Shown here: piece by piece, positions 1 to 64,000 of the stretch
How the letters are laid out: each line of letters opens with the position of its first letter
How positions within the stretch are numbered: the stretch's first letter is position 1
Assembly: GCA_964510585.1 (NCBI GenBank)
Contig: CAZECW010000193.1
Span: 1,248 to 65,247, forward strand
Direction: 5' to 3'
Source of the DNA: an uncultured archaeon
Lineage (GTDB): Archaea; Asgardarchaeota; Jordiarchaeia; Jordiarchaeales; Jordiarchaeaceae
DNA: 64,000 nucleotides
Position numbers and translations under genes: made by a program
The notes under the pieces: generated by a model
What the model was told of the DNA's origin: nothing
The model's database searches: none
Seen by the model: the letters and a program-made list of their open reading frames with translations, nothing else

Positions 1-817
1 TTTTGGGATCAGCGTCTTTTACTATTTCAGCAATCTTAACTATTTGGTCCTTCTCCACCCATCCCGGAATATATAAGGTTAAAACCTCAATCACAAAACC
101 TCTAGCAATTAATTCTTGAGGAAGTTTGAGAATCCACTCATTGGTGGTTCCGCAGAGCCTACGGTAAACCTTCTCGTCATAGGCCTTTATATCCAGCCAG
201 AAAGAATCCACACCAGCATCCCTAAGCAAGTCCATATTTTTAGGCGTCAAGCCATAACCATTAGTTTCAATGAGGACAAAGATGTTTTCACACTTCTCCT
301 TTATTTTCCGAGTTGCCTCAGCATAGAACTCCGCACAACACACCACATCTCCTCCCGTGAAGGCCACAATGTTTCTTGCAGGTCCCCATCCCTGAGGACT
401 CAGCACTACCTGCTCTGGGCTGAGTTTACCGGGACAGTGCCTGCTTCTCCTGCCTTCAAGAACGCAGGAACCACAGTGGCGACAAAAATCCGTGGCCGTT
501 GACATAAGGGCTCTTTCTCTAGGCTCTACAAGGGTTACGGTTTTTTCATACTCCGCGCACATTTCCGCTATCTCATCGGTGGACATCCAGTGTCCTGAAA
601 AAATTTGGCTAAACTCCCAAGAGTGGCATTTGAGGCAGGCGTGATTGCAGCCACTCTGATATATGGAGAAATAATCTTCAGGCCGTGAAAGGTGCGCGGA
701 TTTAATCACCCTACTCCACACACCTCCTGACTGCCTAAGAGTTGCCTTACAGGCAGGTTTCACACCCTCCTGAGTCTGGGTCAAACATTTACCCCTAGGA
801 AACCCCTGATCCACCAT
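1..817 (-). CDS. Radical SAM enzyme (PflA / AmmeMemoRadiSam-like activating-enzyme family). Start ATG at 815-817; the C-terminus runs off the left window edge
   Basis: Manual reverse-strand translation gives MVDQGFPRGKCLTQ...YFSIYQSGCNHACLKCHSWEF with the canonical CxxxCxxC cluster. It continues VAFTGGDVVCC...LDIKAYDEKVYRRLCG, typical of radical-SAM activases. Not in the ORF track because it has no stop inside the window. The + ORF 116..502 is its antisense shadow. Confidence 0.8.
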   Translation of the reverse strand, partial: MVDQGFPRGKCLTQTQEGVKPACKATLRQSGGVWSRVIKSAHLSRPEDYFSIYQSGCNHACLKCHSWEFSQIFSGHWMSTDEIAEMCAEYEKTVTLVEPRERALMSTATDFCRHCGSCVLEGRRSRHCPGKLSPEQVVLSPQGWGPARNIVAFTGGDVVCCAEFYAEATRKIKEKCENIFVLIETNGYGLTPKNMDLLRDAGVDSFWLDIKAYDEKVYRRLCGTTNEWILKLPQELIARGFVIEVLTLYIPGWVEKDQIVKIAEIVKDADPK

Positions 818-1293
818 TCTGCAAGACGACAAATCATCACCCCAAGTAAGAATGTACACGTGGTGGCCAAGTAAAAAGGTGTACCTGAATATTTTAGTAT
901 TTATCTTTTGCTCCAAATTTTTGCCGTCACAATCTTCCCAAATGTTTCTCGAGTCACTGGAAGCTTTTGTCTTATTTGTACTTAAAGCCCAAAACTACTT
1001 TTTTCATAAGAAACGTAGAATGTTTTTGTTTGAACTAAATTGTCTTTAATTATTTTTGTAATATGCTAGTTTACTTGGTTAATATCGTGGCGCCCACAAT
1101 TTTTTATCTCAATTTTTCTATAAACCTTTGTTGGAGTAAATCTGCACTTACTGCAACTTTTTATTTAGCTGATTTTCAAAAAAAGCTAAAATATTTATCT
1201 AGTTTCTGCTTTTTTTTCAGAATTCTTATATAATTTTTTGCATTTTTTTCAAGGCAACACTAATAAAGCCTATCAGCGCCATAGATTTCAACT

Positions 1294-1542
1294 ATGACAA
1301 TTCGGCTTGGTGAGGTGTATATGTTTAGGAAAGTCTTAAGGAGGAAACGGTACTGGCGGAGCAGAAACTCTGGAGAAGTGGTTTATTTAAACCATGATAA
1401 GGACAGCGGGGGAGTTTACGTGACCCTAAAAGAAGGGCAGGCCATTGTCAGAGTTGAGGACTTGGACATGATAAAAGTTTTCACAAGCGCAAAGAAGCTT
1501 GAGGACTTCTTAGACGAATTAAAACCGGAACTTTGGGATTAG
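1294..1542 (+). CDS. Hypothetical small protein (82 aa)
   Basis: Intact ORF after an AT-rich putative promoter region; no recognisable family. Confidence 0.3.
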   Translation: MTIRLGEVYMFRKVLRRKRYWRSRNSGEVVYLNHDKDSGGVYVTLKEGQAIVRVEDLDMIKVFTSAKKLEDFLDELKPELWD

Positions 1543-1743
1543 CTAAAACACCCTCTATCAGTAGACTTGGTAAAAATAGTGATGCTCACGTTCTCCCCCC
1601 ACTCCTTTTCATGTAGCATATTTTAGAACCTGTAGTGGTTCCTAAGCTTGTCAATTTTTTTCCACATAACTATTGCTTCAAATGATACATGTGTATTTCT
1701 GTTCGATATATTCGGGTAGCAGTGGGTTATAAATAGAAGCTGT

Positions 1744-2028
1744 TTGCAAGTACTTGCCAAATATATGATTCTGGAGAGAGTTGGAGTGCCTGAAGTGTTT
1801 TGTCGTGTACTAAATAGAGTGGTGGATGGTGGCTACTGCGCGTTTATATGTGAGCTTCCTGAAACGGAAAAAAAGATTGTCTTCAATCCATTTAGGGGAA
1901 TATTTACGGGTTGCAGATTCAGCGTTGAAGATTTAAGGAATCCATTAATACAACTTAAAACTGAGAAATTTAACTATTTGAAACTTAATGACACAAAAAA
2001 GGAACTAGTAGAGAATCGAGCCGTCTAA
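1744..2028 (+). CDS. Hypothetical protein (94 aa)
   Basis: ORF only; no recognisable motif. Confidence 0.25.
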   Translation: MQVLAKYMILERVGVPEVFCRVLNRVVDGGYCAFICELPETEKKIVFNPFRGIFTGCRFSVEDLRNPLIQLKTEKFNYLKLNDTKKELVENRAV

Positions 2029-2519
2029 CGTAAGCTTCCAAAAATTATGAGTTCCCATTTTGAAATAGAACCGGCAAACACCATTCTTGGAGAGCATAAT
2101 TTCAACTTCTAAGTGTGGCGTCTAGGAATTTGTGATCAATACTGACAAAAGGTTCAGACTTAAGGTATCTCTTTTTAAAACCGGATAATAAAGTACTGTT
2201 ATTCCTGATTGAAATTTTAACTGGTTGAAGCCTTTTGCTTTAAACTCAATCCGGATTGTTCATCTCAACCTATGGATGTAAGAAAGCCCTGCCATGATAA
2301 TCAGTCTTCCATAGTTTGACAACCAATAACTTCTGAGAGTAATTATGTTGCAAGTTTTTGTTTCTGGTGATCTGTTTTTCCCATCTGAAAGATGTTTTGT
2401 TGAAATCAAATATTTGGGTGCTATTTTTCAGTGAGTTTTGTTTTTTGAGATACATGGGTTAAATTTATTAATTTTGAATCGGAAAAAAACAGAAATCTAT
2501 CTTGTGGAGGTGAACATCT

Positions 2520-2918
2520 TTGGTTAAAGTTAATGACATTGCAAGACAAAATGTTGTCACCTGCAAAATAACTGATGATGTGCCCTACGTTGCCAAAAAG
2601 ATGGTTGATGCAGAAGTTGGGTCTATTTTTGTGGAGGATGAAGAAGGGAGAATAGTGGGGCTCATTACTGATGGTCAAATTTTCAGGCTTGTAGCGGATA
2701 GAGAGGATCCCACCAGGAAAACCGCCAAAGACATCATGGTTACACCGATCCAAAAAATAGATAAGAACGCATCATTAAAGGAGGCTTGGGAACTCTTCCA
2801 AAAAACGGGTTACAAGAGATTAGCGGTAACAGATAAAGGCAAAATTGTGGGAGTGTTAAGCCGAAAAATCGTGCAGAAATTCATGAAGTATTCACGAGCA
2901 AAAACACTCCTAGAATAG
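2520..2918 (+). CDS. CBS-domain pair protein
   Basis: TTG start 8 nt after a GGAGGTG Shine-Dalgarno-like site. Two CBS-like modules (…VVTCKITDDVPYVAKKMVDAEVGSIFVEDEEGRIVGLITDGQI… and …ASLKEAWELFQKTGYKRLAVTDKGKIVGVLSRKIV…). Confidence 0.6.
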   Translation: MVKVNDIARQNVVTCKITDDVPYVAKKMVDAEVGSIFVEDEEGRIVGLITDGQIFRLVADREDPTRKTAKDIMVTPIQKIDKNASLKEAWELFQKTGYKRLAVTDKGKIVGVLSRKIVQKFMKYSRAKTLLE

Positions 2919-3157
2919 AATGTACCTTTTTATCTAAGGCTCTCCAAAGTTTGAGCGCATTGTAAAATGACTTCACAGTTTCCTTAATCGGCTCCTTCTT
3001 GTACTTTTCCAATTAATGATGCCAAAAAAGCGGAGAATGGAAGCGTCTAACCCTTGGAGTAAATCTTCCCCGAACTTGGAATTGTGATATCCATATTAAT
3101 GGGGATACGAAGGTCTGGATTTAAAAATCCGTCAGTATTTTTAAGATTTTTTAGTCC

Positions 3158-3637
3158 TCAGCTCGGTCTTTTGTTTGACACCATGACTGTTGCGTAGCCT
3201 TCAACTACAGTTTCGCCTCTCTGATTCTTTATTTGTATATTGAATTTGACCACTCCTCCGTCATATTTCTGTACAGGTTTAGTCTCTGCCACTTCGAGTT
3301 CTGTATGGATTGTGTCGTTGATTTTTACTGGGGCTTTGAATTTATACTCAGCTTCCAAGAACGCAATTGCGGTTCCAGCTAGAAGCATACCAATGAATCC
3401 AGATTCCATAGATATTGTCAGCATTCCGTGTGCAATTCTTCCCTTGAAGGGCATTTTTTGGGCAAACTCCTCATTTGTGTGAAGTGGGTTGAAATCTCCA
3501 GATAAGCCAGCGAAGAGTGATATGTGAGATTCGGTGACTGTGATTGAAGGCGAAACCAACTTGTCACCTACCTTAAATTCCGGAAAGGTTTTTCCTTTAT
3601 AACTCATAGCAACACACCGAACCCTAAAGGATTCCAA
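3158..3637 (-). CDS. MaoC-like (R)-specific enoyl-CoA hydratase / hot-dog fold dehydratase
   Basis: Hot-dog fold signature …GDFNPLHTNEEFAQKMPFKGRIAHGMLT…; length about 150 aa. The true start may be the internal ATG at 3605-3607 (MSYKGK…). Confidence 0.75.
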   Translation of the reverse strand: MESFRVRCVAMSYKGKTFPEFKVGDKLVSPSITVTESHISLFAGLSGDFNPLHTNEEFAQKMPFKGRIAHGMLTISMESGFIGMLLAGTAIAFLEAEYKFKAPVKINDTIHTELEVAETKPVQKYDGGVVKFNIQIKNQRGETVVEGYATVMVSNKRPS

Positions 3638-4162
3638 GTTTTACTTAAATCTTTCGGGAAAAAGTCTGCATAAAAACAGTTGCTGGATTGTGTAAGCTAT
3701 CCTAATTTTGGTATATAATCTCAACTTAGTGGAGTTATCCATAATGTTCTAGTAACTTATTTGATCTATGTGTACTTCTTATATGTCCTCAAGGCTTGGG
3801 AGTGTGCAAATTGGGGGGAATGGGATGTTGGGAATATTTCTCATTCTTTGGTTAAAGGTGGCAAATTCTTCAACTGCTTCTCGTTTTAGGACTTGTTTAG
3901 GTGTAGAACTCCTATGTCTCATTGGGCCAATAAACTATGCTTCACTGAGTCTATAGAAAAAAGGAATGCTTGTTATGTTGTGCGAAGATTCATCAGATAA
4001 CCTTTATATTTAAACAAAGGATTCTGTTACTTGGAAAATGGATGTAACCTTTAAGAGTGGGTGAGGAGAAAAAACTTGCTGCGGGTTTGGGGGCGAGAAA
4101 AGTCATGGAGTAGAGCGTTTCACGTGTTTCAGTTTGGAATCTATTCCTCTAAGTAAGGAAGG

Positions 4163-5341
4163 TTGATGGTTATGGAAACTCTTAGAATAGCATTCTTCTG
4201 CTGGGAGTCCCTTTATTCTGTGAGAGTGGGAGGGCTGGCTATGGCAGCTACTAATCTCGCTGAAAGTATTGGGAGGGAACATGAGGTTCACTACTTTACA
4301 CCGGGTTTGAAAGATCAGAAGAAGACAACCGAAAAGCAGGGGGTTTTTTACCATCGTTGCTGGCCCTCTGGGTCAAACATAGTTGATTACTGTAAAAATA
4401 TGAGTCTAAAAATGGTGGAGGACTATTTAGCCGAAGAAAAGAATGGAGATTTTGACGTTCTCCACTTCCATGACTGGCATCCTACTGAAGCATTGCACCT
4501 CCTTCAGAATCGATCAACTGTCCTAACTTTTCATTCGACGGAATACGGTAGAAATGGAAACAATTTTGGAGGCTGGTGGGAGTTTAAAGAAATTTCTGGT
4601 AAAGAATGGTACGCCGCTCTCATATGCAAAAAGATTACAACAATTTCTCAGGCTTTAAGGAAGGAGGCTATGTGGCTCTACAACATTCCAGATTGGAAGA
4701 TTAAAGTCATCCCAAATGGAATAGAGCCTGAAAAATTTCACATGAATGTTGATGCAGCTAAGGTGAAAAAAGATTACGGCGTAAACCCTCAAGAACCTCT
4801 GGTGTTCTACATGGGAAGGCTAGTTTACCAGAAAGGACCAGACTTACTTCTTCAAGCTGTTCCAAAAATTCTGGAACACCATAAAAACGCAAAATTCCTC
4901 TTTGCAGGAGATGGGGATATGCGTTCCTACCTAGAAGGCTTGTCAAATAACTTTGGAGGACGCGTAAGATTTTTGGGCTATCTCCCAGACATGGAATTCG
5001 TTAGGCTACTCAACTCAGTGGATTTAGTGACTATCCCCAGCAGAAACGAGCCCTTCGGTCTGGTCTTGCTGGAGGCATGGAGCGCCCAAAAAGGCGTTGT
5101 AGCAACGGAAGTTGGAGGGCTCTCAGAAAACATAGACAACTTTGTAGATGGAGTTAAAGTCTATGTGAATCCCGAATCCATTGCTTGGGGAGTAAACTAT
5201 TGTCTAGACGACCTCGAAGCCACCAAAAATATGGGAAAAAAGGGGTGGGGGAAGCTTGGCAAATTCAGATGGGAAAACATTGCAAAAGAAATGGTGGAAT
5301 ACTATAAAAGTCAACCAGAAACCGTCACAAAAAATCAATAA
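4163..5341 (+). CDS. Glycosyltransferase family 4 (GT-B, glycogen-synthase-like)
   Basis: N-terminal Rossmann-like region (RIAFFCWESLYSVRVGGLAMAATNLAESI). C-terminal E-X7-E-like region NEPFGLVLLEAWSAQKGVVATEVGGLSE. Confidence 0.7.
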   Translation: MMVMETLRIAFFCWESLYSVRVGGLAMAATNLAESIGREHEVHYFTPGLKDQKKTTEKQGVFYHRCWPSGSNIVDYCKNMSLKMVEDYLAEEKNGDFDVLHFHDWHPTEALHLLQNRSTVLTFHSTEYGRNGNNFGGWWEFKEISGKEWYAALICKKITTISQALRKEAMWLYNIPDWKIKVIPNGIEPEKFHMNVDAAKVKKDYGVNPQEPLVFYMGRLVYQKGPDLLLQAVPKILEHHKNAKFLFAGDGDMRSYLEGLSNNFGGRVRFLGYLPDMEFVRLLNSVDLVTIPSRNEPFGLVLLEAWSAQKGVVATEVGGLSENIDNFVDGVKVYVNPESIAWGVNYCLDDLEATKNMGKKGWGKLGKFRWENIAKEMVEYYKSQPETVTKNQ

Positions 5342-5371
5342 AAGTGTAATTCTACAATTTTTTCGAGTTCT

Positions 5372-6163
5372 CTAATGGAATTCTACGCCTCCATCAATGT
5401 TAATCGATTGGCCAGTCATATAGTCCGAATCAGTTGATGCCAGAAAAGCAGCAAGCGGAGCCACATCATCCGCGGTTCCCAACCTTCCCCTAAGAATTTC
5501 TGGAGCCTTAAAAGTCTTCATACTTTCCCTAACCACCTCTTCACTATTAAGATAGATGCCTGTCACATGGAAACCGGGACAAATGGCATTCACAGTTATG
5601 TCGGGAGCCAACTCCTTCGCCAAAACTTGGGTTAAAGCTATCACTCCGAATTTGCTCACTGAGTAGGCACCTATGTGGGGAACCGCTGTTTTACCCGCTA
5701 TGGAAGCAATGTTAATTATTTTTCCCCTCAGTTCCCCAAACTTTTTCTCCTGTTTCAGCATTCTTATGGCAGCAAATTTTGAGCAAAGCCAAGCACCCTT
5801 AACATTAGTATTCATAACGCGATCCCAATCTTCCTCGGTCTGCTCAATGAGAATATAAGGGAGGCCACTTATGCCAGCGTTATTAACTAGAATGTCTAGT
5901 CTTCCCCACTCATCGTAAACTTTTTCAATCATTGCCTCCACTTCGGCTGATTTTCCCACATCGGCTCGGATAACCATAACTCTTCTCCCTAGTTTTTCTA
6001 TCATCTTCGCAGTCTCATTTGCTCCTTCCAAATTTACGTCGTTAACAACAATGTCTGCTCCTTCCTTAGCATACCGCACACTAATTGCTCTGCCAATGCC
6101 AGAACCGCTCCCAGTAACTAGGGCTATCCTACCACCCAATCTCTGTTCCGAAAACTCTTTCAA
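5372..6163 (-). CDS. Short-chain dehydrogenase/reductase (FabG-like 3-oxoacyl reductase family)
   Basis: TGSGSGIGRA NAD(P)-binding motif, NNAG, and a catalytic S…YSVSK segment. The likely real start is the TTG at 6161-6163, 5 nt after GGAGGTG; the ORF-track ATG at 6181 appears to be embedded in that RBS. Confidence 0.8.
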   Translation of the reverse strand: MKEFSEQRLGGRIALVTGSGSGIGRAISVRYAKEGADIVVNDVNLEGANETAKMIEKLGRRVMVIRADVGKSAEVEAMIEKVYDEWGRLDILVNNAGISGLPYILIEQTEEDWDRVMNTNVKGAWLCSKFAAIRMLKQEKKFGELRGKIINIASIAGKTAVPHIGAYSVSKFGVIALTQVLAKELAPDITVNAICPGFHVTGIYLNSEEVVRESMKTFKAPEILRGRLGTADDVAPLAAFLASTDSDYMTGQSINIDGGVEFH

Positions 6164-6617
6164 AAACACACCTCCACACATATTATGTTTATCAATAATT
6201 TTCCCTGTCTCCCCTTATAAATAACTAGGTTTGTAAATTAATAATTTATCTTACGGGAATAGTTCCGATTTATTCCTCTTCCTTTTGGAAATAATGGGTA
6301 AAGGTAGAGCCTCTCCTCTAAATTTGATTTTGCAAAAATAAGTTCCCATTGAATTAAGAGGTCCCCCATTCTTCCTTCACTCAAAAAGAGGGATAAACGA
6401 TCTCATATATTTGAATACAGCTCTCAAAAGAGTGTTGACTTATTACTGGGCATACCCGGTTCTATTTCTGCTTTCTCTTCCGTTTACAGTTTTCTAAATT
6501 TTAAAAAGAACGGGTATTTCCAATTTTGGTTAAGCAGTCTTAAGTGGAGTCAACCATATGGGGGTGCATTCTAGGTTTTAGATGCATAGCTTTTAGGAAA
6601 ACATATTATTTCTTCTT

Positions 6618-7427
6618 CTATTTTTCAAAAATTTTTCTCACCTTATTTTTGCTTAGGGTTAAATAGTCCCGATCTATGGTGAAGACTTCTAGGGTTATGG
6701 TCTTATTGTATCCTTTTTTGGCCAGTTCTTCGAGGGGTGCTTTATAATTGGTTCTACCTGCACCTAATGGGAGATGGTCGTCTCTTTCTCCAAGGTTGTC
6801 GCTGACATGTATATGAGCCACTCGATTGTAGAGTTTGTTGATGAACTCTTGGGGTGGATCTGATCCGCGTAGGTAGGCGTGGGAAATGTCCAATATGAGG
6901 GATAGCTTGTCTGATGCAAGTTGGCTGAAAAGATCTTCAAACTCCTTAACCCTTGTGAAGTGGTCGGATGAGGGGAAGAATCCTGAGGGTAGGTTTTCAA
7001 CGCCTAAAATCATATCATAGTCCTCTGCTTTTTTCAGAAGTTTATTCAGAGATTGGACTGTGTTCTGATATGCTTTTTCTTTGGGTAGGAGGGGGAAGCG
7101 GAAGCCGGGATGCACAGTTAGAAGGCGTACTCCCAGCTCGTAGGCTGCATTTATCGCCTTCATGGTTTCCTGAACAGAAGCCTCTCTCAGCCCATCGTAA
7201 AAATTGCAAATGTCCACAAATGTGGGGGTATGTGCAAGTCTTACAAGGCTGTATGTTGAGAGTGTGTCCAGTAACTGCTTCTTCTTGGTTAATATTTGCT
7301 CTGGAGTTGAAAAGGGATACTCAAAAACTATTTCAAAGCCATCAAAACCATTTTCACCAGCAAATCTAATATCCTCCGCGATGTCTTTAAAGGGGCTGTT
7401 CATCATGCAAATTTTCAAGTAAAACAC
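6618..7427 (-). CDS. Sugar-phosphate isomerase/epimerase (xylose-isomerase-like TIM barrel)
   Basis: LTVHPG…, ILGVENL…, ILDISHAYL…, HIHVSDN… metal-ligand pattern of the AP-endonuclease-2 / TIM-barrel family. Alternative starts at M8/M9. Confidence 0.65.
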   Translation of the reverse strand: MFYLKICMMNSPFKDIAEDIRFAGENGFDGFEIVFEYPFSTPEQILTKKKQLLDTLSTYSLVRLAHTPTFVDICNFYDGLREASVQETMKAINAAYELGVRLLTVHPGFRFPLLPKEKAYQNTVQSLNKLLKKAEDYDMILGVENLPSGFFPSSDHFTRVKEFEDLFSQLASDKLSLILDISHAYLRGSDPPQEFINKLYNRVAHIHVSDNLGERDDHLPLGAGRTNYKAPLEELAKKGYNKTITLEVFTIDRDYLTLSKNKVRKIFEK

Positions 7428-7765
7428 CTCTCCAATAATGAGGAGTAAGTTTCCTTAAATCCTTTCTTTTCCTTATCATTCTCTTCCAAATTTGTTTCGT
7501 TTACCCCAATATCTGCTCTCCCTATCCTTTATAGCAGATAAGTGATTCTTTAAACCTCATTACTCCTGCTAAATTGGCTTTTTTACATCTATATTATCTC
7601 TAAAAAAAGACTCTTCGTAGAGCAGTTCTAATTTCTTGCTCTCGTAATCCAAAAATATTGCTGTTTCCTCTCATAAAAAATATAAATTTATTTTAGACAA
7701 TTATAAAAAGAAGAGGGGAGAAATGCTACGAATTCTGATTTCTCCAGCCTTCAATTTACCTTCTT

Positions 7766-9742
7766 TTATTCATCCTTCTCTTTTTGAAGCTCAGGAAGAA
7801 TTTTTTCAAAGTAGTCCAGCGATTCTGGATTGATTAGTGCATCCCTGTTTAGGACTGGCTTGCCGTTTATTATGTTTGAAACGGCTATTTCCACTTTTTT
7901 GCCGCTGAAGGTGTATGGGATATCTGGAGCCTCTAGTATTAGGGCCGGATTATGCTGGGGTGAGGCTTTTTCACGCAGATTTTTTCTTATCTTCTTTTTT
8001 AATTCATCTGTGAGGCTATATTTTGGGGCGAGTTTTACAAAAAGGATAATTCGTTGGTCTCCTTTCCAATTCTGCCCTATAGCTACGCTATCAGCAATTT
8101 CCTCCATATCTTCCACCACACTGTATATCTCAGCAGTGCCTATGCGTACACCAGAGGGTTTTAACACAGCATCTGAACGACCGTAGAAGGTTACTCCACC
8201 AGTATCGCTGTGAATCACTATGTAATCGCCATGTCTCCATACATTTTTATGCGGATAAAATTCAAAGTAGCTTGCTTTGTACTTTTGGTAATCAGTGTCT
8301 TTGAAGAAATAGAGTGGCATAGAGGGGGCAGGAGCTTCGCAGACGAGTTCCCCCTGTTTATCATATATCTCATTTCCGTTCTCATCATACGCCTTAACTT
8401 TCATTCCTAAAGCTCGATACTGTAACTCACCGGCATAAACTGGAAGAGTGGGGCTTCCACAAGCAAAACAGCCGTTGATATCTGTGCCTCCCGATATCGA
8501 GTTGAAATGTAAATCTTTTTTGACTTCTCTGTAAACCCACTCAAAACCTTCGGCCGAAAGCGCTGACCCAGTCTGGGATATTTCTCGTAACGTCGATAAA
8601 TCGTAATCTCGCCCCGGCTTAACTCCCTGACTCCGAAGATAATTTATGTAACTTGCACTGCAACCGAAAATAGTAATTTTTTCATCCTGAATCATTCTCC
8701 ACATAGCACCAGGATCAGGATAATTAGGATTACCGTCGTATAATACTAGTGTTGCCCCAGTTGCTAGAGAGCTCATCAGCCAGTTCCACATCATCCAGCT
8801 GCAACTCGTTATATACATGATGGTGTCTTCACGTTTAAGATCCGTATTTAGTATAAGCTCCTTCAAGTGATTGATGAGCACTCCCGCTGCTCCCTGAACC
8901 ATACACTTTGGTTTACCAGTTGTTCCGGAGGAGAACATGATGAATAAAGGATGGTCGGCAGGCAATTGTTCAAACCGAATTTCCGGCTCTTTTTCGGGAG
9001 ATATAAAATCATCCCAATAAACGGATTTAGGGATTTTGCTAATGTCTGGATCGTCTTCCACATATTTTGTAACAACAACTTTCTCCAGTGAGGGTATTCC
9101 CTCAGCCACTTCTTGAGCTTTACTTAAAATATTATATGTGACACCCTTGTAGATGTGTCCATCAACTGTAAACAAAAGCTTGGGTTCAATTTGACCAAGA
9201 CGATCAAGTGCTGCTTTTGTCCCAAGCTCAGCACCACAAGAAGACCAAACGGCACCAACACTTGTAGCGGCAAGCATTGCAATGGATGTCTGTATCATAT
9301 TGGGCATCAGAGCGCATACCCGATCACCAGGTTTGATTCCTAACTCACGTAGAGATTTTGCTAGGCGCGCCACAGTGTCGTACACTTCTTTATAGGTCAT
9401 CCTTGCTGATTTCTGGTTTTCTCCTCTAAATTTGAAAGCCAATTTGTCGTCTTTGTATCTCAAAAGGTTCTCAGCATAGTTTAATCTTGCACCAATGAAC
9501 CATTTTGCACCCGGAAACTTGGTTAAGTCATCAACCACTTTATCATACTTGCGAGAAGCTTTAATCTCTACGAAATCCCAAACAGCCGCCCAGAAATCGG
9601 GTATATTCTCAACAGACCAATCATATAATTCAGCGTAGGAACCAATTTCTAGACCGTATTCCCTGTTGACAAAGTCAATAAAACGAGTCATGTTCGCCTG
9701 CTTTATAATTTCCTCGGAGGGTTCCCAAAGTAGTTTTCCCAC
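7766..9742 (-). CDS. Acetoacetyl-CoA synthetase (acetoacetate--CoA ligase, AMP-forming)
   Basis: 658 aa. N-terminal MGKLLWEPSEEIIKQANMTRF…YAELYDWSVENIPDFWAAVWDF characteristic of the AACS family. AMP-binding SSGTTGKPK motif is present. Confidence 0.85.
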   Translation of the reverse strand: MGKLLWEPSEEIIKQANMTRFIDFVNREYGLEIGSYAELYDWSVENIPDFWAAVWDFVEIKASRKYDKVVDDLTKFPGAKWFIGARLNYAENLLRYKDDKLAFKFRGENQKSARMTYKEVYDTVARLAKSLRELGIKPGDRVCALMPNMIQTSIAMLAATSVGAVWSSCGAELGTKAALDRLGQIEPKLLFTVDGHIYKGVTYNILSKAQEVAEGIPSLEKVVVTKYVEDDPDISKIPKSVYWDDFISPEKEPEIRFEQLPADHPLFIMFSSGTTGKPKCMVQGAAGVLINHLKELILNTDLKREDTIMYITSCSWMMWNWLMSSLATGATLVLYDGNPNYPDPGAMWRMIQDEKITIFGCSASYINYLRSQGVKPGRDYDLSTLREISQTGSALSAEGFEWVYREVKKDLHFNSISGGTDINGCFACGSPTLPVYAGELQYRALGMKVKAYDENGNEIYDKQGELVCEAPAPSMPLYFFKDTDYQKYKASYFEFYPHKNVWRHGDYIVIHSDTGGVTFYGRSDAVLKPSGVRIGTAEIYSVVEDMEEIADSVAIGQNWKGDQRIILFVKLAPKYSLTDELKKKIRKNLREKASPQHNPALILEAPDIPYTFSGKKVEIAVSNIINGKPVLNRDALINPESLDYFEKILPELQKEKDE

Positions 9743-9990
9743 GAGAGCTCCACACCTCCAAAAAGTTTTTGGACACAGAACTTCACTTTTTTGGGAAAAA
9801 AATGTATTTTTCTTTATTAAATCTTACTATTTTCGCGTTAAAATGTACGAAAAATAAACTTGTATTGACTTTATTTAACATAATTACATATAGATGATTA
9901 TTTTTTTATTAAAATCTAAATTTTAAGAAAAAATTATAAAAAGTTCCAAGTTATCGTCTTATAACTTACAAGCAAGATGGTGATTTTTTT

Positions 9991-11028
9991 ATGACTGTAA
10001 TCAAATTAAATGAATTGAAAGTCCTGGCCAGAGGAAAAGGTGAGTTAGTAGGCTGGCATGATCCAGATGAGCATCGAAAATGGATACGTGAAAACAAAAC
10101 CCGAGACTTAGTGGACAAAACCATGACGGTGAAGGAGGCAGTTTCCAAATTCGTTAAAGACGGAAGCTACATCGCCTCTGGTGGATTCGGCCACATCAGG
10201 GTTTCCATGTCCGTAATTTATGAGATAATAAGGCAGAAAAAAAGGAACCTAACAATGGCTGGAAAAACAGCTGTACACGACCTTGATGTACTTGTGGGCT
10301 CCGGTGTAGTTAACAAGGTTGAGGTTGCCTACTCATTCGGCCACGAGCTGAGAGGTCTCTCCCCCGCCTCCAGAAGAATGGTTGAAGGGGGAAAATGTAA
10401 GGTCATCGCTGAAATAAGCAATGCAGGTTACCAGTGGCGCTTCCTAGGAGGAATGATGGGAGTACCCTTCATACCCTCACGCAACATGGTGGGCACAGAC
10501 ACTTTCAACTACAGCTCCTCCATAGTAATTGAAGATCCCTTCAGCGGGAAACCCATATGCTTGATTCCCTCATGCAACCCTGATGTAGCTTTCATTCATG
10601 TGCCCCGATGTGACATATATGGTAATGCCCAAATCGACGGTATACTGGTAGAAGACTTTGAACTCGCAAGGGCTGCAAGGAGACTAATAATCACAACTGA
10701 GGAGATAATTCCAGAAAATAAGATTAGAAGCGAACCATGGAGAACAGCAATTCCATTCTACTGTGTGGACGCAGTTTGTGAGGTACCATTCGGTTCACAC
10801 CCCTGCCAGATGCCTTTAATGTACTTCTTTGACGAAGAACACATCGCCGAGTGGCTTCAACTCTCCAGCACAGAGGAAGGCACACAGCAATATCTCGACA
10901 AGTATGTATTTGGCGCCGAGGACTTCGAAGAGTACTTAAAACTTATTGGTGGAATTAAGAAGCTAAACTATCTTAAGAGAGTCGAACAGTTAAGGGCGCC
11001 CATGGTAGCTCCTTGGCGTAAAAAGTGA
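9991..11028 (+). CDS. Family I CoA-transferase, subunit A (GctA/AtoD-like)
   Basis: …YIASGGFGHIRVSMSVIYEI…GSGVVNKVEVAYSFGHE… typical of 3-oxoacid/glutaconate CoA-transferase alpha. Followed directly by subunit B. Confidence 0.8.
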   Translation: MTVIKLNELKVLARGKGELVGWHDPDEHRKWIRENKTRDLVDKTMTVKEAVSKFVKDGSYIASGGFGHIRVSMSVIYEIIRQKKRNLTMAGKTAVHDLDVLVGSGVVNKVEVAYSFGHELRGLSPASRRMVEGGKCKVIAEISNAGYQWRFLGGMMGVPFIPSRNMVGTDTFNYSSSIVIEDPFSGKPICLIPSCNPDVAFIHVPRCDIYGNAQIDGILVEDFELARAARRLIITTEEIIPENKIRSEPWRTAIPFYCVDAVCEVPFGSHPCQMPLMYFFDEEHIAEWLQLSSTEEGTQQYLDKYVFGAEDFEEYLKLIGGIKKLNYLKRVEQLRAPMVAPWRKK

Positions 11029-11039
11029 GGTGAAGCTAA

Positions 11040-11816
11040 ATGAGTAAAGAAGTTAAATACACGATGGGTGAACTCCTAGCAGTAGCAGCTGCAAAGTTAC
11101 TTGAAGACAAAAAATCGGTTTTCGTGGGAACCGGCTTACCCATGATCGCATCCATGCTGGCCCAAAGAACACACGCACCCAACCTATTAATTATCTTTGA
11201 AGCGGGCGGCATTGGGCCACAAATACCAACCCTACCCATCTCAGTTGGTGACTCAAGAACGTTCCACAAGGCAGTGGGAGCATCCAGCATGCATGACGTT
11301 ATGTCCGCCTGCCAAGCGGGCTACATAGACTACGGCTTCTTGGGCGGAGCCCAAATAGACATGTATGGGAACCTAAACACCACCTGCATCGGAGACCACG
11401 ACCATCCAAAGGTAAGATTCCCGGGAAGCGGTGGAGCAAATGACATTGGTTCACTATCTCATAAAACTATTTACATTATGAGAAACCAAGCTCCTAGAAC
11501 CTTTGTGAAGAGGGTTGACTTCATAACAACTCCGGGTTACCTATCTGGGCCAGGAGCGCGAGAAAAAGCTGGGCTTCCAGAAGGCACGGGCCCCTACAGG
11601 GTAATAACGCAGCTGGGTATATACGACTTTGAAGAGAAGACTAAGAGGATGAGGCTAATATCCATACATCCCGGTGTCACACTAGAGCAGGTAAAGGAGA
11701 ACTGTAGCTTTGAGCTACTTATTGCGGACGACCTTCAAACAACACCAATACCCACAGAGAAGGAAATTAAAATACTACATGAGCTTGACCCACAAGGAGT
11801 ATCCATAGGCAAGTAG
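11040..11816 (+). CDS. Family I CoA-transferase, subunit B (GctB/AtoA-like)
   Basis: …SVFVGTGLPMIASMLA…IIFEAGGIGPQ… plus a C-terminal TTPGYLSGPGAREKAGLPEGTGPYRVIT region; operonic with subunit A. Confidence 0.8.
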   Translation: MSKEVKYTMGELLAVAAAKLLEDKKSVFVGTGLPMIASMLAQRTHAPNLLIIFEAGGIGPQIPTLPISVGDSRTFHKAVGASSMHDVMSACQAGYIDYGFLGGAQIDMYGNLNTTCIGDHDHPKVRFPGSGGANDIGSLSHKTIYIMRNQAPRTFVKRVDFITTPGYLSGPGAREKAGLPEGTGPYRVITQLGIYDFEEKTKRMRLISIHPGVTLEQVKENCSFELLIADDLQTTPIPTEKEIKILHELDPQGVSIGK

Positions 11817-11941
11817 CAGGTTGCACTGAAATCGTTTATTATTTCGCCATTCCCCATTTATTTTCTGCTTCTCTTTTTTAGGAAAGTTATAAAAGAGGTT
11901 TAGTATCACTAATTTTTTAATTTGAAATTTTCTGAAGATGT

Positions 11942-12733
11942 TTGAGGAGAGTGAAGATTATTCCCTACAAGTATATTATTGTTGAAAAAGAAAAGGATAT
12001 TGCCGTAATAACTATGAATCGCCCCGAAAAGCTAAACGCTTTAAACCTTGAATTGCAGGAGGAGTTAAAACACGCATTGGATACCCTCTACTTGGACAAT
12101 GAGGTGAAAGTTATTATACTAACTGGTGCAGGCAGAGCTTTTAGTGCTGGTGGAGATATTGGAACAATGAAGGAGGCTCACCAGTTAGATCCACTATTGC
12201 TGAGACAAGCTTTGTATCAATCTACGTCTGAAGTAACCAATAGAATTTGGAACTATGAGAAGCCTATTATAGCTGCGGTTAATGGGGTGGCGGCTGGAGG
12301 TGCTTGCAACTGGGCTTTAGCTTGTGACTTTGTTATAGCCTCTGAGAACGCAAGATTCGGCGAAGTTTTCATTCATGTTGGATTGGTCCCCGATGGTGGC
12401 GGAAGCTGGCTTCTTCCCAGGCTGGTGGGTTTGCAGAGAGCGAAGGAAATTATTATGATGGGGAAGATGGTGTCTGCTGAGGAGGCTGAGCGAATCGGAA
12501 TGGTGAACAAAGTTGTTCCAGAAAATGACTTGATGTCCACAGCTAAAGAGTATGCAAGGATACTAGCTTCTCTGCCATCGAGAACACTTGGGGCGGCTAA
12601 GAAAACCATTAATAAGGCTATGACCACAAGCCTTGGAGAAGCAATGGATTATGAAATGACTATGCAGGCAATATGTTTCCAAACAGAAGCTCACCGAGAA
12701 CGTGTAAAAGCCTTTTTAGAGAAGAAAAAGTAG
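11942..12733 (+). CDS. Enoyl-CoA hydratase/isomerase (crotonase)
   Basis: ITMNRPEKLNAL…ILTGAGRAFSAGGDI…AAVNGVAAGGACNWALACDFVIAS crotonase-fold signature. TTG/GTG start. Confidence 0.85.
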   Translation: MRRVKIIPYKYIIVEKEKDIAVITMNRPEKLNALNLELQEELKHALDTLYLDNEVKVIILTGAGRAFSAGGDIGTMKEAHQLDPLLLRQALYQSTSEVTNRIWNYEKPIIAAVNGVAAGGACNWALACDFVIASENARFGEVFIHVGLVPDGGGSWLLPRLVGLQRAKEIIMMGKMVSAEEAERIGMVNKVVPENDLMSTAKEYARILASLPSRTLGAAKKTINKAMTTSLGEAMDYEMTMQAICFQTEAHRERVKAFLEKKK

Positions 12734-12981
12734 CCATAGCTACTTCGCCCCTTCCATAAATTTTTCTAATAGGATAAGGATACGGTCATCTTCTTGGTGC
12801 AACTTGCCCCAAGAAACATGGTTAGGCTGACTTTTTAAGATTCAGAATTTGTTATTCTCCCTTTTTTAAATTTATTAAATTAACCACTTTATATTATATT
12901 CTTAATTGCTTTTTTGTTTAAACCATATCCTTAGGAAAAGATTAAATAATTTTTACACTCCTCCGTTTTCCAAAATTTATA

Positions 12982-13290
12982 ATGTTTGTAGAAAAACTTG
13001 ATTATCTAACTAGCCCCGGATATCTAGATGGAAGTGTAGGTGCGGGAGAGAAAGCAGTGTGGCCGGGTTCTGGTCCTGTACTAGTGATAACCAATTTTAC
13101 ACTGCTGTATTTTGACGTAAAAACCATGAGAATGAGGCTAAAATCGGTTCACACAGGGGTAACAGTTGACTAGGTGGTGGATGTTACAGGCTTTGAGTTG
13201 ATACTATCCAAGGAGAATAGGAGAAACTGAGCCGCCCACTACAGAGGAGTTGAGACTGCTAAGAGAGAAGATAGATCCCCATGGCAATTT
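12982..13290 (+). pseudogene. Decayed 3' fragment of a CoA-transferase subunit-B gene (partial duplicate of 11040..11816)
   Basis: Translation FVEKLDYLTSPGYLDGSVGAGEKAVWPGSGPVLVITNFTLLYFDVKTMRMRLKSVHTGVTVD* aligns residue-for-residue with the C-terminal ~100 aa of the intact subunit B (FVKRVDFITTPGYLSGPGAREKAGLPEGTGPYRVITQLGIYDFEEKTKRMRLISIHPGVTLEQ…). Homology continues after an in-frame stop and a frameshift (…PPTTEELRLLREKIDPHG vs PIPTEKEIKILHELDPQG). There is no N-terminal part. Confidence 0.6.
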
Positions 13291-13520
13291 TAAAGAAAAC
13301 ACTAAAAGAATAGAGGAACAGGCAGCCCGGAACTATTACTACAATTTTTTTACCCTAAAAAATATTTTTCATTTTTTGGTTTAAAAAAAGAAGTTTGCAC
13401 AGGCTTTTTAAACTGAAGGGGATAATTTAAAACCCGAATACTACCACAAGTTATAAATATATTTATTTGATACTCAGAGAATCACTCCAAAGAACAATTT
13501 TTTGATGGGATGCAATTAGA

Positions 13521-15392
13521 ATGAGGATTCTACTAATACATTCTGATGAGTTTTCCTACAGGGTAACCCAGAAAACGCCCATTGCTGAGAAATTGGAGGA
13601 CGAATCAGTCAAGCAGGGCTCCTCTGAAGACTGCTTGGTGGTTTTTTCAGCTGTTGAGAAGGGCGATGAACTTAACAAGAACTATGTTATCAACCAGACC
13701 GTTGAAGAAATAAAGAAGGTAGCAGACCAGGTGGGGGCCAAAAAAATAGTGGTTTACCCCTACGCCCACCTATCATCCAATCTTTCAGACCCCAAAACAG
13801 CCATAGAGATTCTTAAGGGCGTTGCCAAGAAGTTGGGGGAACAGTACTCAGTTATGCGCTCCCCATTCGGTTTCTACAAGGCCTTCAAGTTGAGCTGTAA
13901 GGGGCATCCTATGTCGGAACTCTCCCGCGAGATTCACCCACCTGAGAGGGAGGTTGAAGAAAAGGAGGCACCAAAAGAGGCACCCCGAAAAATCGCCAAG
14001 AGGTTTCTGGTGCTCACCCCCAACGGTGAGGAAATGGAACCCGGAGAATTTGTGAAAAATTGTGAGGACGACGAGTTCAAGACCCTTGTGGAAAAGGAGG
14101 CGTTGGGTAAGGAGAGCCCTGGTTCTGGTGAGGAACCAGAATTCATAGGCATAGTCAAGAGGTATAATATAAATTGGGAGGGCTTCTCTGATAGGGGACA
14201 TATGAAGTTTGGTCCCGAAGGCAACCTACTATTTGAACTCATAGCGGAGTACGCAGAGAGAATCGTCAGGGACTTTGGAATTCCGGTTTACTCTGTTAGG
14301 GGGACAAATATGTTTGATTTGGAAATGAAGCCGGTGAGAGAACATGCGGAACTCTACGGCGACCGCCTATATCAGCTGGAAGTGGAGGATAAGAAATTGG
14401 TTATGCGATACGCCGCTTGTCACCAGCAATTTTCCATGATTAAGGACTGGACGATTAGTTATCGCAACCTTCCCTTCGGAGCCTTCGAAGTGGCGGACAG
14501 TTATCGCATGGAGCAGAGCGGAGAACTATTGCTATGTTTCAGAACCAGAAAAATGCACATGCCCGACTTCCACGTAATATGCCGAGACGAGAAGGAAGCC
14601 CTAGAATGGTTTTACAAAATACACGAGAAAATCTATGAGGCCATGGAAGAGTTGGGACGAAACTATGAACTGCTCATAAATCTTACCTCAGAGGAGTTCT
14701 ACGAGAGAAACAAGGACTTCCTGCTCAAACTCGCCAAAACCCGCAAAAAGAATCTTCTATTATGCTTCTATCCTCCAGGAATAAACTACTACTGGTCAAT
14801 AAATAATGAGTACCACATAACCGACGAACTCAACAGGCCCAGAGAGATTGGCACTGTCCAGATAGATTTTGGAAACAGTAAAAGGTTCGGAATAAAATAC
14901 ACTGATGCTGATGGAAGCGAAAGGTTCCCCTTCATACTGCACACCGCCGTTATCGGCACAATTGAGAGATACCTATTTGCCCTTTTCGACACCGCAGTAA
15001 AAATGAAGAAGGAAGGCAAACCCCCCATGCTGCCAGTATGGGTCTCCCCCACTCAGCTAAGGATAGTTCCCGTCGCCGAGAGACACCTGAAATTCGCCGA
15101 AGAGCTGGCAAGCAAAATCAGAGGAATACGGGTGGACATTGATGATAGAAGTGAAACAGTGGCAAGAAGAATAAAACAAGCTGAGGAGGAGTGGATACCC
15201 TACATAGTAGTGGTGGGAGACAAAGAAGTGGAGGGAGAAAAACTCACAGTTCGAATCCGAGAAATCAGAAAAGAAGTCCAAATGACCCTCGAAGAACTTG
15301 TGAAAGAAATCCACAAAAAGATTGGCGACAAACCCTTCAAACCCCTAACTCTACCAATCCACGTTTCAAAAAGACCAATCTTTAACGTCTAA
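13521..15392 (+). CDS. thrS: Threonyl-tRNA synthetase, archaeal type, with fused N-terminal editing (DTD-like) domain
   Basis: N-terminus MRILLIHSDEFSYRV…LVVFSAVEKGDE matches the archaeal ThrRS editing domain. Class II catalytic core is present (…RYAACHQQFSMIKDW…FRTRKMHMPDFHVIC…). Confidence 0.9.
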   Translation: MRILLIHSDEFSYRVTQKTPIAEKLEDESVKQGSSEDCLVVFSAVEKGDELNKNYVINQTVEEIKKVADQVGAKKIVVYPYAHLSSNLSDPKTAIEILKGVAKKLGEQYSVMRSPFGFYKAFKLSCKGHPMSELSREIHPPEREVEEKEAPKEAPRKIAKRFLVLTPNGEEMEPGEFVKNCEDDEFKTLVEKEALGKESPGSGEEPEFIGIVKRYNINWEGFSDRGHMKFGPEGNLLFELIAEYAERIVRDFGIPVYSVRGTNMFDLEMKPVREHAELYGDRLYQLEVEDKKLVMRYAACHQQFSMIKDWTISYRNLPFGAFEVADSYRMEQSGELLLCFRTRKMHMPDFHVICRDEKEALEWFYKIHEKIYEAMEELGRNYELLINLTSEEFYERNKDFLLKLAKTRKKNLLLCFYPPGINYYWSINNEYHITDELNRPREIGTVQIDFGNSKRFGIKYTDADGSERFPFILHTAVIGTIERYLFALFDTAVKMKKEGKPPMLPVWVSPTQLRIVPVAERHLKFAEELASKIRGIRVDIDDRSETVARRIKQAEEEWIPYIVVVGDKEVEGEKLTVRIREIRKEVQMTLEELVKEIHKKIGDKPFKPLTLPIHVSKRPIFNV

Positions 15393-15623
15393 AATTTCCA
15401 CACACCAGAGCCGAAAAACTCCCAAATAATTAAAAAACTTTTATGTCCTATCTACCCCGAACCACACTTCAAATCAGTCCGCCCCAAATTGGAACAGAAC
15501 CCTACCCCCTCGCACCATTTATCCATTTATTTATTCAATTCTTAAAGTTCCGCTTCCCCATATTCAAAATATAAAATAAAAATTGGAGTAGGGCTTTTGT
15601 AAAAGAAAAAATTGTGGGTTCGG

Positions 15624-16037
15624 CTACTCTGTGGTTCGTCCGTCAAAATGTTCCTTACTCTCCATGGCGTCCTTTTTGGTGCGATGTACTATACCATCTT
15701 GGTGTTCGGGTGGAGAGTAAATCGTGTAAAGTTTGAGATTAGCGCTCTTGGAGGTATTTATGACGTTATGTTTTGCGCCCGCTGGAACTACGACCGCGCT
15801 CCCATCCTTTACGCGGTGTTCTACACCGTCAATTACTACTTTTCCTTCTCCTTCCTCAAATCGGAAGAATTGATCCACATCGTCATGTGTTTCTTCACCT
15901 ATCTCTTCGCCGGGCTTAAGGTTCATAAGCACAAGTTGACTGTGTTTACCAGTGTAGAGTACGCGTCGAAAATTGGTGTTCTTCTTGGTTTCTTTCTCAA
16001 TGGATACTACAAATCCCTTCAAACTCGTCGCCTCCAT
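15624..16037 (-). CDS. Cupin-domain protein
   Basis: …GEEIGEETHDDVDQFFRFEEGEGKVVIDGVEHRVKDGSAVVVPAGAKHNVIN… two-His/Glu cupin motif. The + ORF 15612..16043 is antisense. Confidence 0.65.
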   Translation of the reverse strand: MEATSLKGFVVSIEKETKKNTNFRRVLYTGKHSQLVLMNLKPGEEIGEETHDDVDQFFRFEEGEGKVVIDGVEHRVKDGSAVVVPAGAKHNVINTSKSANLKLYTIYSPPEHQDGIVHRTKKDAMESKEHFDGRTTE

Positions 16038-16357
16038 AAATGAAAAAGCTCATTTCGCTTATCAAGATTTCTTATCAATAAAGTGCTTATTGGTCTTGCT
16101 TCTTATAACTGGTACCCTTTTTTTGGCAAAGAAGGCGATTTAACAGTAAAACTTTAAAGGACGTTTTCAAAATCTTGGAGCACACTATTTTCGCGGTGGG
16201 AATTACGCTTTCTGGGTTAATTTTTTTAGTTGTATTTTCTTTTATAGTTTTGTTTTCGCCGTGCTGCTCGTATGGAAAATTTATTGTACGAACGAATTAT
16301 TTGGAAAAATATAATAATTTTGTAGGGTTAACCTTCAAAGAATAGGAAGGGTACAAT

Positions 16358-17578
16358 GTGAGATCTTTGAGGCTAAAAGATTTTTCCATCACTTCTGCTA
16401 GAGAAATCTTGGGTATTACATGTTTAAGTCTCTTTGTGGATTCCCTTGGTTACGGGATAGTGATTCCAATTCTTCCCACATATGTTTTGTCTCTGGGGGC
16501 CACAGATTACGATTTGGCACTTATTTTTTCCTCATTTGCCATGGTGCAGCTCTTCACTACCATACCTTTTGGCTTGTTTTCGGATAAGTATGGGCGAAAA
16601 GTGTTCATGGTTACGGGAATGCTTCTTCTTGGCATTTCTTTTATGTATTTTCCCTTCGCTCATAGTGTTCTTGCGCTTATTACTTGTAGGGTGGTGCAGG
16701 GCTTGGCCGCCTCTGCTACTTGGTCTTCTGCCCTGGCTCTGGTTGCCGATGCGTATCCTGGTGGTGATAAGGGTGAAAAGTTGGGTATTGCAAATGGGGC
16801 TGTGGGTTTGGGTAACATTGCTGGTCCATTGGTGGGGGGCGTTTTGGGTGATATTAATTTTGGTTTGCCCTTTTTAGTTATAGGTTCTATTGCTTTTTTC
16901 GCCTGTTTCTATATGGTTATGAGATTAAAGTTGGAAAGAGGCGAAGCTGTGGAGGCTCCTGTAGCTTTTCGTGAGATGTTGCGGGGGGCTATCCGAGTCA
17001 GGAATGTTTTGTTGGTGGTTTTCATCAACCTTTTGGTAGCTGTGTTTTTCGGCTTCATTGAGCCACTTTTGCCGCCCTACTTGGGTGGGAGGTTTAACAT
17101 GTCGGGTACGCAGATTGGTTTATTCTTTGGGGGCGCCTTTCTAACCTATGTAGTTTCTCAGCCCTTTGTAGGAAGATTGTCGGATAGGTATGGGAGAAAG
17201 ATGTTTATTGTGAGTGGGTTAATTGCTCTTTGTATCACAAATGTGGTGATTCCCTATCTCTCTGATGTGTGGACTCTCTTTGCACTGCTTGTTGTTATGG
17301 GGGTTTTTTGGAGTTTAGCGTATACGCCGCTTATGCCTCTTGCTGTGGATTCTTTGAGGAGCAAAAATAGGGAAACTTTTGGGACAATGTCTGGATTCTT
17401 CAATATTGCCTGGAACTCGGGATACAGCATAGGTCCCATAATAGGGGCTCTGGTAACCTCCTATTTTGGTTTTGAATCAATATTCTGGTTTTTCAGCGGG
17501 TTGCTTGTGGTGATGATAATTGTTTCCCAAACCTTGATAGCTGAGAAGAGGGTGTTTGTCGCGAAGGCGACTAATTAA
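16358..17578 (+). CDS. MFS transporter (DHA1-like), paralogue 1
   Basis: 12-TM hydrophobic profile. Motif A-like GLFSDKYGRK and repeated GRLSDRYGRK. Confidence 0.8.
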   Translation: MRSLRLKDFSITSAREILGITCLSLFVDSLGYGIVIPILPTYVLSLGATDYDLALIFSSFAMVQLFTTIPFGLFSDKYGRKVFMVTGMLLLGISFMYFPFAHSVLALITCRVVQGLAASATWSSALALVADAYPGGDKGEKLGIANGAVGLGNIAGPLVGGVLGDINFGLPFLVIGSIAFFACFYMVMRLKLERGEAVEAPVAFREMLRGAIRVRNVLLVVFINLLVAVFFGFIEPLLPPYLGGRFNMSGTQIGLFFGGAFLTYVVSQPFVGRLSDRYGRKMFIVSGLIALCITNVVIPYLSDVWTLFALLVVMGVFWSLAYTPLMPLAVDSLRSKNRETFGTMSGFFNIAWNSGYSIGPIIGALVTSYFGFESIFWFFSGLLVVMIIVSQTLIAEKRVFVAKATN

Positions 17579-17727
17579 AAATTTTTTTATGAATAATAAC
17601 AAATAAATTTAAATAAATAGCCAAAAATTTCTTATTTTTTAAGTCTGAGAAATCGGTTAGCCTTAAAAATTCTCCAGCCATTTTCTTTCTGGAGAAGACC
17701 AAAGAGCCGAGAAGGGGGCGTTAAAAT

Positions 17728-19008
17728 ATGCAGAGACATTTTAAGAAGATGCCCCGCTCAACCGAAATACTCATAATGGTTTGTACCAGTGCATTTACTG
17801 ACTCATTGGGATACGGGATAATAATTCCGTTCCTCCCACAGTACGCCATGTCCCTTGGCGCGTCTGACCTAGATGTGGGCATTATCTTCGCCACCTACGC
17901 ACTGGTACAGTTAGTGACCACCATACCATTCGGTTTGCTATCTGATCGCTATGGTAGAAGACCCTTCATGATTTCGGGAATGCTCCTTCTCGGCATAGCT
18001 TCACTATTATTCCCCCTAGCCCAAACCGTGCACCTGATGATATTATGTAGAGCAATACAGGGTTTGGCGGCTGCGGCGACCTGGTCTTCAGCAGTAGCAT
18101 TAGTGGCAGACACATTTCCGGGAAACGATAAGGGAACAAAACTCGGAATAATGGCGGGAGTAACCAATATGGGAGGCATTGCAGGACCCTTACTGGGAGG
18201 AGCCCTATCCGATGTGAATTTCAACATACCATTTCTATTAATTGCCGCTCTATCAATATTTATGTTCGCCTACATGTTCTTCCGACTAAAACTGCCCCCC
18301 AGAGAAAATAAGGCGGGGGAAATTTCGTACATGACGATGATAAGAGGCGCCCTGAGAATCAGAAACGTTGTTATAATCATACTCATTAACGCGTTGACAA
18401 TGATTTTCTGGGGCTTCGTAGAACCCTTAATGCCCCCGTACCTCTCTGGTAGATTTTCACTGTCAAGTACCCAGATTGGCATCATTTTTGGTGCCATGTC
18501 TCTCATCTATGCCTCAATTCAACCATTAGTGGGCAGACTAACTGACAAGTATGGACAGAAAAGATTCATAATAGCGGGAATGGCCCTCCAAGCATCCATA
18601 GGTTTAATCATACCACTATGCAGTGATGTGGTAAGCTTAGCCGTTTGCCTGGTGCTAATCGCCGCGGTGGGTGCCATAGCTTGGACACCATTAACACCCC
18701 TATATGTAGAATCTCTCCAAGATGGAAACATGGAAGCCTACGCAACAGTTGGCTCTCTCTTTGGCACCGCATACTACATAGGATACATTATTGGGCCGGT
18801 AATTGGAACTCTGGTAAGTTCCCATTTCGGATTTGGAGCAGTCTTCATCTTTAACAGCATAATACTATTAGCCCTAGTTCTCTTATCAGGATTATATATT
18901 AAAGACGGAAAAAGGGCAGAGGCAAAAACGCAAGTAATGGAGTCGAAAATTTCCAGACAAAGAATCATAAACCGCAAAAAACCTCAGGAGCTAACAATAA
19001 GAGCTTAG
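17728..19008 (+). CDS. MFS transporter, paralogue 2
   Basis: Estimated ~75% aa identity to paralogue 3 and ~55% to paralogue 1. GLLSDRYGRRP and GRLTDKYGQKR motifs. The start may be the internal M (MPRSTEIL… or MVC…). Confidence 0.8.
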   Translation: MQRHFKKMPRSTEILIMVCTSAFTDSLGYGIIIPFLPQYAMSLGASDLDVGIIFATYALVQLVTTIPFGLLSDRYGRRPFMISGMLLLGIASLLFPLAQTVHLMILCRAIQGLAAAATWSSAVALVADTFPGNDKGTKLGIMAGVTNMGGIAGPLLGGALSDVNFNIPFLLIAALSIFMFAYMFFRLKLPPRENKAGEISYMTMIRGALRIRNVVIIILINALTMIFWGFVEPLMPPYLSGRFSLSSTQIGIIFGAMSLIYASIQPLVGRLTDKYGQKRFIIAGMALQASIGLIIPLCSDVVSLAVCLVLIAAVGAIAWTPLTPLYVESLQDGNMEAYATVGSLFGTAYYIGYIIGPVIGTLVSSHFGFGAVFIFNSIILLALVLLSGLYIKDGKRAEAKTQVMESKISRQRIINRKKPQELTIRA

Positions 19009-19386
19009 ACCTACTGAACATAAGATTGGTTTCACTTATCCCCACAATTAAAATTGTTCCGCCACTATTTACTTTCCTCACCTTCCCTTTTTATGGCCTG
19101 GAGCCGCTGTACATTTGCCATCTCCAGCAACTTGGGGAAAACTAAACCAACCCCAATTTAACTCATTCAAATTAGTGGAATTCTCTCTAATACCGTAACC
19201 TATTTTCAATTAATACAGGCAAGGGTTCAATAAATAGTTGGTGTGACTTATTTCTTCCCATTACAGGTTAGAATGTCACAAGCCACACTATTTTTTCAAT
19301 CATTATTGAGATTTCTTCTTTTATCATTTTTGAAAAGTTAAGCTTAAAAATTTAAGAGCTACTGGTTTTTTGAAAAATGGAATTAA

Positions 19387-20631
19387 TTGTGGGACCTGAT
19401 TTTTTTGCGGTTATCACTAGCCAGGCCTAAACCACCTATTGAAATATTAATCATGGTTTGCCTAAGTGCATTCATAGACTCCTTAGGCTACGGGATAGTG
19501 GTTCCTTTTCTTCCCCAGTATGCTTTGTCACTGGGAGCCTCGGATTTAGATTTGGGTATTATTTTTTCCTCCTATGCCCTGGTGCAGCTGGTGACATCTG
19601 TTCCTTTTGGGCTGATGTCTGACCGTTATGGCAGAAGATGGTTTATGATTAGCGGAATGCTTCTTCTGGGTGTGGCTTCTCTTGTTTATCCTTTGGCGCA
19701 AAGTGTGCTTATGATATCAGCATGTAGAGCTATACAAGGTTTGGCGGCTTCTGCTACCTGGTCTTCTGCCATAGCATTAGTGGCTGACACGTTCCCAGGG
19801 AGGGATAAGGGGGAAAAGTTAGGAATCGCGACTGGAGTATCCGGTATGGGAGGCATTGTGGGCCCCATGGTGGGGGGCGCCTTATCTGACATAAATTTTA
19901 TTTATCCCTTCCTCCTTATAGCTGTCCTTTCTTTGGCTATGTTCACCTACATGTTTTTCAGATTGAAAATTTCCAGAAAAGAAAAATTAGTTGAAGCTCC
20001 ACCCTATGTGGAAACCATTAAAAAGGCTCTTGGAATCAGAAACATTCTCATAATAATAGTTATCAATGTTTTAACCACAATTTTCTGGGGATTCATTGAG
20101 CCCTTAATGCCCCCATACCTTTCTGGACGTTTTTCGCTCTCCGCTACACAAATAGGTTTAATTTTCGGCGTGGCTTCTCTGAGCTACGCGGTCTGCCAAC
20201 CATTTGTGGGCAGACTATCTGATAGATACGGAAGAAAGATTTTTATTGTAACAGGTATGGCTCTACTTGCAGCTGTGAATCTAATTATCCCATTTTGTGT
20301 AGACCCAGTAAGTTTAACAATAGTTATAATGACCACCGCATCCATCGGAGCCTTGGCCTTTACTCCCTTGACTCCCCTGGCCATAGAGTCGCTTCAAGAC
20401 CAAAATATTGAAGCCTATGCTACAGTGAACTCGCTGTTTGGTATCGCTTTCTATATAGGTTATAGCGCTGGCCCGGTGATTGGAGCTTTAATCAGTTCAT
20501 ATTTTGGATTCGAATCAATGTTCTTCTTCTACAGCATAATACTGTTAACAGTTCTCATCGTATCCCAGGCCAAATTAAAAGAAATAATGAAAAAAGAGGA
20601 AAAAGCAGTGATAAGAAGCACAAAAAAATAA
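19387..20631 (+). CDS. MFS transporter, paralogue 3
   Basis: GLMSDRYGRRW and GRLSDRYGRKI motifs. Nucleotide similarity to paralogue 2 extends into the 5' end (…gaaatattaatcATGGTTTG…). The start is possibly the internal ATG at ~19453. Confidence 0.8.
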   Translation: MWDLIFLRLSLARPKPPIEILIMVCLSAFIDSLGYGIVVPFLPQYALSLGASDLDLGIIFSSYALVQLVTSVPFGLMSDRYGRRWFMISGMLLLGVASLVYPLAQSVLMISACRAIQGLAASATWSSAIALVADTFPGRDKGEKLGIATGVSGMGGIVGPMVGGALSDINFIYPFLLIAVLSLAMFTYMFFRLKISRKEKLVEAPPYVETIKKALGIRNILIIIVINVLTTIFWGFIEPLMPPYLSGRFSLSATQIGLIFGVASLSYAVCQPFVGRLSDRYGRKIFIVTGMALLAAVNLIIPFCVDPVSLTIVIMTTASIGALAFTPLTPLAIESLQDQNIEAYATVNSLFGIAFYIGYSAGPVIGALISSYFGFESMFFFYSIILLTVLIVSQAKLKEIMKKEEKAVIRSTKK

Positions 20632-20843
20632 CCTAAAACTTCCAATAAATCTCATTTTTCGCACTCTGGTTTATTTTATTCCAGTTTTGACGGAATTAAT
20701 TAGATACTGGAATTCTATTCTTCAATGAATATTTTTTGAGAGCTTAAAATCTCTGCAAGAGAAATGGGCAGAACTCGGGAAAAAAGAAGAATGCAAAAAC
20801 TTAATGATGCGGAATGTGGGTTAAAATCCTAATTTTAAACTTT

Positions 20844-21590
20844 TTATAACTCTATTTCTAATTCTTTTATTCCATCCATGAAAATCAGTCTATCTTCTGC
20901 CTTGTAATCTTTAACATATTTTAAGGGCTGGGTGAGTTTGCCTATTTGTTGCAGTGTGTGTGCATCGGATCCAAGTGAGAGCTTAATTTCTTCTACCTCA
21001 AGTATCCTTTCGAATCCTTCCATCTTGTAGTTCTGATATGTGGAATTGAGTTCCACAAACAGGTCTGCATCCACAATTATTTTAATCGCTTCCTCCAATT
21101 CTTCCTGTGGCAGTATGTGAAGGTAAGCGTGGGCCAGCCCCACTAAACAATCCTTGGGAAGCCGCTTCTTAAATTCCCTTATACGATGCAAAAGCACTAA
21201 CGGCAACCTATTATTCTTGTAAGGCAAAGAATTTGCACCCGCACCAAAATTGTCCGTCACATACTCAAAAAGATAATAATCAAATTTTTGGGATGTGAGT
21301 ACTCTACTCTCCCTTGGCGAATCGAAAACACAAGCCCTAGTGTCTATTTCTATACCCTTCTTTAAAACAATTTTATCCCAATAAGCTTCACAGAGAGTTT
21401 TTAATTCTTGGAAGTATCCAGTCATATTTCCCATAATTTGGGAGCACTTCACAGTGTTGTGAGAATAGTGGTCTGTGACTCCCACCGCCTTTAAACCCTT
21501 ACGAACACAGTAATTGAGTATACTCTCAATGCTGGAGTAGCCATCAGACCAAGTTGAATGGATGTGATAATCAGTGGTAACCAACTTCAA
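20844..21590 (-). CDS. PHP-domain metal-dependent phosphoesterase
   Basis: N-terminal DYHIHSTWSDG…VGVTDH motif of the PHP/histidinol-phosphatase superfamily. Confidence 0.7.
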   Translation of the reverse strand: MKLVTTDYHIHSTWSDGYSSIESILNYCVRKGLKAVGVTDHYSHNTVKCSQIMGNMTGYFQELKTLCEAYWDKIVLKKGIEIDTRACVFDSPRESRVLTSQKFDYYLFEYVTDNFGAGANSLPYKNNRLPLVLLHRIREFKKRLPKDCLVGLAHAYLHILPQEELEEAIKIIVDADLFVELNSTYQNYKMEGFERILEVEEIKLSLGSDAHTLQQIGKLTQPLKYVKDYKAEDRLIFMDGIKELEIEL

Positions 21591-22069
21591 ACCAGATACC
21601 CCAAGTAAAAGCGATAACTCAAATAGCTAATTGGAGGGAGAGTAACGTGAACGTTTTTGAACGATACGAACTCCTATATTAAAATTTTATGTATGGATTG
21701 CGTTGTTGCATAATTTTATTTTTTTTCAATTTATTTAATATATTTTGATGAATTTTTTGCAATTTCACATTGTTAATCTGAAAAAAATTAGGAGTATTAA
21801 ATAAATCCATTCGAAAAAGTAAAATTGTGCAACAAAGCAGTATGGATTAAAAAACACTTTATGGATTGCTTCAAACTTAAAACAGTAGGATAAATTATCA
21901 TTTTTCTCGTTATTGAAAAGTGATAAAATTGCAAAAAAACTTATATTGATAATCGAATATAACAGGTTATCAAAAAGAGAAGAAGAGGAAAACCCCTAAA
22001 GGAAGAGGCAAAGTAGGGGGCCTCAGTCGGCAATAAGGAACTTATTATGATTCAAATTATGAATGAGAA

Positions 22070-23263
22070 TTGTTTAAAAGGGAAGGATATGAAATGGTTA
22101 GAAAAGTAGCCATAGTTGGCACGGGCCAAACTAAACATGGCAAAAGACAGGATGCGAGTTTCCCAGAGCTAGTTTACGACGCAGTTAGCAAGGCTCTGAA
22201 TGATGCCGGCCTACAAATAGAAGAAATAGATGCGGTGGTGACAGGGTCAATGCCTGCCCCCATGGAGGGAGTCAACGCCCCCCACCTCTATTGGGGTGAT
22301 GACCCCGCGGGAGCAGTTTTGAAACCATTAATGCGCGTTGCAACTTGTGGAACCACCGGCGTTTCTGTCGCCCACTCTGGTTACTATCATGTGGCCTCGG
22401 GTATGTTTGATGTAGTAATTGCGGTGGGTGCAGAAAAACAATATGAGGGAGAACCGCAGGGAACAATGACCACTGTTGTTGAGGGGTGCTTCCAAAGACC
22501 CTTTACTGCTGGTGCCCCCAGCGTATTTGCAATTCAATCAAATGAATACGTTCATAGATATAATATTCCTGAGCAAAGGGTGCGTATGGCGGCGGCAGAG
22601 GTTTCGGTGAGAAACCATAACGATGCGCTTGACAATCCCTACGCACACATTCAGATAAAAATCACGGTGGATGATGTTCTAAAGTCAAGAATAATCTGTT
22701 ATCCAGTCAGGCTTTTAGATGTCTGCCCCTCATCTGATGGAGCCACAGCAATAATATATGCTTGTGAGGAGAAGGCTAGGAAAATAACAGACACGCCCGT
22801 TTGGGTTAAGGGTTTAGGATACCGAGGCGACGAGTATTGGATAGGTGACAGCGACAAGGTGATTTGGGATTCAGCAATCGAGGCAGCCAGAATCGCCTAC
22901 AAACAGGCTAAAATTACCAACCCCTTAAAACAACTAGATGTGGCGGAAGTTTACAACCCCTTCACATTCCAAGAACTCTTATACTATGAATGCTTCGGCT
23001 TCTGCGAAAAGGGTGAAGCCTGCAAGTTAGTCGAGGACCAAGTGGTCATGAGGCATGGAGAACTACCCTGCGACCCTTCAGGAGGCGTGCTCTGCACTAA
23101 CCCCATAGGAGCCACCGGAATAACGAGAGTCGCAGAAGCGGCACTACAGGTTCAGGGAAAAGCTGGAAAGCACCAAATTCCAGATGTTGAAACCGCCTTT
23201 GCACACGCAATGGGTGGCGTTTCACAACTAAACGGGGTAATGATACTGGGAAGAACACCCTAA
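22070..23263 (+). CDS. Thiolase (archaeal acetyl-CoA C-acetyltransferase / SCP-x-type)
   Basis: VAIVGTGQTKHGKRQD…; thiolase-like fold with a C-terminal …CDPSGGVLCTNPIGATGITRVAEA… region. The start is probably M at 22094 (MVRKVAIVG). Confidence 0.8.
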   Translation: MFKREGYEMVRKVAIVGTGQTKHGKRQDASFPELVYDAVSKALNDAGLQIEEIDAVVTGSMPAPMEGVNAPHLYWGDDPAGAVLKPLMRVATCGTTGVSVAHSGYYHVASGMFDVVIAVGAEKQYEGEPQGTMTTVVEGCFQRPFTAGAPSVFAIQSNEYVHRYNIPEQRVRMAAAEVSVRNHNDALDNPYAHIQIKITVDDVLKSRIICYPVRLLDVCPSSDGATAIIYACEEKARKITDTPVWVKGLGYRGDEYWIGDSDKVIWDSAIEAARIAYKQAKITNPLKQLDVAEVYNPFTFQELLYYECFGFCEKGEACKLVEDQVVMRHGELPCDPSGGVLCTNPIGATGITRVAEAALQVQGKAGKHQIPDVETAFAHAMGGVSQLNGVMILGRTP

Positions 23264-23714
23264 AAAACCATTTATTTCACCTTTCTTCCCACAGCAAAAT
23301 TATACCCTCTGAGAATTCTCTGCCTTCGACATAGTTCTTCTTGTTTCTTCTAATTTGGATTCTTTAACGCAAATTTCCCTAAACAAACATGTACAATTGT
23401 TTCTTTAGTTTGTGAAGTTTTCTCTCACCCCTCCTTTTTCAGAGACTAATACTTCCACTAAATGGGGCAGCCTCTATCCTAATTTTTCCCTCGGTGTGAA
23501 TTCTCTTTTTGGTTACATGATTAGTTGCTCTTTAATTGTGTTTGACTTGTTTCCTTGAGTTAAGTTGGTTTGGGTAAACCATTAATTTTGGAGTTCGATT
23601 TCGGCATATTCGTCATTTGTCGTATCTCTAGGAAGTGTTGGAGATAAAGTTTAAATTTGGAAAAAACGCAAAAATAGTAATTCCAACCAATCAAGTATAG
23701 AGGAGTGATATTGA

Positions 23715-24131
23715 ATGAGTCTCACCTACATAAAATATGGTGTTCTATTGGCTCTACTGGGCGGTCTCCTCGGAATCATTGCCTTCATTTTGGGACTACT
23801 GATGACCCCTATTTTGGCCTCGCTGATGCCTAACATGCTCCTTACTATTCTTGGATACCTAAGCCTACTAGCCTCAATTATAATACTCATACTTACTTTA
23901 GCACTGGCAGCAAGGAAGCTTCTAGCAAAAATAAAGACAATAATTCTCCTAGTGATTATCTTGGGAATTATCGAGCTTTTGAACCTTAACTTCGCAACCA
24001 TTGCGCCAGTCATTTCAATTATAGGCGGCTTACTCGCCATAATTGGTGGCGTATTAGCCATGATGGGCATGAGACCAGCGCCGGCACCAAAACCAGCTGA
24101 AGCAAAACCAAAAGCTAAGAAGGCAAAGTAA
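23715..24131 (+). CDS. Small multi-TM membrane protein with a lysine/proline/alanine-rich C-terminal tail
   Basis: AGGAGTG RBS before the ATG. Four predicted hydrophobic helices; tail PAPAPKPAEAKPKAKKAK. Chosen over the antisense ORF 23726..24160. Confidence 0.5.
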   Translation: MSLTYIKYGVLLALLGGLLGIIAFILGLLMTPILASLMPNMLLTILGYLSLLASIIILILTLALAARKLLAKIKTIILLVIILGIIELLNLNFATIAPVISIIGGLLAIIGGVLAMMGMRPAPAPKPAEAKPKAKKAK

Positions 24132-24305
24132 GGAGACCAAAAGGCGTTTCTAAAAAACATTTTTTGTTTTTTCTTTTCTTAATTTAATGGAATATGCTCT
24201 CTCTTTTGATTGTGGTTCCCATAAGGATTTTTCAAGTTTTTGTTTGGCATTGTTGATGATTACTTTTATTAATACTGGTGTTTTAGGAATTTTGTGGGGT
24301 TCTAA

Positions 24306-24932
24306 ATGAATATTGGAGTGCTTGTTTCCGGTAGGGGTTCTAATCTTCAAGCAATTATAGATGCTGTGGAGTCTGGCTATATTAAGGCTAAAATCAGTGT
24401 AGTTATAAGTAGTCGAAAGGACGCTCCAGCCCTGCAGAGAGCCAAAGAACATGGGATTGAAGCCATCTTCATTGATCCTCAGGATTTCTGGAAGGACAAG
24501 GAGCACCGTGAGGAGAAAAGGGTCGAGTACGATAAGAAAATTATTGCGGAACTTGAAAAGAGAAATGTTGAATTGGTGCTCCTTGCAGGCTACATGCTCA
24601 TGCTCAGCCCCTACTTTGTCAACAAATACAAAAACAGGATTATGAACATTCACCCCGCCCTGCTCCCTTCATTCCCCGGAGTAAACGCTCAAAAACAGGC
24701 TCTAGAATACGGAGTTAAATACACCGGAGCCACAGTACACTTTGTGGATGCAGAAATGGATCATGGACCCATAATACTCCAAGATGTTGTGCCAGTTTAT
24801 GACGACGACACAGTGGAAACCCTATCCAATAGAATCCTGGAAAAGGAACACAAAATCTACGTAGAAGCAGTTAAACTATTCACAGAAGGAAAACTCAAGG
24901 TAGAGGGGAGAAGGGTAAAAATTTTGAAATGA
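24306..24932 (+). CDS. purN: Phosphoribosylglycinamide formyltransferase
   Basis: IGVLVSGRGSNLQAIID…, NIHPALLPSFPG, HFVDAEMDHGPII formyltransferase motifs. Confidence 0.85.
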   Translation: MNIGVLVSGRGSNLQAIIDAVESGYIKAKISVVISSRKDAPALQRAKEHGIEAIFIDPQDFWKDKEHREEKRVEYDKKIIAELEKRNVELVLLAGYMLMLSPYFVNKYKNRIMNIHPALLPSFPGVNAQKQALEYGVKYTGATVHFVDAEMDHGPIILQDVVPVYDDDTVETLSNRILEKEHKIYVEAVKLFTEGKLKVEGRRVKILK

Positions 24933-24952
24933 TTCATCTCAATTTGTGTAAC

Positions 24953-26386
24953 CTATCCTTCCCTGTGTTTGTCTAGGAATTCCCTGTACTCAATTATTCT
25001 CTTTATGGCTTTAGAGGCTCGGGTCATGGTGGGCACCACAGATATGCCGCGGGCAGTGTAGAATTTTCTGAGAAATATGGCTTCATGTTCACTAAATGCG
25101 GGCAGAATTGCCATAACAAAGGGTTTCCCCAACTCGTTTTTTATGTAGTCAGCAGCATCCTTTATGGATTTGCGGAGATTAATGTACCATTCATAACCTC
25201 TAGAGCGTTTTGCAAAGCTTCTGAAGCGGTCTAACATCTCGAAAATGACGAAGTCAATGTTATCCTCAGACGCTGCCACCTTGACCACTTCGGCAATGTT
25301 TGCGAATCGGAAAAAGGCTGAAGGAATATCCAGAGGGTTTCTGGTGCTTATACCCGCTGCGGGAACCATTTTCTCAATTTTCTCCCTGGTCTCTCTCGAG
25401 AGTAAGGGAATCTCCAAACCCATTTCCACAGCTTTGTCCGTTTCTGTGACACTTTCCCCTCCGCTAAAGGAGACTATGAGGCCTCTCCTACCCCTAGGTG
25501 GTGGATTTTTCAGAAAAACCAAATAAGTATCAACTAGATCCTCTAGGTCCCTAATGTCTATGGCCCCAATCTGTTTCAAAGCCGCCCTCCAAATATTCCC
25601 AGAACCCGCCAGAGAGCCAGTGTGAGAAGAAACCGCCACCGCTCCCCTCTCTGTTTGTCCCCCCTTCCAAACTATCACCGGCTTCTTCTTAACCGCTTCT
25701 TTTAACGTTTCGAAGAGTCTCCTCCCATTCTTGGTTCCCTCAATATAGGTGGAGATAATCTTTGTTTTGGGATCTTCAGCCAGATACTCTAAAAAGTCCG
25801 GATTGTCCAAGTCTATGGCGTTCCCGTAGCTAACCACTTTACTGAAGCCAACACCCCTCAATCTACCAGTATAAATCACCTGCTCCGTAAGCGCACCGCT
25901 CTGAGCTATGAAGGCTACTGGTCCGGGACGCTTGGGAAAGCCGGGTAGGAAAGATAAACCACTCTCCGGGCAATAGACACCCATACAGTTGGGTCCAATT
26001 ATTCGGGTCACACCCTTCCTCGCAATTTTTAGAAGCTCCTGCTCCAGCTTTTTTCCTTCCTCGGTTCCAGTCTCACTGAACCCCGAGGTGAAAAAATGAA
26101 CCGTTTTAACCCCCTTCTCAACACATTCCCTCATAACATCCGGAGTATACTTGGCGGGAACAGTCACTGTGGCGAAATCAATGTCACCAGGAATATCAAG
26201 GACACTCTTATAACATTTGAAGTTCAAAATGCTTTCCCTATTGGGGTTGACCACATATATTTTTCCCCTAAATCCTGTAACTAGGGGACCCTGAAGATAG
26301 AATAAGGAGCCCTCATTAATGCCGATAAAGGCAATGGACTCAGGGTGAAACAATCTCTCGAAATACTCGAATTTTTCACGATCCAA
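24953..26386 (-). CDS. Acyl-CoA synthetase (NDP/ADP-forming), alpha subunit (CoA-binding + ligase-CoA domains)
   Basis: SIAFIGINEGSL…YVVNP…ATVTVPAKYTPDVMRECVEKGVKTVHFFTSGFSE…IIGPNCMGVY… as in ACD alpha. Confidence 0.75.
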   Translation of the reverse strand: MDREKFEYFERLFHPESIAFIGINEGSLFYLQGPLVTGFRGKIYVVNPNRESILNFKCYKSVLDIPGDIDFATVTVPAKYTPDVMRECVEKGVKTVHFFTSGFSETGTEEGKKLEQELLKIARKGVTRIIGPNCMGVYCPESGLSFLPGFPKRPGPVAFIAQSGALTEQVIYTGRLRGVGFSKVVSYGNAIDLDNPDFLEYLAEDPKTKIISTYIEGTKNGRRLFETLKEAVKKKPVIVWKGGQTERGAVAVSSHTGSLAGSGNIWRAALKQIGAIDIRDLEDLVDTYLVFLKNPPPRGRRGLIVSFSGGESVTETDKAVEMGLEIPLLSRETREKIEKMVPAAGISTRNPLDIPSAFFRFANIAEVVKVAASEDNIDFVIFEMLDRFRSFAKRSRGYEWYINLRKSIKDAADYIKNELGKPFVMAILPAFSEHEAIFLRKFYTARGISVVPTMTRASKAIKRIIEYREFLDKHREG

Positions 26387-26544
26387 GAAAAATCACCAGT
26401 ATACTGTACTTTTAACAACACAAGTCATAAGGATTGAATATTAAACTTTTCCAAAATTTTCTACACACCAAAATTTTTGGTAACGCATATAAGTACCAAC
26501 GACCAAAATACTTTATCCAATACCTTGAATAGTGAGATGGTATT

Positions 26545-28026
26545 ATGGTTAGTGTTTTAAAGGCTTTAGAAGACGCCGTAGGCTCAGAATATGTTTCAGA
26601 CAAGGACTTCATAACCTATGCCTACGCCAGAGGAATAGACAGCGCCCTCCCAGCAAACCCACCAGACTATGTGGTGAAGCCAGGAACAACAGAGGAAGTC
26701 GCTGCGGTAATGCGCATCGCCAACCAGTACAAAATACCAGTGGTTCCACGTGGAGGAGGCTGCTGTTTAACCGGTGGTTCAAAGCCCATAGAGAAGGGAG
26801 GAATACTTCTAGACACAACCAGAATGCACAAAATACTAAACATTGATTTAAACACCCTAACCGTAACCGTTGAAGCAGGAATAACTTGGGCAGAGCTCAA
26901 CAACAAACTTAACGAGTTGGGCTACTACACTGGAAACCTTGGTCCAGGAAGCGGAATGTCCGCTGTAGTAGGAGGCGGACTCTCGCACCACAGCGTGGGA
27001 GGAGGCGGAGGAGCGAAATACGGCACTTGCACCGAGCACGTTGTAGCCCTAGAAGTTGTATTGCCAACTGGCCAAATAATAAATACGGGCGCAAACGCCA
27101 GCGTCTACACCAAGGAGCCATTCTGCAGATTTGGATTCGGCCCAGATCTAACCGGACTATTTCTGGGCGATAATGGACTTTTGGGAATAAAAACCAAAGC
27201 AACATTGGAGATTTTCCCCAAACCTCCCTACCATGCGGCTAAGACCTTCACCATAGAGGAGCCCTCAGCTGAGAACGCGGCCAAAATCTGGCTAGCATGG
27301 AGGAGAAGAGGAGACCTTGGAATTTATGATTCACAGTGGTGGCCTCTAATAATGGTTCTAGGTCTACAACTACTTTTAGATGTGCCACCAGTAAAGCCTT
27401 GGGTGGGGCTACAGAAGGCAGTGTTCTGGTACACAATGGAGGCCGAAACAGAGGAGCAGCTGGAAGCCAACATGAAAATTGTGGATAAAATATGTAAGGA
27501 AAATGGTTGTACAGAGTTGGGACCCGAATTAAAGGATGGAAACATTGCAAAATGGCACTATGAGGAACAGGGACACTGGCTGAACTGGCACAGCCTCTGG
27601 GGAGGGATGGGGCCAGGTTCCATACCCCTAACAACAGAACATCACCAGGCCATACACCGCGTTCCTTATATTAGCAAGAAACTTGACGAGTGGGAAGCGG
27701 CACACAGGGCAGAACTTGATGCGAACGGTGGAATGCAGACCGGCATATCTACAGCAATTCTCTGTGGGCATACGACTGTGGAGGTTGACTCTGGGCTTCT
27801 GGCTTGGGATAAACCAGAATACCGTGAGAAGAATCTGGAGCTCTGGAAGAGTCAGATTGAGATGCTGCTAAGAGAGGGGGCAATGCCCTACATGGTTGGA
27901 GAGATGTTTAGCAAGGGACTAATAGACACTGAGGCATTTAACGGAACCTATTACGCTTTTCTTAGAGATGTAAAAAGGGCTTTGGATCCCAATAGAATTC
28001 TGAGTCCCGGAAAATTCTATCTCTAG
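26545..28026 (+). CDS. FAD-linked oxidase (GlcD / D-lactate dehydrogenase family)
   Basis: FAD-binding PCMH domain (…VVPRGGGCCLTGGS…) and a C-terminal FAD-oxidase domain. Confidence 0.8.
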   Translation: MVSVLKALEDAVGSEYVSDKDFITYAYARGIDSALPANPPDYVVKPGTTEEVAAVMRIANQYKIPVVPRGGGCCLTGGSKPIEKGGILLDTTRMHKILNIDLNTLTVTVEAGITWAELNNKLNELGYYTGNLGPGSGMSAVVGGGLSHHSVGGGGGAKYGTCTEHVVALEVVLPTGQIINTGANASVYTKEPFCRFGFGPDLTGLFLGDNGLLGIKTKATLEIFPKPPYHAAKTFTIEEPSAENAAKIWLAWRRRGDLGIYDSQWWPLIMVLGLQLLLDVPPVKPWVGLQKAVFWYTMEAETEEQLEANMKIVDKICKENGCTELGPELKDGNIAKWHYEEQGHWLNWHSLWGGMGPGSIPLTTEHHQAIHRVPYISKKLDEWEAAHRAELDANGGMQTGISTAILCGHTTVEVDSGLLAWDKPEYREKNLELWKSQIEMLLREGAMPYMVGEMFSKGLIDTEAFNGTYYAFLRDVKRALDPNRILSPGKFYL

Positions 28027-28040
28027 GAGGAAAAAGAATA

Positions 28041-29246
28041 ATGGCTAAAATGAAAAATACAAGAAAGCTATCGGACATGGTTTATGCCTGCTCCGGCATT
28101 GGCGATTGTAGAATAGCTTATAGGTGGGCTGTGGGCAGATACGGAGTTTGCCCGGTTCTTGAGCACTCCCCCCAGTTTGACCCCTTCTATGCTCGGGGCA
28201 AAATACGCATCGCTAAGGGGCTTTTAGAGGGTGCGCTTGAACCCAGCAAAGAACTAGCAGAAGTACTATATCAGTGCACCACTTGTGGTAATTGTCACTC
28301 CGCCTGCCACCAGAGCATGTGTGAGGAAATAGTACTACCCATAAGTAGATTTATTGATCATGTGAAGCTTTTCGAGGCTATGAGGGCGGACCTGGTTGAG
28401 GAAGGATTTGGTCCCATGCCCAGGCATAAAGAGATACTGGAGTCAACCAGAAAGGAGCATAATCCCTACATGGAGAAACACGCTGACCGCGTAAAATGGA
28501 TTCCTAAGGGTAAAAAGATTCCCCAGAAGGCAGACCTAGTATGGTTTGTGGGTTGTACGGAGCCCTATCGCCAACCAGATTTGGCTCAAGCATTTCTGAA
28601 AATTCTGGAGGCTTCAAAAACAAACTTTGCAATAATACATCCCGAGGAGTGGTGCTGCGGTTCCGTGTTTTTCAGAACTGGAGTGTGGGACATGGCTGAG
28701 GAGCTTGCAAAACACAACTTAGAAGCTCTCAAAGCTGCTGGAGCTAAAAAAGTGGTAATTCACTGTGCAGGTTGCTACAGAACAATTGCCAAGGATTATG
28801 CGGAATTATTTGGAGAGCTTCCCTTCAAAGTGGTTAACGCAGTGGAGCTTATCAGAGACTTCATGAAGGAGGGCAAGTTGAAACTCAAAAAACTGGACAC
28901 CAAAGTAACCTACCATGACCCCTGCCACCTTGGAAGACATATGAAAATATATGACGCTCCTCGAGAGATACTTGAAATGATGCCTGGAGTGCAACTTGTT
29001 GAGATGAAAAGGATAAAGGAAGCTTCCTGGTGCTGCGGAGCGGGTGGGGGCGTTAAAAGCGGCTTTCCAGAACTGGCAGTAGACATAGCTAAGGACAGAA
29101 TAAAGGAAGCTGAGGAGACTGGAGCAGATTACTTGGTGACTGCTTGTCCCTTCTGCGTGAAGAATCTCCAAGACGCGGCAGAGGCTTTGAACAGCAAAAT
29201 TAAGGTTTTAGACATTGTGGAACTAGTAGCCGAAAACTTGGCATAA
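28041..29246 (+). CDS. Fe-S subunit with two CCG (cysteine-rich) domains, GlcF/HdrD-like partner of the upstream oxidase
   Basis: CTTCGNCHSACHQ ferredoxin-like cluster. Two CCG motifs (EEWCCGSVFF; SWCCGAGGG) and …CPFC…. Confidence 0.75.
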   Translation: MAKMKNTRKLSDMVYACSGIGDCRIAYRWAVGRYGVCPVLEHSPQFDPFYARGKIRIAKGLLEGALEPSKELAEVLYQCTTCGNCHSACHQSMCEEIVLPISRFIDHVKLFEAMRADLVEEGFGPMPRHKEILESTRKEHNPYMEKHADRVKWIPKGKKIPQKADLVWFVGCTEPYRQPDLAQAFLKILEASKTNFAIIHPEEWCCGSVFFRTGVWDMAEELAKHNLEALKAAGAKKVVIHCAGCYRTIAKDYAELFGELPFKVVNAVELIRDFMKEGKLKLKKLDTKVTYHDPCHLGRHMKIYDAPREILEMMPGVQLVEMKRIKEASWCCGAGGGVKSGFPELAVDIAKDRIKEAEETGADYLVTACPFCVKNLQDAAEALNSKIKVLDIVELVAENLA

Positions 29247-29540
29247 AAAAGCGACATCATTCCCCTCCTTTTCCGAACACATCTTTTATTTTTTGATGAT
29301 TCGTCGGTCAATGTGGGGGTCGCCTGAGTTTTCTATAACTCGGGGTCAAATTTGATTTTTTTAATTTTGAATAATTGGATGCTTCCATCTTAGCCTGTTC
29401 TCGTTAAACTTAAAAAGGTTGTAGAATTCCTAAAGCGTAAAAACAAATTCAATTGAGATTAAAATTCAAGTTAATTATGAGCCTGTTTAGGGATAGATGT
29501 TACCTTTATGATGGGATAATCTAAATAAGGCTACCATTCT

Positions 29541-29560
29541 CAGTTACTAGATAGTAACTG
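29541..29560. promoter_or_regulatory. Perfect 20-bp palindrome (9-bp arms, 2-nt spacer) abutting the nadK start codon
   Basis: CAGTTACTAGATAGTAACTG ends 1 nt before GTGATGATG (nadK start). Candidate operator or RBS-sequestering hairpin. Confidence 0.5.
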
Positions 29561-30439
29561 GTGATGATGTTAGAGATGGCAAACAAGGTTGGTTTCGTGG
29601 TTAGGACTGGTTCCCAGGCGGCATTATCCTCCACCGAAGATATTTCAAAATTTTTGAAGAGAAGGGGATTCGCCACTTATACCATTAGTGGTGTGGATGA
29701 TGTGCAGGATGGCACCTTTTTCATAATTTCTAATGGGGGGGATGGTACAGTTCTGAAAACCGCCAGGATGGTTGTGGAGCGTGGGGGAGGTATTCCCATT
29801 TTTCCAGTGAATTCTGGCACCGTTGGTTTTCTAACTGAGGTGGATGCTCACAACGCGATACCAGAACTGGAAAAGATTTTGGGAGGGCATTACAAGGAGG
29901 AAGATCACCACGTATTAGACGTTTACCTGAAAGAAAAGTATGTGGGATTCGCGGTAAATGATGTTGTCATCACTTGTGAGCATGGAAGGATACTTAATGG
30001 AAAATTGTTTCTGGATAATGTTCTAATATCATCAATTCGCGGTGACCGGGTAGTAATAGCTCCACCCTTGGGTTCGACTGCCTACAATTTATCCGCAGGA
30101 GGATCAATAATACATCCAAAACTTGAGGCGATGTCGATTACCTGCGTTGCGCAATTTTACACAAGTAGGTTTTTCCCACTTATTGTGCCCATTAACACTA
30201 ATGTAAAATTTGTTTTGTCTGATACACCTTACGACAACTATGTTGTTCTAGACGGACAGATAGCTGAGGTAAATGGGAAGAAAATTAGAGGTGGACAAAC
30301 CATCGAGGTGAGGGTGTCTCAGAAAACATTCAAACTAATTTACACTGAAAGATCCTTCTATGAAAGGATAAACAAGGTTATCCTAACCCAACAAGAGAAA
30401 GCCCCATGGATAGAACCCCTTCCCGGAGACATCTACTGA
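29561..30439 (+). CDS. nadK: NAD+ kinase
   Basis: GGDGT motif (ISNGGDGTVL), NDVVI, and the C-terminal …GSTAYNLSAGGSIIHP… segment. Confidence 0.85.
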   Translation: MMMLEMANKVGFVVRTGSQAALSSTEDISKFLKRRGFATYTISGVDDVQDGTFFIISNGGDGTVLKTARMVVERGGGIPIFPVNSGTVGFLTEVDAHNAIPELEKILGGHYKEEDHHVLDVYLKEKYVGFAVNDVVITCEHGRILNGKLFLDNVLISSIRGDRVVIAPPLGSTAYNLSAGGSIIHPKLEAMSITCVAQFYTSRFFPLIVPINTNVKFVLSDTPYDNYVVLDGQIAEVNGKKIRGGQTIEVRVSQKTFKLIYTERSFYERINKVILTQQEKAPWIEPLPGDIY

Positions 30440-30617
30440 AAAGTGAACCCTGCCTATTATTCTGAAACAACCTAATGTTTATGCTAAAGTGTATGAATCA
30501 AGTCGTAGGAATCATCGTCAATTATTGAATAGAAACAGAACCATTAAATATGAAGTTTGCATAACTATTGATTCACTTAAAATTTTTGCCTATTTTTCAA
30601 GAATTGGAGTTGGTGCT

Positions 30618-31028
30618 ATGCCGATTAAGGTAGGAGATATGGTGAAAATTGAGTATACTTTAACCCTTAACGATGGAACTATTCTCGACACATCGGAGGG
30701 TAAAAGACCCCTAGAATTTGAGGCGGGTTCGGGACGCGTAATAAAGGGTTTGAGTCAAGCAGTGATAGGGATGGAAAAAGGGGAAGAAAAACTGGTCAAA
30801 ATAGAACCCAAAGACGCTTACGGATACCGCAAGCCTGAATGGATAAAAAGGATTCCCAGAGACAAGCTTCCCCCCAATTTGGAGGAGAATATGACCCTGA
30901 CGTTTACTATGTTTGATGGGACACAGATATCGGGACGAATAATAGGAATAACAGAGGAGGTAGTCACTGTGGATTTCAACCATCCATTAGCCGGGCTGGT
31001 TCTAAACTTTAAGATAAAAATTGTGTAA
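30618..31028 (+). CDS. FKBP-type peptidyl-prolyl cis-trans isomerase (SlyD-like)
   Basis: MPIKVGDMVKIEYTLTLNDGTILDTSEG…LEFEAGSGRVIKGLSQAVIGMEKGE… FKBP fold. The ORF-track start at 30489 is probably too far upstream. Confidence 0.8.
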   Translation: MPIKVGDMVKIEYTLTLNDGTILDTSEGKRPLEFEAGSGRVIKGLSQAVIGMEKGEEKLVKIEPKDAYGYRKPEWIKRIPRDKLPPNLEENMTLTFTMFDGTQISGRIIGITEEVVTVDFNHPLAGLVLNFKIKIV

Positions 31029-31040
31029 CTGTCTCAAACA

Positions 31041-31217
31041 TTATTCCAGCCTGATGGCTCCCGCTGTGCATACAGAAACGCACTTTCCGCATCCTTTACA
31101 CTCATCCTTGACCCTTGCTTTTGCCTTGACTATTTTGACTCCTTTCTCGGGCAGTGGGCACTCAAATAAGCAAAATGCGCAACCTGTACACTTATCCTCA
31201 TCAATGATTATTTTCAT
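31041..31217 (-). CDS. 2x[4Fe-4S] ferredoxin (58 aa), immediately downstream of acyl-CoA dehydrogenase
   Basis: Manual translation gives MKIIIDEDKCTGCAFCLFECPLPEKGVKIVKAKARVKDECKGCGKCVSVCTAGAIRLE. Two CxxCxxCxxxC(P) clusters. AGGAGGA Shine-Dalgarno-like site 7 nt upstream. Below the 60-aa ORF-track cutoff. Confidence 0.65.
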   Translation of the reverse strand: MKIIIDEDKCTGCAFCLFECPLPEKGVKIVKAKARVKDECKGCGKCVSVCTAGAIRLE

Positions 31218-31253
31218 TGATCCTCCTCTTTACATGTCATAAAATTAACTAGT

Positions 31254-32402
31254 TTAGGACTTCAGAAGCTGCCCAGCAATTACCATTCTTTGAACCTCGC
31301 TTGTTCCCTCATATATCTCAAGTACTTTGGCGTCTCGATAGTATCTCTCAATGGGATAGTCTTTCATGTATCCATAGCCTCCATGAATTTGAAGTGCTTT
31401 TGAAACCACTTCGGTGCAAATCCTTGAGGAGTACAGTTTTGCCATTGCTACTTCTTTGGTGAATCTTGCCCCTTTATCTTTTAGGTATGCGGCTCTGTAG
31501 GTAAGGAGGCTAGCTGCTTCTATTTGGGTAGCCATCTCGGCCAGCATGAATTGTACCGCTTGGAACTGGGCGATAGGTCTTCCGAACTGCTGCCTTTGCT
31601 GGGAGTATTTGAGTGCTTCTTCGAATGCTGCTCTGGCTAGTCCCACTGCTTGAGCTGATGCTCCAATTCTAGCCGAGTCAAGAATGGTCATAGCTATTCT
31701 GAAGCCTTCCCCTTCCTTTCCCAAAAGATTAGCTTTAGGTATTCTACAATCATCAAAAATTAGTTCGGAATTGACGGCGGCACGCATGCCCATCTTGTCT
31801 TCTTTGGGACCGGCACTAAATCTTGGGGTTCCCTTCTCAACTAGGAAGGCACTTATGGGTTTTTTCTTGGCATCACCGGTTGAGGGTGTTGTGGCAAATA
31901 CTAGGGCTACCCCCGCTACTGGGCCGCTTGTTATAAATATTTTACTACCCTTTAGTATGTACTCATCTCCATCTGGAGTAGCAGTGGTTCTGAGGGCTTG
32001 AGCGTCGCTTCCAGCGCCTGGTTCTGTTAGCGCGAAGGCTCCTATGAGTTCGCCTTTGGCGAGTCTGGGAAGGAATCTTTTCTTCTGTTCTTCGGTGCCG
32101 AACTGCGCTATGGGTTGGGCGCAGGCAGAGTTGTGAATCTGTAGAGTTAAACCAATTCCACATACCACTCGGGATATTTCTTCTATCATTATGGCGTAGC
32201 TCACGGTGTCCAGTTCCGAGCCGCCGTACTCTTTGGGAATCTGTGCGCCTAAATAGCCCTGCTCTGCCATTTTCTTAATCTCTTCCCAGGGGAACTCCGC
32301 CTTCTCATCCATTTCTCGGGCTCTGGGGGCTAATACGGTTTCAGCGAATTCTCTAACCGTACTTCTGATTAATTGCTGCTCCTCGGTAAAGTCAAAATTC
32401 AT
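31254..32402 (-). CDS. Acyl-CoA dehydrogenase (butyryl-CoA dehydrogenase-like)
   Basis: …GAFALTEPGAGSDA…; C-terminal …YEGTSEVQRMVIAGQLLK; length 382 aa. Confidence 0.9.
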   Translation of the reverse strand: MNFDFTEEQQLIRSTVREFAETVLAPRAREMDEKAEFPWEEIKKMAEQGYLGAQIPKEYGGSELDTVSYAIMIEEISRVVCGIGLTLQIHNSACAQPIAQFGTEEQKKRFLPRLAKGELIGAFALTEPGAGSDAQALRTTATPDGDEYILKGSKIFITSGPVAGVALVFATTPSTGDAKKKPISAFLVEKGTPRFSAGPKEDKMGMRAAVNSELIFDDCRIPKANLLGKEGEGFRIAMTILDSARIGASAQAVGLARAAFEEALKYSQQRQQFGRPIAQFQAVQFMLAEMATQIEAASLLTYRAAYLKDKGARFTKEVAMAKLYSSRICTEVVSKALQIHGGYGYMKDYPIERYYRDAKVLEIYEGTSEVQRMVIAGQLLKS

Positions 32403-32622
32403 AACAACACCTCACATACTGAATTTGTTCTTCAAACAGTTGTTAATGTTATAAACTAATGAATTTTTGTGTTCTATAAACTTATATAATTAATGATTCC
32501 CCGCCCGAAAAATATGTGTCAAACAACCAGTTTACTTTGAAAAAGCTCTTGCTTTGAAAAAATTTTTAGAATGTACCAAAGTGTGGGTGGATTTAACCCC
32601 TAATAATTTGTAGAAGTAGGGC

Positions 32623-33255
32623 TTAGAGGGATGGCTGTGGAGATGGCTGCATAAGTGTAATTGTTATTAGTCCGGTGTGTATTCTGTATTTGTCTTGATC
32701 CGCCTCTAGTATTTCTGCTTTTACTAGTTTTTCTAGTGATTCCTCAATAGTTGCTTCCTCCAATCCCAACTTTAGTAAATCCTCTTTGGCAGCCTCCCCT
32801 TTTTCAACTATGAATTCAAGGATTTTACCTATGGCAGTTGTGGAATCGCATCCCAAGAGGTCGCAGATTTTTCTATTCTCAGGATAGTTTACTTTTAATG
32901 AGTTGATGTTGTAGTTTTTTTCGTCTATACTATCAAACCAGCCTGCGAAGGCTGCGACTCGACCGACTAGTGAGAGTTGAGCTAGGGCTACCTTTTGTTC
33001 GCTTGCAAATTTTAGGATGACTGTGATGCCGCTTGACACGCGTAGAATGAGGTAGTTTCCCGTGGAGAGAAAATCGCCCACCTTTAATTGGGGGAAAAGG
33101 TTGATTAAATCCCTTAATACTTCGTTGTCATCGAAATTATATTGGTAAAGAATTTTTCCCGAGTTGGCGACAACCACTCCTCCCACCGGCCTGCCACTTC
33201 CACACTGCGCAAAAACATTTTTGAAAGCCAGTTCGGGGTTTATCTCCAAAGACAC
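32623..33255 (-). CDS. Roadblock/LC7 (MglB-like) domain protein with a C-terminal winged-helix domain
   Basis: N-terminus …PVGGVVVANSGKILYQYNF…DFLSTGNYLILRVSSGITVILKFASE has the roadblock beta-alpha-beta-beta pattern. C-terminus …ICDLLGCDSTTAIGKILEFIVEKGEAAKEDLLKLGLEEATIEESLEKLVKAEIL looks wHTH-like. Directly downstream of the small GTPase on the same strand. Confidence 0.5.
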   Translation of the reverse strand: MSLEINPELAFKNVFAQCGSGRPVGGVVVANSGKILYQYNFDDNEVLRDLINLFPQLKVGDFLSTGNYLILRVSSGITVILKFASEQKVALAQLSLVGRVAAFAGWFDSIDEKNYNINSLKVNYPENRKICDLLGCDSTTAIGKILEFIVEKGEAAKEDLLKLGLEEATIEESLEKLVKAEILEADQDKYRIHTGLITITLMQPSPQPSL

Positions 33256-33307
33256 CGACCTCTAGAAATACTATTTTGGGAGCTTAAGGGTCAAACATCT
33301 ATTTTCT

Positions 33308-33868
33308 CTAGGATGTTTCCTCACTCAAGTTCAGGTACTTGGTTGCAATCATTTTTACCAGTTCTTTGAGCAGTTCTTTTGTGCCGTCGCCGCGTAGGGC
33401 TGAAGTTTCAAAGTAGTCTATTCCCAGTTTTTCACAAAACTTTTTTGCTTGCTCTGTGGATACATGTCCCTTATCTATTTTCCTTATGTCGATTTTATTT
33501 CCAACTATTATTTTGGGAATACCGTCAACGTTTTCCTGCTTCATTATTTTTAACCATTCCTTGATGCCCTCAAGAGTCTTAGGCTGGGTAACATCAAACA
33601 TTAATACAGCGGCCTTTGCTCCCTTATAAAAAGAGCCGGAAATTTCGCGAAACTGGTCTTGGCCCCCGATGTCCCAGAAATGCAGCCAGATTTCCTGTTT
33701 TGAATGTTTTACGTCAATGAGTCCAAAATCAACCCCTATAGTTGTACGGTATATGGGATCAACCAATCCCTCAGTGTATCTTTGCTTAATGGTGGTTTTT
33801 CCCACCCCACCGTTACCCAGTAAAAGCACCTTAAATATGTACTTTTCTTTCAAGAGAGTTAACCTCAC
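33308..33868 (-). CDS. Ras-superfamily small GTPase, Rab-like
   Basis: G1 GNGGVGKTT; switch I YRTTIGVDF; G3 WDIGGQDQF; G4 GNKIDI; G5 ETSAL. Closely follows the Rab consensus (YxSTIGVDF / WDTAGQERF / GNKxDL / ETSAK). No C-terminal prenylation Cys motif. Confidence 0.8.
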   Translation of the reverse strand: MRLTLLKEKYIFKVLLLGNGGVGKTTIKQRYTEGLVDPIYRTTIGVDFGLIDVKHSKQEIWLHFWDIGGQDQFREISGSFYKGAKAAVLMFDVTQPKTLEGIKEWLKIMKQENVDGIPKIIVGNKIDIRKIDKGHVSTEQAKKFCEKLGIDYFETSALRGDGTKELLKELVKMIATKYLNLSEETS

Positions 33869-33972
33869 TCACAGTGCCTGTTGCTACAATTTTATTTTTC
33901 CGCTAAAAATAAATAGCTTTTGGCTCTTAAGATTTTTCATATTACAACTTTTAGTTTTGTGGGGTTTCTCCT

Positions 33973-34977
33973 TTGATTCACGCTCTACTTATTATCACGC
34001 AAGACGGAATGGGGCACGTAGCATTTGATGATGGCTTGGGTATTAATTTCACTCTTTTTTCGGGCATGCTGATGGCCTTAAACAAGTTTCTATCCCAGAT
34101 TTTTGGTGGGGAACAAATTAACCGTGAAATTGAACTTGAACTGTACTCGCTTCTACTTAGGGAAACAGGTAAGGGTCTATGGGTTTGTATTCACGATGCG
34201 TCTGATAATATGGAACTTATGTATTCAAAATTGGACCAACTAATCAGTTTGATTGAGAAGGAGGTAGACTTCGAAAATGACTTGAAAGGTACTTTAGATC
34301 TGGATGCCAAATTAAAGAAGAAAATAGAAAAAATTGTTAAAATTAAAACCGTACCCAGATCACTTCAATCATTCATAAGTAAAGAGATTAACTGGCTATC
34401 CGAGGGACGAATGATAAATATTATTCTCCAGAATGTCTACCTTATTTCTCTGGAGGGAGGAATAGCTTCCAGCTGGGAAAAAGAAGCCAAACCGGACATC
34501 GGCACCCGCTACGCATGTTTAAAGATGCTAAAAAGCCTACCCAACACTGTGAATCTCAAACTGGAGCTTTCCATCAAACACGAGGCTGGAACTGAGGAGT
34601 GGCGGTTCAGAAGAATAGGGGATAGCGAATTTTTCCTATTTCTGAGAGCGATTATGAACGAGGGCTCAAGAGCTCTCTTCGGGATTCTAGTCGACAAGAT
34701 AGTGGAAGGTCTAGTTGATGTACTAAAAGAGAAAGCCTCCATCGAACCAATAGTAGAACCCAGCGCCATTCTCCCCCCACAGAAGCCACTAGCAACCCTA
34801 AAGCAGAAAAAACAGGTCACCCTTATGAAGGAGGAGAAAATTCCCAAGGACGAGGAATTATTAACCAGTTTAGAAACCCTTGTTCAGAAGGTAGCAAAAA
34901 GAATCAAAACACTCTCAACGATAGAAGTCAAAGAAGAGAATATTAAACCAACCAAAAGGGCCGAGGTGGATGATTAG
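33973..34977 (+). CDS. Longin/roadblock-like domain protein with a Lys/Glu-rich C-terminal region
   Basis: N-terminus MIHALLIITQDGMGHVAFDDGLGINFTLFSGMLMALNKFLSQIFGGE…LYSLLLRETGKGLWVCIHDASDN fits a longin/roadblock-type beta-beta-alpha-beta-beta-alpha pattern. Divergently oriented from the GTPase gene. Confidence 0.4.
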   Translation: MIHALLIITQDGMGHVAFDDGLGINFTLFSGMLMALNKFLSQIFGGEQINREIELELYSLLLRETGKGLWVCIHDASDNMELMYSKLDQLISLIEKEVDFENDLKGTLDLDAKLKKKIEKIVKIKTVPRSLQSFISKEINWLSEGRMINIILQNVYLISLEGGIASSWEKEAKPDIGTRYACLKMLKSLPNTVNLKLELSIKHEAGTEEWRFRRIGDSEFFLFLRAIMNEGSRALFGILVDKIVEGLVDVLKEKASIEPIVEPSAILPPQKPLATLKQKKQVTLMKEEKIPKDEELLTSLETLVQKVAKRIKTLSTIEVKEENIKPTKRAEVDD

Positions 34978-35045
34978 CATAACTATCCAAAATATAGCCC
35001 AAAATTTTATGGATTACTGGGTAAAGTTTTAAATGTCCATTTTGT

Positions 35046-36140
35046 GTGGATTTTTTTACAAAGAAATATGGTGAGGGAGCAGATATTAAAGATGGAAAAC
35101 TGGAGTTCTACTCTCCCCTAATGAATAGTCTAATAAAACCTCTCATCGAGAAAAAGAGGAAGGAACACGAAACACTGTTCAACGAAGTTGGAGTTCTAGT
35201 TCAGGCGAATTTTTCTCAGAGAACCATCGAGCTATACATGGAAATTTTGAAAAATAAACAAACCATTGAATATCTTTTGGAGCAGGGTTACAATTTACTT
35301 TCAATATCCGGGTTACTGACAAACATTGCTCAAATAAACGTTTTAAGGGCCAAAATTGAAGGCCGCGTTAAAAAGAACTTGGAGAGCAAGATTGAAGAGG
35401 CTGAGGAGAAACTAAACTCGGCTAAAAGGCAACTAAACCAAACCTATGAGAATATAAAGTCCTATCAAGGATTCGAATGGTTAATATTCGCATACACATA
35501 TCTTAAAGATGCTGAAACCAGTGTCAACACCCTAAAAGCCAGAGAGGAGGTAGACTCAGAATTATTCTATCAAGCATGCCTAGCAATAGAGCTATGCAAT
35601 ATTTTCACAGACTTCACCAAAATTGTAGAAGACATCGACGAGAAGGGGAAAAAAGCCGAAGATTTAAAAAAATCCATGAAAGACTTCGCCTTTAGAATGA
35701 TCCAAACCGCAGAATACACTCTCAAAACTGTGCAACCAGAACACGTCAACAATCCCGAAGAGGAATTCTTACTCCTAAAAACAACAAACTACTACGTCCC
35801 AGTAATGGAGAAGGCATTTAAAGAAGGAGATTACCTCAAAACAATCGACACCGCCCAACAAGTAATATACAATGCAGAAATAATAAAAGCAGCATTCCTT
35901 CAAGCACCCCAATCCTATATTAGAAACATGATAACACAAAAATTCTTAGAGTTCAACCAACTAATACTCCTAACCAGACAAAAAGGCAAATTCGACGCGA
36001 TACTACCCCTATTCTACTATGAAAAAGCAGCGGGGCCCCTGGGTGAACCTTCAAAAATGATAGCAAGCGCAAACCTCTCCATGACCCTAATAGGAGTAAT
36101 GGAACAAGAACTAAGACCATCAGCAATATTCACCACTTAA
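35046..36140 (+). CDS. Hypothetical all-alpha (coiled-coil-rich) protein, 364 aa
   Basis: ORF only; helical and heptad-like composition; no recognised family. Confidence 0.35.
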   Translation: MDFFTKKYGEGADIKDGKLEFYSPLMNSLIKPLIEKKRKEHETLFNEVGVLVQANFSQRTIELYMEILKNKQTIEYLLEQGYNLLSISGLLTNIAQINVLRAKIEGRVKKNLESKIEEAEEKLNSAKRQLNQTYENIKSYQGFEWLIFAYTYLKDAETSVNTLKAREEVDSELFYQACLAIELCNIFTDFTKIVEDIDEKGKKAEDLKKSMKDFAFRMIQTAEYTLKTVQPEHVNNPEEEFLLLKTTNYYVPVMEKAFKEGDYLKTIDTAQQVIYNAEIIKAAFLQAPQSYIRNMITQKFLEFNQLILLTRQKGKFDAILPLFYYEKAAGPLGEPSKMIASANLSMTLIGVMEQELRPSAIFTT

Positions 36141-36816
36141 AAAATATCTAAAAAATGTTGCTTTGACGAAAATGCATCATCCAAGCTCACATGACAAAAA
36201 AGGGGACACTATTCACAAGGCGGAAACTATAAAGTTACCAATGTGCATTATAGAGCCCAGAAATTTGAATTATTATAAATCCATTGAAATTGTTTTAATA
36301 TCATCAGCTTAAAGACAAAATTCATAACCTAACGTACTCCACGGTTAAAGTGGTTGGAGAAGTACCATTTTTCGTCGAAAAAGTAAAATGTTTCAAGAAT
36401 GGAAACATCAAAAAGTAGAAACGAAAACAAATTTTTCGCAAGCCAATATGGTGATTAAGAATTAATTGAGTTCATCCCTTATTTTGTGTTCTAAACTGTG
36501 AGAAAACGCATAAGCCATATGTCATAACATTGACTCCTAACTTTTTATTTTACTATTGATTTTGCTAACTGCTTGTTTCCACCCCTACTCAACCGTGGTT
36601 TTCACGGAGTAGCGCTAAAACTTGTTAATTTAGGCTAAGCAAGTGGAATGTGGGGCTTTTCTAGCCTCCTCCACAAGGCTTCCATGCACCAACAGTTTTT
36701 ATTGAATATACGGGTGTGTGCCTTTTTGAAATCAAGGCGAACTTCTCTACTTCACCAGACAAAATTATCCAAATACTTAAATAATTTAATAGCGCTAAAT
36801 TATAAAAACCATCTGA

Positions 36817-37935
36817 ATGCAGTGTATGAATGTATGGGAGGTAAGATTTTTGGTCGAGGAATGGAGACTAATTTACAATCCAGAAGGAGATATGGCGGAC
36901 ACCGTAGCTTATCCCGCCGCATTAATAACTGGAAAAATGGTGGGAGCACCAAACACCATATTCATAGGAGGATTCAAAAAACTCGGAATCAGCCTAGGAT
37001 ACTTCCAAGACATAGACAGTGAAGTCGACGTAGCCAAGGCACAAGACCTAGACGTGGAAATTGTGCGCAGGCTAGGAGTAGGAGGAGGAACAATACTAAT
37101 AGACCCAAAAGGATCAATGGCAATGCTAATGACCTTCAACGCAGACCGATACCCCAACATGGACAAAGCATTCTGCCAAATCGGCGGTGCACTAGCGCAA
37201 GCCTACTGGAGACTAGGAGTAAAACGAGCATATTATGACCATATCGGAGATATCAAGGTGGGTTTTGAGAAGATTACTGGTTTTGGATTTGCAACTATCG
37301 GTAACATAACTGTTCAGAACACTATTTTCAGTTTGGGGCCCCCAGACGTTGAAACATTTTTGAAGGTTGCCAAGATTCCTCCGGAGAAGTGGAAGGACAA
37401 GAAGATTAGTGATGTGAAAAAATATATCGCCAGTGTTGAAACAGAAACCGGGAGGTTGCCCTCCAAGGAGGAGTTCAGGGATGCTGTGGTAGAAGCCTTC
37501 GAGGATATGTTGGAGGTTAAGTTTGTTGAAGGAGAACTGTTGCCGGAGGAGAAGAAGGCCTACGATGGGAATAGGGCCGTGGCGCTGTCTGACGAGCACA
37601 ACTTTAGGGTTTCGAGTGCTAGGAGATTCGCGAAAATTCCCGAGGATTGCAAGTTAAATATGGCGAGGTACAAGTCGCGGAAACTTATAGTGGCTCATGT
37701 TTTGAGCGATAAGAATGATGTGATAAAGGACGTTATGATTTCAGGAGACTTCTACTGTTCTCCGCTGCCCTATCTGGGAGAGATGGAAAAGTCTCTCGTG
37801 GGATTGAAGGCTACGGATAAGAATGCTCTAGTTAACAAGATTAAGGAGACCTATGCTAAGCCGAATTGGCAGATTCCCATGGTTGACGCAGAAGATATCG
37901 CATCCGCTATATACATGACTACTGGAAAAATTTGA
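36817..37935 (+). CDS. lplA: Lipoate-protein ligase A family protein, paralogue 1
   Basis: …EEWRLIYNPEGDMADTVAYPAALITGKMVGAPNTIFIGG…VEIVRRLGVGGGTILID… corresponds to the LplA RRxxGGGAVYHD region. Alignable with the second paralogue at 50723. ORF 36648..37022 overlaps its N-terminus and is rejected. Confidence 0.7.
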   Translation: MQCMNVWEVRFLVEEWRLIYNPEGDMADTVAYPAALITGKMVGAPNTIFIGGFKKLGISLGYFQDIDSEVDVAKAQDLDVEIVRRLGVGGGTILIDPKGSMAMLMTFNADRYPNMDKAFCQIGGALAQAYWRLGVKRAYYDHIGDIKVGFEKITGFGFATIGNITVQNTIFSLGPPDVETFLKVAKIPPEKWKDKKISDVKKYIASVETETGRLPSKEEFRDAVVEAFEDMLEVKFVEGELLPEEKKAYDGNRAVALSDEHNFRVSSARRFAKIPEDCKLNMARYKSRKLIVAHVLSDKNDVIKDVMISGDFYCSPLPYLGEMEKSLVGLKATDKNALVNKIKETYAKPNWQIPMVDAEDIASAIYMTTGKI

Positions 37936-37989
37936 ACCGCACAAAACACATTCACTTTTAGGCTTGGTTTAACCTTCCTCTATTTTTTG

Positions 37990-39044
37990 TTAGGCTAATT
38001 CCATTAGGTTGAGATAATATTCGCTTTCTCCATTCTGTACTATTTCTTGGATTATTTTTCCTATTTTTTCTCCTACTCCGGGGATTTTGGTTATTTTTTC
38101 TTCTTTTGTGAGTTTGACTATGTCTTGCGTGGTTTTGAAAATTTGATTTGCGGCTTTTCGATAGGCGCTTCCCCTTTTTCCGGTTATGTCTAGGAAGTAT
38201 GCTATTTGTTGGAGTAAGTGTGAGCATTCGTCTTTGATTGGGATTTTTCCATGGAAAAGTTTATGGGGAATTCTTAGTGGGATTTCATACTTTCTGCATG
38301 CTTCAAGAACGGTGCTGTTTATTTTTTGGTTGTATTCTTCGTTTGCGTGGTATCCTTGTTCACTGCATATCTGGCTGTACTTTGGGATTAGTTCCGGATG
38401 TTTTTCTTGCAGTTTTTGGTAGTAGTATTTTTTCTGGCGATCCCTGAGCATCAAGCCTCCTGCAATGATGAAGCTGGCTCCCTCCATTTTGGCCCTGGAA
38501 ACAAGTTTTTCGATGGATTCTGTGCTATCTGAAATAAAGGGTAAGATGGGCATTATCACCACTCCTGTTGGAACTCCCATTTTTGAAAATTTTCCAATTA
38601 CTCTGAGTCTTTCTTCTGGTGGGGAGGCTTGGGGCTCCCAGGTTTTCCAAACTTCGTCCTCAAGGCTGGTGATGGAGAAGGCTACTATGGCTAGGTTTTG
38701 CCCGTTTATTTCTCCTATTAGGTCGATGTCCCTCTCCACTAGGCTGGACTTGGTTAGAATGAAAATGGGGAAATTTAATTCTTTTATTGCCTCAAGCACC
38801 CTGCGGGTTACCTCATACTTTTTTCCAGGGGCTGGTATGAATCACCTATCCCTCCACCCACAGCCACGATTCCTTTTTCCCTGTTTCTCAGTTCTTTTTT
38901 CACAAGTTGGGGGGCGTTGACCTTTATGTAAATCTTGCTTCCAATGTCCAAATCCAAATAGTACCTTTCAGACCTTCCATCGCAATATTCACAGGCATGC
39001 TGACATCCCCGGTAAATATTCATAGCATATTTTCCAGAAACCAA
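37990..39044 (-). pseudogene. Radical SAM protein with a C-terminal helix-hairpin-helix (SPL/Rv2578c-like), split by a -1 frameshift in an A6 run
   Basis: N-terminal part (38808..39044) contains …YRGCQHACEYCDGRSE (CxxxCxxC)…GDSYQPLEKSMR*. The downstream frame continues …(P)GKKYEVTRRVLEAIKELNFPIFILTKSS… C-terminus …ITKIPGVGEKIGKIIQEI (HhH). One extra A in the ggAAAAAAgt run would fuse the frames. Confidence 0.7.
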
Positions 39045-39220
39045 CCATCGGCATAATTCCTCTCAAGAAGAATACTCCTAGGCTCAGTTAAAACTTCTAT
39101 AGGCATAACTTACTTGGCTCCCAAACAACTTTAGAAAACCATTTTTAGCCACAATGAAGCAAATTCAAACGTGAAAAATATTTGAAAAAGAAGGTTATAT
39201 GTTCTAAGTGTTTTCTGGGG

Positions 39221-39745
39221 CTAGTAGGTTTCCCAATGTATCATTTCTTCCAGGGGTCTTCTTCTGGGCGGGGTTTCGGGTCTCTTTGAGGGGTAGCCTA
39301 GTGCCAAGATGCTGAATGGCTCCACATGTTCGGGGATTTTTAATAATTCTCTTATCGCTTTTTTGTCAAGCACAGAGTCCCAGCAGGTTCCTAAACCTAA
39401 TCCGTGGGCTGCGAGCATCATGTTCATTATGGCTGCGGAGGCGTCCATAGGGGTATAGAATTGGCGGGCGTTCTCGTATCCCTTAGTGTACTTGTTCTGG
39501 TTAACGCAAACCACTAATGCTACTGGGGAATCCTTTAGGTAGGGGGCGTAGCCGGATAAGGAAGCCAGTTTCTCCCTCATTTCCTGACTGGAAACTACTA
39601 TCACCTCTATGGGTTGACGGTTACCCGCTGTGGGTGCCCATCTGGCTGCGTTAACAATTTTTTCTATGATTTCTTTGGAGACAGGTTTGCTTCGGTCATA
39701 GTCCCTTATACTTCTCCTATTTTCTATGGCTTCAAAAATATCCAT
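39221..39745 (-). CDS. Nitroreductase family protein
   Basis: …IENRRSIRDY…NAARWAPTAGNRQP… nitroreductase signature. Confidence 0.85.
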   Translation of the reverse strand: MDIFEAIENRRSIRDYDRSKPVSKEIIEKIVNAARWAPTAGNRQPIEVIVVSSQEMREKLASLSGYAPYLKDSPVALVVCVNQNKYTKGYENARQFYTPMDASAAIMNMMLAAHGLGLGTCWDSVLDKKAIRELLKIPEHVEPFSILALGYPSKRPETPPRRRPLEEMIHWETY

Positions 39746-39780
39746 TTCTTTTTCCCTTCTTTAGAATAATATTTTAACAT

Positions 39781-41271
39781 TTATCTCATGTAGGGGGTTA
39801 TATCTTTTTTTGCAGCTAAAACAACCATGTTGGCTAGTTCTTGAAGGTTTTTAACTGGGTAGCATTCAGCCCCTGCCTGAATATAATAGTCTACTACGGA
39901 GTCGCCGGTGTTCCAGAACTTGGGATCTTCAGGGTTTAGAATCATGAGTCTTTTTGAAATTTTGGCAAGTTTAGCTATTTTTTGGGCCGAGAGAGGGTAT
40001 CCTCTTAGGCTGCCGTAGAGTTCTCTTCTTCCGAGGTAGTCTCTGCAATCGCTTAGAATGATTACCGTGGTTTTCTTGGTTATGGTTCCCTCCGTTTTTT
40101 TGAGAAAGTCCTCGAAGGCTGTTTCCATGTTGCTGCTTCCTCCTCCCCGGTAAACATCCCACCAGTGGCTAATCTCTTGGAACAGCCTCTCAACCATACC
40201 CGTATCCAGTGCCTTGGTCACAGCCCAGCAGTGATCTGTGAAAATGTAGCCCCTAACTTCACTGAAGGCCTTTTTGATTCCCAACATTAAAGTTATAAAA
40301 AAGTCGGATATCCATTCGCAGCTCCCAGAAACATCACAGAGCAGTACAATTTCTGGCCTTTGAATCTTTCTCATCTTGTAATCCAGCTTGACCATTACTC
40401 CCCCATACTCAAGGGACTTGCGAATTGACTTGCGAATATTTATCTTACCTCTATCCGCAAGTTTCTCTCTTCTTGAAAGCCTGGATGCCAGCTGCTTTGC
40501 CAGTTTCTTTATGGTTCTCTCAATTTTTTCCACATTACTCACAAGAAAAACCAAGTCTCCCACATACTTGTTAAATTCCAGCTCCTCAATGTTTTGATAA
40601 TCCAGTTTCACGAGTTTAGAAATGAGTTCCTCCAGAGGATACTCTCCCCTAAACAATTCAAGAAATTTCCTCTGCGCAAAAGTTAGAACTTTCTCAATTC
40701 TCTCCAAATAGTCCTTAAAATCGGTGGGTTCATCCAGAGCCCATCCAGAGTAAAGCTTCATATACTCTATAAAATTTTTAAGCATCTTAGCAAAGGTGTC
40801 AGGGTCCTTGGTTTTGCTGAGGATTCGCTCCACAAGTTGGTCGGCGGCTCCCTCCAAATCATTTTCATCAATTGCCATACCTATCCCTCGGATACCACCA
40901 AACCTTGCCAAAACCTCCCGTCTTTGTCCTTGCTGGTCTCGCTGCTGAGGCTCAGTCTGCTGGTCTCCCTCCTGCGATGGTCTCTCTGTTCTCCGCTCCT
41001 GTCTCTCACCTTCGGAAAACAAGTCTCTTAATTGAGAGGGTGCTTTAGGTGTTCTTTTATTTTCCTCCATTATGTTGCAGAAATAGAGGTCGAAGATGCG
41101 GTCAAAATCTGGCCTGTCTGCTTCATCCTTTATGAGGCAGGCGGCTAAACCTTCCCTCATCACTTCCTTATCTATGTCTAGTAGTGTGAAGGCTCTGCAG
41201 GCGTCTATGGTCTCCGCTAAACCTACCCGAATGTTCCTTTCGCGAAGAAGCCTTACAAAGCCCTCAATCAT
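39781..41271 (-). CDS. VWA-domain protein, CoxE-like
   Basis: MIDAS-containing VWA domain (…IVLLCDVSGSCEWI…). Partner of the upstream MoxR ATPase (4-nt overlap region). Confidence 0.75.
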   Translation of the reverse strand: MIEGFVRLLRERNIRVGLAETIDACRAFTLLDIDKEVMREGLAACLIKDEADRPDFDRIFDLYFCNIMEENKRTPKAPSQLRDLFSEGERQERRTERPSQEGDQQTEPQQRDQQGQRREVLARFGGIRGIGMAIDENDLEGAADQLVERILSKTKDPDTFAKMLKNFIEYMKLYSGWALDEPTDFKDYLERIEKVLTFAQRKFLELFRGEYPLEELISKLVKLDYQNIEELEFNKYVGDLVFLVSNVEKIERTIKKLAKQLASRLSRREKLADRGKINIRKSIRKSLEYGGVMVKLDYKMRKIQRPEIVLLCDVSGSCEWISDFFITLMLGIKKAFSEVRGYIFTDHCWAVTKALDTGMVERLFQEISHWWDVYRGGGSSNMETAFEDFLKKTEGTITKKTTVIILSDCRDYLGRRELYGSLRGYPLSAQKIAKLAKISKRLMILNPEDPKFWNTGDSVVDYYIQAGAECYPVKNLQELANMVVLAAKKDITPYMR

Positions 41272-41283
41272 GTCTGGTAACCT

Positions 41284-42225
41284 TTACCCTTTTTCGCCGT
41301 TCAAGTCGAGAAGGTTCTCAATACCTTTACGGGCCACCAGGTCTATGTCACTCTTAACCTTAAGAAGAGTCGAAAGGAGAGAGTTAACAGTATCCGGATC
41401 CAACTCACTTTTACCGATAGCTATGAGAGATCTGGCGAAGTCAATGGACTCCGCAATGGAGGGAACCTTTTGCAGCCTCATGCTTCGCAGATTCTCCACA
41501 AAACTCAATATATTATCCACAAATTCATCATACAGCTGGGGACAGTTGAGAAGTATAATCCTTTTTTCCAAATCCCTTGGGGGATAGTCCAAGTAGAGGT
41601 GTAAGCACCGCCTTTTCAAAGGCTCAGACAATTCCCTCGAACTATTAGAAGTCAGCACAGTAATAAGTTTCTGGTTCGGAGGAGCCCTCACGGTTCCCAA
41701 TTCCGGAATCGTGATTTGCCGCTCGCCAAGGAGTTCAAGAAGGAAGGCTTCGAATTGCTCGTCGGCCTTATCAATCTCATCTATGAGAAGCACCGCTTCA
41801 GGAGACTTTAAAGCGGTTAACAAGGGGCGTTCCAAGAGGTACTCCTCAGAAAAAATTGATTTTTCACCCCCATCATTACCTTTAAGATGGTTCATCTGAA
41901 TCCTGAGAAGCTGCTTATGATAGTTCCACTCATAAATTGATTGTTCAGGAAGAATCCCCTCATAGCACTGAAGCCTAATCAGCGGAAAGCCAAACAGCTT
42001 CGCGGTGCAAACACCCAGATAGGTTTTACCGCAACCCGCAGGACCCTCCACCAGAATCGGCTTATCAAGCTGGAAAGCCAGAAAAAGAGTGGTAACTACC
42101 TTCCGATTAGGCAAATAACCGACACTCACAAGTCCATCTTCAATATCCTTAGGCTTAAGCCTCACTGGATTTTCCAAAAGTTCTCTCGGAAGCAAACCCG
42201 CCATAAATCCCACCAACAGAACCAA
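41284..42225 (-). CDS. MoxR/CoxD-family AAA+ ATPase
   Basis: Walker A GPAGCGKT; Walker B LLIDEIDKA; …LLELLGERQITIPELG… MoxR signature. Confidence 0.85.
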   Translation of the reverse strand: MVLLVGFMAGLLPRELLENPVRLKPKDIEDGLVSVGYLPNRKVVTTLFLAFQLDKPILVEGPAGCGKTYLGVCTAKLFGFPLIRLQCYEGILPEQSIYEWNYHKQLLRIQMNHLKGNDGGEKSIFSEEYLLERPLLTALKSPEAVLLIDEIDKADEQFEAFLLELLGERQITIPELGTVRAPPNQKLITVLTSNSSRELSEPLKRRCLHLYLDYPPRDLEKRIILLNCPQLYDEFVDNILSFVENLRSMRLQKVPSIAESIDFARSLIAIGKSELDPDTVNSLLSTLLKVKSDIDLVARKGIENLLDLNGEKG

Positions 42226-42692
42226 ATATAAGACTAAACGGAACAGTATTTTTAAACAAGCTATAAATCTATCTACAACATTAAAAAACTACAAGAAACA
42301 CAGGAAAACATTGAGTCAGAAACACAACACCAAACACAGCAAATAAAAAATCTTTGCAAACACAATTAAGAAACACAAGCAAATTTATAGCCACACTTGC
42401 TCCAGCTTTCATGGAAGGCACTTTCTCTTCCATATTCGAGAGGGCCAATTACACCTGCGACGTTTTTCACCCATAGACACAGATCTGTCCCCTTTTTTGA
42501 GGGCTGAAAAATCAGATATCTGGTTATCAACGCTTTACCTAAAAAAAGAAGCCGCACTCTGCTCATTGGGAAGGTCTCTGGGTGGTTCCAGACGTACACC
42601 TTTCTTGTGTTTGTGTTTGTTTGGCTTCACTGAGGACTCGTTTAAAAGGATTTTAGAAAAAGGGGGAAGGGAAGACTTAATTCTTGTGGTTC

Positions 42693-43291
42693 TTATTTTT
42701 TCAGGAGTTCTTTCCTCCTTTCTTCTAGTTTCAGGAGTTCTTTCCTCCTTTCTTCTAGAAGTTGAAGGATTTTGTCTCTGTCTTTGGGAAATGTTTTGTA
42801 AGGTATGAACCATATTAGAAAGCAGATTGTCCATGGAATTACTGTTGTCCAAAGCATAGCTGTTGTCAGTGATTGTCCAGAAAGCGTGAATAATACAAGC
42901 AGGAAAGGTAGCGGGAGGATACCAAGCCAGTAACCCATGTAAGGCGTTATGGTCTGCATTGTTAAGCCGGCTATTCCCCCGTTGAGAGTATCTGCAAGCC
43001 ATCCTACAAACACAGCTGCGACAGCTGCAAATCCCCCCTCAAACATTTGTTCTATGGAGAAGGCGGTGCTTCTTATTTCTGGTTTGGTTACCATAGCAAC
43101 CAAGGGTTGAACTGCGGCAGGGCCAGACCAACTACTCAGAATCGCTGCGATGAAGGCCAAAATTGTGTATTCTGTTATTGACAGGGGCAAAACTAGAATC
43201 AAGAATATTAAAGGAATACCGGAGAAAACAGAAATCTGAGTTACAAAACCTTGGTGAGAAAGCCCCCGACTTCAAGTCGTGGGGATGAATC
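42693..43291 (-). pseudogene. C-terminal (last ~4-5 TM) fragment of an MFS transporter gene, 5'-truncated at the boundary of the GC-rich segment
   Basis: Open frame reads …SRGLSHQGFVTQISVFSGIPLIFLILVLPLS…GWLADTLNGG (motif-A-like loop 8-9)…TPYMGYWLGILPLP… It has no N-terminal half and no ATG. The frame opens exactly where the base composition changes (~43265-43291). It carries a 30-bp tandem duplication at its 3' end. Confidence 0.5.
42703..42765. repeat. Perfect 30-bp tandem direct repeat (2 copies)
   Basis: The + strand reads tttcaggagttctttcctcctttcttctag x2. On the minus strand it encodes the duplicated peptide LEERRKELLK at the C-terminus of the MFS fragment. Confidence 0.9.
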
Positions 43292-44990
43292 GCCAGAAAG
43301 TTTATTTGAAAGTAGGGTATATAAATAGTTGTTGGTAGCTGAAGGGTTTGGCTTGGGCTTAAGAGGCTAAACAAGATGCAGCCCCCATGAGGGTGCCAAC
43401 ATAGACGCCGTTCCCCTGAGGGAAGGGCGTGTTAACTGGGTGATGGCACACCCATTGCTTCGAAGGCTCCCGATGAGCCAGAAGCAAGAATCTCCCGACT
43501 TTAGTCACGGAGAGTGTCAATTTTTGCATCGCCTGAAATAGTTATATGTCGGAGGCCTGTACCCTACCACTACGCTTTCAGGCTACTCAATGTACAGAGT
43601 TTTACCCTCTACAGCTTTGGGAACACTCCCTATGCTCTTGATTTCGGCGCCCATTCCACTAGTGGACGAAATCTGCACCAACGTCAAAAGCGTAGTTCTT
43701 CGAGCGGCGATTAGTGAAGAGCAGAAGGGTACAGCACAAACAGCCACTTGCCGGAGAGGAAGAGACCTCGGTCAGCGACGAGGACCGAGGCTCATTGTGG
43801 AACCGCGTGATCAGGGAAACAAGAAGTCAGCACCTCAGAGGGCACTATCTCCTCGCCGACAAAATCGCCACAATCCTGGGACTCCATAGAGGCCTTTAAA
43901 AAGAGGAGTAGAAACACTGCTATAAAACCCCTTGAGAAGCTTGCTGCGATGCTCATTGTGAAGGAGACGGCGAACCTGAGCTTCGAGAAGCTTCACATGG
44001 AGGCGAGAGCCACAAAGCTACGATGCCCAAAACAGACCAGGCGGAGGAAAAGGATTACAAAGGCCACGGAGTCTCCTGCCAGTACCAACAGAACTGGGCA
44101 AAGACCAAAATCCCAGAGGAGTGCCTCCAAAAGACCCTTATGCTTCTAGATCAGATGGTTGCCCAGATGTACGCGGAGCGCTCTTAGGAGATGAAAATCT
44201 TGAAGAATACAGCATGTCCTCAAAAATGGTACACCTGCATCCTCCTTAGAGAAGTCCGGGTTGCCATGAGGATTATTCTTCGACACCAAATAGTCAGATA
44301 CAATATTTTGACTAGGCTAGCAACGAACACTGTAGGGACTATAGACGCCCCACTGCTGAAGAATACGAGGGGTGCAAGAACCCTTCTGGAACAGGTACCA
44401 CCAGGCTCAACCGTCTATATGGACTGTGAGTAAGGTGTCGAGTACAAATATCTGCATTCTCACAGGGGAGAGTACTCCTCATTTTGTGTCTTAAAGCAGT
44501 ACCGGGAATGCCCTATAAGGGATACTCCGTTGCCAAGCTCAGAAGAACTTTGACTGGGAGAGATACCGCCGCTGTGAGCTTGCTTGGGAGACCCATGGGA
44601 GATAGGTGTGGCGAGGGACGGTGGCACGCTGAAGTACCGGAGGCTAGACAAGGTATGAAGTTGTCTTACTCTCAGGTACATAGCTCACAATGTTAATGTG
44701 TGGTTCACGCAACGAGCAATACTCTTCAGCAGATACAAACTTGGTAGGTGTACAGGACAGTACGTATAGGAGCCCAGAGCAGTTGTCACTGTCTGACCGC
44801 TCGGCTCAGTCGTCACGACAGCATAGCATCCGAATGGGAAGTGAATGAGGGGAAACAGAAACACTGTATGGGCTCAAGCAAAACTAATAAGCGTATAAGT
44901 ACATCAATCTTTTTACATGTTTTCACGGAAGAAAAAAAGACAAAAATATCTTCCTCTTTGGGAAAAGGTAGGCAGAAAAGCTAGATCTAC
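43265..44990. other. ~1.7 kb compositionally distinct (about 50% GC), ORF-poor segment. Candidate structured RNA or degraded foreign/mobile insertion
   Basis: Only short overlapping ORFs (<100 aa) in several frames, with low-complexity R/G/P translations. Multiple GC-rich hairpins, e.g. gagaCCTCGGTCagcgacgagGACCGAGGctc at ~43768-43799. It abuts the truncated MFS gene on one side and the nuoI 3' end on the other. Confidence 0.4.
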
Positions 44991-45092
44991 TTCCTGAGCT
45001 GGACAACAAAATACTGCAACTAACTCCAAAAAACCAAAAAGGAAACAAACAACCAACAAACAAAAAATAAATTAAAAATTAGGGAAGGAGAC

Positions 45093-45482
45093 TCACTCAG
45101 TCTCCATGTCAACGATCCATTCCATAGCCTTCCGATCCGAAGTAGCCAGCTCATACTCTGTAGTCATCGTAAGGGCATCTCTAGGGCAGCTCTCGACACA
45201 CTGTTCGCAAAACAAGCAGCGACCTAGGTCTACTCGTGGTAGTTTGCCCGCCTTATTCTTCAATTCTTCTGGATACTCTTTTGGCCAGTCTATCATTTCG
45301 ATGGCTGCGGATGGACAGTCCTTAGCGCATGTGCCACAACCGACGCATCTTTTGAGGTATAATATGTGTCTTCCTCTGAGGCGTTCGAATGGTGGTAGTT
45401 TCTCGAATGGGTAGAATATTGTGAATGGTTTTTTTGGAAGGTTTTTTAGTAGTTCGGGTTCCATTGCTCCTGGTATGGGCAT
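45093..45482 (-). CDS. nuoI: NADH-quinone oxidoreductase subunit I (2x[4Fe-4S])
   Basis: CVGCGTCAKDCP and CLFCEQCVESCP clusters. Confidence 0.85.
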   Translation of the reverse strand: MPIPGAMEPELLKNLPKKPFTIFYPFEKLPPFERLRGRHILYLKRCVGCGTCAKDCPSAAIEMIDWPKEYPEELKNKAGKLPRVDLGRCLFCEQCVESCPRDALTMTTEYELATSDRKAMEWIVDMETE

Positions 45483-45495
45483 TTTTTCACGCTCC

Positions 45496-46755
45496 TTATA
45501 TGAGTAGTGTTATCCATATTAGTAGGTTGTAGGTTGCTTGCCACTTGAATAGGTCGAAGTAGAATACAAGTTGAAGTATGAGTATGTTTAGGAATGCTAG
45601 TGGAATCAGATATTTCCAAGAGCCTCGGACTACTTGGTCTATTCTGAATCTTGCGAAGAGTGTTCTTAGGTTGGCTATTAAGAATATGATTGCGAATACT
45701 TTTATTAGGAACCATATGGTGCCGATTATGTATCCCAGTGGGAAGGCTCCCATTATTCTTTCTATTGTGGTTAGTCCTATTTCGCTTCCCGGGCCCCAGG
45801 GGCCTCCTAGGAATAGGGCTGCTGCTAGTCCCGCTGCCCATAGGTATTCGAGGTCGTTGGCTAGTCGGAATAGGGCTAGTTTTCTGCCTGATATTTCGGT
45901 TTGCCACCCCGCTACTATTTCTGTGTGTGCTTCTGGAATGTCGAAGGGTACTTTTTCAAGTTCTGCCATTTGGGAGATTATGAGTACTGCGAATGATATT
46001 GGTGCTACCAGTATGAAGGGTATGCCTATGGTTTGTTGGGCTTGGGTTATGTTTGCTATAGTTAGGACTGAGAATATTGTGGGTGTAGTTATAGGGGCTA
46101 TTCCGAGGACTGTGTTTAGGAGGTTGTTGACTTGTACTGGTACTGAGTAGTAGTAGGCCACGATTATTGCTGGTGTTAGAGTTGATAGTACTAGTGGGAT
46201 TTCGTAGGCGATGAGTTGCATTCCTGCTCTGGCTGTTCCTACTTCACTGAATCTGTCGATTGAGAACCAGCCGGTTAATATGATTGCTAGGACGTAGATT
46301 GTGGAGAGGAATAGTAGTACTATGAGGTCTCCTTCAAAGCTTATGATGCCTGCGCTTCTGTAAACGGGGATGAACATGAGCATTACCAGTGATAACGTTA
46401 GGGCAAAGATTGGTGTTGCCGCAAGGCTGCGGGCTTCTGCGCCTTTGTGCACTATATCTTCTTTGGCTAGAAGTTTTATTATGTCCGCTAATGGCTGCAG
46501 AATCCCGTGGTACCCGGTGTGGAATGGTCCTACCCGGTTTTGTAATCTGGCGTATATTTTTCGGTCGTACCATTCTGCAAAGAGTGAGACGACGCTTACG
46601 AATAGTATGCCTGGGAATATGAGTATTTTGAATAGGTCCAGTGGAAGGTTTACTTGTTGCTGGAGTAAGTATTGGATCAGTGTGATGAGGTTGCTATATT
46701 GTGGGAATAGGTATAGTATTATGTACCAGAATAGGTCAACTGCCATTTTTACCAC
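45496..46755 (-). CDS. nuoH: NADH-quinone oxidoreductase subunit H, with ~50-aa N-terminal extension
   Basis: …LFAEWYDRKIYARLQNRVGPFHTGYHGILQPLADIIKLLAKEDI… NuoH/ND1 signature. 419 aa. Confidence 0.85.
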   Translation of the reverse strand: MVKMAVDLFWYIILYLFPQYSNLITLIQYLLQQQVNLPLDLFKILIFPGILFVSVVSLFAEWYDRKIYARLQNRVGPFHTGYHGILQPLADIIKLLAKEDIVHKGAEARSLAATPIFALTLSLVMLMFIPVYRSAGIISFEGDLIVLLFLSTIYVLAIILTGWFSIDRFSEVGTARAGMQLIAYEIPLVLSTLTPAIIVAYYYSVPVQVNNLLNTVLGIAPITTPTIFSVLTIANITQAQQTIGIPFILVAPISFAVLIISQMAELEKVPFDIPEAHTEIVAGWQTEISGRKLALFRLANDLEYLWAAGLAAALFLGGPWGPGSEIGLTTIERIMGAFPLGYIIGTIWFLIKVFAIIFLIANLRTLFARFRIDQVVRGSWKYLIPLAFLNILILQLVFYFDLFKWQATYNLLIWITLLI

Positions 46756-46767
46756 CCTTTACTCTTT

Positions 46768-47946
46768 TTACCTCCCGTTCTTTTTGTAGAATTCGATGCC
46801 GTATCTTCGTAGGCTTTCTAAGTCCATTGTCCACGTTTTTTCTTTTTCGGTGTTTACGAATGTGATTCTGTCGGTGCAGCTAAGGCAGGGGTCTATTGAT
46901 GCGATGGTTATTGGTACGTCTGCGATGTAGCCTCCCTTGAGCATATATTCTACTGAGGGCCAGTTTGCGAGTGTGGGTGTTCGGATTTTTACTCTTTCAG
47001 GTTTGTCGGATCCGTTGCTTTTGATGTAATGTATGAGTTCACCTCTGGGTGCTTCGTATCTGCTTAGTACTTCTCCTTCGGGTACGCGTCTTTTGAGTTT
47101 GAGTCTTATTTCGTCTTTGGGGAGATGGTCTAGTAGCCATTGTATCATGTTGCAGGATTGAACCATTTCTAGGATGCGTACTGCCACTCTTCCGAATACG
47201 TCGCAGGTGTCCCAGGTGACTACGTCGAAGGGTACTTCGTCGTAGGCTGCGTTGGGGTCGTCTTTGCGGCAGTCCATGTTGATTCCTGAGGCTCTCAGGG
47301 TTGGTCCGACGGCTCCTAGTTTGCGGGCGATGTCTGGTGGGAGCACTCCTATACCTTGGGTTCTTTTTAGGACGGTAGGTTCATTTATGCATAGTTTGAG
47401 GTAGTAGTTTAATCTTTCTCTAAAAATGTCCATTCCCTTTTTTATTTTTGGGATGTTTTCTTTGCTTATGTCTCTTCGGACTCCGCCTATGGTGTTCATT
47501 GCGTAGTTTACTCTGTTTCCGGAAATCATTTCGAGGAAGTCCATGACTAGTTCTCGGTCCCTCCAGGTGTAGTGGAGTAGGGTGTCGAATCCAATTTCGT
47601 GTCCTGCCACTCCGAGCCACAGCATGTGGGAGTGGAGTCTCTCCAACTCGCATACGATGGTTCTTATGTAGAGTCCTCTTCGGGGGACTTCTTCGTCAAG
47701 TAGTTCTTCAACTCCTTGGACAAATGTAGTTGTGTGTGAGTGGGAGCAGATTCCACATACTCTTTCTAGTAGGTATATGTCTCGGACGTATGTTCTTAGT
47801 TCGGCTGCTTTTTCTATTCCTCGATGGTTGTATCCTATTCTAACCTTTGCGTCAACAACTTGTTCTCCATCAACTTCAACTGTGAAATTTACTGGTTCTT
47901 TTAATGCGGGGTGTTGGGGTCCTATTGGTATTTTTACAGTCGACAT
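46768..47946 (-). CDS. nuoD: NADH-quinone oxidoreductase subunit D
   Basis: …RIGYNHRGIEKAAE…; [NiFe]-hydrogenase-large-subunit-like fold typical of NuoD. 392 aa. Confidence 0.9.
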   Translation of the reverse strand: MSTVKIPIGPQHPALKEPVNFTVEVDGEQVVDAKVRIGYNHRGIEKAAELRTYVRDIYLLERVCGICSHSHTTTFVQGVEELLDEEVPRRGLYIRTIVCELERLHSHMLWLGVAGHEIGFDTLLHYTWRDRELVMDFLEMISGNRVNYAMNTIGGVRRDISKENIPKIKKGMDIFRERLNYYLKLCINEPTVLKRTQGIGVLPPDIARKLGAVGPTLRASGINMDCRKDDPNAAYDEVPFDVVTWDTCDVFGRVAVRILEMVQSCNMIQWLLDHLPKDEIRLKLKRRVPEGEVLSRYEAPRGELIHYIKSNGSDKPERVKIRTPTLANWPSVEYMLKGGYIADVPITIASIDPCLSCTDRITFVNTEKEKTWTMDLESLRRYGIEFYKKNGR

Positions 47947-47948
47947 TT

Positions 47949-48455
47949 TTACTCAACTCCTTCTGGTAGCCAATCTTTTCGGAGAGGATATACCCCCTCG
48001 GGCCAATCGTCTGGCAGTATTAAACGCTTCAGGTTGGGATGGTTCTCAAAAACTATTCCAAGAAGGTCGTGCGCTTCCCTCTCATAAAAATTGGCTGACG
48101 GTAATATATCAACTATAGTTTCAATCTTAGGGTTATTCTTAGGAATCTCTGTTTTAATGTTGGGATATGTGCGGTAACCCTGATACTTATAGAGGTGATA
48201 AACGATTTCGAAGGTTTCGCCCTTGTCAACTCCAGATATGGTGGTTACATGTTGTACGTCCCAGTTATCCTTCATCCATTGGATAACTTTGCGGTGGTCT
48301 CCCGGCTTTACTTTGATAAATATTCTTTTTGCCCTGGGAATCCACACTTCAACGGCTGCTCCAAACGCCTTCTCTATTTCTGCTTTTAGTTTTTCGTCCT
48401 CCTTTGAGGATGGCTTGGGTTTGGGCTTTGCTTTCTCAGCTTCTGGTTCTGACAT
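47949..48455 (-). CDS. nuoC: NADH-quinone oxidoreductase subunit C (30 kDa)
   Basis: …ERFEIVYHLYKY…YEREAHDLLGIVFENHP… NuoC signature. Confidence 0.85.
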   Translation of the reverse strand: MSEPEAEKAKPKPKPSSKEDEKLKAEIEKAFGAAVEVWIPRAKRIFIKVKPGDHRKVIQWMKDNWDVQHVTTISGVDKGETFEIVYHLYKYQGYRTYPNIKTEIPKNNPKIETIVDILPSANFYEREAHDLLGIVFENHPNLKRLILPDDWPEGVYPLRKDWLPEGVE

Positions 48456-48459
48456 TGCA

Positions 48460-48894
48460 TTATCCTCCTTGCAATTTTCCTATGAGTTTTGCGACGGCGT
48501 CGATTATGGCTTCTGGTTTGGGTGGACATCCGGGCACGTACATGTCAACTGGAATTATCCTGTCGTATCCTCCCTCGATGTTATAACATCCTTTAAAGAC
48601 GCCTCCAGAGATGGCGCAGTTTCCAACTGCAATCACAAATTTTGGTTCTGGCATCTGTTCGTATAGGCGTTTAAATCTGGGTGTCATCTGTTTGGTTATG
48701 GAGCCTGTACCAATCATGACGTCTGCGTGTCTCGGAGAACCTACCAGTATTATGCCGAAGCGTTCAATGTCATATCTGGGCATTAGGGCGGCGATAACTT
48801 CTATGTCACAGGCGTTACATGCTCCTGTGTTCATGTGAAAAACCCAGGGAGATTTTACTCTCGCCCAAGTTACAAGCTTATCCTTAAGTCCCAA
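48460..48894 (-). CDS. nuoB: NADH-quinone oxidoreductase subunit B (N2 cluster)
   Basis: …TGACNACDIE…GSPRHADVM…AVGNCAISGG…GCPPKP motifs. Confidence 0.9.
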   Translation of the reverse strand: MGLKDKLVTWARVKSPWVFHMNTGACNACDIEVIAALMPRYDIERFGIILVGSPRHADVMIGTGSITKQMTPRFKRLYEQMPEPKFVIAVGNCAISGGVFKGCYNIEGGYDRIIPVDMYVPGCPPKPEAIIDAVAKLIGKLQGG

Positions 48895-48911
48895 ATTTAC
48901 ACCACCTTCTC

Positions 48912-49229
48912 CTATCTCCTGTATAAGACTAACACTGCGGCTATCGTTGCAAATATTACGAATATTCCACCGTAGAGTGGATTTGCAAAGGCAGAGGTGA
49001 ATATTATGAAGCCTGCTGTTTCAAGTATTGTGAAGAAAACAGCGTAGTAGAACAGTTGCAGTCTGAACTGGAATTTCTCGGCGGGATAGTTTTCTCCACA
49101 GGCGTATACCATGAGTTTTTCTTTGCTCTTCTTTCCTTTTGGCGCTAGGAACTTTGCAGAAACATATAATCCGCAGGCGCTGAGTAGGCTGATTAACAGT
49201 GCTAGTCCAAAAGTTAGTATTCCTGCCAA
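48912..49229 (-). CDS. nuoA: NADH-quinone oxidoreductase subunit A
   Basis: 3-TM protein with the Y(E/A)CGE motif (YACGENYPAEK). Confidence 0.8.
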   Translation of the reverse strand: MAGILTFGLALLISLLSACGLYVSAKFLAPKGKKSKEKLMVYACGENYPAEKFQFRLQLFYYAVFFTILETAGFIIFTSAFANPLYGGIFVIFATIAAVLVLYRR

Positions 49230-49885
49230 AGTGCTTTTGCACCTCCAACTCTGAGAATAATAGCGTTTAGATACATTCTCCTATTTAAGGTTTCACAATA
49301 ACAGAGATTTGTATCGAATTAAAAGTTTTTCCATTGACGATTTTCCTATTTTTCCTCAGATTCTATTCCCCAAACCAACAACACTGCCCAGTATTGTGGA
49401 CAAATTTGGTAACTTCCAAAAGCTACATTCACAACAACACTAGGAACACATGGCTCTCTGTTTACTCTATTTAAAATCATACTTGTATTCATATAGCCCA
49501 CATTCCGCATCCTTTGTGATTTTTTGGTATTTTTTGTTTTTACCAGTTTCTGCTCACGTTTCTTGCGTGGATTTGGAGGTTTCCAAAAATTTTTTGATAA
49601 AGTCCAGCATTCCTCCTATAAGACTTATTCTGCAAAAATAGAAAAATAAACCGAGGGTGCGGAAAGTGGGATATAAACTTAAATAGTTAAACTCACATGA
49701 AAAATTGGACTTCAGGTTTCTACGCACACCTCGGTAAATCCCCAAGAAGGGTGGAGGGCTTCTCGTAAAGTAGCTATATAAAGACTCAAGGGGGATGGTC
49801 TGGGCTTCACAGCCTCTCCCATAAATAATCTATTGTTTCGTTTGATTCTCAAGCACATTTTACACAACGGTTTCCACAGTTTGGG

Positions 49886-50005
49886 CTCGTTTTTGTAAAA
49901 TTTCTTGTCCTTTTCCGGCTCTAAACAGGCATTTTTACACCTCTAAAAAGCCGATTTGCGCCCTTGAAACTTTTTGAAATTTGTCCACAGTAGAATGAGC
50001 TGGGT
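49886..50005. repeat. Intergenic repeat element, copy A (paralogue at 53305..53440)
   Basis: Core tccttttccggCtcTaaacaggcatttttAcacctctaaaaagccgatttgcgCccttGaaac versus tccttttccggGtcCaaacaggcatttttCtgtgcttcaaaagccgatttgcgGcttAaaac. Flanks are also similar (…gtttt(g/c)(t/a)aaa(a)ttt… upstream; …tt(g/t)(t)ccaca(g/a)tag(a/g)…agc… downstream). Confidence 0.6.
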
Positions 50006-50234
50006 TAAAAATGGCAATCTGTAAGAGGGGGTTTAGGACAATTTATATCTCCTTTCTCACAATTTTAAAAGGGACAAAAAAAGGGCTCCTGCCAGGAAGT
50101 TTAACAAAAAGTTATTTATCTTCTAATGACACGAAGAAAAGTTTAGTTTCAAAAATTGAAATCATATACTGCTAACCAAAACTGTTAATAAAATGGTTAG
50201 ACTATGCTATACTATATTTAGTGAGGTGTGAAAT

Positions 50235-50681
50235 ATGGAAGTAACGTTTGATTTGGAAGGTGAGAAGGTAACTGTTAAACTTCCCGAAGACCTATATTAC
50301 CACAATGATCACTGTTGGGTCAAGGTGGAGAATGAAAAAGCCAGAATTGGATTCGACGACTTCGGACAGGCAACTGCGGGAAAAATCCTATTTGTGAGGC
50401 TCAAACCCGAGGGAAAAACCATAGAGTTTGATAAAAGTTTTGGCTCCATAGAAACAGGAAAGTGGGTGGGTCCACTTAAGGCTCCCATTAGCGGCACCAT
50501 ATTGGAGGTCAACCCCGAACTTAAAAAGAAACCCACCATCATCAATGAGGATCCTTACGGAAAAGGATGGCTACTAGTCGTTAAACCGACAGATAACCTG
50601 AAGGCGGAATTATCTAAACTCGTCACTGGAAGTGCAATAAAGGACTGGATAAATAAAGAGATAAAAGAGCGTCTAAAATAA
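50235..50681 (+). CDS. gcvH: Glycine-cleavage H-protein-like lipoyl-carrier protein
   Basis: …IGFDDFGQATAGKILFVRLKPEGKTIEFDKSFGSIETGKWVGPLKAPISGTILEVN… matches the H-protein hybrid-barrel pattern, with Lys in the ETGKW position equivalent to ESVKA. Confidence 0.7.
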   Translation: MEVTFDLEGEKVTVKLPEDLYYHNDHCWVKVENEKARIGFDDFGQATAGKILFVRLKPEGKTIEFDKSFGSIETGKWVGPLKAPISGTILEVNPELKKKPTIINEDPYGKGWLLVVKPTDNLKAELSKLVTGSAIKDWINKEIKERLK

Positions 50682-50722
50682 ATAGAAAATCTGATCTTCC
50701 TTTTTTAGTCCCCAGGGGGTGC

Positions 50723-51817
50723 TTGAACTTGGAGGAGTGGAGGCTTTTAGACTTAGGTGCTCTACCTCCAATTGACACTCAAATTATTTACGAGGCAGTA
50801 GCGGTAGCCAGAAGCAAGGCTTTAGTTCCTGACACTCTGATACTCTGCTATCCCAAAAGTCCACTGGTCTGCATTGGATACCACCAAGAGCTGGAAAAAG
50901 AAGTAGATCATGCCTATTGCAAGTCTCAAGGAATACCCGTAGTTCGAAGAATCCTGGGGGGAGGAGCAGTTTACTTAGACCAAGGACAGCTCTTCTACCA
51001 GGTGATTGTGGATAAAAAAAGCCCCAAAGTTCCGGTTTCCATAAAGGACTTTTTCAGGAAGCTTTTGGAGGCGCCCACAAAAACCTATCAGGATTTAGGC
51101 ATACCTGCCCAGTACAAGCCCATAAACGACATTGAGGTAAATGGCAGAAAAATCAGTGGAAACGGGGCTGGAACAGTGGATAATGTTGTGAACATTTTGA
51201 CTGGAAACATCATTATGGACTTTAACTATGAAATGATGGTGAAGGTTCTAAAGGTTCCCAGCGAAAAGTTCCGAGACAAGGTGGCCAAAAGCCTTGAGGA
51301 GAGAATGACCACCATAAAGAGAGAACTTGGACACATAGTCCCCCTAGAAAAAATAAAATCCCTACTCATAAAAAACTATGAAGAAACCCTAAACATAAAA
51401 TTTAGAAGGGGAGCATTAACCAGCAACGAGCAGGAAATCATGAGGGATCTTAGGAAGAAATATGAATCCCAGGAATGGCTGAACCTCTCATATATGCGGC
51501 ACCCCGACTTGGTTAGGCGGGTCAAAATTTCGGGTGCCACCTCTGTTTCTGAGTCTGCCTATAAAGCTCCTGGAGGACTAATAAGAGTCACCATGATAAT
51601 CGAGGAAAACCGCATAAAGGAAATAATGTTTAGCGGAGACTTCTGGATATACCCTCAAGACAAGCTAGCTGAATTAGAGAAAAGCCTCACCATGGCCCCA
51701 ACCAACAGGGAGGAAATAACCAAAATAATTCGCTCCTTCTATGAAAAAGAAGGAATAGAAACCCCAGGAGTAACCCCAGAAGACTTCGCAACAGTAATAA
51801 ACCAAGCACTAGAATAA
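50723..51817 (+). CDS. lplA: Lipoate-protein ligase A family protein, paralogue 2
   Basis: …EEWRLLDLGALPPIDTQIIYEAV…GIPVVRRILGGGAVYLDQGQ… LplA catalytic motif. Confidence 0.8.
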   Translation: MNLEEWRLLDLGALPPIDTQIIYEAVAVARSKALVPDTLILCYPKSPLVCIGYHQELEKEVDHAYCKSQGIPVVRRILGGGAVYLDQGQLFYQVIVDKKSPKVPVSIKDFFRKLLEAPTKTYQDLGIPAQYKPINDIEVNGRKISGNGAGTVDNVVNILTGNIIMDFNYEMMVKVLKVPSEKFRDKVAKSLEERMTTIKRELGHIVPLEKIKSLLIKNYEETLNIKFRRGALTSNEQEIMRDLRKKYESQEWLNLSYMRHPDLVRRVKISGATSVSESAYKAPGGLIRVTMIIEENRIKEIMFSGDFWIYPQDKLAELEKSLTMAPTNREEITKIIRSFYEKEGIETPGVTPEDFATVINQALE

Positions 51818-52093
51818 ACATCTCCTGCCAAAACGTCTAAAACCTATCCTACAAATACGGTCGCCCTTTCTCTATTATGCCAAACTAGATTAGGATTTCT
51901 GTTTCCAAGATAAAAACTGGCAAAAGCTACCTTCCCTTAAAAAAAGGCGAGAGGAAGGAAGCAATAGGAGCAATGAAGCCAAACCAAAGCTAAGCGCTCC
52001 CACGTTTTTCCAAAATTGTTTTTTGCTTTTCAATATTTTTTTAAGTTTTGATGACACTTGCTTAACTAGCGTAGTTTAATTACGCTAAAATAA

Positions 52094-53164
52094 TGGAGGT
52101 GTAAAGGCCTGGAAGACTATAGGTTAACGAAGGCAGTAACTCTTTATGGATGATCCTGTAAATTGCCTCAAACCAAGCTTCTGAATCTCTTGGAAAAAGT
52201 GGGCGTTAAAAAGGATCCCTCAGGCAGAGTTGTAGGAGGAATCGGAGAAGACGCAGCGGTCATAAAAATTCAAAAAGATTTGGTGCTCATAGAAACTGTG
52301 GACTTCATAACCCCCAACGTTGACGACCCCTACATTCAAGGCAAAATAGCTGCTGTAAACGTTACCAATGATGTGTACAATGTAAATCATAATGATTTAC
52401 ATGCATAAGCCATAGGTGGAACCGACGTGGTGAGCTTTCTTGCAATACTGGGAATTCCTGAGAACATGCCCCTCAAGATGGCTGAGGAGATGTTACGGGG
52501 GATAAACGACTTGATAAGTGAGTTGGGCACCACAACCATTACTGGGGGACACACCATAATAAACCCTTGGCCCCTAGTGGGAGGCGTAGCCTCAGGAATA
52601 GCCCACCCAGACCAGATAGTAACTCACAAAGATGCGCAGCCCGGCGACATACTCATACTCACCAAACCCTTAGGCACACAACCCGCAATGGCTGTCTACA
52701 GAGGATTACGAGACCCCGCCGTGGCAGAACAAATCCTGAAGTTGGTTTCTCGAAAGGAAGCAGAAGAAATGGTTGAAAAAGGAATTAAATTGATGACCAC
52801 CTCAAATAAACCCGTGGCTGAGGTCATGAGGGTGGTTAAACCCCACGCTTCCACCGATGTCACAGGCTTCGGCTTACTCGGCCACACCCAGGGAATAGCG
52901 GAAAGCAGCAAAGTAGACATCACCATTCATACCCTACCCATCATTAAAGGCACCTTACAAATTTCGGATCTCTTTGGCTACGGCCTGCAATCTGGAGAAT
53001 CAGCAGAGACCGCTGGCGGCATGATTCTCTTTGTCCCAAGTGATTTAAAGGAAAATTTGGAACACGAACTTGACAGGAGATCTGTAACCCATTACGAGAT
53101 AGGAAAAACTAGTAAAGGGTCAGGAAAAGTAGACTTCAGCAAGGCAGAAATACTTGAAGTTTAA
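52094..53164 (+). CDS. selD: Selenophosphate synthetase (selenide, water dikinase), with in-frame TGA (Sec) at 52151-52153. No canonical start codon. Interrupted at 52381-52410 by a 30-bp palindromic insertion containing TAA, so possibly a pseudogene
   Basis: Frame after the TAA at 52091: WRCKGLEDYRLTKAVTLYG-[TGA]-SCKLPQTKLLNLLEKVG… matches the E. coli SelD N-terminus [25 protein letters not shown], with TGA at the Cys17 (Sec) position. Continues …DAAVIKI…LVLIETVDFITPNVDDPYIQGKIAAVNVTNDVY | NVNHNDLHA* | AIGGTDVVSFLAILG…GGHTII…PGDILILTKPLGT… (AIR-synthase-related fold). There is no ATG/GTG/TTG between the TAA and the TGA. The only candidate start is CTG at 52109, 7 nt after GGAGGTG. Confidence 0.7.
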
Positions 53165-53174
53165 AGCGGCAGTA

Positions 53175-53214
53175 ATGACCTGCAGACAAAACCCTTCATG
53201 GAGGTCTGCGGGGA
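53175..53214 (+). promoter_or_regulatory. Candidate SECIS-like RNA element (AUGA - 9-bp helix - AAAA apical loop - helix - GA), 11 nt after the selD stop
   Basis: ATGA(53175-78) CCTGCAGAC(53179-87) AAAAcccttcatggag GTCTGCGGG(53204-12) GA(53213-14). Nine consecutive pairs including one G-U. This is the eukaryote-type kink-turn quartet geometry (AUGA … GA), with unpaired A's immediately after the helix. Confidence 0.35.
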
Positions 53215-53304
53215 ACATTCCGCCTAGCAAGGTTGGTGCCGCCCCTACAAACTAATTAGTTTCCACACTGGTAGAAGCTTGAAGGAGCATTCCCCCTTCG
53301 TGGG

Positions 53305-53440
53305 TGTTGTTTTCAAATTTTTTATTCCTTTTCCGGGTCCAAACAGGCATTTTTCTGTGCTTCAAAAGCCGATTTGCGGCTTAAAACAACATTTTTCCTG
53401 CTTCCCGAAAATTTTCCACAATAGGTAGCTAGGCTGGCTG
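53305..53440. repeat. Intergenic repeat element, copy B (see 49886..50005)
   Basis: Core identity about 50/63, with similar flanks. Located ~270 nt upstream of nuoJ, comparable to copy A's distance from gcvH. Confidence 0.6.
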
Positions 53441-53658
53441 TGTCACACTTTTTTTGGGTTTTAACTTTAAAATTTTTGTTATAATAATATGCGGTTTCTG
53501 AATTTTAACGATTTTTCCAGTCACTAATCTCTTTCTGGGACCATTTTCGGCGGTCTTGGGCACGTAAGAGTTAAATATAACATTAAATCCAAACTAAAAC
53601 GTTTTAAAAACAACAAATTACGTGAGTGACGGATAATTCGATTTGAGAGGCGACTTGA

Positions 53659-53913
53659 ATGGTTGACCCTACAATTATTCACGTGGCTCTCATAGCTCTA
53701 GCAATAATTTTTGGAATAATCGCTGTGGAACTAAAAAGACTAGACCATGCAGTAATTTCATTCGCCGCGATGAATGTAGTCTTAGGGGCCCTATTCTACC
53801 TACTCTACGCTCCCTGGGTAGCAGTGTTCCAGTGGCTAATCTACGCCGGAGCCATAGTAGTTCTCTTACTAGTCACCGTAAGCCTCACCAGAGAAGCACG
53901 CGAGAGTGAGTAA
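53659..53913 (+). CDS. nuoJ: NADH-quinone oxidoreductase subunit J, N-terminal part (split nuoJ)
   Basis: …NVVLGALFYLLYAPWVAVFQWLIYAGAIVVLLLVTVSL matches the conserved NuoJ TM2-3 region (…AxFLAxVQVLVYxGAIMVLFLF…). Confidence 0.7.
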   Translation: MVDPTIIHVALIALAIIFGIIAVELKRLDHAVISFAAMNVVLGALFYLLYAPWVAVFQWLIYAGAIVVLLLVTVSLTREARESE

Positions 53914-53915
53914 AA

Positions 53916-54239
53916 ATGGTTAGTGAAACCATAATAAAAGTCACAAGAATTCTGGCAAGCATAATCCTAGCAGCATTCGTCATAGCAACAGTAATAAAAG
54001 TGTTCTGGCTAACCCCCGGAGTCTTCTACCCCTTCTACCTATCACTATTCCCACCAATGGCAAACGCCACAACGCCAACCGCCGCAGTTTGGCAAATAGC
54101 ATTCTTTGAAGGACAATACCTTTGGTCAAACAGAATCATCGACACCATGACACTAGCCATAGTGCTAGTCGCCACAGGAATTGGAGCAGCAATCATGCTC
54201 CGAGAAGAACCCGAAGAAGAGAAGGGAGTTGAAAAATAA
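53916..54239 (+). CDS. NADH-quinone oxidoreductase subunit J, C-terminal part (second ORF of split nuoJ)
   Basis: C-terminal …IIDTMTLAIVLVATGIGAAIMLRE resembles the NuoJ C-terminal helix (…LLVAxVGAIVLAR). Starts 3 nt after the previous ORF, in a different frame. Confidence 0.5.
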   Translation: MVSETIIKVTRILASIILAAFVIATVIKVFWLTPGVFYPFYLSLFPPMANATTPTAAVWQIAFFEGQYLWSNRIIDTMTLAIVLVATGIGAAIMLREEPEEEKGVEK

Positions 54240-54673
54240 TGGCGTTACCCGTATCACCTACAGTTTATTTGGTAGGCGCAGCCATACTCTACGGAGTTGG
54301 ACTATACTGCGTCACAACCAAAAGAAACGTCATAAAACTGGTAATCGGCATTGAAATACTGGTCGCAGCAGCCCACCTAAACTTCATAGCCTTTTCAGCA
54401 TACAGATGGTTCACCCAATGGGCCCTAGGCATATTCTCAGTCTTCAGCAGCATGGGAATAACCGACAACCTCACCCTGACACTACTTGGATCCTACTTCA
54501 TCACAGCCAACCTCTACACACCGCTCTACGTTGACCCCCTAGCACACGCCATAGTGATAATATCCATTGTTCTTGGAGGCTGTGTAGTAGCAATCGCCCT
54601 GTCCTTCATAGTGAACCTCTACAAGCACTACGGAACTCTAGACTCAGAAAAAATGAGAAAACTAAAATGGTAG
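54239..54673 (+). CDS. nuoK: NADH-quinone oxidoreductase subunit K (with internal insertion)
   Basis: …KRNVIKLVIGIEILVAAAHLNFIAFS… matches the NuoK core (RRNxIxxLMSIELMLNAVNLNFVAFS). Confidence 0.7.
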   Translation: MALPVSPTVYLVGAAILYGVGLYCVTTKRNVIKLVIGIEILVAAAHLNFIAFSAYRWFTQWALGIFSVFSSMGITDNLTLTLLGSYFITANLYTPLYVDPLAHAIVIISIVLGGCVVAIALSFIVNLYKHYGTLDSEKMRKLKW

Positions 54674-54682
54674 GGATGAAAA

Positions 54683-57085
54683 ATGATGATACCATATGCA
54701 CCTTGGCTTGTTTGGATAATTCCCATGTTAGGAGCAGTCCTAACACCCCTATTTAGCAAAATCCACCACAAATTCAGAGACCTATGCGCCATACTATTCG
54801 CAGGCGCAGCAGCAGTAATAGCCATAAGCATGATACCAGACATATGGGCCGGATACATAACCCTACCCCAACCACAAATACTACTGGGACTAACAGCATT
54901 CCCCACATACCCCTGGGACATAACAATACCCCTAACCACAGACTGGCACATAATCATCAAGTGGATGGCACTCATACCCTACGACTGGACCTACCTCTGG
55001 ATACCCAACATCCCCATAAACCCACCATCACAAATAGGAGTCTACCTACCCCAAGGACTATACGCAGGAGTACTAGTAGACCCACTAAGCATATTCATGG
55101 CCAACGTAACCGCATGCATAGGATTCCTAATAATGGTCTTCTCCCTAGGCTACATGCACGGAGAACCAGACCTAACACGCTACTGGTTCTTCATGAACTT
55201 CTTCATCGGCGGCATGATATTCCTAGTAATATCCGACAACCTCATCCAAATGTTCATAGGCTGGGAAATAGTTGGGCTCTGCAGCTGGGGCCTAATAGGC
55301 TTCTGGCACAAAGCCCGAGAACCAAGCCCAGTCCCCGACTACGTAACAGAGGGAGAGTACAACGCCTACTGCGGCATGAAAGCATTCATAACCACAAAAG
55401 TCGGCGACATAGCCCTACTAATAGCAATAGTAATCATATTCTTCGCCTCCGGAACCTTCAACTACGCCCAACTACAGCAAAACGCAGCAATACAACTCCT
55501 CAACCCACTAATAGGCCTCACAAGTAATGGTCTGGGTTGGGTGAGCAGCCTAGCCATAAGAGGACTACTCCCCGCAGTAGCCATACTATTCTTCGGCGGC
55601 CCAGTAGCAAAATCCGCACAGTTCCCACTAGACGTATGGTTACCAGAAGCCATGGCTGGTCCCACAACAGTCTCAGCACTCATACACGCTGCCACCATGG
55701 TAAAGGCAGGTGTATACCTAGTAGCCAGAATGCTACCCATATTCTTCGGAGTACCACACCTACTACAAACCCTAATAGTAGACCCCACACTATATACACT
55801 CTATGGCCTAACCCTCAACGCCCAACAATGGCTCCTACTCTACATAAACGTCCAAATGGGAATACAAATCTTCTTCACAACCGTTGCCATCATAGGAGGA
55901 TTCACAGCCTTCCTCACAGCCAGCATGGGCCTAGTAGCAAGCGAAATCAAAAAAGTCCTAGCCTACTCCACCATGTCACAAATTGGATACATGATGCTTG
56001 CCCTGGGAATCGCTGGAATCTCTGGAGTCACAGCCATGGGATTTCTCGCTGGTACATTCCACCTCATGGCCCACGCCATCTTCAAGGCCCTATTGTTCCT
56101 TAGCGCCGGAGCGGTTCTCCACGCTGTGGAAACTAAGAACATGTTTGAGATGGGTGGCCTAAAAACAAGGATGCCCATCACATACGCCTGCTTCCTTGTG
56201 GGTGCTCTATCCCTAGCGGGCTTTCCAGGATTTGCCGGCTTCTTCAGCAAGGAGGCAATACTCGGCGCAACACTACAAGCAAACCAACTAATTCTCTTCG
56301 CATTGGCAGGAATTGTGGTAGCAATGACCACCTTCTACACATTCCGTATGTTGGGATTAACCTTCCACGGACCAGAAAGCAAACATGTCAAAAGCTACGA
56401 GAAGGAAAAAGGGCCAGTTCACGAGGCCCCACCAGTCATGTGGACACCACTAGTAGTACTGGCTGGCGGCACAATACTAGCTGGATGGTTTGAGCCAGTT
56501 TTCAGAAAATACTTCCTAGGACCATTCACCAACTACCTGCACAGTTTCCAGGAGCTTTTCCACGTACAGCCATACCTTCTAGGCGGGCTGATTTTCAGTG
56601 AAGTCCCCTATGGCCTGTCCGAAGAGGCAACTCTACTCTTGGAGTACTGGCACTACTTTGAGATGACCAGTTACAGCGGATGGCTGGCAGAACTGGCAAG
56701 CGCTTGGCCATCAATCCTGCTTTCACTGGGACTATTCGCTCTGGGCTTCATACCTGCTTGGTACTACTACATATCCCGAAGGGGCGCCGCAGAAAGAATA
56801 ACCAGCAGCCGTTTGGGTGGAGCTATCTGGAAATTCTTGGTAAACAGGTGGTATATCAACCAGCTCTACCACATAGTTTTCGTCAAGGGATTCCTGGCGG
56901 GAATCGCTTGGCTCTACAGAAACCTGGAAGTCAAGGTTCTTGACGGATTCAACTACGCTACTGCAAAGTTGACCATAGTGGTAAGCGACAAGTTCAGAAG
57001 GACACAGACTGGAATAGCGTTCATCAATGCACTAATGATAGTTTTGGGAGTGACAATACTGGCAATAATATTTGTACTATGGTAG
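54683..57085 (+). CDS. nuoL: NADH-quinone oxidoreductase subunit L (long form, 800 aa)
   Basis: Mrp-antiporter-like core …FIGWEIVGLCSW…, …ALIHAATMVKAGVYLVARM…, …HAIFKALLFLSAG… Long amphipathic C-terminal extension typical of NuoL. Confidence 0.85.
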   Translation: MMIPYAPWLVWIIPMLGAVLTPLFSKIHHKFRDLCAILFAGAAAVIAISMIPDIWAGYITLPQPQILLGLTAFPTYPWDITIPLTTDWHIIIKWMALIPYDWTYLWIPNIPINPPSQIGVYLPQGLYAGVLVDPLSIFMANVTACIGFLIMVFSLGYMHGEPDLTRYWFFMNFFIGGMIFLVISDNLIQMFIGWEIVGLCSWGLIGFWHKAREPSPVPDYVTEGEYNAYCGMKAFITTKVGDIALLIAIVIIFFASGTFNYAQLQQNAAIQLLNPLIGLTSNGLGWVSSLAIRGLLPAVAILFFGGPVAKSAQFPLDVWLPEAMAGPTTVSALIHAATMVKAGVYLVARMLPIFFGVPHLLQTLIVDPTLYTLYGLTLNAQQWLLLYINVQMGIQIFFTTVAIIGGFTAFLTASMGLVASEIKKVLAYSTMSQIGYMMLALGIAGISGVTAMGFLAGTFHLMAHAIFKALLFLSAGAVLHAVETKNMFEMGGLKTRMPITYACFLVGALSLAGFPGFAGFFSKEAILGATLQANQLILFALAGIVVAMTTFYTFRMLGLTFHGPESKHVKSYEKEKGPVHEAPPVMWTPLVVLAGGTILAGWFEPVFRKYFLGPFTNYLHSFQELFHVQPYLLGGLIFSEVPYGLSEEATLLLEYWHYFEMTSYSGWLAELASAWPSILLSLGLFALGFIPAWYYYISRRGAAERITSSRLGGAIWKFLVNRWYINQLYHIVFVKGFLAGIAWLYRNLEVKVLDGFNYATAKLTIVVSDKFRRTQTGIAFINALMIVLGVTILAIIFVLW

Positions 57086-57097
57086 GAGGAATAAGAA

Positions 57098-58918
57098 ATG
57101 ATAAACAACATTTTAGCAAGCTACGAACTACTTGCATCAATAGCAGTACTACTAATAATGGGACCCATAGTTTACCTTATAGGAAAAAAGTCCGGCAAAG
57201 CTGCAAGATGGCTAGCCTTCCTAACCGCAGCAACATCAGCAGCACTCCTAGCACACATAGGAATAATTTTACTCGACCCCTACGCAGTATCCCTAACAGT
57301 AACAATTGACTCCACGACATGGACTTACAGCTTCATATACTCAAGCCAAATAGTGCCAACCGCCGCATTACAGTTCAATGTGCAACTCTACCCCTTCACC
57401 ACTTCCCTCAACCAAATCCCATGGATATGGAACAACTTCGACCGAGCAATAGCAGTCCCCATGTATCAGGCATACAGTGTAATACCCGACTACCCATACC
57501 TTGTACTGCTCTCCATGGATCCCCTAAGCAACATTCCAAGACTTCCTTCGCTTACCGCTGGCCTACTCGCCGACGGTTTAAGCTATCCCATAGCCATACT
57601 CATCTCGGGATTGGGCGCCGCTGTAATGTTCTTCTCCGCCTACTACATGAAGGACGTAGAGAGTCCAGGAAGCTTCTTTGGAAACATGCTATTCTTCATC
57701 GGTGGCATGATTGGAGTAGTACTGGCAACCACAGTAATAGAGTTCTTCATCTTCTGGGAAGTAATGCTAATACCATCGTACATACTGGTGAACCAGTTCG
57801 GACTGACCGAGAATAAGAGCAGAACCGCCCTCAAATACTTCCTGTGGACCACATTCGGCAGCGTAATAATGTTTGTAGGAATATTCATGATGGGCGTAAC
57901 CCTAAACACCTTCGACTTCCAACAAATGACCCTCAACCTAGCAGCAGCACAAACCGCATACGCAACCTACCTTGGCACACTCATACCCTTCGGAGCAACA
58001 TTCAACCAGTGGCTAAGCCTATTCCTAACCGGACTGGTACTCGTCATACCCGCAATACTAATCTTCATCGGCTTCGCAGTCAAAATGGCAATATTCCCAC
58101 TCCACACCTGGCTACCAGACACATATATGGAAGCACCAATGCCCGTCGTCCTACTATTAAGTGCGGCCATGACCAAAACCGCAGCCTACGGTATCGCCAG
58201 ATTCCTAGTAATCTACATGGGCCCATCACTACAAATGCTCCAAGTAAGCCTAGCAATAATCGGACTAGTAACCGCAGCTTACGGCGGAATCATGGCATTA
58301 ACACAAAACAACCTAAAGAAAATGCTAGCCTACTCATCTATGAGTCAAATGGGATATATTTTGTTCGGCTTTGCTATGGTTTCGGTGCTGGGTGTGAACG
58401 GTTCGCTTCTACATATTTTGAACCATGGTATTTGCATGGGCGTATGGTTTATGGTTGCAGCAATCATATCGAAGGCTACTGGCACCTTGGACTTCGATAA
58501 ACTTGGAGGTTTGTCTGAGAGGATGCCCGCAGTGGCCGCAATTGCTGTTATCGCTGGTTTATCAGTAGCTGGTGTTCCGCCCCTACTGGGCTTCTCCAGT
58601 GAGTGGATGATCTTTGCGGGTGGCGTGATGGCCACTCAGTACCTGCTTACAGCATTGTTAATAGTGGCTACCGCAATCACACTGGGCTACTATCTATGGG
58701 CGGTTCGTCGGATTTTCTTCGGACCACTAAAAGAGGGACTTGAGAAAGTGACTACTCCTCGAAGCCTACTGGCTCCAATTGTAGTTCTAGCAGCCTTCAT
58801 AATCGTGTTGGGCATAGCGCCAGCAATTGCCACACAGTACTTTACGCCGATAATCAACCAGATACTTGCGCCATGGTATGGATACCAACAAATACTGTAT
58901 TTATTAGGAGGCCTGTAA
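57098..58918 (+). CDS. nuoM: NADH-quinone oxidoreductase subunit M
   Basis: …FFIFWEVMLIPSYILV…, …HTWLPDTYMEAPMPVVLLLSA…, …ILNHGICMG… antiporter-like motifs. 606 aa. Confidence 0.85.
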   Translation: MINNILASYELLASIAVLLIMGPIVYLIGKKSGKAARWLAFLTAATSAALLAHIGIILLDPYAVSLTVTIDSTTWTYSFIYSSQIVPTAALQFNVQLYPFTTSLNQIPWIWNNFDRAIAVPMYQAYSVIPDYPYLVLLSMDPLSNIPRLPSLTAGLLADGLSYPIAILISGLGAAVMFFSAYYMKDVESPGSFFGNMLFFIGGMIGVVLATTVIEFFIFWEVMLIPSYILVNQFGLTENKSRTALKYFLWTTFGSVIMFVGIFMMGVTLNTFDFQQMTLNLAAAQTAYATYLGTLIPFGATFNQWLSLFLTGLVLVIPAILIFIGFAVKMAIFPLHTWLPDTYMEAPMPVVLLLSAAMTKTAAYGIARFLVIYMGPSLQMLQVSLAIIGLVTAAYGGIMALTQNNLKKMLAYSSMSQMGYILFGFAMVSVLGVNGSLLHILNHGICMGVWFMVAAIISKATGTLDFDKLGGLSERMPAVAAIAVIAGLSVAGVPPLLGFSSEWMIFAGGVMATQYLLTALLIVATAITLGYYLWAVRRIFFGPLKEGLEKVTTPRSLLAPIVVLAAFIIVLGIAPAIATQYFTPIINQILAPWYGYQQILYLLGGL

Positions 58919-58919
58919 A

Positions 58920-60674
58920 ATGATAAGCGACATTAACTTACTGTATCCCATAATAATCCCAATTGGGACCGCGTTACTGGTACTAGGAGCTGGCTCCCTA
59001 TTCGAAAAAGTGGCGGGAGGCAGACTCCAGAGAATTAGAGAAGCACTGGCAACTTTAGGCTTCGCGGCTACGGCAGTGGTTATTTATCAGCTGTACTGGG
59101 ATCTTACTGTTCTGAAACTAGTATCTGACTTCTCACTCCTAGTTTGGGGCGTCTATATTACGCCCACGTTCTACTTTGAGTACATGCCTGGCGGCTTTGC
59201 ATTAAATATGTTCATAAATCTGTTGTTGGGCGGCGCGGGTCCGTTGTCACTGGTCACAGCACCGCCTACGGGCTCTGTGTTCGCAGTAGACTTTCTAAGC
59301 ATGCTTATGGCGGCGGCCTTCACCGGTCTGGGGCTACTGGTATGCATCTACTCCATAAACTATATGGAGCACGATACAGGAAAGACCAAGTATTATGCAG
59401 CGCTACTAGTGCTGGTGGGTTCTCTTAACGGAATAGTTTTTGCAGGTGACCTGTTCACACTATTCGTGTTCTTTGAAATGATGAGCATCACCGCCTTTGT
59501 CTTGGTGGGATTCAGAAAAGAAAAGTGGGAACCGGTAGAGGCGGGTTTCAAGTATCTAGTAATGGTGGCAGTTGGGAGCACTTTGATTCTCTACGCTAGC
59601 TCATTCATATATGGATACACTGGCACGCTAAACTTCGCCTACGTTGGAACCCTTATGAACGCTTTGGATCAGCTTCAATTGTACACTGGCAGACCTCTAT
59701 TCTACCTGATAGTTGCATTTTTGATTGCGGGTTTCGGTGTTGAGTCTGCTATTGTGCCGTTCCACTTCTGGCTTCCTGACGCGCATCCGGCGGCTCCTAG
59801 CGGCATGAGTGCTATGCTGTCGGGTGTGGTGATCGCTTCTGGTGTGTATGCTTTGATTCGAAGCTTGACTGTGATGTTCCCAATTCAGTCCACACCATTC
59901 CCATATCTATGGTTCACGTTCTCCACAACTCCCTATAGTTACCCGTATGGTTTCCCATCCTTCCCCTATCCTTTTGACTGGAACTACGCACTAGTTGTAC
60001 TGTCTATAATTACTATGGTTGTAGCTAACATCATGGCTCTCCTACAAAAGGACATTAAGCGTCTGTTAGCTTATAGCAGTATTCTAAACATCGGCTACAT
60101 ATTAATCGGCTTATCCACTGGGACCCTTCTGGGATTCACCGCTTCGTGGTTCCACGTAGTTAACCATGCTATGATGAAGGGACTCCTGTTCTTGTGCGCG
60201 GGAGCTTACCTGCATGCTACGGGGTCTCGAATGCTAGATGACCTGTCTGGTATTGGACGGAAGATGCCCGCTACAAGCATTGCTTTAGCTATTGGCTCTT
60301 TGGGGCTTATTGGTTTACCACCGTTCAATGGCTTCTGGTCTAAGCTGTTGTTGATTCTTGCACCGGTTCAGCTTGCCCCCTTCACCCTGAATGGTGCGGT
60401 CTGGATTACTCTGGCTCTGGTGGCAGTATTGGCTAGTGGCTTCTCAGCCATATATTACTTGAGGCTGATTCAGATTATATGGTTTGGTAAGGAGTCTGCA
60501 AAGGTCAAGGAGCTGGAGAAGTCGAGAACTCCACTTTGGATGCTTGTGGCTATTGTGCTACTGGCTGTGGGCTGCGTGGTTTTCGGCTTATTCCCAGGTG
60601 TGCTTTATGCTATATCAAATAGGGCGGCTGAGGCTCTATTCTACTTGCCAGCGTACTTTGGCGGAATCCTCTAA
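58920..60674 (+). CDS. nuoN: NADH-quinone oxidoreductase subunit N
   Basis: …FVFFEMMSITAFVLVG…, …HFWLPDAHPAAPSGMSAML…, …VVNHAMMKGLLFLCAG… Overlaps the nuoM stop by 1 nt. Confidence 0.8.
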   Translation: MISDINLLYPIIIPIGTALLVLGAGSLFEKVAGGRLQRIREALATLGFAATAVVIYQLYWDLTVLKLVSDFSLLVWGVYITPTFYFEYMPGGFALNMFINLLLGGAGPLSLVTAPPTGSVFAVDFLSMLMAAAFTGLGLLVCIYSINYMEHDTGKTKYYAALLVLVGSLNGIVFAGDLFTLFVFFEMMSITAFVLVGFRKEKWEPVEAGFKYLVMVAVGSTLILYASSFIYGYTGTLNFAYVGTLMNALDQLQLYTGRPLFYLIVAFLIAGFGVESAIVPFHFWLPDAHPAAPSGMSAMLSGVVIASGVYALIRSLTVMFPIQSTPFPYLWFTFSTTPYSYPYGFPSFPYPFDWNYALVVLSIITMVVANIMALLQKDIKRLLAYSSILNIGYILIGLSTGTLLGFTASWFHVVNHAMMKGLLFLCAGAYLHATGSRMLDDLSGIGRKMPATSIALAIGSLGLIGLPPFNGFWSKLLLILAPVQLAPFTLNGAVWITLALVAVLASGFSAIYYLRLIQIIWFGKESAKVKELEKSRTPLWMLVAIVLLAVGCVVFGLFPGVLYAISNRAAEALFYLPAYFGGIL

Positions 60675-60856
60675 ATCTAATTCAATACCTTTTTTATTTT
60701 TTTTGGGAAAAATTGTCCTCGTCTTCTAGCCCTTTTTTGAGTTTTTGCTTCTTGGTGAATCTTTTCGAGACCATGTTCTTAGGGTAGTATGAGCCTTGAT
60801 TTTTTGGAAAAGATTTAATTGTTTATTCTATGATAGATGTTTCTGAGGGCTGATGT

Positions 60857-61306
60857 ATGAGTCTAGGAAGAGATAGGAAGGATTCTAGGAGATATAGTGT
60901 TGGGAATATTGGTAAATGGTTGGCCGTCGGTTCCGAGCTTCCTGTTATGATATTGGCCGGTGTTTTTATTGGATATTATGTTGGGGAACAGTTCGGTCCT
61001 CCCTTTTCTACTTATTCACTTATACTTGGTGCTGCCTTTGGCTTTCTAGTCGGAACTTATAATATAATTAAGATTGTTAAAATTTGGGAGAAGAGAGAGA
61101 TTTCCGAGAGAATTGATGGGAAAAAGCAAATTCGTACACCTCCTCCCTCAAAGGAATCAATGATAGTTAACAAAACAAGTACTGAAAAGGATTCTGAACT
61201 TTCTGATGATGAAAAATTTGAGAGGGTTTTAAGACTTCTGAAACTTCAAGCTGATCTGCTGGGTGAAAAGTCTTCTCCTGAAAATAATTCGAAATTTGAG
61301 GAATAG
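60857..61306 (+). CDS. AtpZ/AtpI-like small membrane protein (ATP-synthase gene-1 family), with a charged C-terminal tail
   Basis: Two TM helices: …WLAVGSELPVMILAGVFIGYYVGEQFGPPFSTYSLILGAAFGFLVGTYNIIKIV… Position immediately upstream of atpC. Confidence 0.4.
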   Translation: MSLGRDRKDSRRYSVGNIGKWLAVGSELPVMILAGVFIGYYVGEQFGPPFSTYSLILGAAFGFLVGTYNIIKIVKIWEKREISERIDGKKQIRTPPPSKESMIVNKTSTEKDSELSDDEKFERVLRLLKLQADLLGEKSSPENNSKFEE

Positions 61307-61369
61307 TTTTTATATGGGTAATTATCATAGTTGTCCCTGTCTCAAAAAGCGTCATTGGCGGGGTAGCTT

Positions 61370-62434
61370 ATGAGTGTTCTAACGGCTTCACAATATGCAC
61401 AAATTAACGCAAAGGTAAGAGCTCTTAAATCTAAAATGTTAACTGTAGGGGACTACGAGAGGCTGGTGCAAGCCAATAATATTGACGATGTAATACGTCT
61501 CCTAAGCACAACACCCTACGGTGAGAAAATCGCTCAGGTTGATCTGAGGCCTCCTTTTGACCTAGATTCCCTAGATAAAATTCTCAACGAAGATCTGATT
61601 AAGAGTTTTGACCTATTAATAGGGGCTGCCTCGGGGGCAGCAAAACATTACTTGAAGCTTTATAAAGAAAAGTTCTACTTTGACAATCTTAAAGTGGTAC
61701 TCAACGCTGTGCATAATAAAATACCTAAACAAAAAGCTATGCAGTATATTCTCTCCCTATCCCCCGAGGAGGATGAATCGCTTAAAACTCTTTTAGACTC
61801 GCAAAATCTATATCAAGTTGTTGACCAAGTAAGGAACAGGAAAGCTAAAGAGGCATTAACTGCGGCTCTTCCACAGTTTGACAATATTAAAGTGCCCATA
61901 GTTCTTGAAAACGCACTAGACGCTAAGATATTTGGAGAGCTATGGAGAAATATTAGTAGACTGTCGCAATCAGATAGAATTAACATAAAACCAATAATAG
62001 GAACAAAAATCGATGTTATAAATATTTTAACTATTATGAGGTGTAAATTTCTAAAGCTTCGTCCAGAAATAATAGATCAACTAATTCTACCAGTTTTTTA
62101 CAAGGCTGAGCAGGCTATCAGAGAATCAATTGGAGCACAAAACCTGGAAGCTGTACTAAATATCCTATCTTTATCTGACCACCGATACTTAGCCTACAGA
62201 GCAAGAGAAGCATATGAACATGAGAAATCCATTTTCAGTATTGAACACGCTTTGAATGAGTACTACATTCAGATAGTCTACTCAACATTAATTGGATTCC
62301 CGTTTCACATAGGTGTTCCCATATCTTATCTTGAGCTTAAAGGCCAAGAAATCCGAAACATTAAAATAATAATTGTCGGGAAAGTAGAGGCGGTAGAACC
62401 AAGCAAAATACGCGACTTACTAATAATCTTCTGA
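61370..62434 (+). CDS. atpC: A/V-type ATP synthase subunit C (V0 d-like)
   Basis: 354 aa; conserved d-subunit architecture (…YLKLYKEKFYFDNLKVVLNAV…IIGTKIDVINILTIMRCK…). Confidence 0.8.
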   Translation: MSVLTASQYAQINAKVRALKSKMLTVGDYERLVQANNIDDVIRLLSTTPYGEKIAQVDLRPPFDLDSLDKILNEDLIKSFDLLIGAASGAAKHYLKLYKEKFYFDNLKVVLNAVHNKIPKQKAMQYILSLSPEEDESLKTLLDSQNLYQVVDQVRNRKAKEALTAALPQFDNIKVPIVLENALDAKIFGELWRNISRLSQSDRINIKPIIGTKIDVINILTIMRCKFLKLRPEIIDQLILPVFYKAEQAIRESIGAQNLEAVLNILSLSDHRYLAYRAREAYEHEKSIFSIEHALNEYYIQIVYSTLIGFPFHIGVPISYLELKGQEIRNIKIIIVGKVEAVEPSKIRDLLIIF

Positions 62435-62440
62435 AATGAG

Positions 62441-62767
62441 GTGAAAAAAATGAACAAAAAAATCATATTTCTTCAATTGGCGATAGCACTAGTACTCATA
62501 ATTACAGTTTACACAACGTTCGTAGTTGCACAAACCTTCGACTTCACTCCCTTTGCTAAATCCACGGTAGGTGCAGGAGCAGGTATGGCTGTGGGTTTGG
62601 CGGGCCTCGGAGCTGGTGTGGGCATGGGTACCGCTTCGGCGGCGGCAATTGGAGCTATAAGCGAAAAGCCAGAGATGTTTGGTAGAACTATCATCTACAT
62701 TGTTCTAATTGAAGCTATTGCAATTTATGGACTGGTTATTAGCTTCTTGTTGTTGGGTTACCTGTAA
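62441..62767 (+). CDS. atpK: A/V-type ATP synthase subunit K (proteolipid c), with an extra N-terminal helix
   Basis: Gly-rich helix GAGAGMAVGLAGLGAGVGMGTASAAAIGA. Conserved Glu in IVLIEAIAIYGLV. Confidence 0.8.
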   Translation: MKKMNKKIIFLQLAIALVLIITVYTTFVVAQTFDFTPFAKSTVGAGAGMAVGLAGLGAGVGMGTASAAAIGAISEKPEMFGRTIIYIVLIEAIAIYGLVISFLLLGYL

Positions 62768-63134
62768 GAATTTTCAAGAAATATTATTACAAATTTTTTT
62801 AATCTTTTTCCTAAAATTCTACAAAAACCTGCGTTAGGCACATTTCTTGGGATTCTGTCCGCCCATCTATTTAGCTCTAGTAAGTTGAGTGTGTTAAATC
62901 TAACTCCGAACGTTAGGCCGAGAAACTTATTATGGTTACAAGGATCTCACATTTCACTGTTTCTCATTGCTATGTAAAAATTGGAGGTGCCGCATTTTCA
63001 TTTTCCCAAGCATTGTATAGATCATTAGTTCTCTTTGTTTCTTCATAACAGTTTCAAAATAAGTGGACTTAAAATAGTCGAGCCAAGTCGGAGGCTGCAA
63101 AAGGGTCGAAAAATAAGATGTTGCGAAAAATTTT

Positions 63135-63818
63135 TTAGAAGATAACTTTTGCTACTTTTACCCTCAATTCTTTGATGTTTCGCTCCATTATTGATTCAAA
63201 GGTGTTATCAATGAAGATGCTTCTATCTTTCTTTCTTACTAGGCATCCGCCGATGGCATCTATTGTTTCTTTTGACACTATTATACTAGTTGGATTTTTG
63301 GTTTCTGATCGCACTTTTTCTGCTATGGATGAGATATCCTTCAGGTGTTTTTCATGCCCCTTTGGCACTAGTACCTCTAATTCTCCTCCCCCAATTCCTA
63401 TCGCTGCTTTTTGAATTAGCCTTTCTAGAATACCCTTATATTCTGACGAGGCCGTTAACTCCTTCAGTTTTTCGTTGGCTTTCTGAAATGCTTGTTCGAT
63501 TAGTTGTTCTCGCGCTTGTGTTTTCCTTTGTCTTGCTCTGAGTTTTGCTTCTGCTAATTTTCTTCTTTTGTATCTTTCTGCCTCTTCCAATCCTCTCCTG
63601 ACTATTTCATCTGCTCTCTTTTCTGCTTTGGATATAGCTTCTTCCTCGATTTCTTTTGCTCTAATTTTTGCTTTTTCTATTATCTGTTTTGCTCTTTCTT
63701 CTGCGTCTTTTTCGATTTTACTTTTTATTTTCTTAAGTCTTTCCGACTCTGGCTCCTCTTCGCCCTCTACTATACCTTCTTTGATAACTTCTTCTTCTAC
63801 TGTGTTCATTTTAATCAT
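63135..63818 (-). CDS. atpE: A/V-type ATP synthase subunit E
   Basis: Charged coiled-coil N-terminus (…KIKSKIEKDAEERAKQIIEKAKIRAKEIEEEA…) plus a globular C-terminus (…ELEVLVPKGHEKHLKDI…GGCLVRKKDRSI…). Confidence 0.8.
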   Translation of the reverse strand: MIKMNTVEEEVIKEGIVEGEEEPESERLKKIKSKIEKDAEERAKQIIEKAKIRAKEIEEEAISKAEKRADEIVRRGLEEAERYKRRKLAEAKLRARQRKTQAREQLIEQAFQKANEKLKELTASSEYKGILERLIQKAAIGIGGGELEVLVPKGHEKHLKDISSIAEKVRSETKNPTSIIVSKETIDAIGGCLVRKKDRSIFIDNTFESIMERNIKELRVKVAKVIF

Positions 63819-64000
63819 CCCCCAACTATTGATTCTACGATTACCTTAACTGCTTCATCGACTTTTTTCGAACCTTCAGAAATTATTTTTTCTACTTCTT
63901 TTTCTACTTCGCCTTTTATTCTACTGATTTCTTCTTCGACTTCCTTTTCTACTTGCTTCATTATTTCTTGAACTCTCTTTTCAGCAGCGCTAACTTTTTC
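63815..64000 (-). CDS. atpH: A/V-type ATP synthase subunit H (partial; N-terminus beyond the right window edge)
   Basis: Manual translation gives …EKVSAAEKRVQEIMKQVEKEVEEEISRIKGEVEKEVEKIISEGSKKVDEAVKVIVESIVGG*. Its stop TGA overlaps the atpE ATG (ATGA). Not in the ORF track because it is edge-truncated. Confidence 0.55.
   Translation of the reverse strand, partial: EKVSAAEKRVQEIMKQVEKEVEEEISRIKGEVEKEVEKIISEGSKKVDEAVKVIVESIVGG

Follow-up and report, generated by a model that had tools for sequence, protein, structure and literature searches.

In the Asgard archaea of the Jordarchaeia/Freyarchaeia, the coding sequence of selD is interrupted by a 30-nt insert that is most probably a conserved pre-mRNA intron of the relaxed bulge-helix-bulge (BHB) form HBh', cut by the tRNA-splicing endonuclease EndA and joined by the ligase RtcB. 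The gene would then be an intact and expressed selenoprotein gene carrying an intron in its coding sequence. The insert was recognised in a stretch of 64,000 nucleotides from an uncultured archaeon (contig CAZECW010000193.1), referred to here as the window. Since 2002, cbf5 has been the sole gene with a documented BHB intron in an archaeal coding sequence, and it is the only case cited in papers of 2020 and 2025. If our interpretation is correct, selD becomes the second archaeal protein-coding gene family with such an intron, and tRNA-type mRNA splicing is no crenarchaeal oddity, given that it also occurs in another gene and in the Asgard archaea, the closest relatives of eukaryotes. One gene would, moreover, combine a putative intron with a codon for selenocysteine and with a CUG start that is conserved.

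Public annotation presents selD as two unrelated ORFs in every genome of the clade and, as a result, the selenocysteine (Sec) pathway is mis-scored by gene finders, selenoproteome surveys and metabolic reconstructions. selD is not listed among the selenoproteins detected in Jordarchaeia by Sun et al. (2021).

The interrupted gene and its product

The gene is divided as follows.

52109-53164, + strand: selD, split by the 30-nt insert and ending in a TAA stop
52109..52378, + strand: selD exon 1, 90 codons, one of them for Sec
52409..53164, + strand: selD exon 2, 251 codons plus the TAA stop

The sequence ...NDVY|AIGG... is uninterrupted in all outgroup SelDs and is restored here once the 30 nt are removed. 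The original prediction had claimed such a restoration, and the alignment with human SPS1 bears it out with a gap that covers exactly the 10 insert codons. The spliced protein matches the SelD equivalog model over its full length and above the curated cutoff, with 364 bits against NF010705 SelD (cutoff 291) and 252 bits against TIGR00476 (cutoff 125), and the best PDB matches for the product are SPS1/SelD. A search of the orthologue-bearing genomes for a second selD, the presence of which had been considered earlier, returned none, and ARAGORN detected no tRNA gene in the window.

Structure of the insert

The insert lies at 52379-52408, with the palindrome and the in-frame TAA that had been described for it, and the structural elements assigned to it and to the adjoining exon bases are listed below.

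52379..52408, + strand: putative 30-nt BHB-type (HBh') intron, aatgtaaatcataatgatttacatgcataa, between ...NDVY and AIGGTDVV...
52373..52376, + strand: BHB central helix H, 5' strand, GUGU, exonic, with its partner at 52403-52406
52403..52406, + strand: BHB central helix H, 3' strand, GCAU, intronic
52377..52379, + strand: 5' splice-site bulge B1, A-C/U-A, predicted cut after 52378
52380..52402, + strand: intron helix h', 9 bp, AUGUAAAUC/GAUUUACAU, with a hypervariable 5-nt loop at 52389-52393
52407..52409, + strand: 3' splice-site bulge B2, AAG (AGG in locus L010), unpaired in folds, predicted cut after 52408

In the pre-mRNA, the 4-bp helix H would arise from pairing of exonic GUGU with the GCAU of the intron, flanked by the A-Y-A bulge and the 9-bp hairpin h' on the 5' strand and by the unpaired AAG on the 3' strand. 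Exon 1 ends with the GTGT of helix H followed by AC, the first two bases of B1, and the insert, which holds the palindrome, ends with an in-frame TAA formed by U52406, A52407 and A52408 (TAG in L010). BHB motifs consist of a 4-bp helix with 3-nt bulges (PMC7714728) and the archaeal splicing endonuclease cuts between the second and third bulge residues (PMC2738675). Cuts placed by this rule, after 52378 and 52408, remove exactly 30 nt, keep the frame and yield NDVY|AIGG. The predicted spliced junction in the orthologues is GTGTAY|GCNATAGG, which in CP147778.1 falls at 2458219|2458250 (GTGTAT|GCAATAGG), and the predicted junction peptide of the spliced product is ...IAAVNVTNDVYAIG[G/A]TDVVSFLAILGIPENMPLK.

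On the two strands, H (4 bp), the bulge of 3 nt and h' are arranged as in a tRNA 37/38 intron. In its strict hBHBh' form the motif is not present: the exon bases flanking B2 form no conserved outer helix h, and the motif is therefore of the relaxed HBh' rather than the canonical form. HBh' is a recognised member of the BHB family that is cleaved by (alpha-beta)2 and epsilon2 enzymes, and Asgard archaea carry an (alpha-beta)2 EndA with an L1 loop and a broad specificity for relaxed motifs (PMC5829648). Of the tRNA genes in Freyarchaeia, 92-95% are intron-bearing, and the intron positions are often non-canonical (PMC11291895). We infer that the heterotetrameric (alpha-beta)2 EndA cuts past the second base of each bulge and that RtcB joins the exons, such that the in-frame UAA is lost and ...NDVY-AIGG... 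is made. The window itself encodes neither enzyme.

Helix H is paired in 100% of 13 distinct orthologue sequences, and all 13 pairs of H and h' together stay paired in these sequences. A G to A change in the GCAU strand of locus L006 turns U.G into U-A. The Val codon GTG within H is invariant although 96% of the 4-fold sites vary. In B1 the second base alternates between C and U, and the 3-nt bulge between H and h' is seen in the minimum free energy (MFE) folds of 6/7 orthologues. All 9/9 pairs of h' are kept in every sequence, with a closing pair that is A-U, G.U or G-C (G-C in L006 and L016), and the loop is different in nearly every locus. In most MFE folds helix H gains a fifth pair (U-A) which, if used by the enzyme, would shift the 3' cut by 1 nt; this pair is impossible in L008, L012 and L013.

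The window contains a single copy of the hairpin motif TGTAAATC-N(3-9)-GATTTACA, where shuffled sequences lead one to expect 0. A repeated or mobile element was considered and rejected, the hairpin being found once in the window and once per locus. When the whole window was scanned for BHB motifs that would join ORFs, the selD intron alone stood out (with h' of 10 bp); the other matches were discarded, being on the wrong strand, within intact ORFs or between separate adjacent genes.

Conservation and selection

The window and 17/17 retrieved orthologous loci, from independent assemblies, share the 30-nt insert at an identical position. Five of these loci belong to GTDB species genomes, including the complete chromosome CP147778, and the assemblies sharing the insert originate from NCBI, JGI, ENA and Logan. 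Among the distinct N-terminal fragment proteins (clusters) in public data, 28/28 end with [N/S]VNxxDLH[A/T]*. A search of the orthologues for introns of other lengths (12-42 nt) recovered only 30-nt ones, plus a chance match in L018. Each of the selD features is kept in all of the orthologous loci examined, and this is far beyond chance.

Relative to 12 orthologues, dN/dS is 0.02-0.09 for exon 1, and the corresponding range for exon 2 is 0.05-0.10; synonymous sites are saturated (pS up to 0.75). By this measure of codon substitution, both exons are under strong purifying selection. The original prediction had offered recent pseudogenisation or an assembly artefact as explanations, and the window on its own does show a broken ORF, an absent start codon and an in-frame TGA. 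Neither explanation survives the comparison with orthologues, which revealed an identically interrupted architecture in all 17 independent loci, from different samples and assemblers, as well as in the 28 fragment clusters, together with dN/dS values of 0.02-0.10 at saturated dS and conservation of the SECIS element, the Shine-Dalgarno sequence and the CTG (see below). The likelihood that selD is a pseudogene or an artefact of assembly or sequencing is, in our judgement, negligible.

Within the coding sequence 75/78 of the 4-fold sites are variable, as compared with 9/30 of the intron columns (15 distinct loci). Of the nine variable columns five are loop bases, the others being the paired positions 2/24, position 25 (where U.G becomes U-A) and the final base of the bulge, and in the alignment the variation of the insert tracks RNA structure and not codons. 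This bears on the reading in which the insert is translated as 10 extra residues, with UAA/UAG read through or recoded. Its length is a multiple of 3, and recoding of stop codons for Sec and pyrrolysine has been reported in Jordarchaeia (PMC9723677). However, the two loop codons change freely and non-conservatively (the observed pairs are HN, QY, HP, HS, QP, PS, LT, PP, LS, LL and LP) whereas the "codons" on either side of them do not vary, third positions included, a pattern that is structural rather than coding. Furthermore, the stop is UAA in all loci but one and UAA is no known recoding target in these lineages, and the extra residues would break the conserved NDxYAxG motif. We consider translation of the insert extremely improbable.

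The stems are almost invariant, and true compensatory double changes are consequently few; for the same reason, a shuffle control on pair counts was uninformative. Conservation of the stem sequence beyond the needs of pairing hints at an additional constraint. It would be expected if the BHB-like structure were a site for a sequence-specific factor, or for decay initiated by EndA or another RNase in the absence of ligation, leading to down-regulation; in Haloferax, EndA processes a BHB in an mRNA 5'UTR and expression is affected (PMC7714728). Without rejoining, though, no functional SelD would be produced, yet both exons are kept in one joined frame and the genomes yielded no other selD copy. 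A regulatory role is, moreover, compatible with splicing and not an alternative to it, and we regard decay or factor binding in place of splicing as improbable.

Neither an intron-less gene nor a spliced junction was matched in JGI metagenome or metatranscriptome contigs (0 matches), and a search of 5.8 billion predicted proteins for a junction-spanning product returned only N-terminal fragments. The collections searched are mostly genomic, and the missing junction therefore weighs little on the question of splicing.

Translation across the insert

Codons 1-6 of exon 2 (AIG[G/A/V]TD) lie between the intron stop and the first possible start codon, and they vary mainly at third positions. Synonymous variation of this kind, in part of a motif that is continuous in all SelDs, indicates that these codons are translated. 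A coding-type constraint which begins immediately after the intron stop, with no preceding start codon, supports the spliced frame.

The same codons bear on a split SelD, in which an N-terminal Sec peptide of about 100 amino acids (CUG...UAA) would assemble with a C-terminal protein whose translation begins at an internal GTG (52424/52427), the hairpin being an intercistronic element. Such an arrangement matches the output of gene callers and public annotation, where two genes appear as "AIR synthase related protein" and "SelD", and every locus does carry a GTG at one of two adjacent Val codons. This GTG has no conserved Shine-Dalgarno sequence, AGGTGG in some loci being replaced by AGGCGC in others, and a split protein would explain neither the synonymous variation of the six codons between UAA and GTG nor their place in the continuous SelD motif. 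Helix H, the bulge and the exact multiple-of-3 geometry are left unexplained as well, and we hold a split SelD to be very improbable.

Ribosomes might instead reach the Tyr codon (UAY), hop over the hairpin of 30 nt and continue from GCN, in the manner of the bypass of phage T4 gene 60 and the byp elements of yeast mitochondria. The original prediction had listed selD as a candidate for recoding or bypass, and it was right to the extent that the element must be skipped. The gap is short and in frame, it contains a stable hairpin and a stop codon, features shared with T4 gene 60, and the exons are clearly translated as one protein. T4 gene 60, however, has matched take-off and landing codons and a stop directly after take-off, and both are absent in selD: the take-off codon UAC/UAU is unmatched with the UAA/UAG that precedes the resume site, and the codon past take-off is AAU/AGU. 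In addition, the take-off codon sits in the bulge, outside of the hairpin, and bypass gives no role to the conserved 4-bp helix H or to the exact BHB ruler. The structure fits RNA splicing by the tRNA endonuclease and not ribosomal bypass, for which we would allow only a slight chance; translational bypass is not known in archaea.

Related systems and possible regulation

The closest precedent for a spliced selD is the cbf5 pre-mRNA of Crenarchaeota (Watanabe 2002; Yoshinari 2006; Yokobori 2009, PMC2738675). Both genes carry short non-coding introns within the coding sequence, of 16-44 bp in cbf5 (some being multiples of 3) and 30 nt in selD, with BHB-like and often relaxed motifs and predicted cuts between the second and third bulge residues. 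In both, the intron disrupts the catalytic-site motif, the host lineages have (alpha-beta)2 endonucleases and the genes are mis-annotated as split or frameshifted. selD differs in being a selenoprotein gene from an Asgard phylum (Jordarchaeia/Freyarchaeia), and its intron, unlike that of cbf5, has a fixed length, a near-invariant sequence across the clade and a terminal in-frame stop. Splicing of cbf5 was demonstrated by cDNA and in vitro cleavage, whereas for selD it is deduced from comparative evidence.

The multiple and non-canonical BHB introns in tRNAs of Freyarchaeia and Atabeyarchaeia (PMC11291895) share the h-H-B-h' / h'-H-B-h architecture and, presumably, the EndA and RtcB enzymes, and their size range of 11-175 nt covers that of the selD intron. 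In selD, by contrast, the intron sits in an mRNA that lacks a tRNA body. The outer helix h is absent too, which implies that a broad-specificity enzyme would be needed. HVO_1309 of Haloferax volcanii is another mRNA substrate of the tRNA splicing endonuclease, where removal of the intron matters for expression (PMC7714728). Unlike selD, its intron is located in the untranslated leader (5'UTR), the host is a euryarchaeon, the enzyme is homodimeric and the motif is canonical.

In eukaryotes, the unconventional cytoplasmic splicing of HAC1/XBP1 by IRE1 and tRNA ligase/RtcB removes a 26-nt intron from XBP1. It resembles the process proposed for selD in being non-spliceosomal, with a short coding-sequence intron, stem-loop sites and RtcB-type ligation, and it differs in the endonuclease, IRE1, and in the recognition motif. 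HAC1/XBP1 splicing switches the protein output and is regulated by ER stress. An archaeal counterpart to it would exist if the selD intron were not merely tolerated but served as a regulatory gate for SelD, with EndA/RtcB splicing, CUG initiation and UGA-Sec decoding in succession, a role that we judge unlikely. UGA-Sec decoding in turn requires SelD's own product. If such a gate exists, the stem conservation would reflect a sequence-specific trans-factor or a function of the excised, possibly circular, 30-nt RNA, and tRNA-type splicing of mRNAs would have begun in the lineage whose tRNAs are the richest in introns known. Metatranscriptomes accompany the complete Freyarchaeia genome, both being from one study of wetland soil (PMC11291895).

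Start codon and 5' leader

Upstream of and at the start of selD, the following elements were defined.

52036..52045, + strand: TATA-like box TTTTTTTAAG, putative archaeal selD promoter, with a T-run then AA[GA] kept in 12/12 aligned loci
52067..52087, + strand: 5'-leader hairpin TAGCGTA-gtttaat-TACGCTA, 7-bp stem
52095..52101, + strand: Shine-Dalgarno sequence GGAGGTG, with GGAGGTGT invariant in 13/13 loci
52109..52111, + strand: CTG, candidate non-canonical start, invariant in 13/13 loci

The original prediction was correct in finding no canonical start and a CTG 7 nt after GGAGGTG. Between the in-frame TAA (52091) and the TGA the window contains no ATG, GTG or TTG, and no conserved start of these kinds is present among the 13 loci, five of which have an in-frame TAA two codons upstream of the CTG. 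The Shine-Dalgarno sequence is complementary to the 3' end of 16S rRNA and also occurs 5' of other ORFs in the window at a spacing of 6-12 nt. The CTG follows it by 7 nt in the window and by 7-8 nt across the loci (L002 has a 1-nt indel between the two), and it is positioned 13 codons ahead of the TGA in 13/13 loci. Cys-type homologues begin with M[DT]YRLTK, 1-2 residues from the CTG position, and in the alignment with the NCBIfam SelD profile, profile position 4 corresponds to residue 2. The CTG at 52109 is thus likely to be the start codon of selD, and the spliced mRNA would be translated from this conserved CUG, driven by the strong Shine-Dalgarno sequence. Among the non-AUG starts of eukaryotes CUG is the most frequent (PMC4705826); a conserved CUG start is unusual in archaea.

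Two other sources of a start codon were examined and rejected. The upstream ATG at 52051 is absent as a conserved codon in other loci. In-frame joins from it by a second BHB intron were enumerated and no BHB geometry fitted. The other source, the ATG at 52093 (ATG-GAG-GTG-TAA), would call for a sequencing error or a +1 frameshift; its first base is A, T, C or G across loci, and the codon is therefore no conserved start.

The TATA-like box is assigned as a putative selD promoter on the basis of its position. The 7-bp leader hairpin reported previously does exist, its coordinates being 52067-52087 and not 52063-52083, an offset of 4. Its core AGCG(U)/(A)CGCU is kept across loci with loops of 3-14 nt, and it lies about 22 nt downstream of the TATA-like box, a spacing that probably places it close to, or at, the mRNA's 5' end. 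A consensus fold of the leader together with the start region was weak (-8 kcal/mol) and lacked convincing covariation.

Selenocysteine codon and SECIS element

The two elements concerned with Sec are as follows.

52151..52153, + strand: TGA, selenocysteine codon, in frame in ...AVTLYG*SCKLPQ...
53166..53242, + strand: eukaryote-like SECIS, in the 3'UTR after the selD stop codon

The TGA, earlier proposed as a Sec codon, is invariant in the 13/13 loci that extend that far, and the proposal is reinforced by the covarying SECIS-like element in the 3'UTR, which would aid the reading of UGA as selenocysteine. In alignments the TGA falls on the Sec/Cys/Thr position of SelD/SPS homologues, including the Thr/Sec position of human SPS1, and G-U-SCKLPQ here corresponds to G-C-SCKLPQ in Cys-type SelD.

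UGA at the catalytic position is also found in other Asgard Sec-SelDs (Mariotti 2016; Huang 2024, PMC11227280). The latter study describes an eSECIS-like element in the selD 3'UTR with a kink-turn-like AUGA...GA, with which the present SECIS is consistent; the words "intron" and "start codon" are absent from it, and it mentions neither an intron nor a non-canonical start. Rfam searches at gathering and E-value thresholds gave zero matches for the intron, the leader hairpin or the SECIS. The outer helix of the SECIS is GCGGCA/UGCCGC. AUGA lies at 53175-78 and GA at 53213-14, the 9-bp helix pairs 53179-87 with 53204-12, the apical loop is AAAA and the 3' side carries an additional hairpin; the SECIS-like element is kept in 13 loci with compensatory changes at 5 pairs.

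The interrupted selD gene

Translation of the frame at 52091–53164, from a read of 51900–53400, gives stop-WRCKGLEDYRLTKAVTLYG-stop-SCKLPQ...NDVYNVNHNDLHA-stop-AIGGTDVV...ILEV-stop, and ORF callers detect just two ORFs, of 81 and 245 aa. As the original prediction held, an in-frame TGA lies at 52151–53, no ATG, GTG or TTG is present between the TAA at 52091 and this TGA, a CTG at 52109 is positioned 7 nt past GGAGGTG (52095–52101), and the insert carries the palindrome ATGTAAATCAT-A-ATGATTTACAT with a TAA at its end.

52109–53164, + strand, selD (selenophosphate synthetase gene)
52109–52378, + strand, exon 1
52379–52408, + strand, 30-nt insert
52409–53164, + strand, exon 2

Removal of the 30 nt does restore SelD: the resulting protein is full length and matches profile NF010705 with 364 bits (cutoff 291 bits), aligned over residues 2 to 337 of 341, and in an alignment with human SPS1 a 10-residue gap falls precisely opposite NVNHNDLHA-stop.

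Conservation of the insert

Screening one genome for each GTDB species turned up five orthologous loci, all from the Jordarchaeia/'Freyarchaeota' clade of Asgard archaea, among them the complete chromosome CP147778. The match length is 1053 nt in each, corresponding to 341 codons plus 30 nt, and in the alignment all five share the insert, the TGA, the CTG and GGAGGTGT. The insert also occurs at the identical site in nine further contigs and three JGI contigs, 28 distinct N-terminal fragment proteins all terminate in [N/S]VNxxDLH[A/T]-stop, and synteny is kept: a lipoate-protein ligase gene precedes selD and Mrp-type antiporter genes follow it. Of the clusters in the protein database, the nearest 11 (75–93% identity) are all C-terminal fragments of 232–250 aa, followed at about 50% identity by uninterrupted SelDs of 339 aa. 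An assembly artefact, considered earlier, is excluded because the insert recurs at one site across independent loci, with the same fragments and conserved synteny.

The gene is mis-annotated clade-wide. Public records of the orthologous loci L001–L017 (e.g., CP147778.1 2458220–2458249) annotate it as two genes, an N-terminal 'AIR synthase related protein' or 'hypothetical protein' of 59–81 aa and a C-terminal 'selenide, water dikinase SelD' of 232–250 aa, while the Sec-containing N-terminus is entirely uncalled.

Selection on exons and insert

dN/dS of selD (Nei-Gojobori estimates, the window's gene against 12 orthologues)
Exon 1: 0.02–0.09
Exon 2: 0.05–0.10

Synonymous differences reach a proportion of 0.65–0.75, that is, saturation. 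The recent pseudogenisation that had been offered as an explanation is incompatible with exon dN/dS values of 0.02–0.10 at saturated synonymous sites, and the low dN/dS and the same insert across loci together exclude pseudogene and artefact alike.

Among 15 distinct loci, four-fold degenerate sites vary at 75 of 78 positions and the insert at just 9 of 30, namely the five loop bases, the mutually pairing positions 2 and 24, position 25 and the last base. The two 'loop codons' are highly variable (HN, QY, HP, HS, QP, PS, LT, PP, LS, LL, LP), while the 'codons' beside the loop are unchanging, third positions included; because of this difference the constraint on the insert is, judged from substitution patterns, structural rather than coding, which argues against translation through the insert by read-through of its stop. 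That stop is retained at every locus, as TAA except for TAG in L010 (456–458), and unspliced mRNA would therefore always yield a truncated peptide of ~100 aa and in no case a complete SelD that is 10 aa longer.

Changes in the six codons past the stop, AIG[G/A/V]TD, are nearly confined to third positions and no start codon is present between the stop and these codons. These codons must therefore be read as an extension of exon 1, a pattern that contradicts a split SelD made as two polypeptides.

Predicted splice site

MFE folds of the window and of six of seven orthologues share one order of elements.

Elements of the MFE folds, in order
1: exonic strand (U)GUGU
2: 3-nt bulge A-Y-A
3: 9–10-bp hairpin AUGUAAAUC/GAUUUACAU, loop of 5 nt
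4: strand GCAU(A), pairing back to GUGU
5: AAG, unpaired

The 13 pairs of the model are all formed in 13 of 13 distinct sequences. The hairpin-closing pair is A-U in five of these, G.U in seven and G-C in L006, with L016 a second locus carrying G-C, and a U.G pair of the central helix H becomes U-A in L006. As modelled, the element has the layout of an archaeal bulge-helix-bulge (BHB) splice site, the 5' strand running H, bulge, intron helix h' and the 3' strand h', H, bulge. The tRNA 37/38 intron has the same strand layout, with H at nt 32–35, a bulge made up of 36, 37 and i1 and, on the 3' side, a bulge that ends at nt 38.

The BHB motif is defined by a 4-bp helix with a 3-nt bulge on either side (PMC7714728) and is cleaved after the second of the three bulge residues (PMC2738675). 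Applied to selD, this rule ends exon 1 at 52378 (...GUG UAC) and starts exon 2 at 52409 (GCC AUA...), so that exactly 30 nt are taken out, the frame is preserved and the UAA is gone; the predicted junction YA agrees with the uninterrupted NDIYA[ML]G of outgroup SelDs. No fitting to this result was involved: where the conserved 4-bp helix lies sets the predicted cuts. Most folds extend H by a fifth pair, U-A, which is impossible in L008, L012 and L013, where the base is C, leaving 4 bp as the conserved helix. No conserved outer helix h was found, since it formed in folds of the window's subgroup and was missing in those of the L003 and L008 types, which makes this a motif of the relaxed HBh' form.

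The in-frame stop at 52406–52408 consists of the last base of H and two excised bulge bases. In the intron hairpin stem (52380–52402), 18 bases are near-invariant clade-wide and the closing pair alone varies, despite tolerable single-step G.U intermediates and changes at 96% of four-fold sites. Stem conservation thus exceeds the need of pairing alone (15 distinct loci), and suggests a sequence-specific constraint.

Proposed splicing and its alternatives

We consider it likely that the insert is a BHB-type intron of the HBh' form. Cuts after 52378 and 52408 would excise the 30 nt, including the UAA, and join Y to A in frame. The Asgard endonuclease is an (alpha-beta)2 enzyme with an L1 loop conferring relaxed-motif cleavage (PMC5829648), and Freyarchaeia and Atabeyarchaeia carry introns in 92–95% of their tRNA genes, often several and at non-canonical positions (PMC11291895). 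The cbf5 introns of Crenarchaeota measure 16–44 bp, frequently have relaxed motifs, are in some cases multiples of three and interrupt a catalytic motif. By analogy, the selD element appears to fit archaeal relaxed-BHB splicing in every testable respect.

The spliced junction had no match in the JGI contigs and no junction-spanning SelD occurred in a collection of 5.8 billion proteins, an outcome to be expected if both are mostly genomic, and no evidence against splicing. The 64-kb window yielded no further convincing mRNA intron. Ribosomal bypass of the 30 nt lacks both defining features, matched codons and a stop after take-off, and this half of the earlier 'recoding/bypass candidate' is very unlikely. 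Cleavage alone, at a regulatory site, cannot make the SelD protein that selection clearly maintains; splicing itself might also have a regulatory role.

Neither a selD intron nor the start codon is mentioned in PMC11227280 or in the Jordarchaeia and Freyarchaeia genome papers. The searched literature names cbf5 alone as a protein-coding host of BHB introns (2020 and 2025 papers), describes one 5'UTR case, and holds no link of BHB introns to Asgard protein-coding genes. We classify the proposed selD intron as the first such case in Asgard archaea and the first in a selenoprotein gene.

Start codon and leader

The CTG is invariant in all 13 loci with upstream sequence, with the TGA 13 codons on and the invariant GGAGGTGT at the Shine-Dalgarno (SD) sequence 7–8 nt before it (13/13). 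In L002 a 1-nt indel separates SD and CTG, so the frame upstream of the CTG is not maintained, and five loci carry an in-frame TAA two codons ahead of it. Among canonical start triplets just GTG turned up, as a synonymous form of a Val codon in two loci, and Cys-type homologues, which begin M[DT]YRLTK, start one or two residues off the CTG position. Because of the invariant CTG, the lack of a conserved canonical start and these nearby N-termini, we infer that CUG is the best candidate initiator. In prokaryotes GUG and UUG are counted as normal initiators and CUG is not (PMC4705826). The leader fold gave no structural reason for a CUG start.

An ATG at 52093 was rejected as a start, being part of NTG-GAG-GTG-TAA with A, T, C or G as first base, depending on the locus. 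The predicted upstream hairpin exists, but at 52067–52087 and not at 52063–52083. It lies ~22 nt 3' of a conserved TATA-like box (52036–52045), probably right where the mRNA starts; the core of its stem, AGCG(U)/(A)CGCU, is conserved across 12 loci, with loops of 3 to 14 nt. GGTTAAC at 52122–52128 (codons R-L-T) is identical across 13 loci, down to its six-fold-degenerate Leu codon TTA, in contrast to the saturated synonymous sites of selD. One subgroup (L003, L009, L010, L012, L013) has a second GTTAAC between SD and CTG; the two copies could pair and put the CUG in a loop, and the consensus fold does not convincingly bear this pairing out.

SECIS-like element

53166–53242, + strand, selD SECIS-like element: outer helix GCGGCA/UGCCGC, AUGA, 9-bp helix, A-rich apical loop, GA, extra hairpin

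This 3'UTR element is kept in 13 loci with compensatory changes at five pairs, agrees with the eSECIS-like elements of Asgard selD (PMC11227280) and matched no Rfam model. The extra hairpin, which also covaries (53221–53236, CCGCCUAGCAAGGUUGG in the window), is placed after the GA core and before the 3' strand of the outer helix; no Rfam SECIS model recognised this arrangement.

Other features of the window

The otherwise gene-dense window contains about 1.9 kb (43200–45090) without an ORF of at least 100 aa on either strand. Its GC content is raised (0.48–0.53 against 0.37–0.46 nearby), the fold z-score is -2.2 for 44100–45090, no tRNA was found in it, and its one Rfam hit, to mir-49, was weak and not significant (E 0.056). 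The stretch may be a structured RNA not described before, or a gene that is heavily disrupted. Two + strand ORFs, 36648–37022 (124 aa) and 36817–37935 (372 aa), overlap by ~200 nt in different frames.

Follow-up and report, generated by a model that had tools for sequence, protein, structure and literature searches.

A Probable SECIS Element with a Kink-Turn Signature Downstream of selD in a Jordarchaeia/Freyarchaeia Archaeon

Introduction

Does the hairpin that follows selD in this Asgard archaeon direct the decoding of an in-frame UGA as selenocysteine (Sec), and to which kind of SECIS element would it then belong? SECIS elements of Asgard archaea have been proposed to link the Sec decoding of archaea with that of eukaryotes, and SelD is described in the text of Huang, Xiao & Zhang (2024, PMC11227280) as the sole selenoprotein family shared with eukaryotes and the proposed carrier of the ancestral eukaryotic SECIS. 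A preliminary description of the DNA analyzed here, a stretch of 64,000 nucleotides hereafter called the window, had cited the eukaryote-like SECIS of Lokiarchaeota as a precedent. The precedent is apt: the host belongs to the Jordarchaeia/Freyarchaeia, and earlier studies (PMC9723677; PMC11291895) describe eukaryote-like SECIS elements of this group in a general way. The Jordarchaeia selenoproteins given in PMC9723677 are HdrA, Prx, and MvhD only.

Comparison of the window with related loci indicates that the hairpin very probably serves a selenoprotein-type selD mRNA as its SECIS element, the host being a Jordarchaeia/Freyarchaeia archaeon. Its architecture is conserved among Asgard selD genes of the Sec type, and it is seen again downstream of hdrA and frhD. 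The locus provides a clean, covariation-supported example from the Jordarchaeia/Freyarchaeia.

The selD Gene and Its Sec Codon

The gene upstream of the element is selD, which codes for selenophosphate synthetase and whose translation contains YG-U-SCKLPQ. Its parts are as follows (coordinates in the window, strand, feature, and evidence):

52109-52378, + strand: selD exon 1, which contains the Sec codon (translation, start-codon comparison, frame check)
52151-52153, + strand: in-frame UGA in YG-U-SCK, read as selenocysteine (alignment with SelD homologues)
52379-52408, + strand: putative bulge-helix-bulge (BHB) intron of 30 nt in the selD ORF (covariation, frame restoration)
52409-53164, + strand: selD exon 2, with TAA at its end (translation, alignment)

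The UGA at 52151-52153 aligns with Cys in Cys-type SelD proteins and with U throughout the Jordarchaeia-type loci. Judging from a comparison of start codons across loci, translation probably begins at the CUG at 52109, located 7 nt past GGAGGUG, and the stop codon reads TAA at 53162-53164. The nearest SelD proteins are found in metagenome-assembled genomes (MAGs) of Jordarchaeia/Freyarchaeota and are 93-96% identical along the C-terminal 245 aa. The element lies ~1.0 kb downstream of the UGA, or 994 nt in the predicted spliced selD mRNA. No further selenoprotein gene was found in the 64-kb window, the ORFs that cross a TGA being ordinary neighbours or non-coding frames.

A Putative BHB Intron inside the selD ORF

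Between the residues NDVY and AIGG, the reading frame of selD is interrupted by a 30-nt insert that holds an in-frame TAA. An insert of 30, 31, or 34 nt occurs at the exact same codon boundary in 12 of 12 Jordarchaeia-type loci, and its sequence in the window bears the elements of a BHB motif, GUGU-[ACA]-hairpin-GCAU-[AAG], with two 3-nt bulges, a 4-bp central helix, and an inner helix:

52373-76 with 52403-06, + strand: BHB central helix H, GUGU paired with GCAU
52377-79 and 52407-09, + strand: BHB bulges, ACA and AAG
52380-88 with 52394-402, + strand: BHB inner helix h' (9 bp)

On a MAFFT alignment of the 12 loci, 97.4% of the cells are paired in this structure and compensatory changes are found in 7 of the 9 h' pairs; both variable pairs of H also remain paired, and none of 500 shuffles matches the alignment. 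No conserved pairing was detected outside H, where the outer helix h of the strict hBHBh' form would be sought, so the selD motif is of the relaxed HBh' form. Relaxed BHB forms need a broad-specificity EndA, and Asgard archaea are reported with an (alpha-beta)2 EndA (PMC5829648). If the cuts are placed as in the cbf5 intron, between nucleotides 2 and 3 of each bulge (PMC2738675), the junction reads NDVY/AIGG, and the two exons share one reading frame at each of the 12 loci, whether the insert has 30, 31, or 34 nt. The spliced SelD aligns without gaps to uninterrupted SelD proteins and to human SEPHS1. From this comparative evidence, it is highly likely that the selD mRNA must be spliced at a BHB intron inside its ORF. 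A generic BHB scan of the window is itself non-specific, returning 82 matches vs. ~65 in shuffles.

Two other accounts of the interruption were considered and rejected. Translational bypass (hopping) lacks its matched take-off and landing codons (UAC vs. UAA, UAG, or CAA). A split, two-subunit SelD is at odds with the position of the conserved AIGGTD / AKGATE... residues upstream of any second-ORF start codon; these residues show synonymous-site variation.

The putative selD intron resembles the BHB intron of the cbf5 pre-mRNA of Crenarchaeota (Watanabe 2002; Yokobori 2009, PMC2738675) in that it is short, lies in an ORF, has a relaxed BHB with a predicted cut between bulge nucleotides 2 and 3, and belongs to a host lineage with a broad-specificity EndA. 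It differs in the gene (selD), the phylum (Asgard), and the length (30-34 nt), and its splicing is predicted from sequence. Introns are found in 92-95% of Freyarchaeia tRNA genes (PMC11291895). According to a 2020 paper, cbf5 is the only other mRNA with a BHB intron besides that paper's own 5' UTR case (PMC7714728), and a literature search for a selD intron found no report. Since cbf5 provides the only ORF-interrupting archaeal BHB intron reported in the literature searched, selD would, if the reading is true, be the second gene family and the first Asgard case. The intron also matters for annotation: every examined Jordarchaeia-type selD is called as two ORFs, and this split by gene callers may explain why SPS is missing from the list in PMC9723677.

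Anatomy of the Hairpin and Its Expectation by Chance

The core of the element and the tract downstream of it comprise the following features:

53179-53187, + strand: upper helix (helix II), 5' strand CCUGCAGAC (sequence, fold, alignments)
53188-53203, + strand: apical region, with unpaired AAAA at 53188-91, a CC/GG ministem of 53193-94 with 53200-01, and a terminal AG (MFE fold)
53204-53212, + strand: upper helix, 3' strand GUCUGCGGG (sequence, fold, alignments)
53308-53334, + strand: T-rich tract, likely an archaeal transcription stop (predicted from sequence)

The first base of AUGA (53175-53178) is the 11th nucleotide past the selD stop, with 10 nt between them. The helix formed by CCUGCAGAC and GUCUGCGGG has 9 bp and no mismatches, its sole wobble being U53181.G53210, and it closes a 16-nt apical region, AAAACCCUUCAUGGAG, that starts with AAAA and ends with AG. 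A GA dinucleotide at 53213-53214 follows directly 3' of the helix. If the T-rich tract does act as a transcription stop, its position would place the whole element within the selD 3' UTR.

The preliminary description had placed AUGA, a 9-bp helix with one G-U pair, and GA shortly after the selD stop, with unpaired A's opening the apical loop and a GC-rich surrounding 3' UTR, and had called for an RNA fold. The arrangement was recovered at the same coordinates (53175-53214), with the AAAA of 53188-91 as the unpaired A's, and the GC content is indeed 52.5% at 53180-53299 vs. 32-37% in the flanking intergenic DNA. The fold likewise bears it out: the 40-nt hairpin has a predicted free energy of -17.2 kcal/mol (z = -3.6), and none of 200 shuffles is as stable. 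The 151-nt selD 3' UTR region is of ordinary stability compared with shuffles (z = -0.75).

Both strands of the 64-kb window were scanned for a strict SECIS-like pattern, defined as ATGA, a perfect stem of 8-12 bp with at most one G.U pair, a loop of 8-20 nt starting with AA, and GA. The site 3' of selD is the single match. Dinucleotide-preserving shuffles (n = 300) gave a mean of 0.007 pattern matches per window, with any match in only 1 of 300. Weaker pattern matches at 22063, 60857, and 41528 (- strand) were dismissed as chance, as they lie within ORFs or at a start codon and contain mismatches or many G.U pairs.

Orthologous Elements and Covariation

The comparison set consists of 12 distinct Jordarchaeia-type selD loci, whose SelD proteins are 52-96% identical, and three further Sec-type Asgard loci of Lokiarchaeia type (L040), from Borrarchaeum (L041), and from Hodarchaeota (L042). 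Relatives were gathered from a protein database and contig look-ups; a metagenome scan with SelD returned distant Bathyarchaeia-type loci only. The arrangement RUGA-helix-(N)AAA loop-GA is found in 15 of 15 of these Sec-type Asgard loci, a small and phylogenetically clustered set, and starts 3-15 nt past the stop codon. In the window's clade, the 5' strand of the helix is C/U-rich, reading CCUGCAGAC or UCUGGGGAU, and in the deeper Jordarchaeia clade it is G-rich, reading (A)GGAGGAGG, (A)GGGAAAGG, and similar; both are paired. The two helix families are unrelated in sequence, with complementarity kept in each, and single-sequence folding of every orthologue leads to the same shape. The ministem, of 2 bp in the window, has 3 bp in six of the relatives (L001, L003, L028, L030, L032, and L033).

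Alignment-based tests point in the same direction. RNAalifold, applied to a sequence-only MAFFT alignment, recovered the helix and a second hairpin, with compensatory changes in 9 of 12 predicted pairs. In a model-based alignment (A2), the deep Jordarchaeia clade lies one column off on the 3' strand because it has an extra A before GA; for this reason, a hand-segmented, sequence-checked table was used together with a second MAFFT alignment restricted to the closer sequences (the window's clade and Borrarchaeum). On this second alignment, the three-way-junction structure described below is 93.7% paired, vs. 39-54% in slid registers, and contains 8 compensatory pairs; its covariation score is matched by 0 of 500 shuffles.

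A covariance model (R1) built from the Jordarchaeia element sequences detects the Borrarchaeum selD element, which is outside its training set, with E = 2.4e-5, and finds no match in Cys-type selD loci. Its match at 41780-41884 (- strand) in the window is weak (E ~0.06), lies within an ORF, and was set aside. An ungapped pattern scan retrieves the element downstream of 12 of the 15 Asgard selD genes of Sec type and of none of the 16 Cys-type genes from Bathyarchaeia; the remaining three Sec-type elements have bulged stems and were recognised by eye. The motif is also absent from two Sec-type Bathyarchaeia selD loci (L005 and L019), where another signal must therefore exist; not every Sec-type selD is followed by an AUGA-GA element.

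Beyond selD, a search that started from a Jordarchaeia HdrA in the PMC11227280 supplement led to 89%-identical fragments, of which one contig was fetched. This Jordarchaeia-like contig (L043) carries elements after two further selenoprotein genes, hdrA and frhD. These are hairpins of the form AUGA-U-8 bp-(C/U)GAAA or GUAAA loop-GA, each joined by a closing helix of its own and by a second hairpin into a three-way junction. The preliminary description had staked its reading on a conserved hairpin in orthologous selD 3' UTRs and on similar elements at other selenoprotein genes of the genome; the hairpin is seen, with a covarying helix, in all 15 Sec-type Asgard loci, and similar elements follow hdrA and frhD on the Jordarchaeia-like contig L043.

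Kink-Turn Core and Three-Way Junction

Around the helix, the sequence and its predicted fold define a kink-turn (K-turn) core, a closing helix, and a second hairpin (hp2):

53166-53171, + strand: P1 closing helix, 5' strand GCGGCA, pairing with 53237-53242 (MFE folds)
53172-53178, + strand: K-turn 5' side, with C-stem GU 53172-73, 3-nt bulge AAU 53174-76, and GA 53177-78
53213-53216, + strand: K-turn 3' side, with GA 53213-14 and C-stem AC 53215-16
53220-53236, + strand: hp2, CCGCCU-AGCAA-GGUUGG, with GCA of the loop at 53227-29 (fold, alignments)
53237-53242, + strand: P1 closing helix, 3' strand UGCCGC (MFE folds, alignment)

The core of the window reads 5' GU-[AAU]-GA ... GA-AC 3', and that of the deeper clade 5' GG(U/C)-[GAU/AAU/CGU]-GA ... 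(A)GA-(A/G)CC. As a sequence signature, it comprises the canonical stem, the 3-nt bulge, the tandem G.A/A.G pairs, and the second helix of a K-turn. Across the 15 loci, the C-stem pair beside the bulge is U-A, C-G, or U.G, and the G-C pair beyond it never varies. The covarying C-stem is comparative evidence that the predicted K-turn architecture of the core is real, and the non-Watson-Crick quartet with kink-turn geometry proposed in the preliminary description finds its counterpart in this GU-[AAU]-GA ... GA-AC signature with a C-stem that varies across loci.

In the window's clade, the canonical stem runs on into P1, a 6-bp helix paired in 98% of the alignment cells and with two compensatory pairs relative to Borrarchaeum. 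On the 3' strand, the canonical stem and P1 are separated by hp2, which makes the whole a three-way junction. Hairpin hp2 occurs in every selD locus examined and always keeps GCA in its loop, and its stems (CCGCCU/GGUUGG, CCAUCC/GGAUGG, CCACCC/GGGUGG, CCCAC/GUGGG, and GUGUC/GGCAU) are divergent yet complementary. The hp2-like loops after the hdrA and frhD elements of L043 are AAGCG and AUAAGCG, and GC is contained in hp2 loops throughout (AGCAA, UGCAA, CGCAA, AGCA, and AAGCG). The third helix enters on the non-bulged strand, in what we take to be a resemblance to a k-junction.

Neither hp2 nor a three-way junction was found in the text of PMC11227280 and PMC4989117. It is a tentative proposal, which we rate slightly less probable than its negation, that the Sec signal of Jordarchaeia and other Asgard selD genes is a three-way junction composed of the K-turn hairpin and hp2 and not the published two-helix hairpin. 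If hp2 is required, it would offer a docking site for an archaeal SECIS-binding factor and the three-way junction would constitute a distinct SECIS subclass. The model descriptions in the published texts contain neither hp2 nor P1; both offer mutational targets in the search for such a factor.

Relationship to Known SECIS and K-Turn Families

The Asgard eSECIS-like model, as described in the text of Huang, Xiao & Zhang (2024, PMC11227280), has an upper stem of 7-15 bp that tolerates up to two mismatches and an apical region of type I (apical loop of 8-20 nt) or type II (ministem of 2-8 bp, bulge of 4-12 nt, and apical loop of 2-6 nt); Asgard selD elements are there mostly of type II. The selD element of the window agrees with this textual description on every point. 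GA 53177-78 and GA 53213-14 directly flank the helix, which has 9 bp, no mismatches, and one G.U pair; the ministem has the minimum of 2 bp, the unpaired AAAAC and AG sum to 7 nt, and the loop UUCAU has 5 nt. The 16-nt loop also fits type I. The element lies in the 3' UTR of a gene whose upstream UGA occupies a known Sec position. It shares with Asgard type II elements the 3' UTR site, AU before a GA_GA core, unpaired A's, a ministem, a small apical loop, and a selD host, and adds hp2 and P1 to a model that, in that text, consists of core, upper stem, and apical region only.

The lokiSECIS described in the text of Mariotti et al. (2016, PMC4989117) is likewise close in sequence and stem: AUGA, a 9-bp stem, an A-rich loop start (AAAAC), AG at the loop end, and GA (the description also allows AA) after the stem are all present in the selD element. 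Unlike the standard lokiSECIS of that text, which has an 11-nt loop and occurs at non-SPS genes, the selD element has a 16-nt loop with a ministem. The extra stem in the apical region is shared with the SPS lokiSECIS, whose main stem is given there as shorter, whereas the selD element keeps 9 bp. The lineage also differs, being Jordarchaeia/Freyarchaeia and not Lokiarchaeia.

With eukaryotic SECIS elements (RF00031; type II as in SEPHS2), the selD element has in common the AUGA...GA non-Watson-Crick quartet, helix II, unpaired A's, a ministem, the 3' UTR position, and a presumed K-turn-like geometry. It differs in its shorter helix II and in the additional hairpin that separates core and lower helix. 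No Rfam family was matched in the whole window at the gathering threshold, and SECIS_1 (RF00031) was undetected at E<=10 in segments of 801 nt and 111 nt; at this cutoff, the 801-nt segment gave five chance-level matches, none overlapping the element, and the 111-nt segment none. By covariance model, the element therefore falls outside that eukaryotic family. Overall, the SECIS reading of the preliminary description is supported; all features of the Asgard eSECIS-like model and most of those of lokiSECIS are present, and a match to Rfam SECIS_1 is not. SBP2 is reported as absent from archaea, including Asgard archaea (PMC4989117; PMC9723677).

Euryarchaeal SECIS elements (Methanococcus/Methanopyrus) resemble the selD element in their 3' UTR site and GC-rich stems and, by analogy, would share its Sec role. 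They have a GAA_A bulge, unlike the AUGA_GA core seen here, and a search of 53141-53360 for GAA_A structures with lower stems of 5 bp or more found none, as the preliminary description had anticipated in setting the element apart from canonical archaeal ones. K-turn motifs such as box C/D and Kt-7 share the C-stem, the 3-nt bulge, and the tandem sheared G.A pairs, known here from sequence; the guide RNA architecture of box C/D is absent from the selD element.

The kind of element is already known, because eukaryote-like SECIS elements are reported in Jordarchaeia/Freyarchaeia and selD elements are mostly of type II across Asgard archaea. The Jordarchaeia selD element itself appears to be uncatalogued: no Jordarchaeia selD entry was retrieved from the supplementary files searched from PMC11227280, either with four SelD peptides characteristic of Jordarchaeia-type genes or with accession and isolate names.

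Proposed Function and Alternative Explanations

As a SECIS element, the kinked core and the A-rich loop on the mRNA would be recognised by the Sec elongation factor, either directly or by way of a K-turn-binding adaptor of L7Ae type. The archaeal Sec elongation factor would bring Sec-tRNASec to the ribosome at UGA 52151, which would then be decoded as selenocysteine rather than as a stop.

The same core could be bound by L7Ae or a paralogue in some role other than Sec decoding, such as translational or stability control, or could form a box C/D-like sRNA in the 3' UTR. It is a generic K-turn signature, L7Ae recognises GA.AG pairs arranged with a C-stem and a 3-nt bulge, the deeper clade has GUGAUGA, a perfect box C consensus, on the 5' side (L035 and L036), and we know of no SECIS-specific protein in archaea. 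A box C/D-like RNA, however, would be expected to look different: a D'/C' box pair is absent, the 34 nt between AUGA and GA are a closed hairpin that leaves no guide space, Rfam finds no snoRNA at the position of the element, and the conserved unpaired A's are a signature of SECIS and not of box C/D. Binding of L7Ae alone also leaves the distribution unaccounted for, as the element follows Sec-type genes, is absent from Cys-type selD, and recurs after hdrA and frhD, i.e., selenoprotein genes. We consider an L7Ae role of this kind improbable. A generic 3'-end hairpin, either a transcription terminator or an mRNA-stabilising structure, would suit a stable, GC-rich hairpin immediately after a stop codon, but no U-tract directly follows it, the T-rich tract beginning ~95 nt further on at 53308. 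Moreover, AUGA, AAA, GA, and the GCA of hp2 are kept unpaired while the stems change, none of which is needed for mere stability, and Cys-type orthologues do not have the hairpin; this explanation is very unlikely.

Scarcely credible, finally, is a chance match or a relic in a pseudogene, with selD broken by the in-frame TAA at 52406-08. Such a reading could draw on the splitting of selD into two ORFs by gene callers, here and in every relative, and on the length of the homologues P0001-P0017 (232-250 aa). It is contradicted by the nature of the interruption, which has the conserved features of a BHB intron and whose excision mends the frame in 12 of 12 loci, by the rarity of the motif, expected by chance ~0.007 times per window, and by the protein-level constraint on both selD exons.

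Organization of the selD coding region

The selD gene is interrupted by a 30-nt insert that carries an in-frame TAA in the window, and excision of this insert restores the reading frame together with the junction NDVY|AIGG. The insert is a predicted bulge-helix-bulge (BHB) intron, conserved with covariation in 12/12 Jordarchaeia-type selD loci, with lengths of 30, 31 and 34 nt. Gene callers annotate selD as a split gene in every relative, and a search of the literature found no earlier publication of the intron. Its position and the features at the selD start are as follows:

52067-52087, inverted repeat UAGCGUA...UACGCUA, upstream of and adjoining the ribosome-binding site of selD
52095-52101, Shine-Dalgarno (SD)-like GGAGGTG, upstream of selD
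52109-52111, conserved CTG, candidate start codon of selD
52379-52408, plus strand, BHB intron of selD (BHB motif 52373-52409)

Throughout the clade of the window, ATG, GTG and TTG are absent in frame from the upstream stop codons to the selenocysteine (Sec) codon of selD; in the start region, the selD loci L031 and L032 bear a TAA two codons upstream, and locus L002 has an indel just upstream. Because the conserved CTG sits 7 nt after GGAGGTG, selD translation probably starts at CUG, judging from this sequence context. Comparison of the start across loci showed that the deeper Jordarchaeia clade has TTA at the position of the CTG and an ATG four codons downstream. The inverted repeat at 52067-52087 may form a 5′ UTR structure, and the selD loci L001-L003 display a comparable hairpin (GCGUAG/CUACGC).

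Other structures and searches in the window

The selD 3′ UTR also contains a GC-rich folded stretch with a perfect palindrome:

53250-53263, 14-nt palindrome AAACTAATTAGTTT, within the folded stretch 53243-53305

The palindrome is kept in L001 and L002, though not in more distant relatives. Elsewhere, the covariance model built from Jordarchaeia selD SECIS elements gave one weak match inside an ORF (41780-41884, minus strand; 16.6 bits, E ~0.06 by a rough calibration), which is probably due to chance. Neither Rfam at the gathering threshold nor ARAGORN detected tRNA genes in window positions 1-64000; intron-rich tRNA genes could escape such detection, since Freyarchaeia tRNA genes have been reported to contain multiple introns at non-canonical positions.

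SECIS-like elements beyond Jordarchaeia-type selD

Two Bathyarchaeia-type selD loci with UGA at the Sec position, L005 and L019, have no AUGA...GA element. The regions concerned are:

L005, 3736-3790
L019, 1386-1500

Directly 3′ of its selD stop codon, L005 bears a GC-rich two-stem hairpin (AGCCC-AA-GAUUAC-CGGG-GUAAUC-AAGG-GGGCU), which may represent a different kind of SECIS. Two SECIS-like elements were found on the Jordarchaeia-like hdrA-frhD contig L043:

5337-5425, element of hdrA, between hdrA and frhD
5866-5955, separate second element, of frhD

Both are three-way junctions, each with a hairpin resembling hp2, the second hairpin of the selD element. Whereas the Lokiarchaeota hdrA/frhD pair was reported to have one common element downstream of frhD/vhuD, hdrA and frhD of L043 have individual elements.
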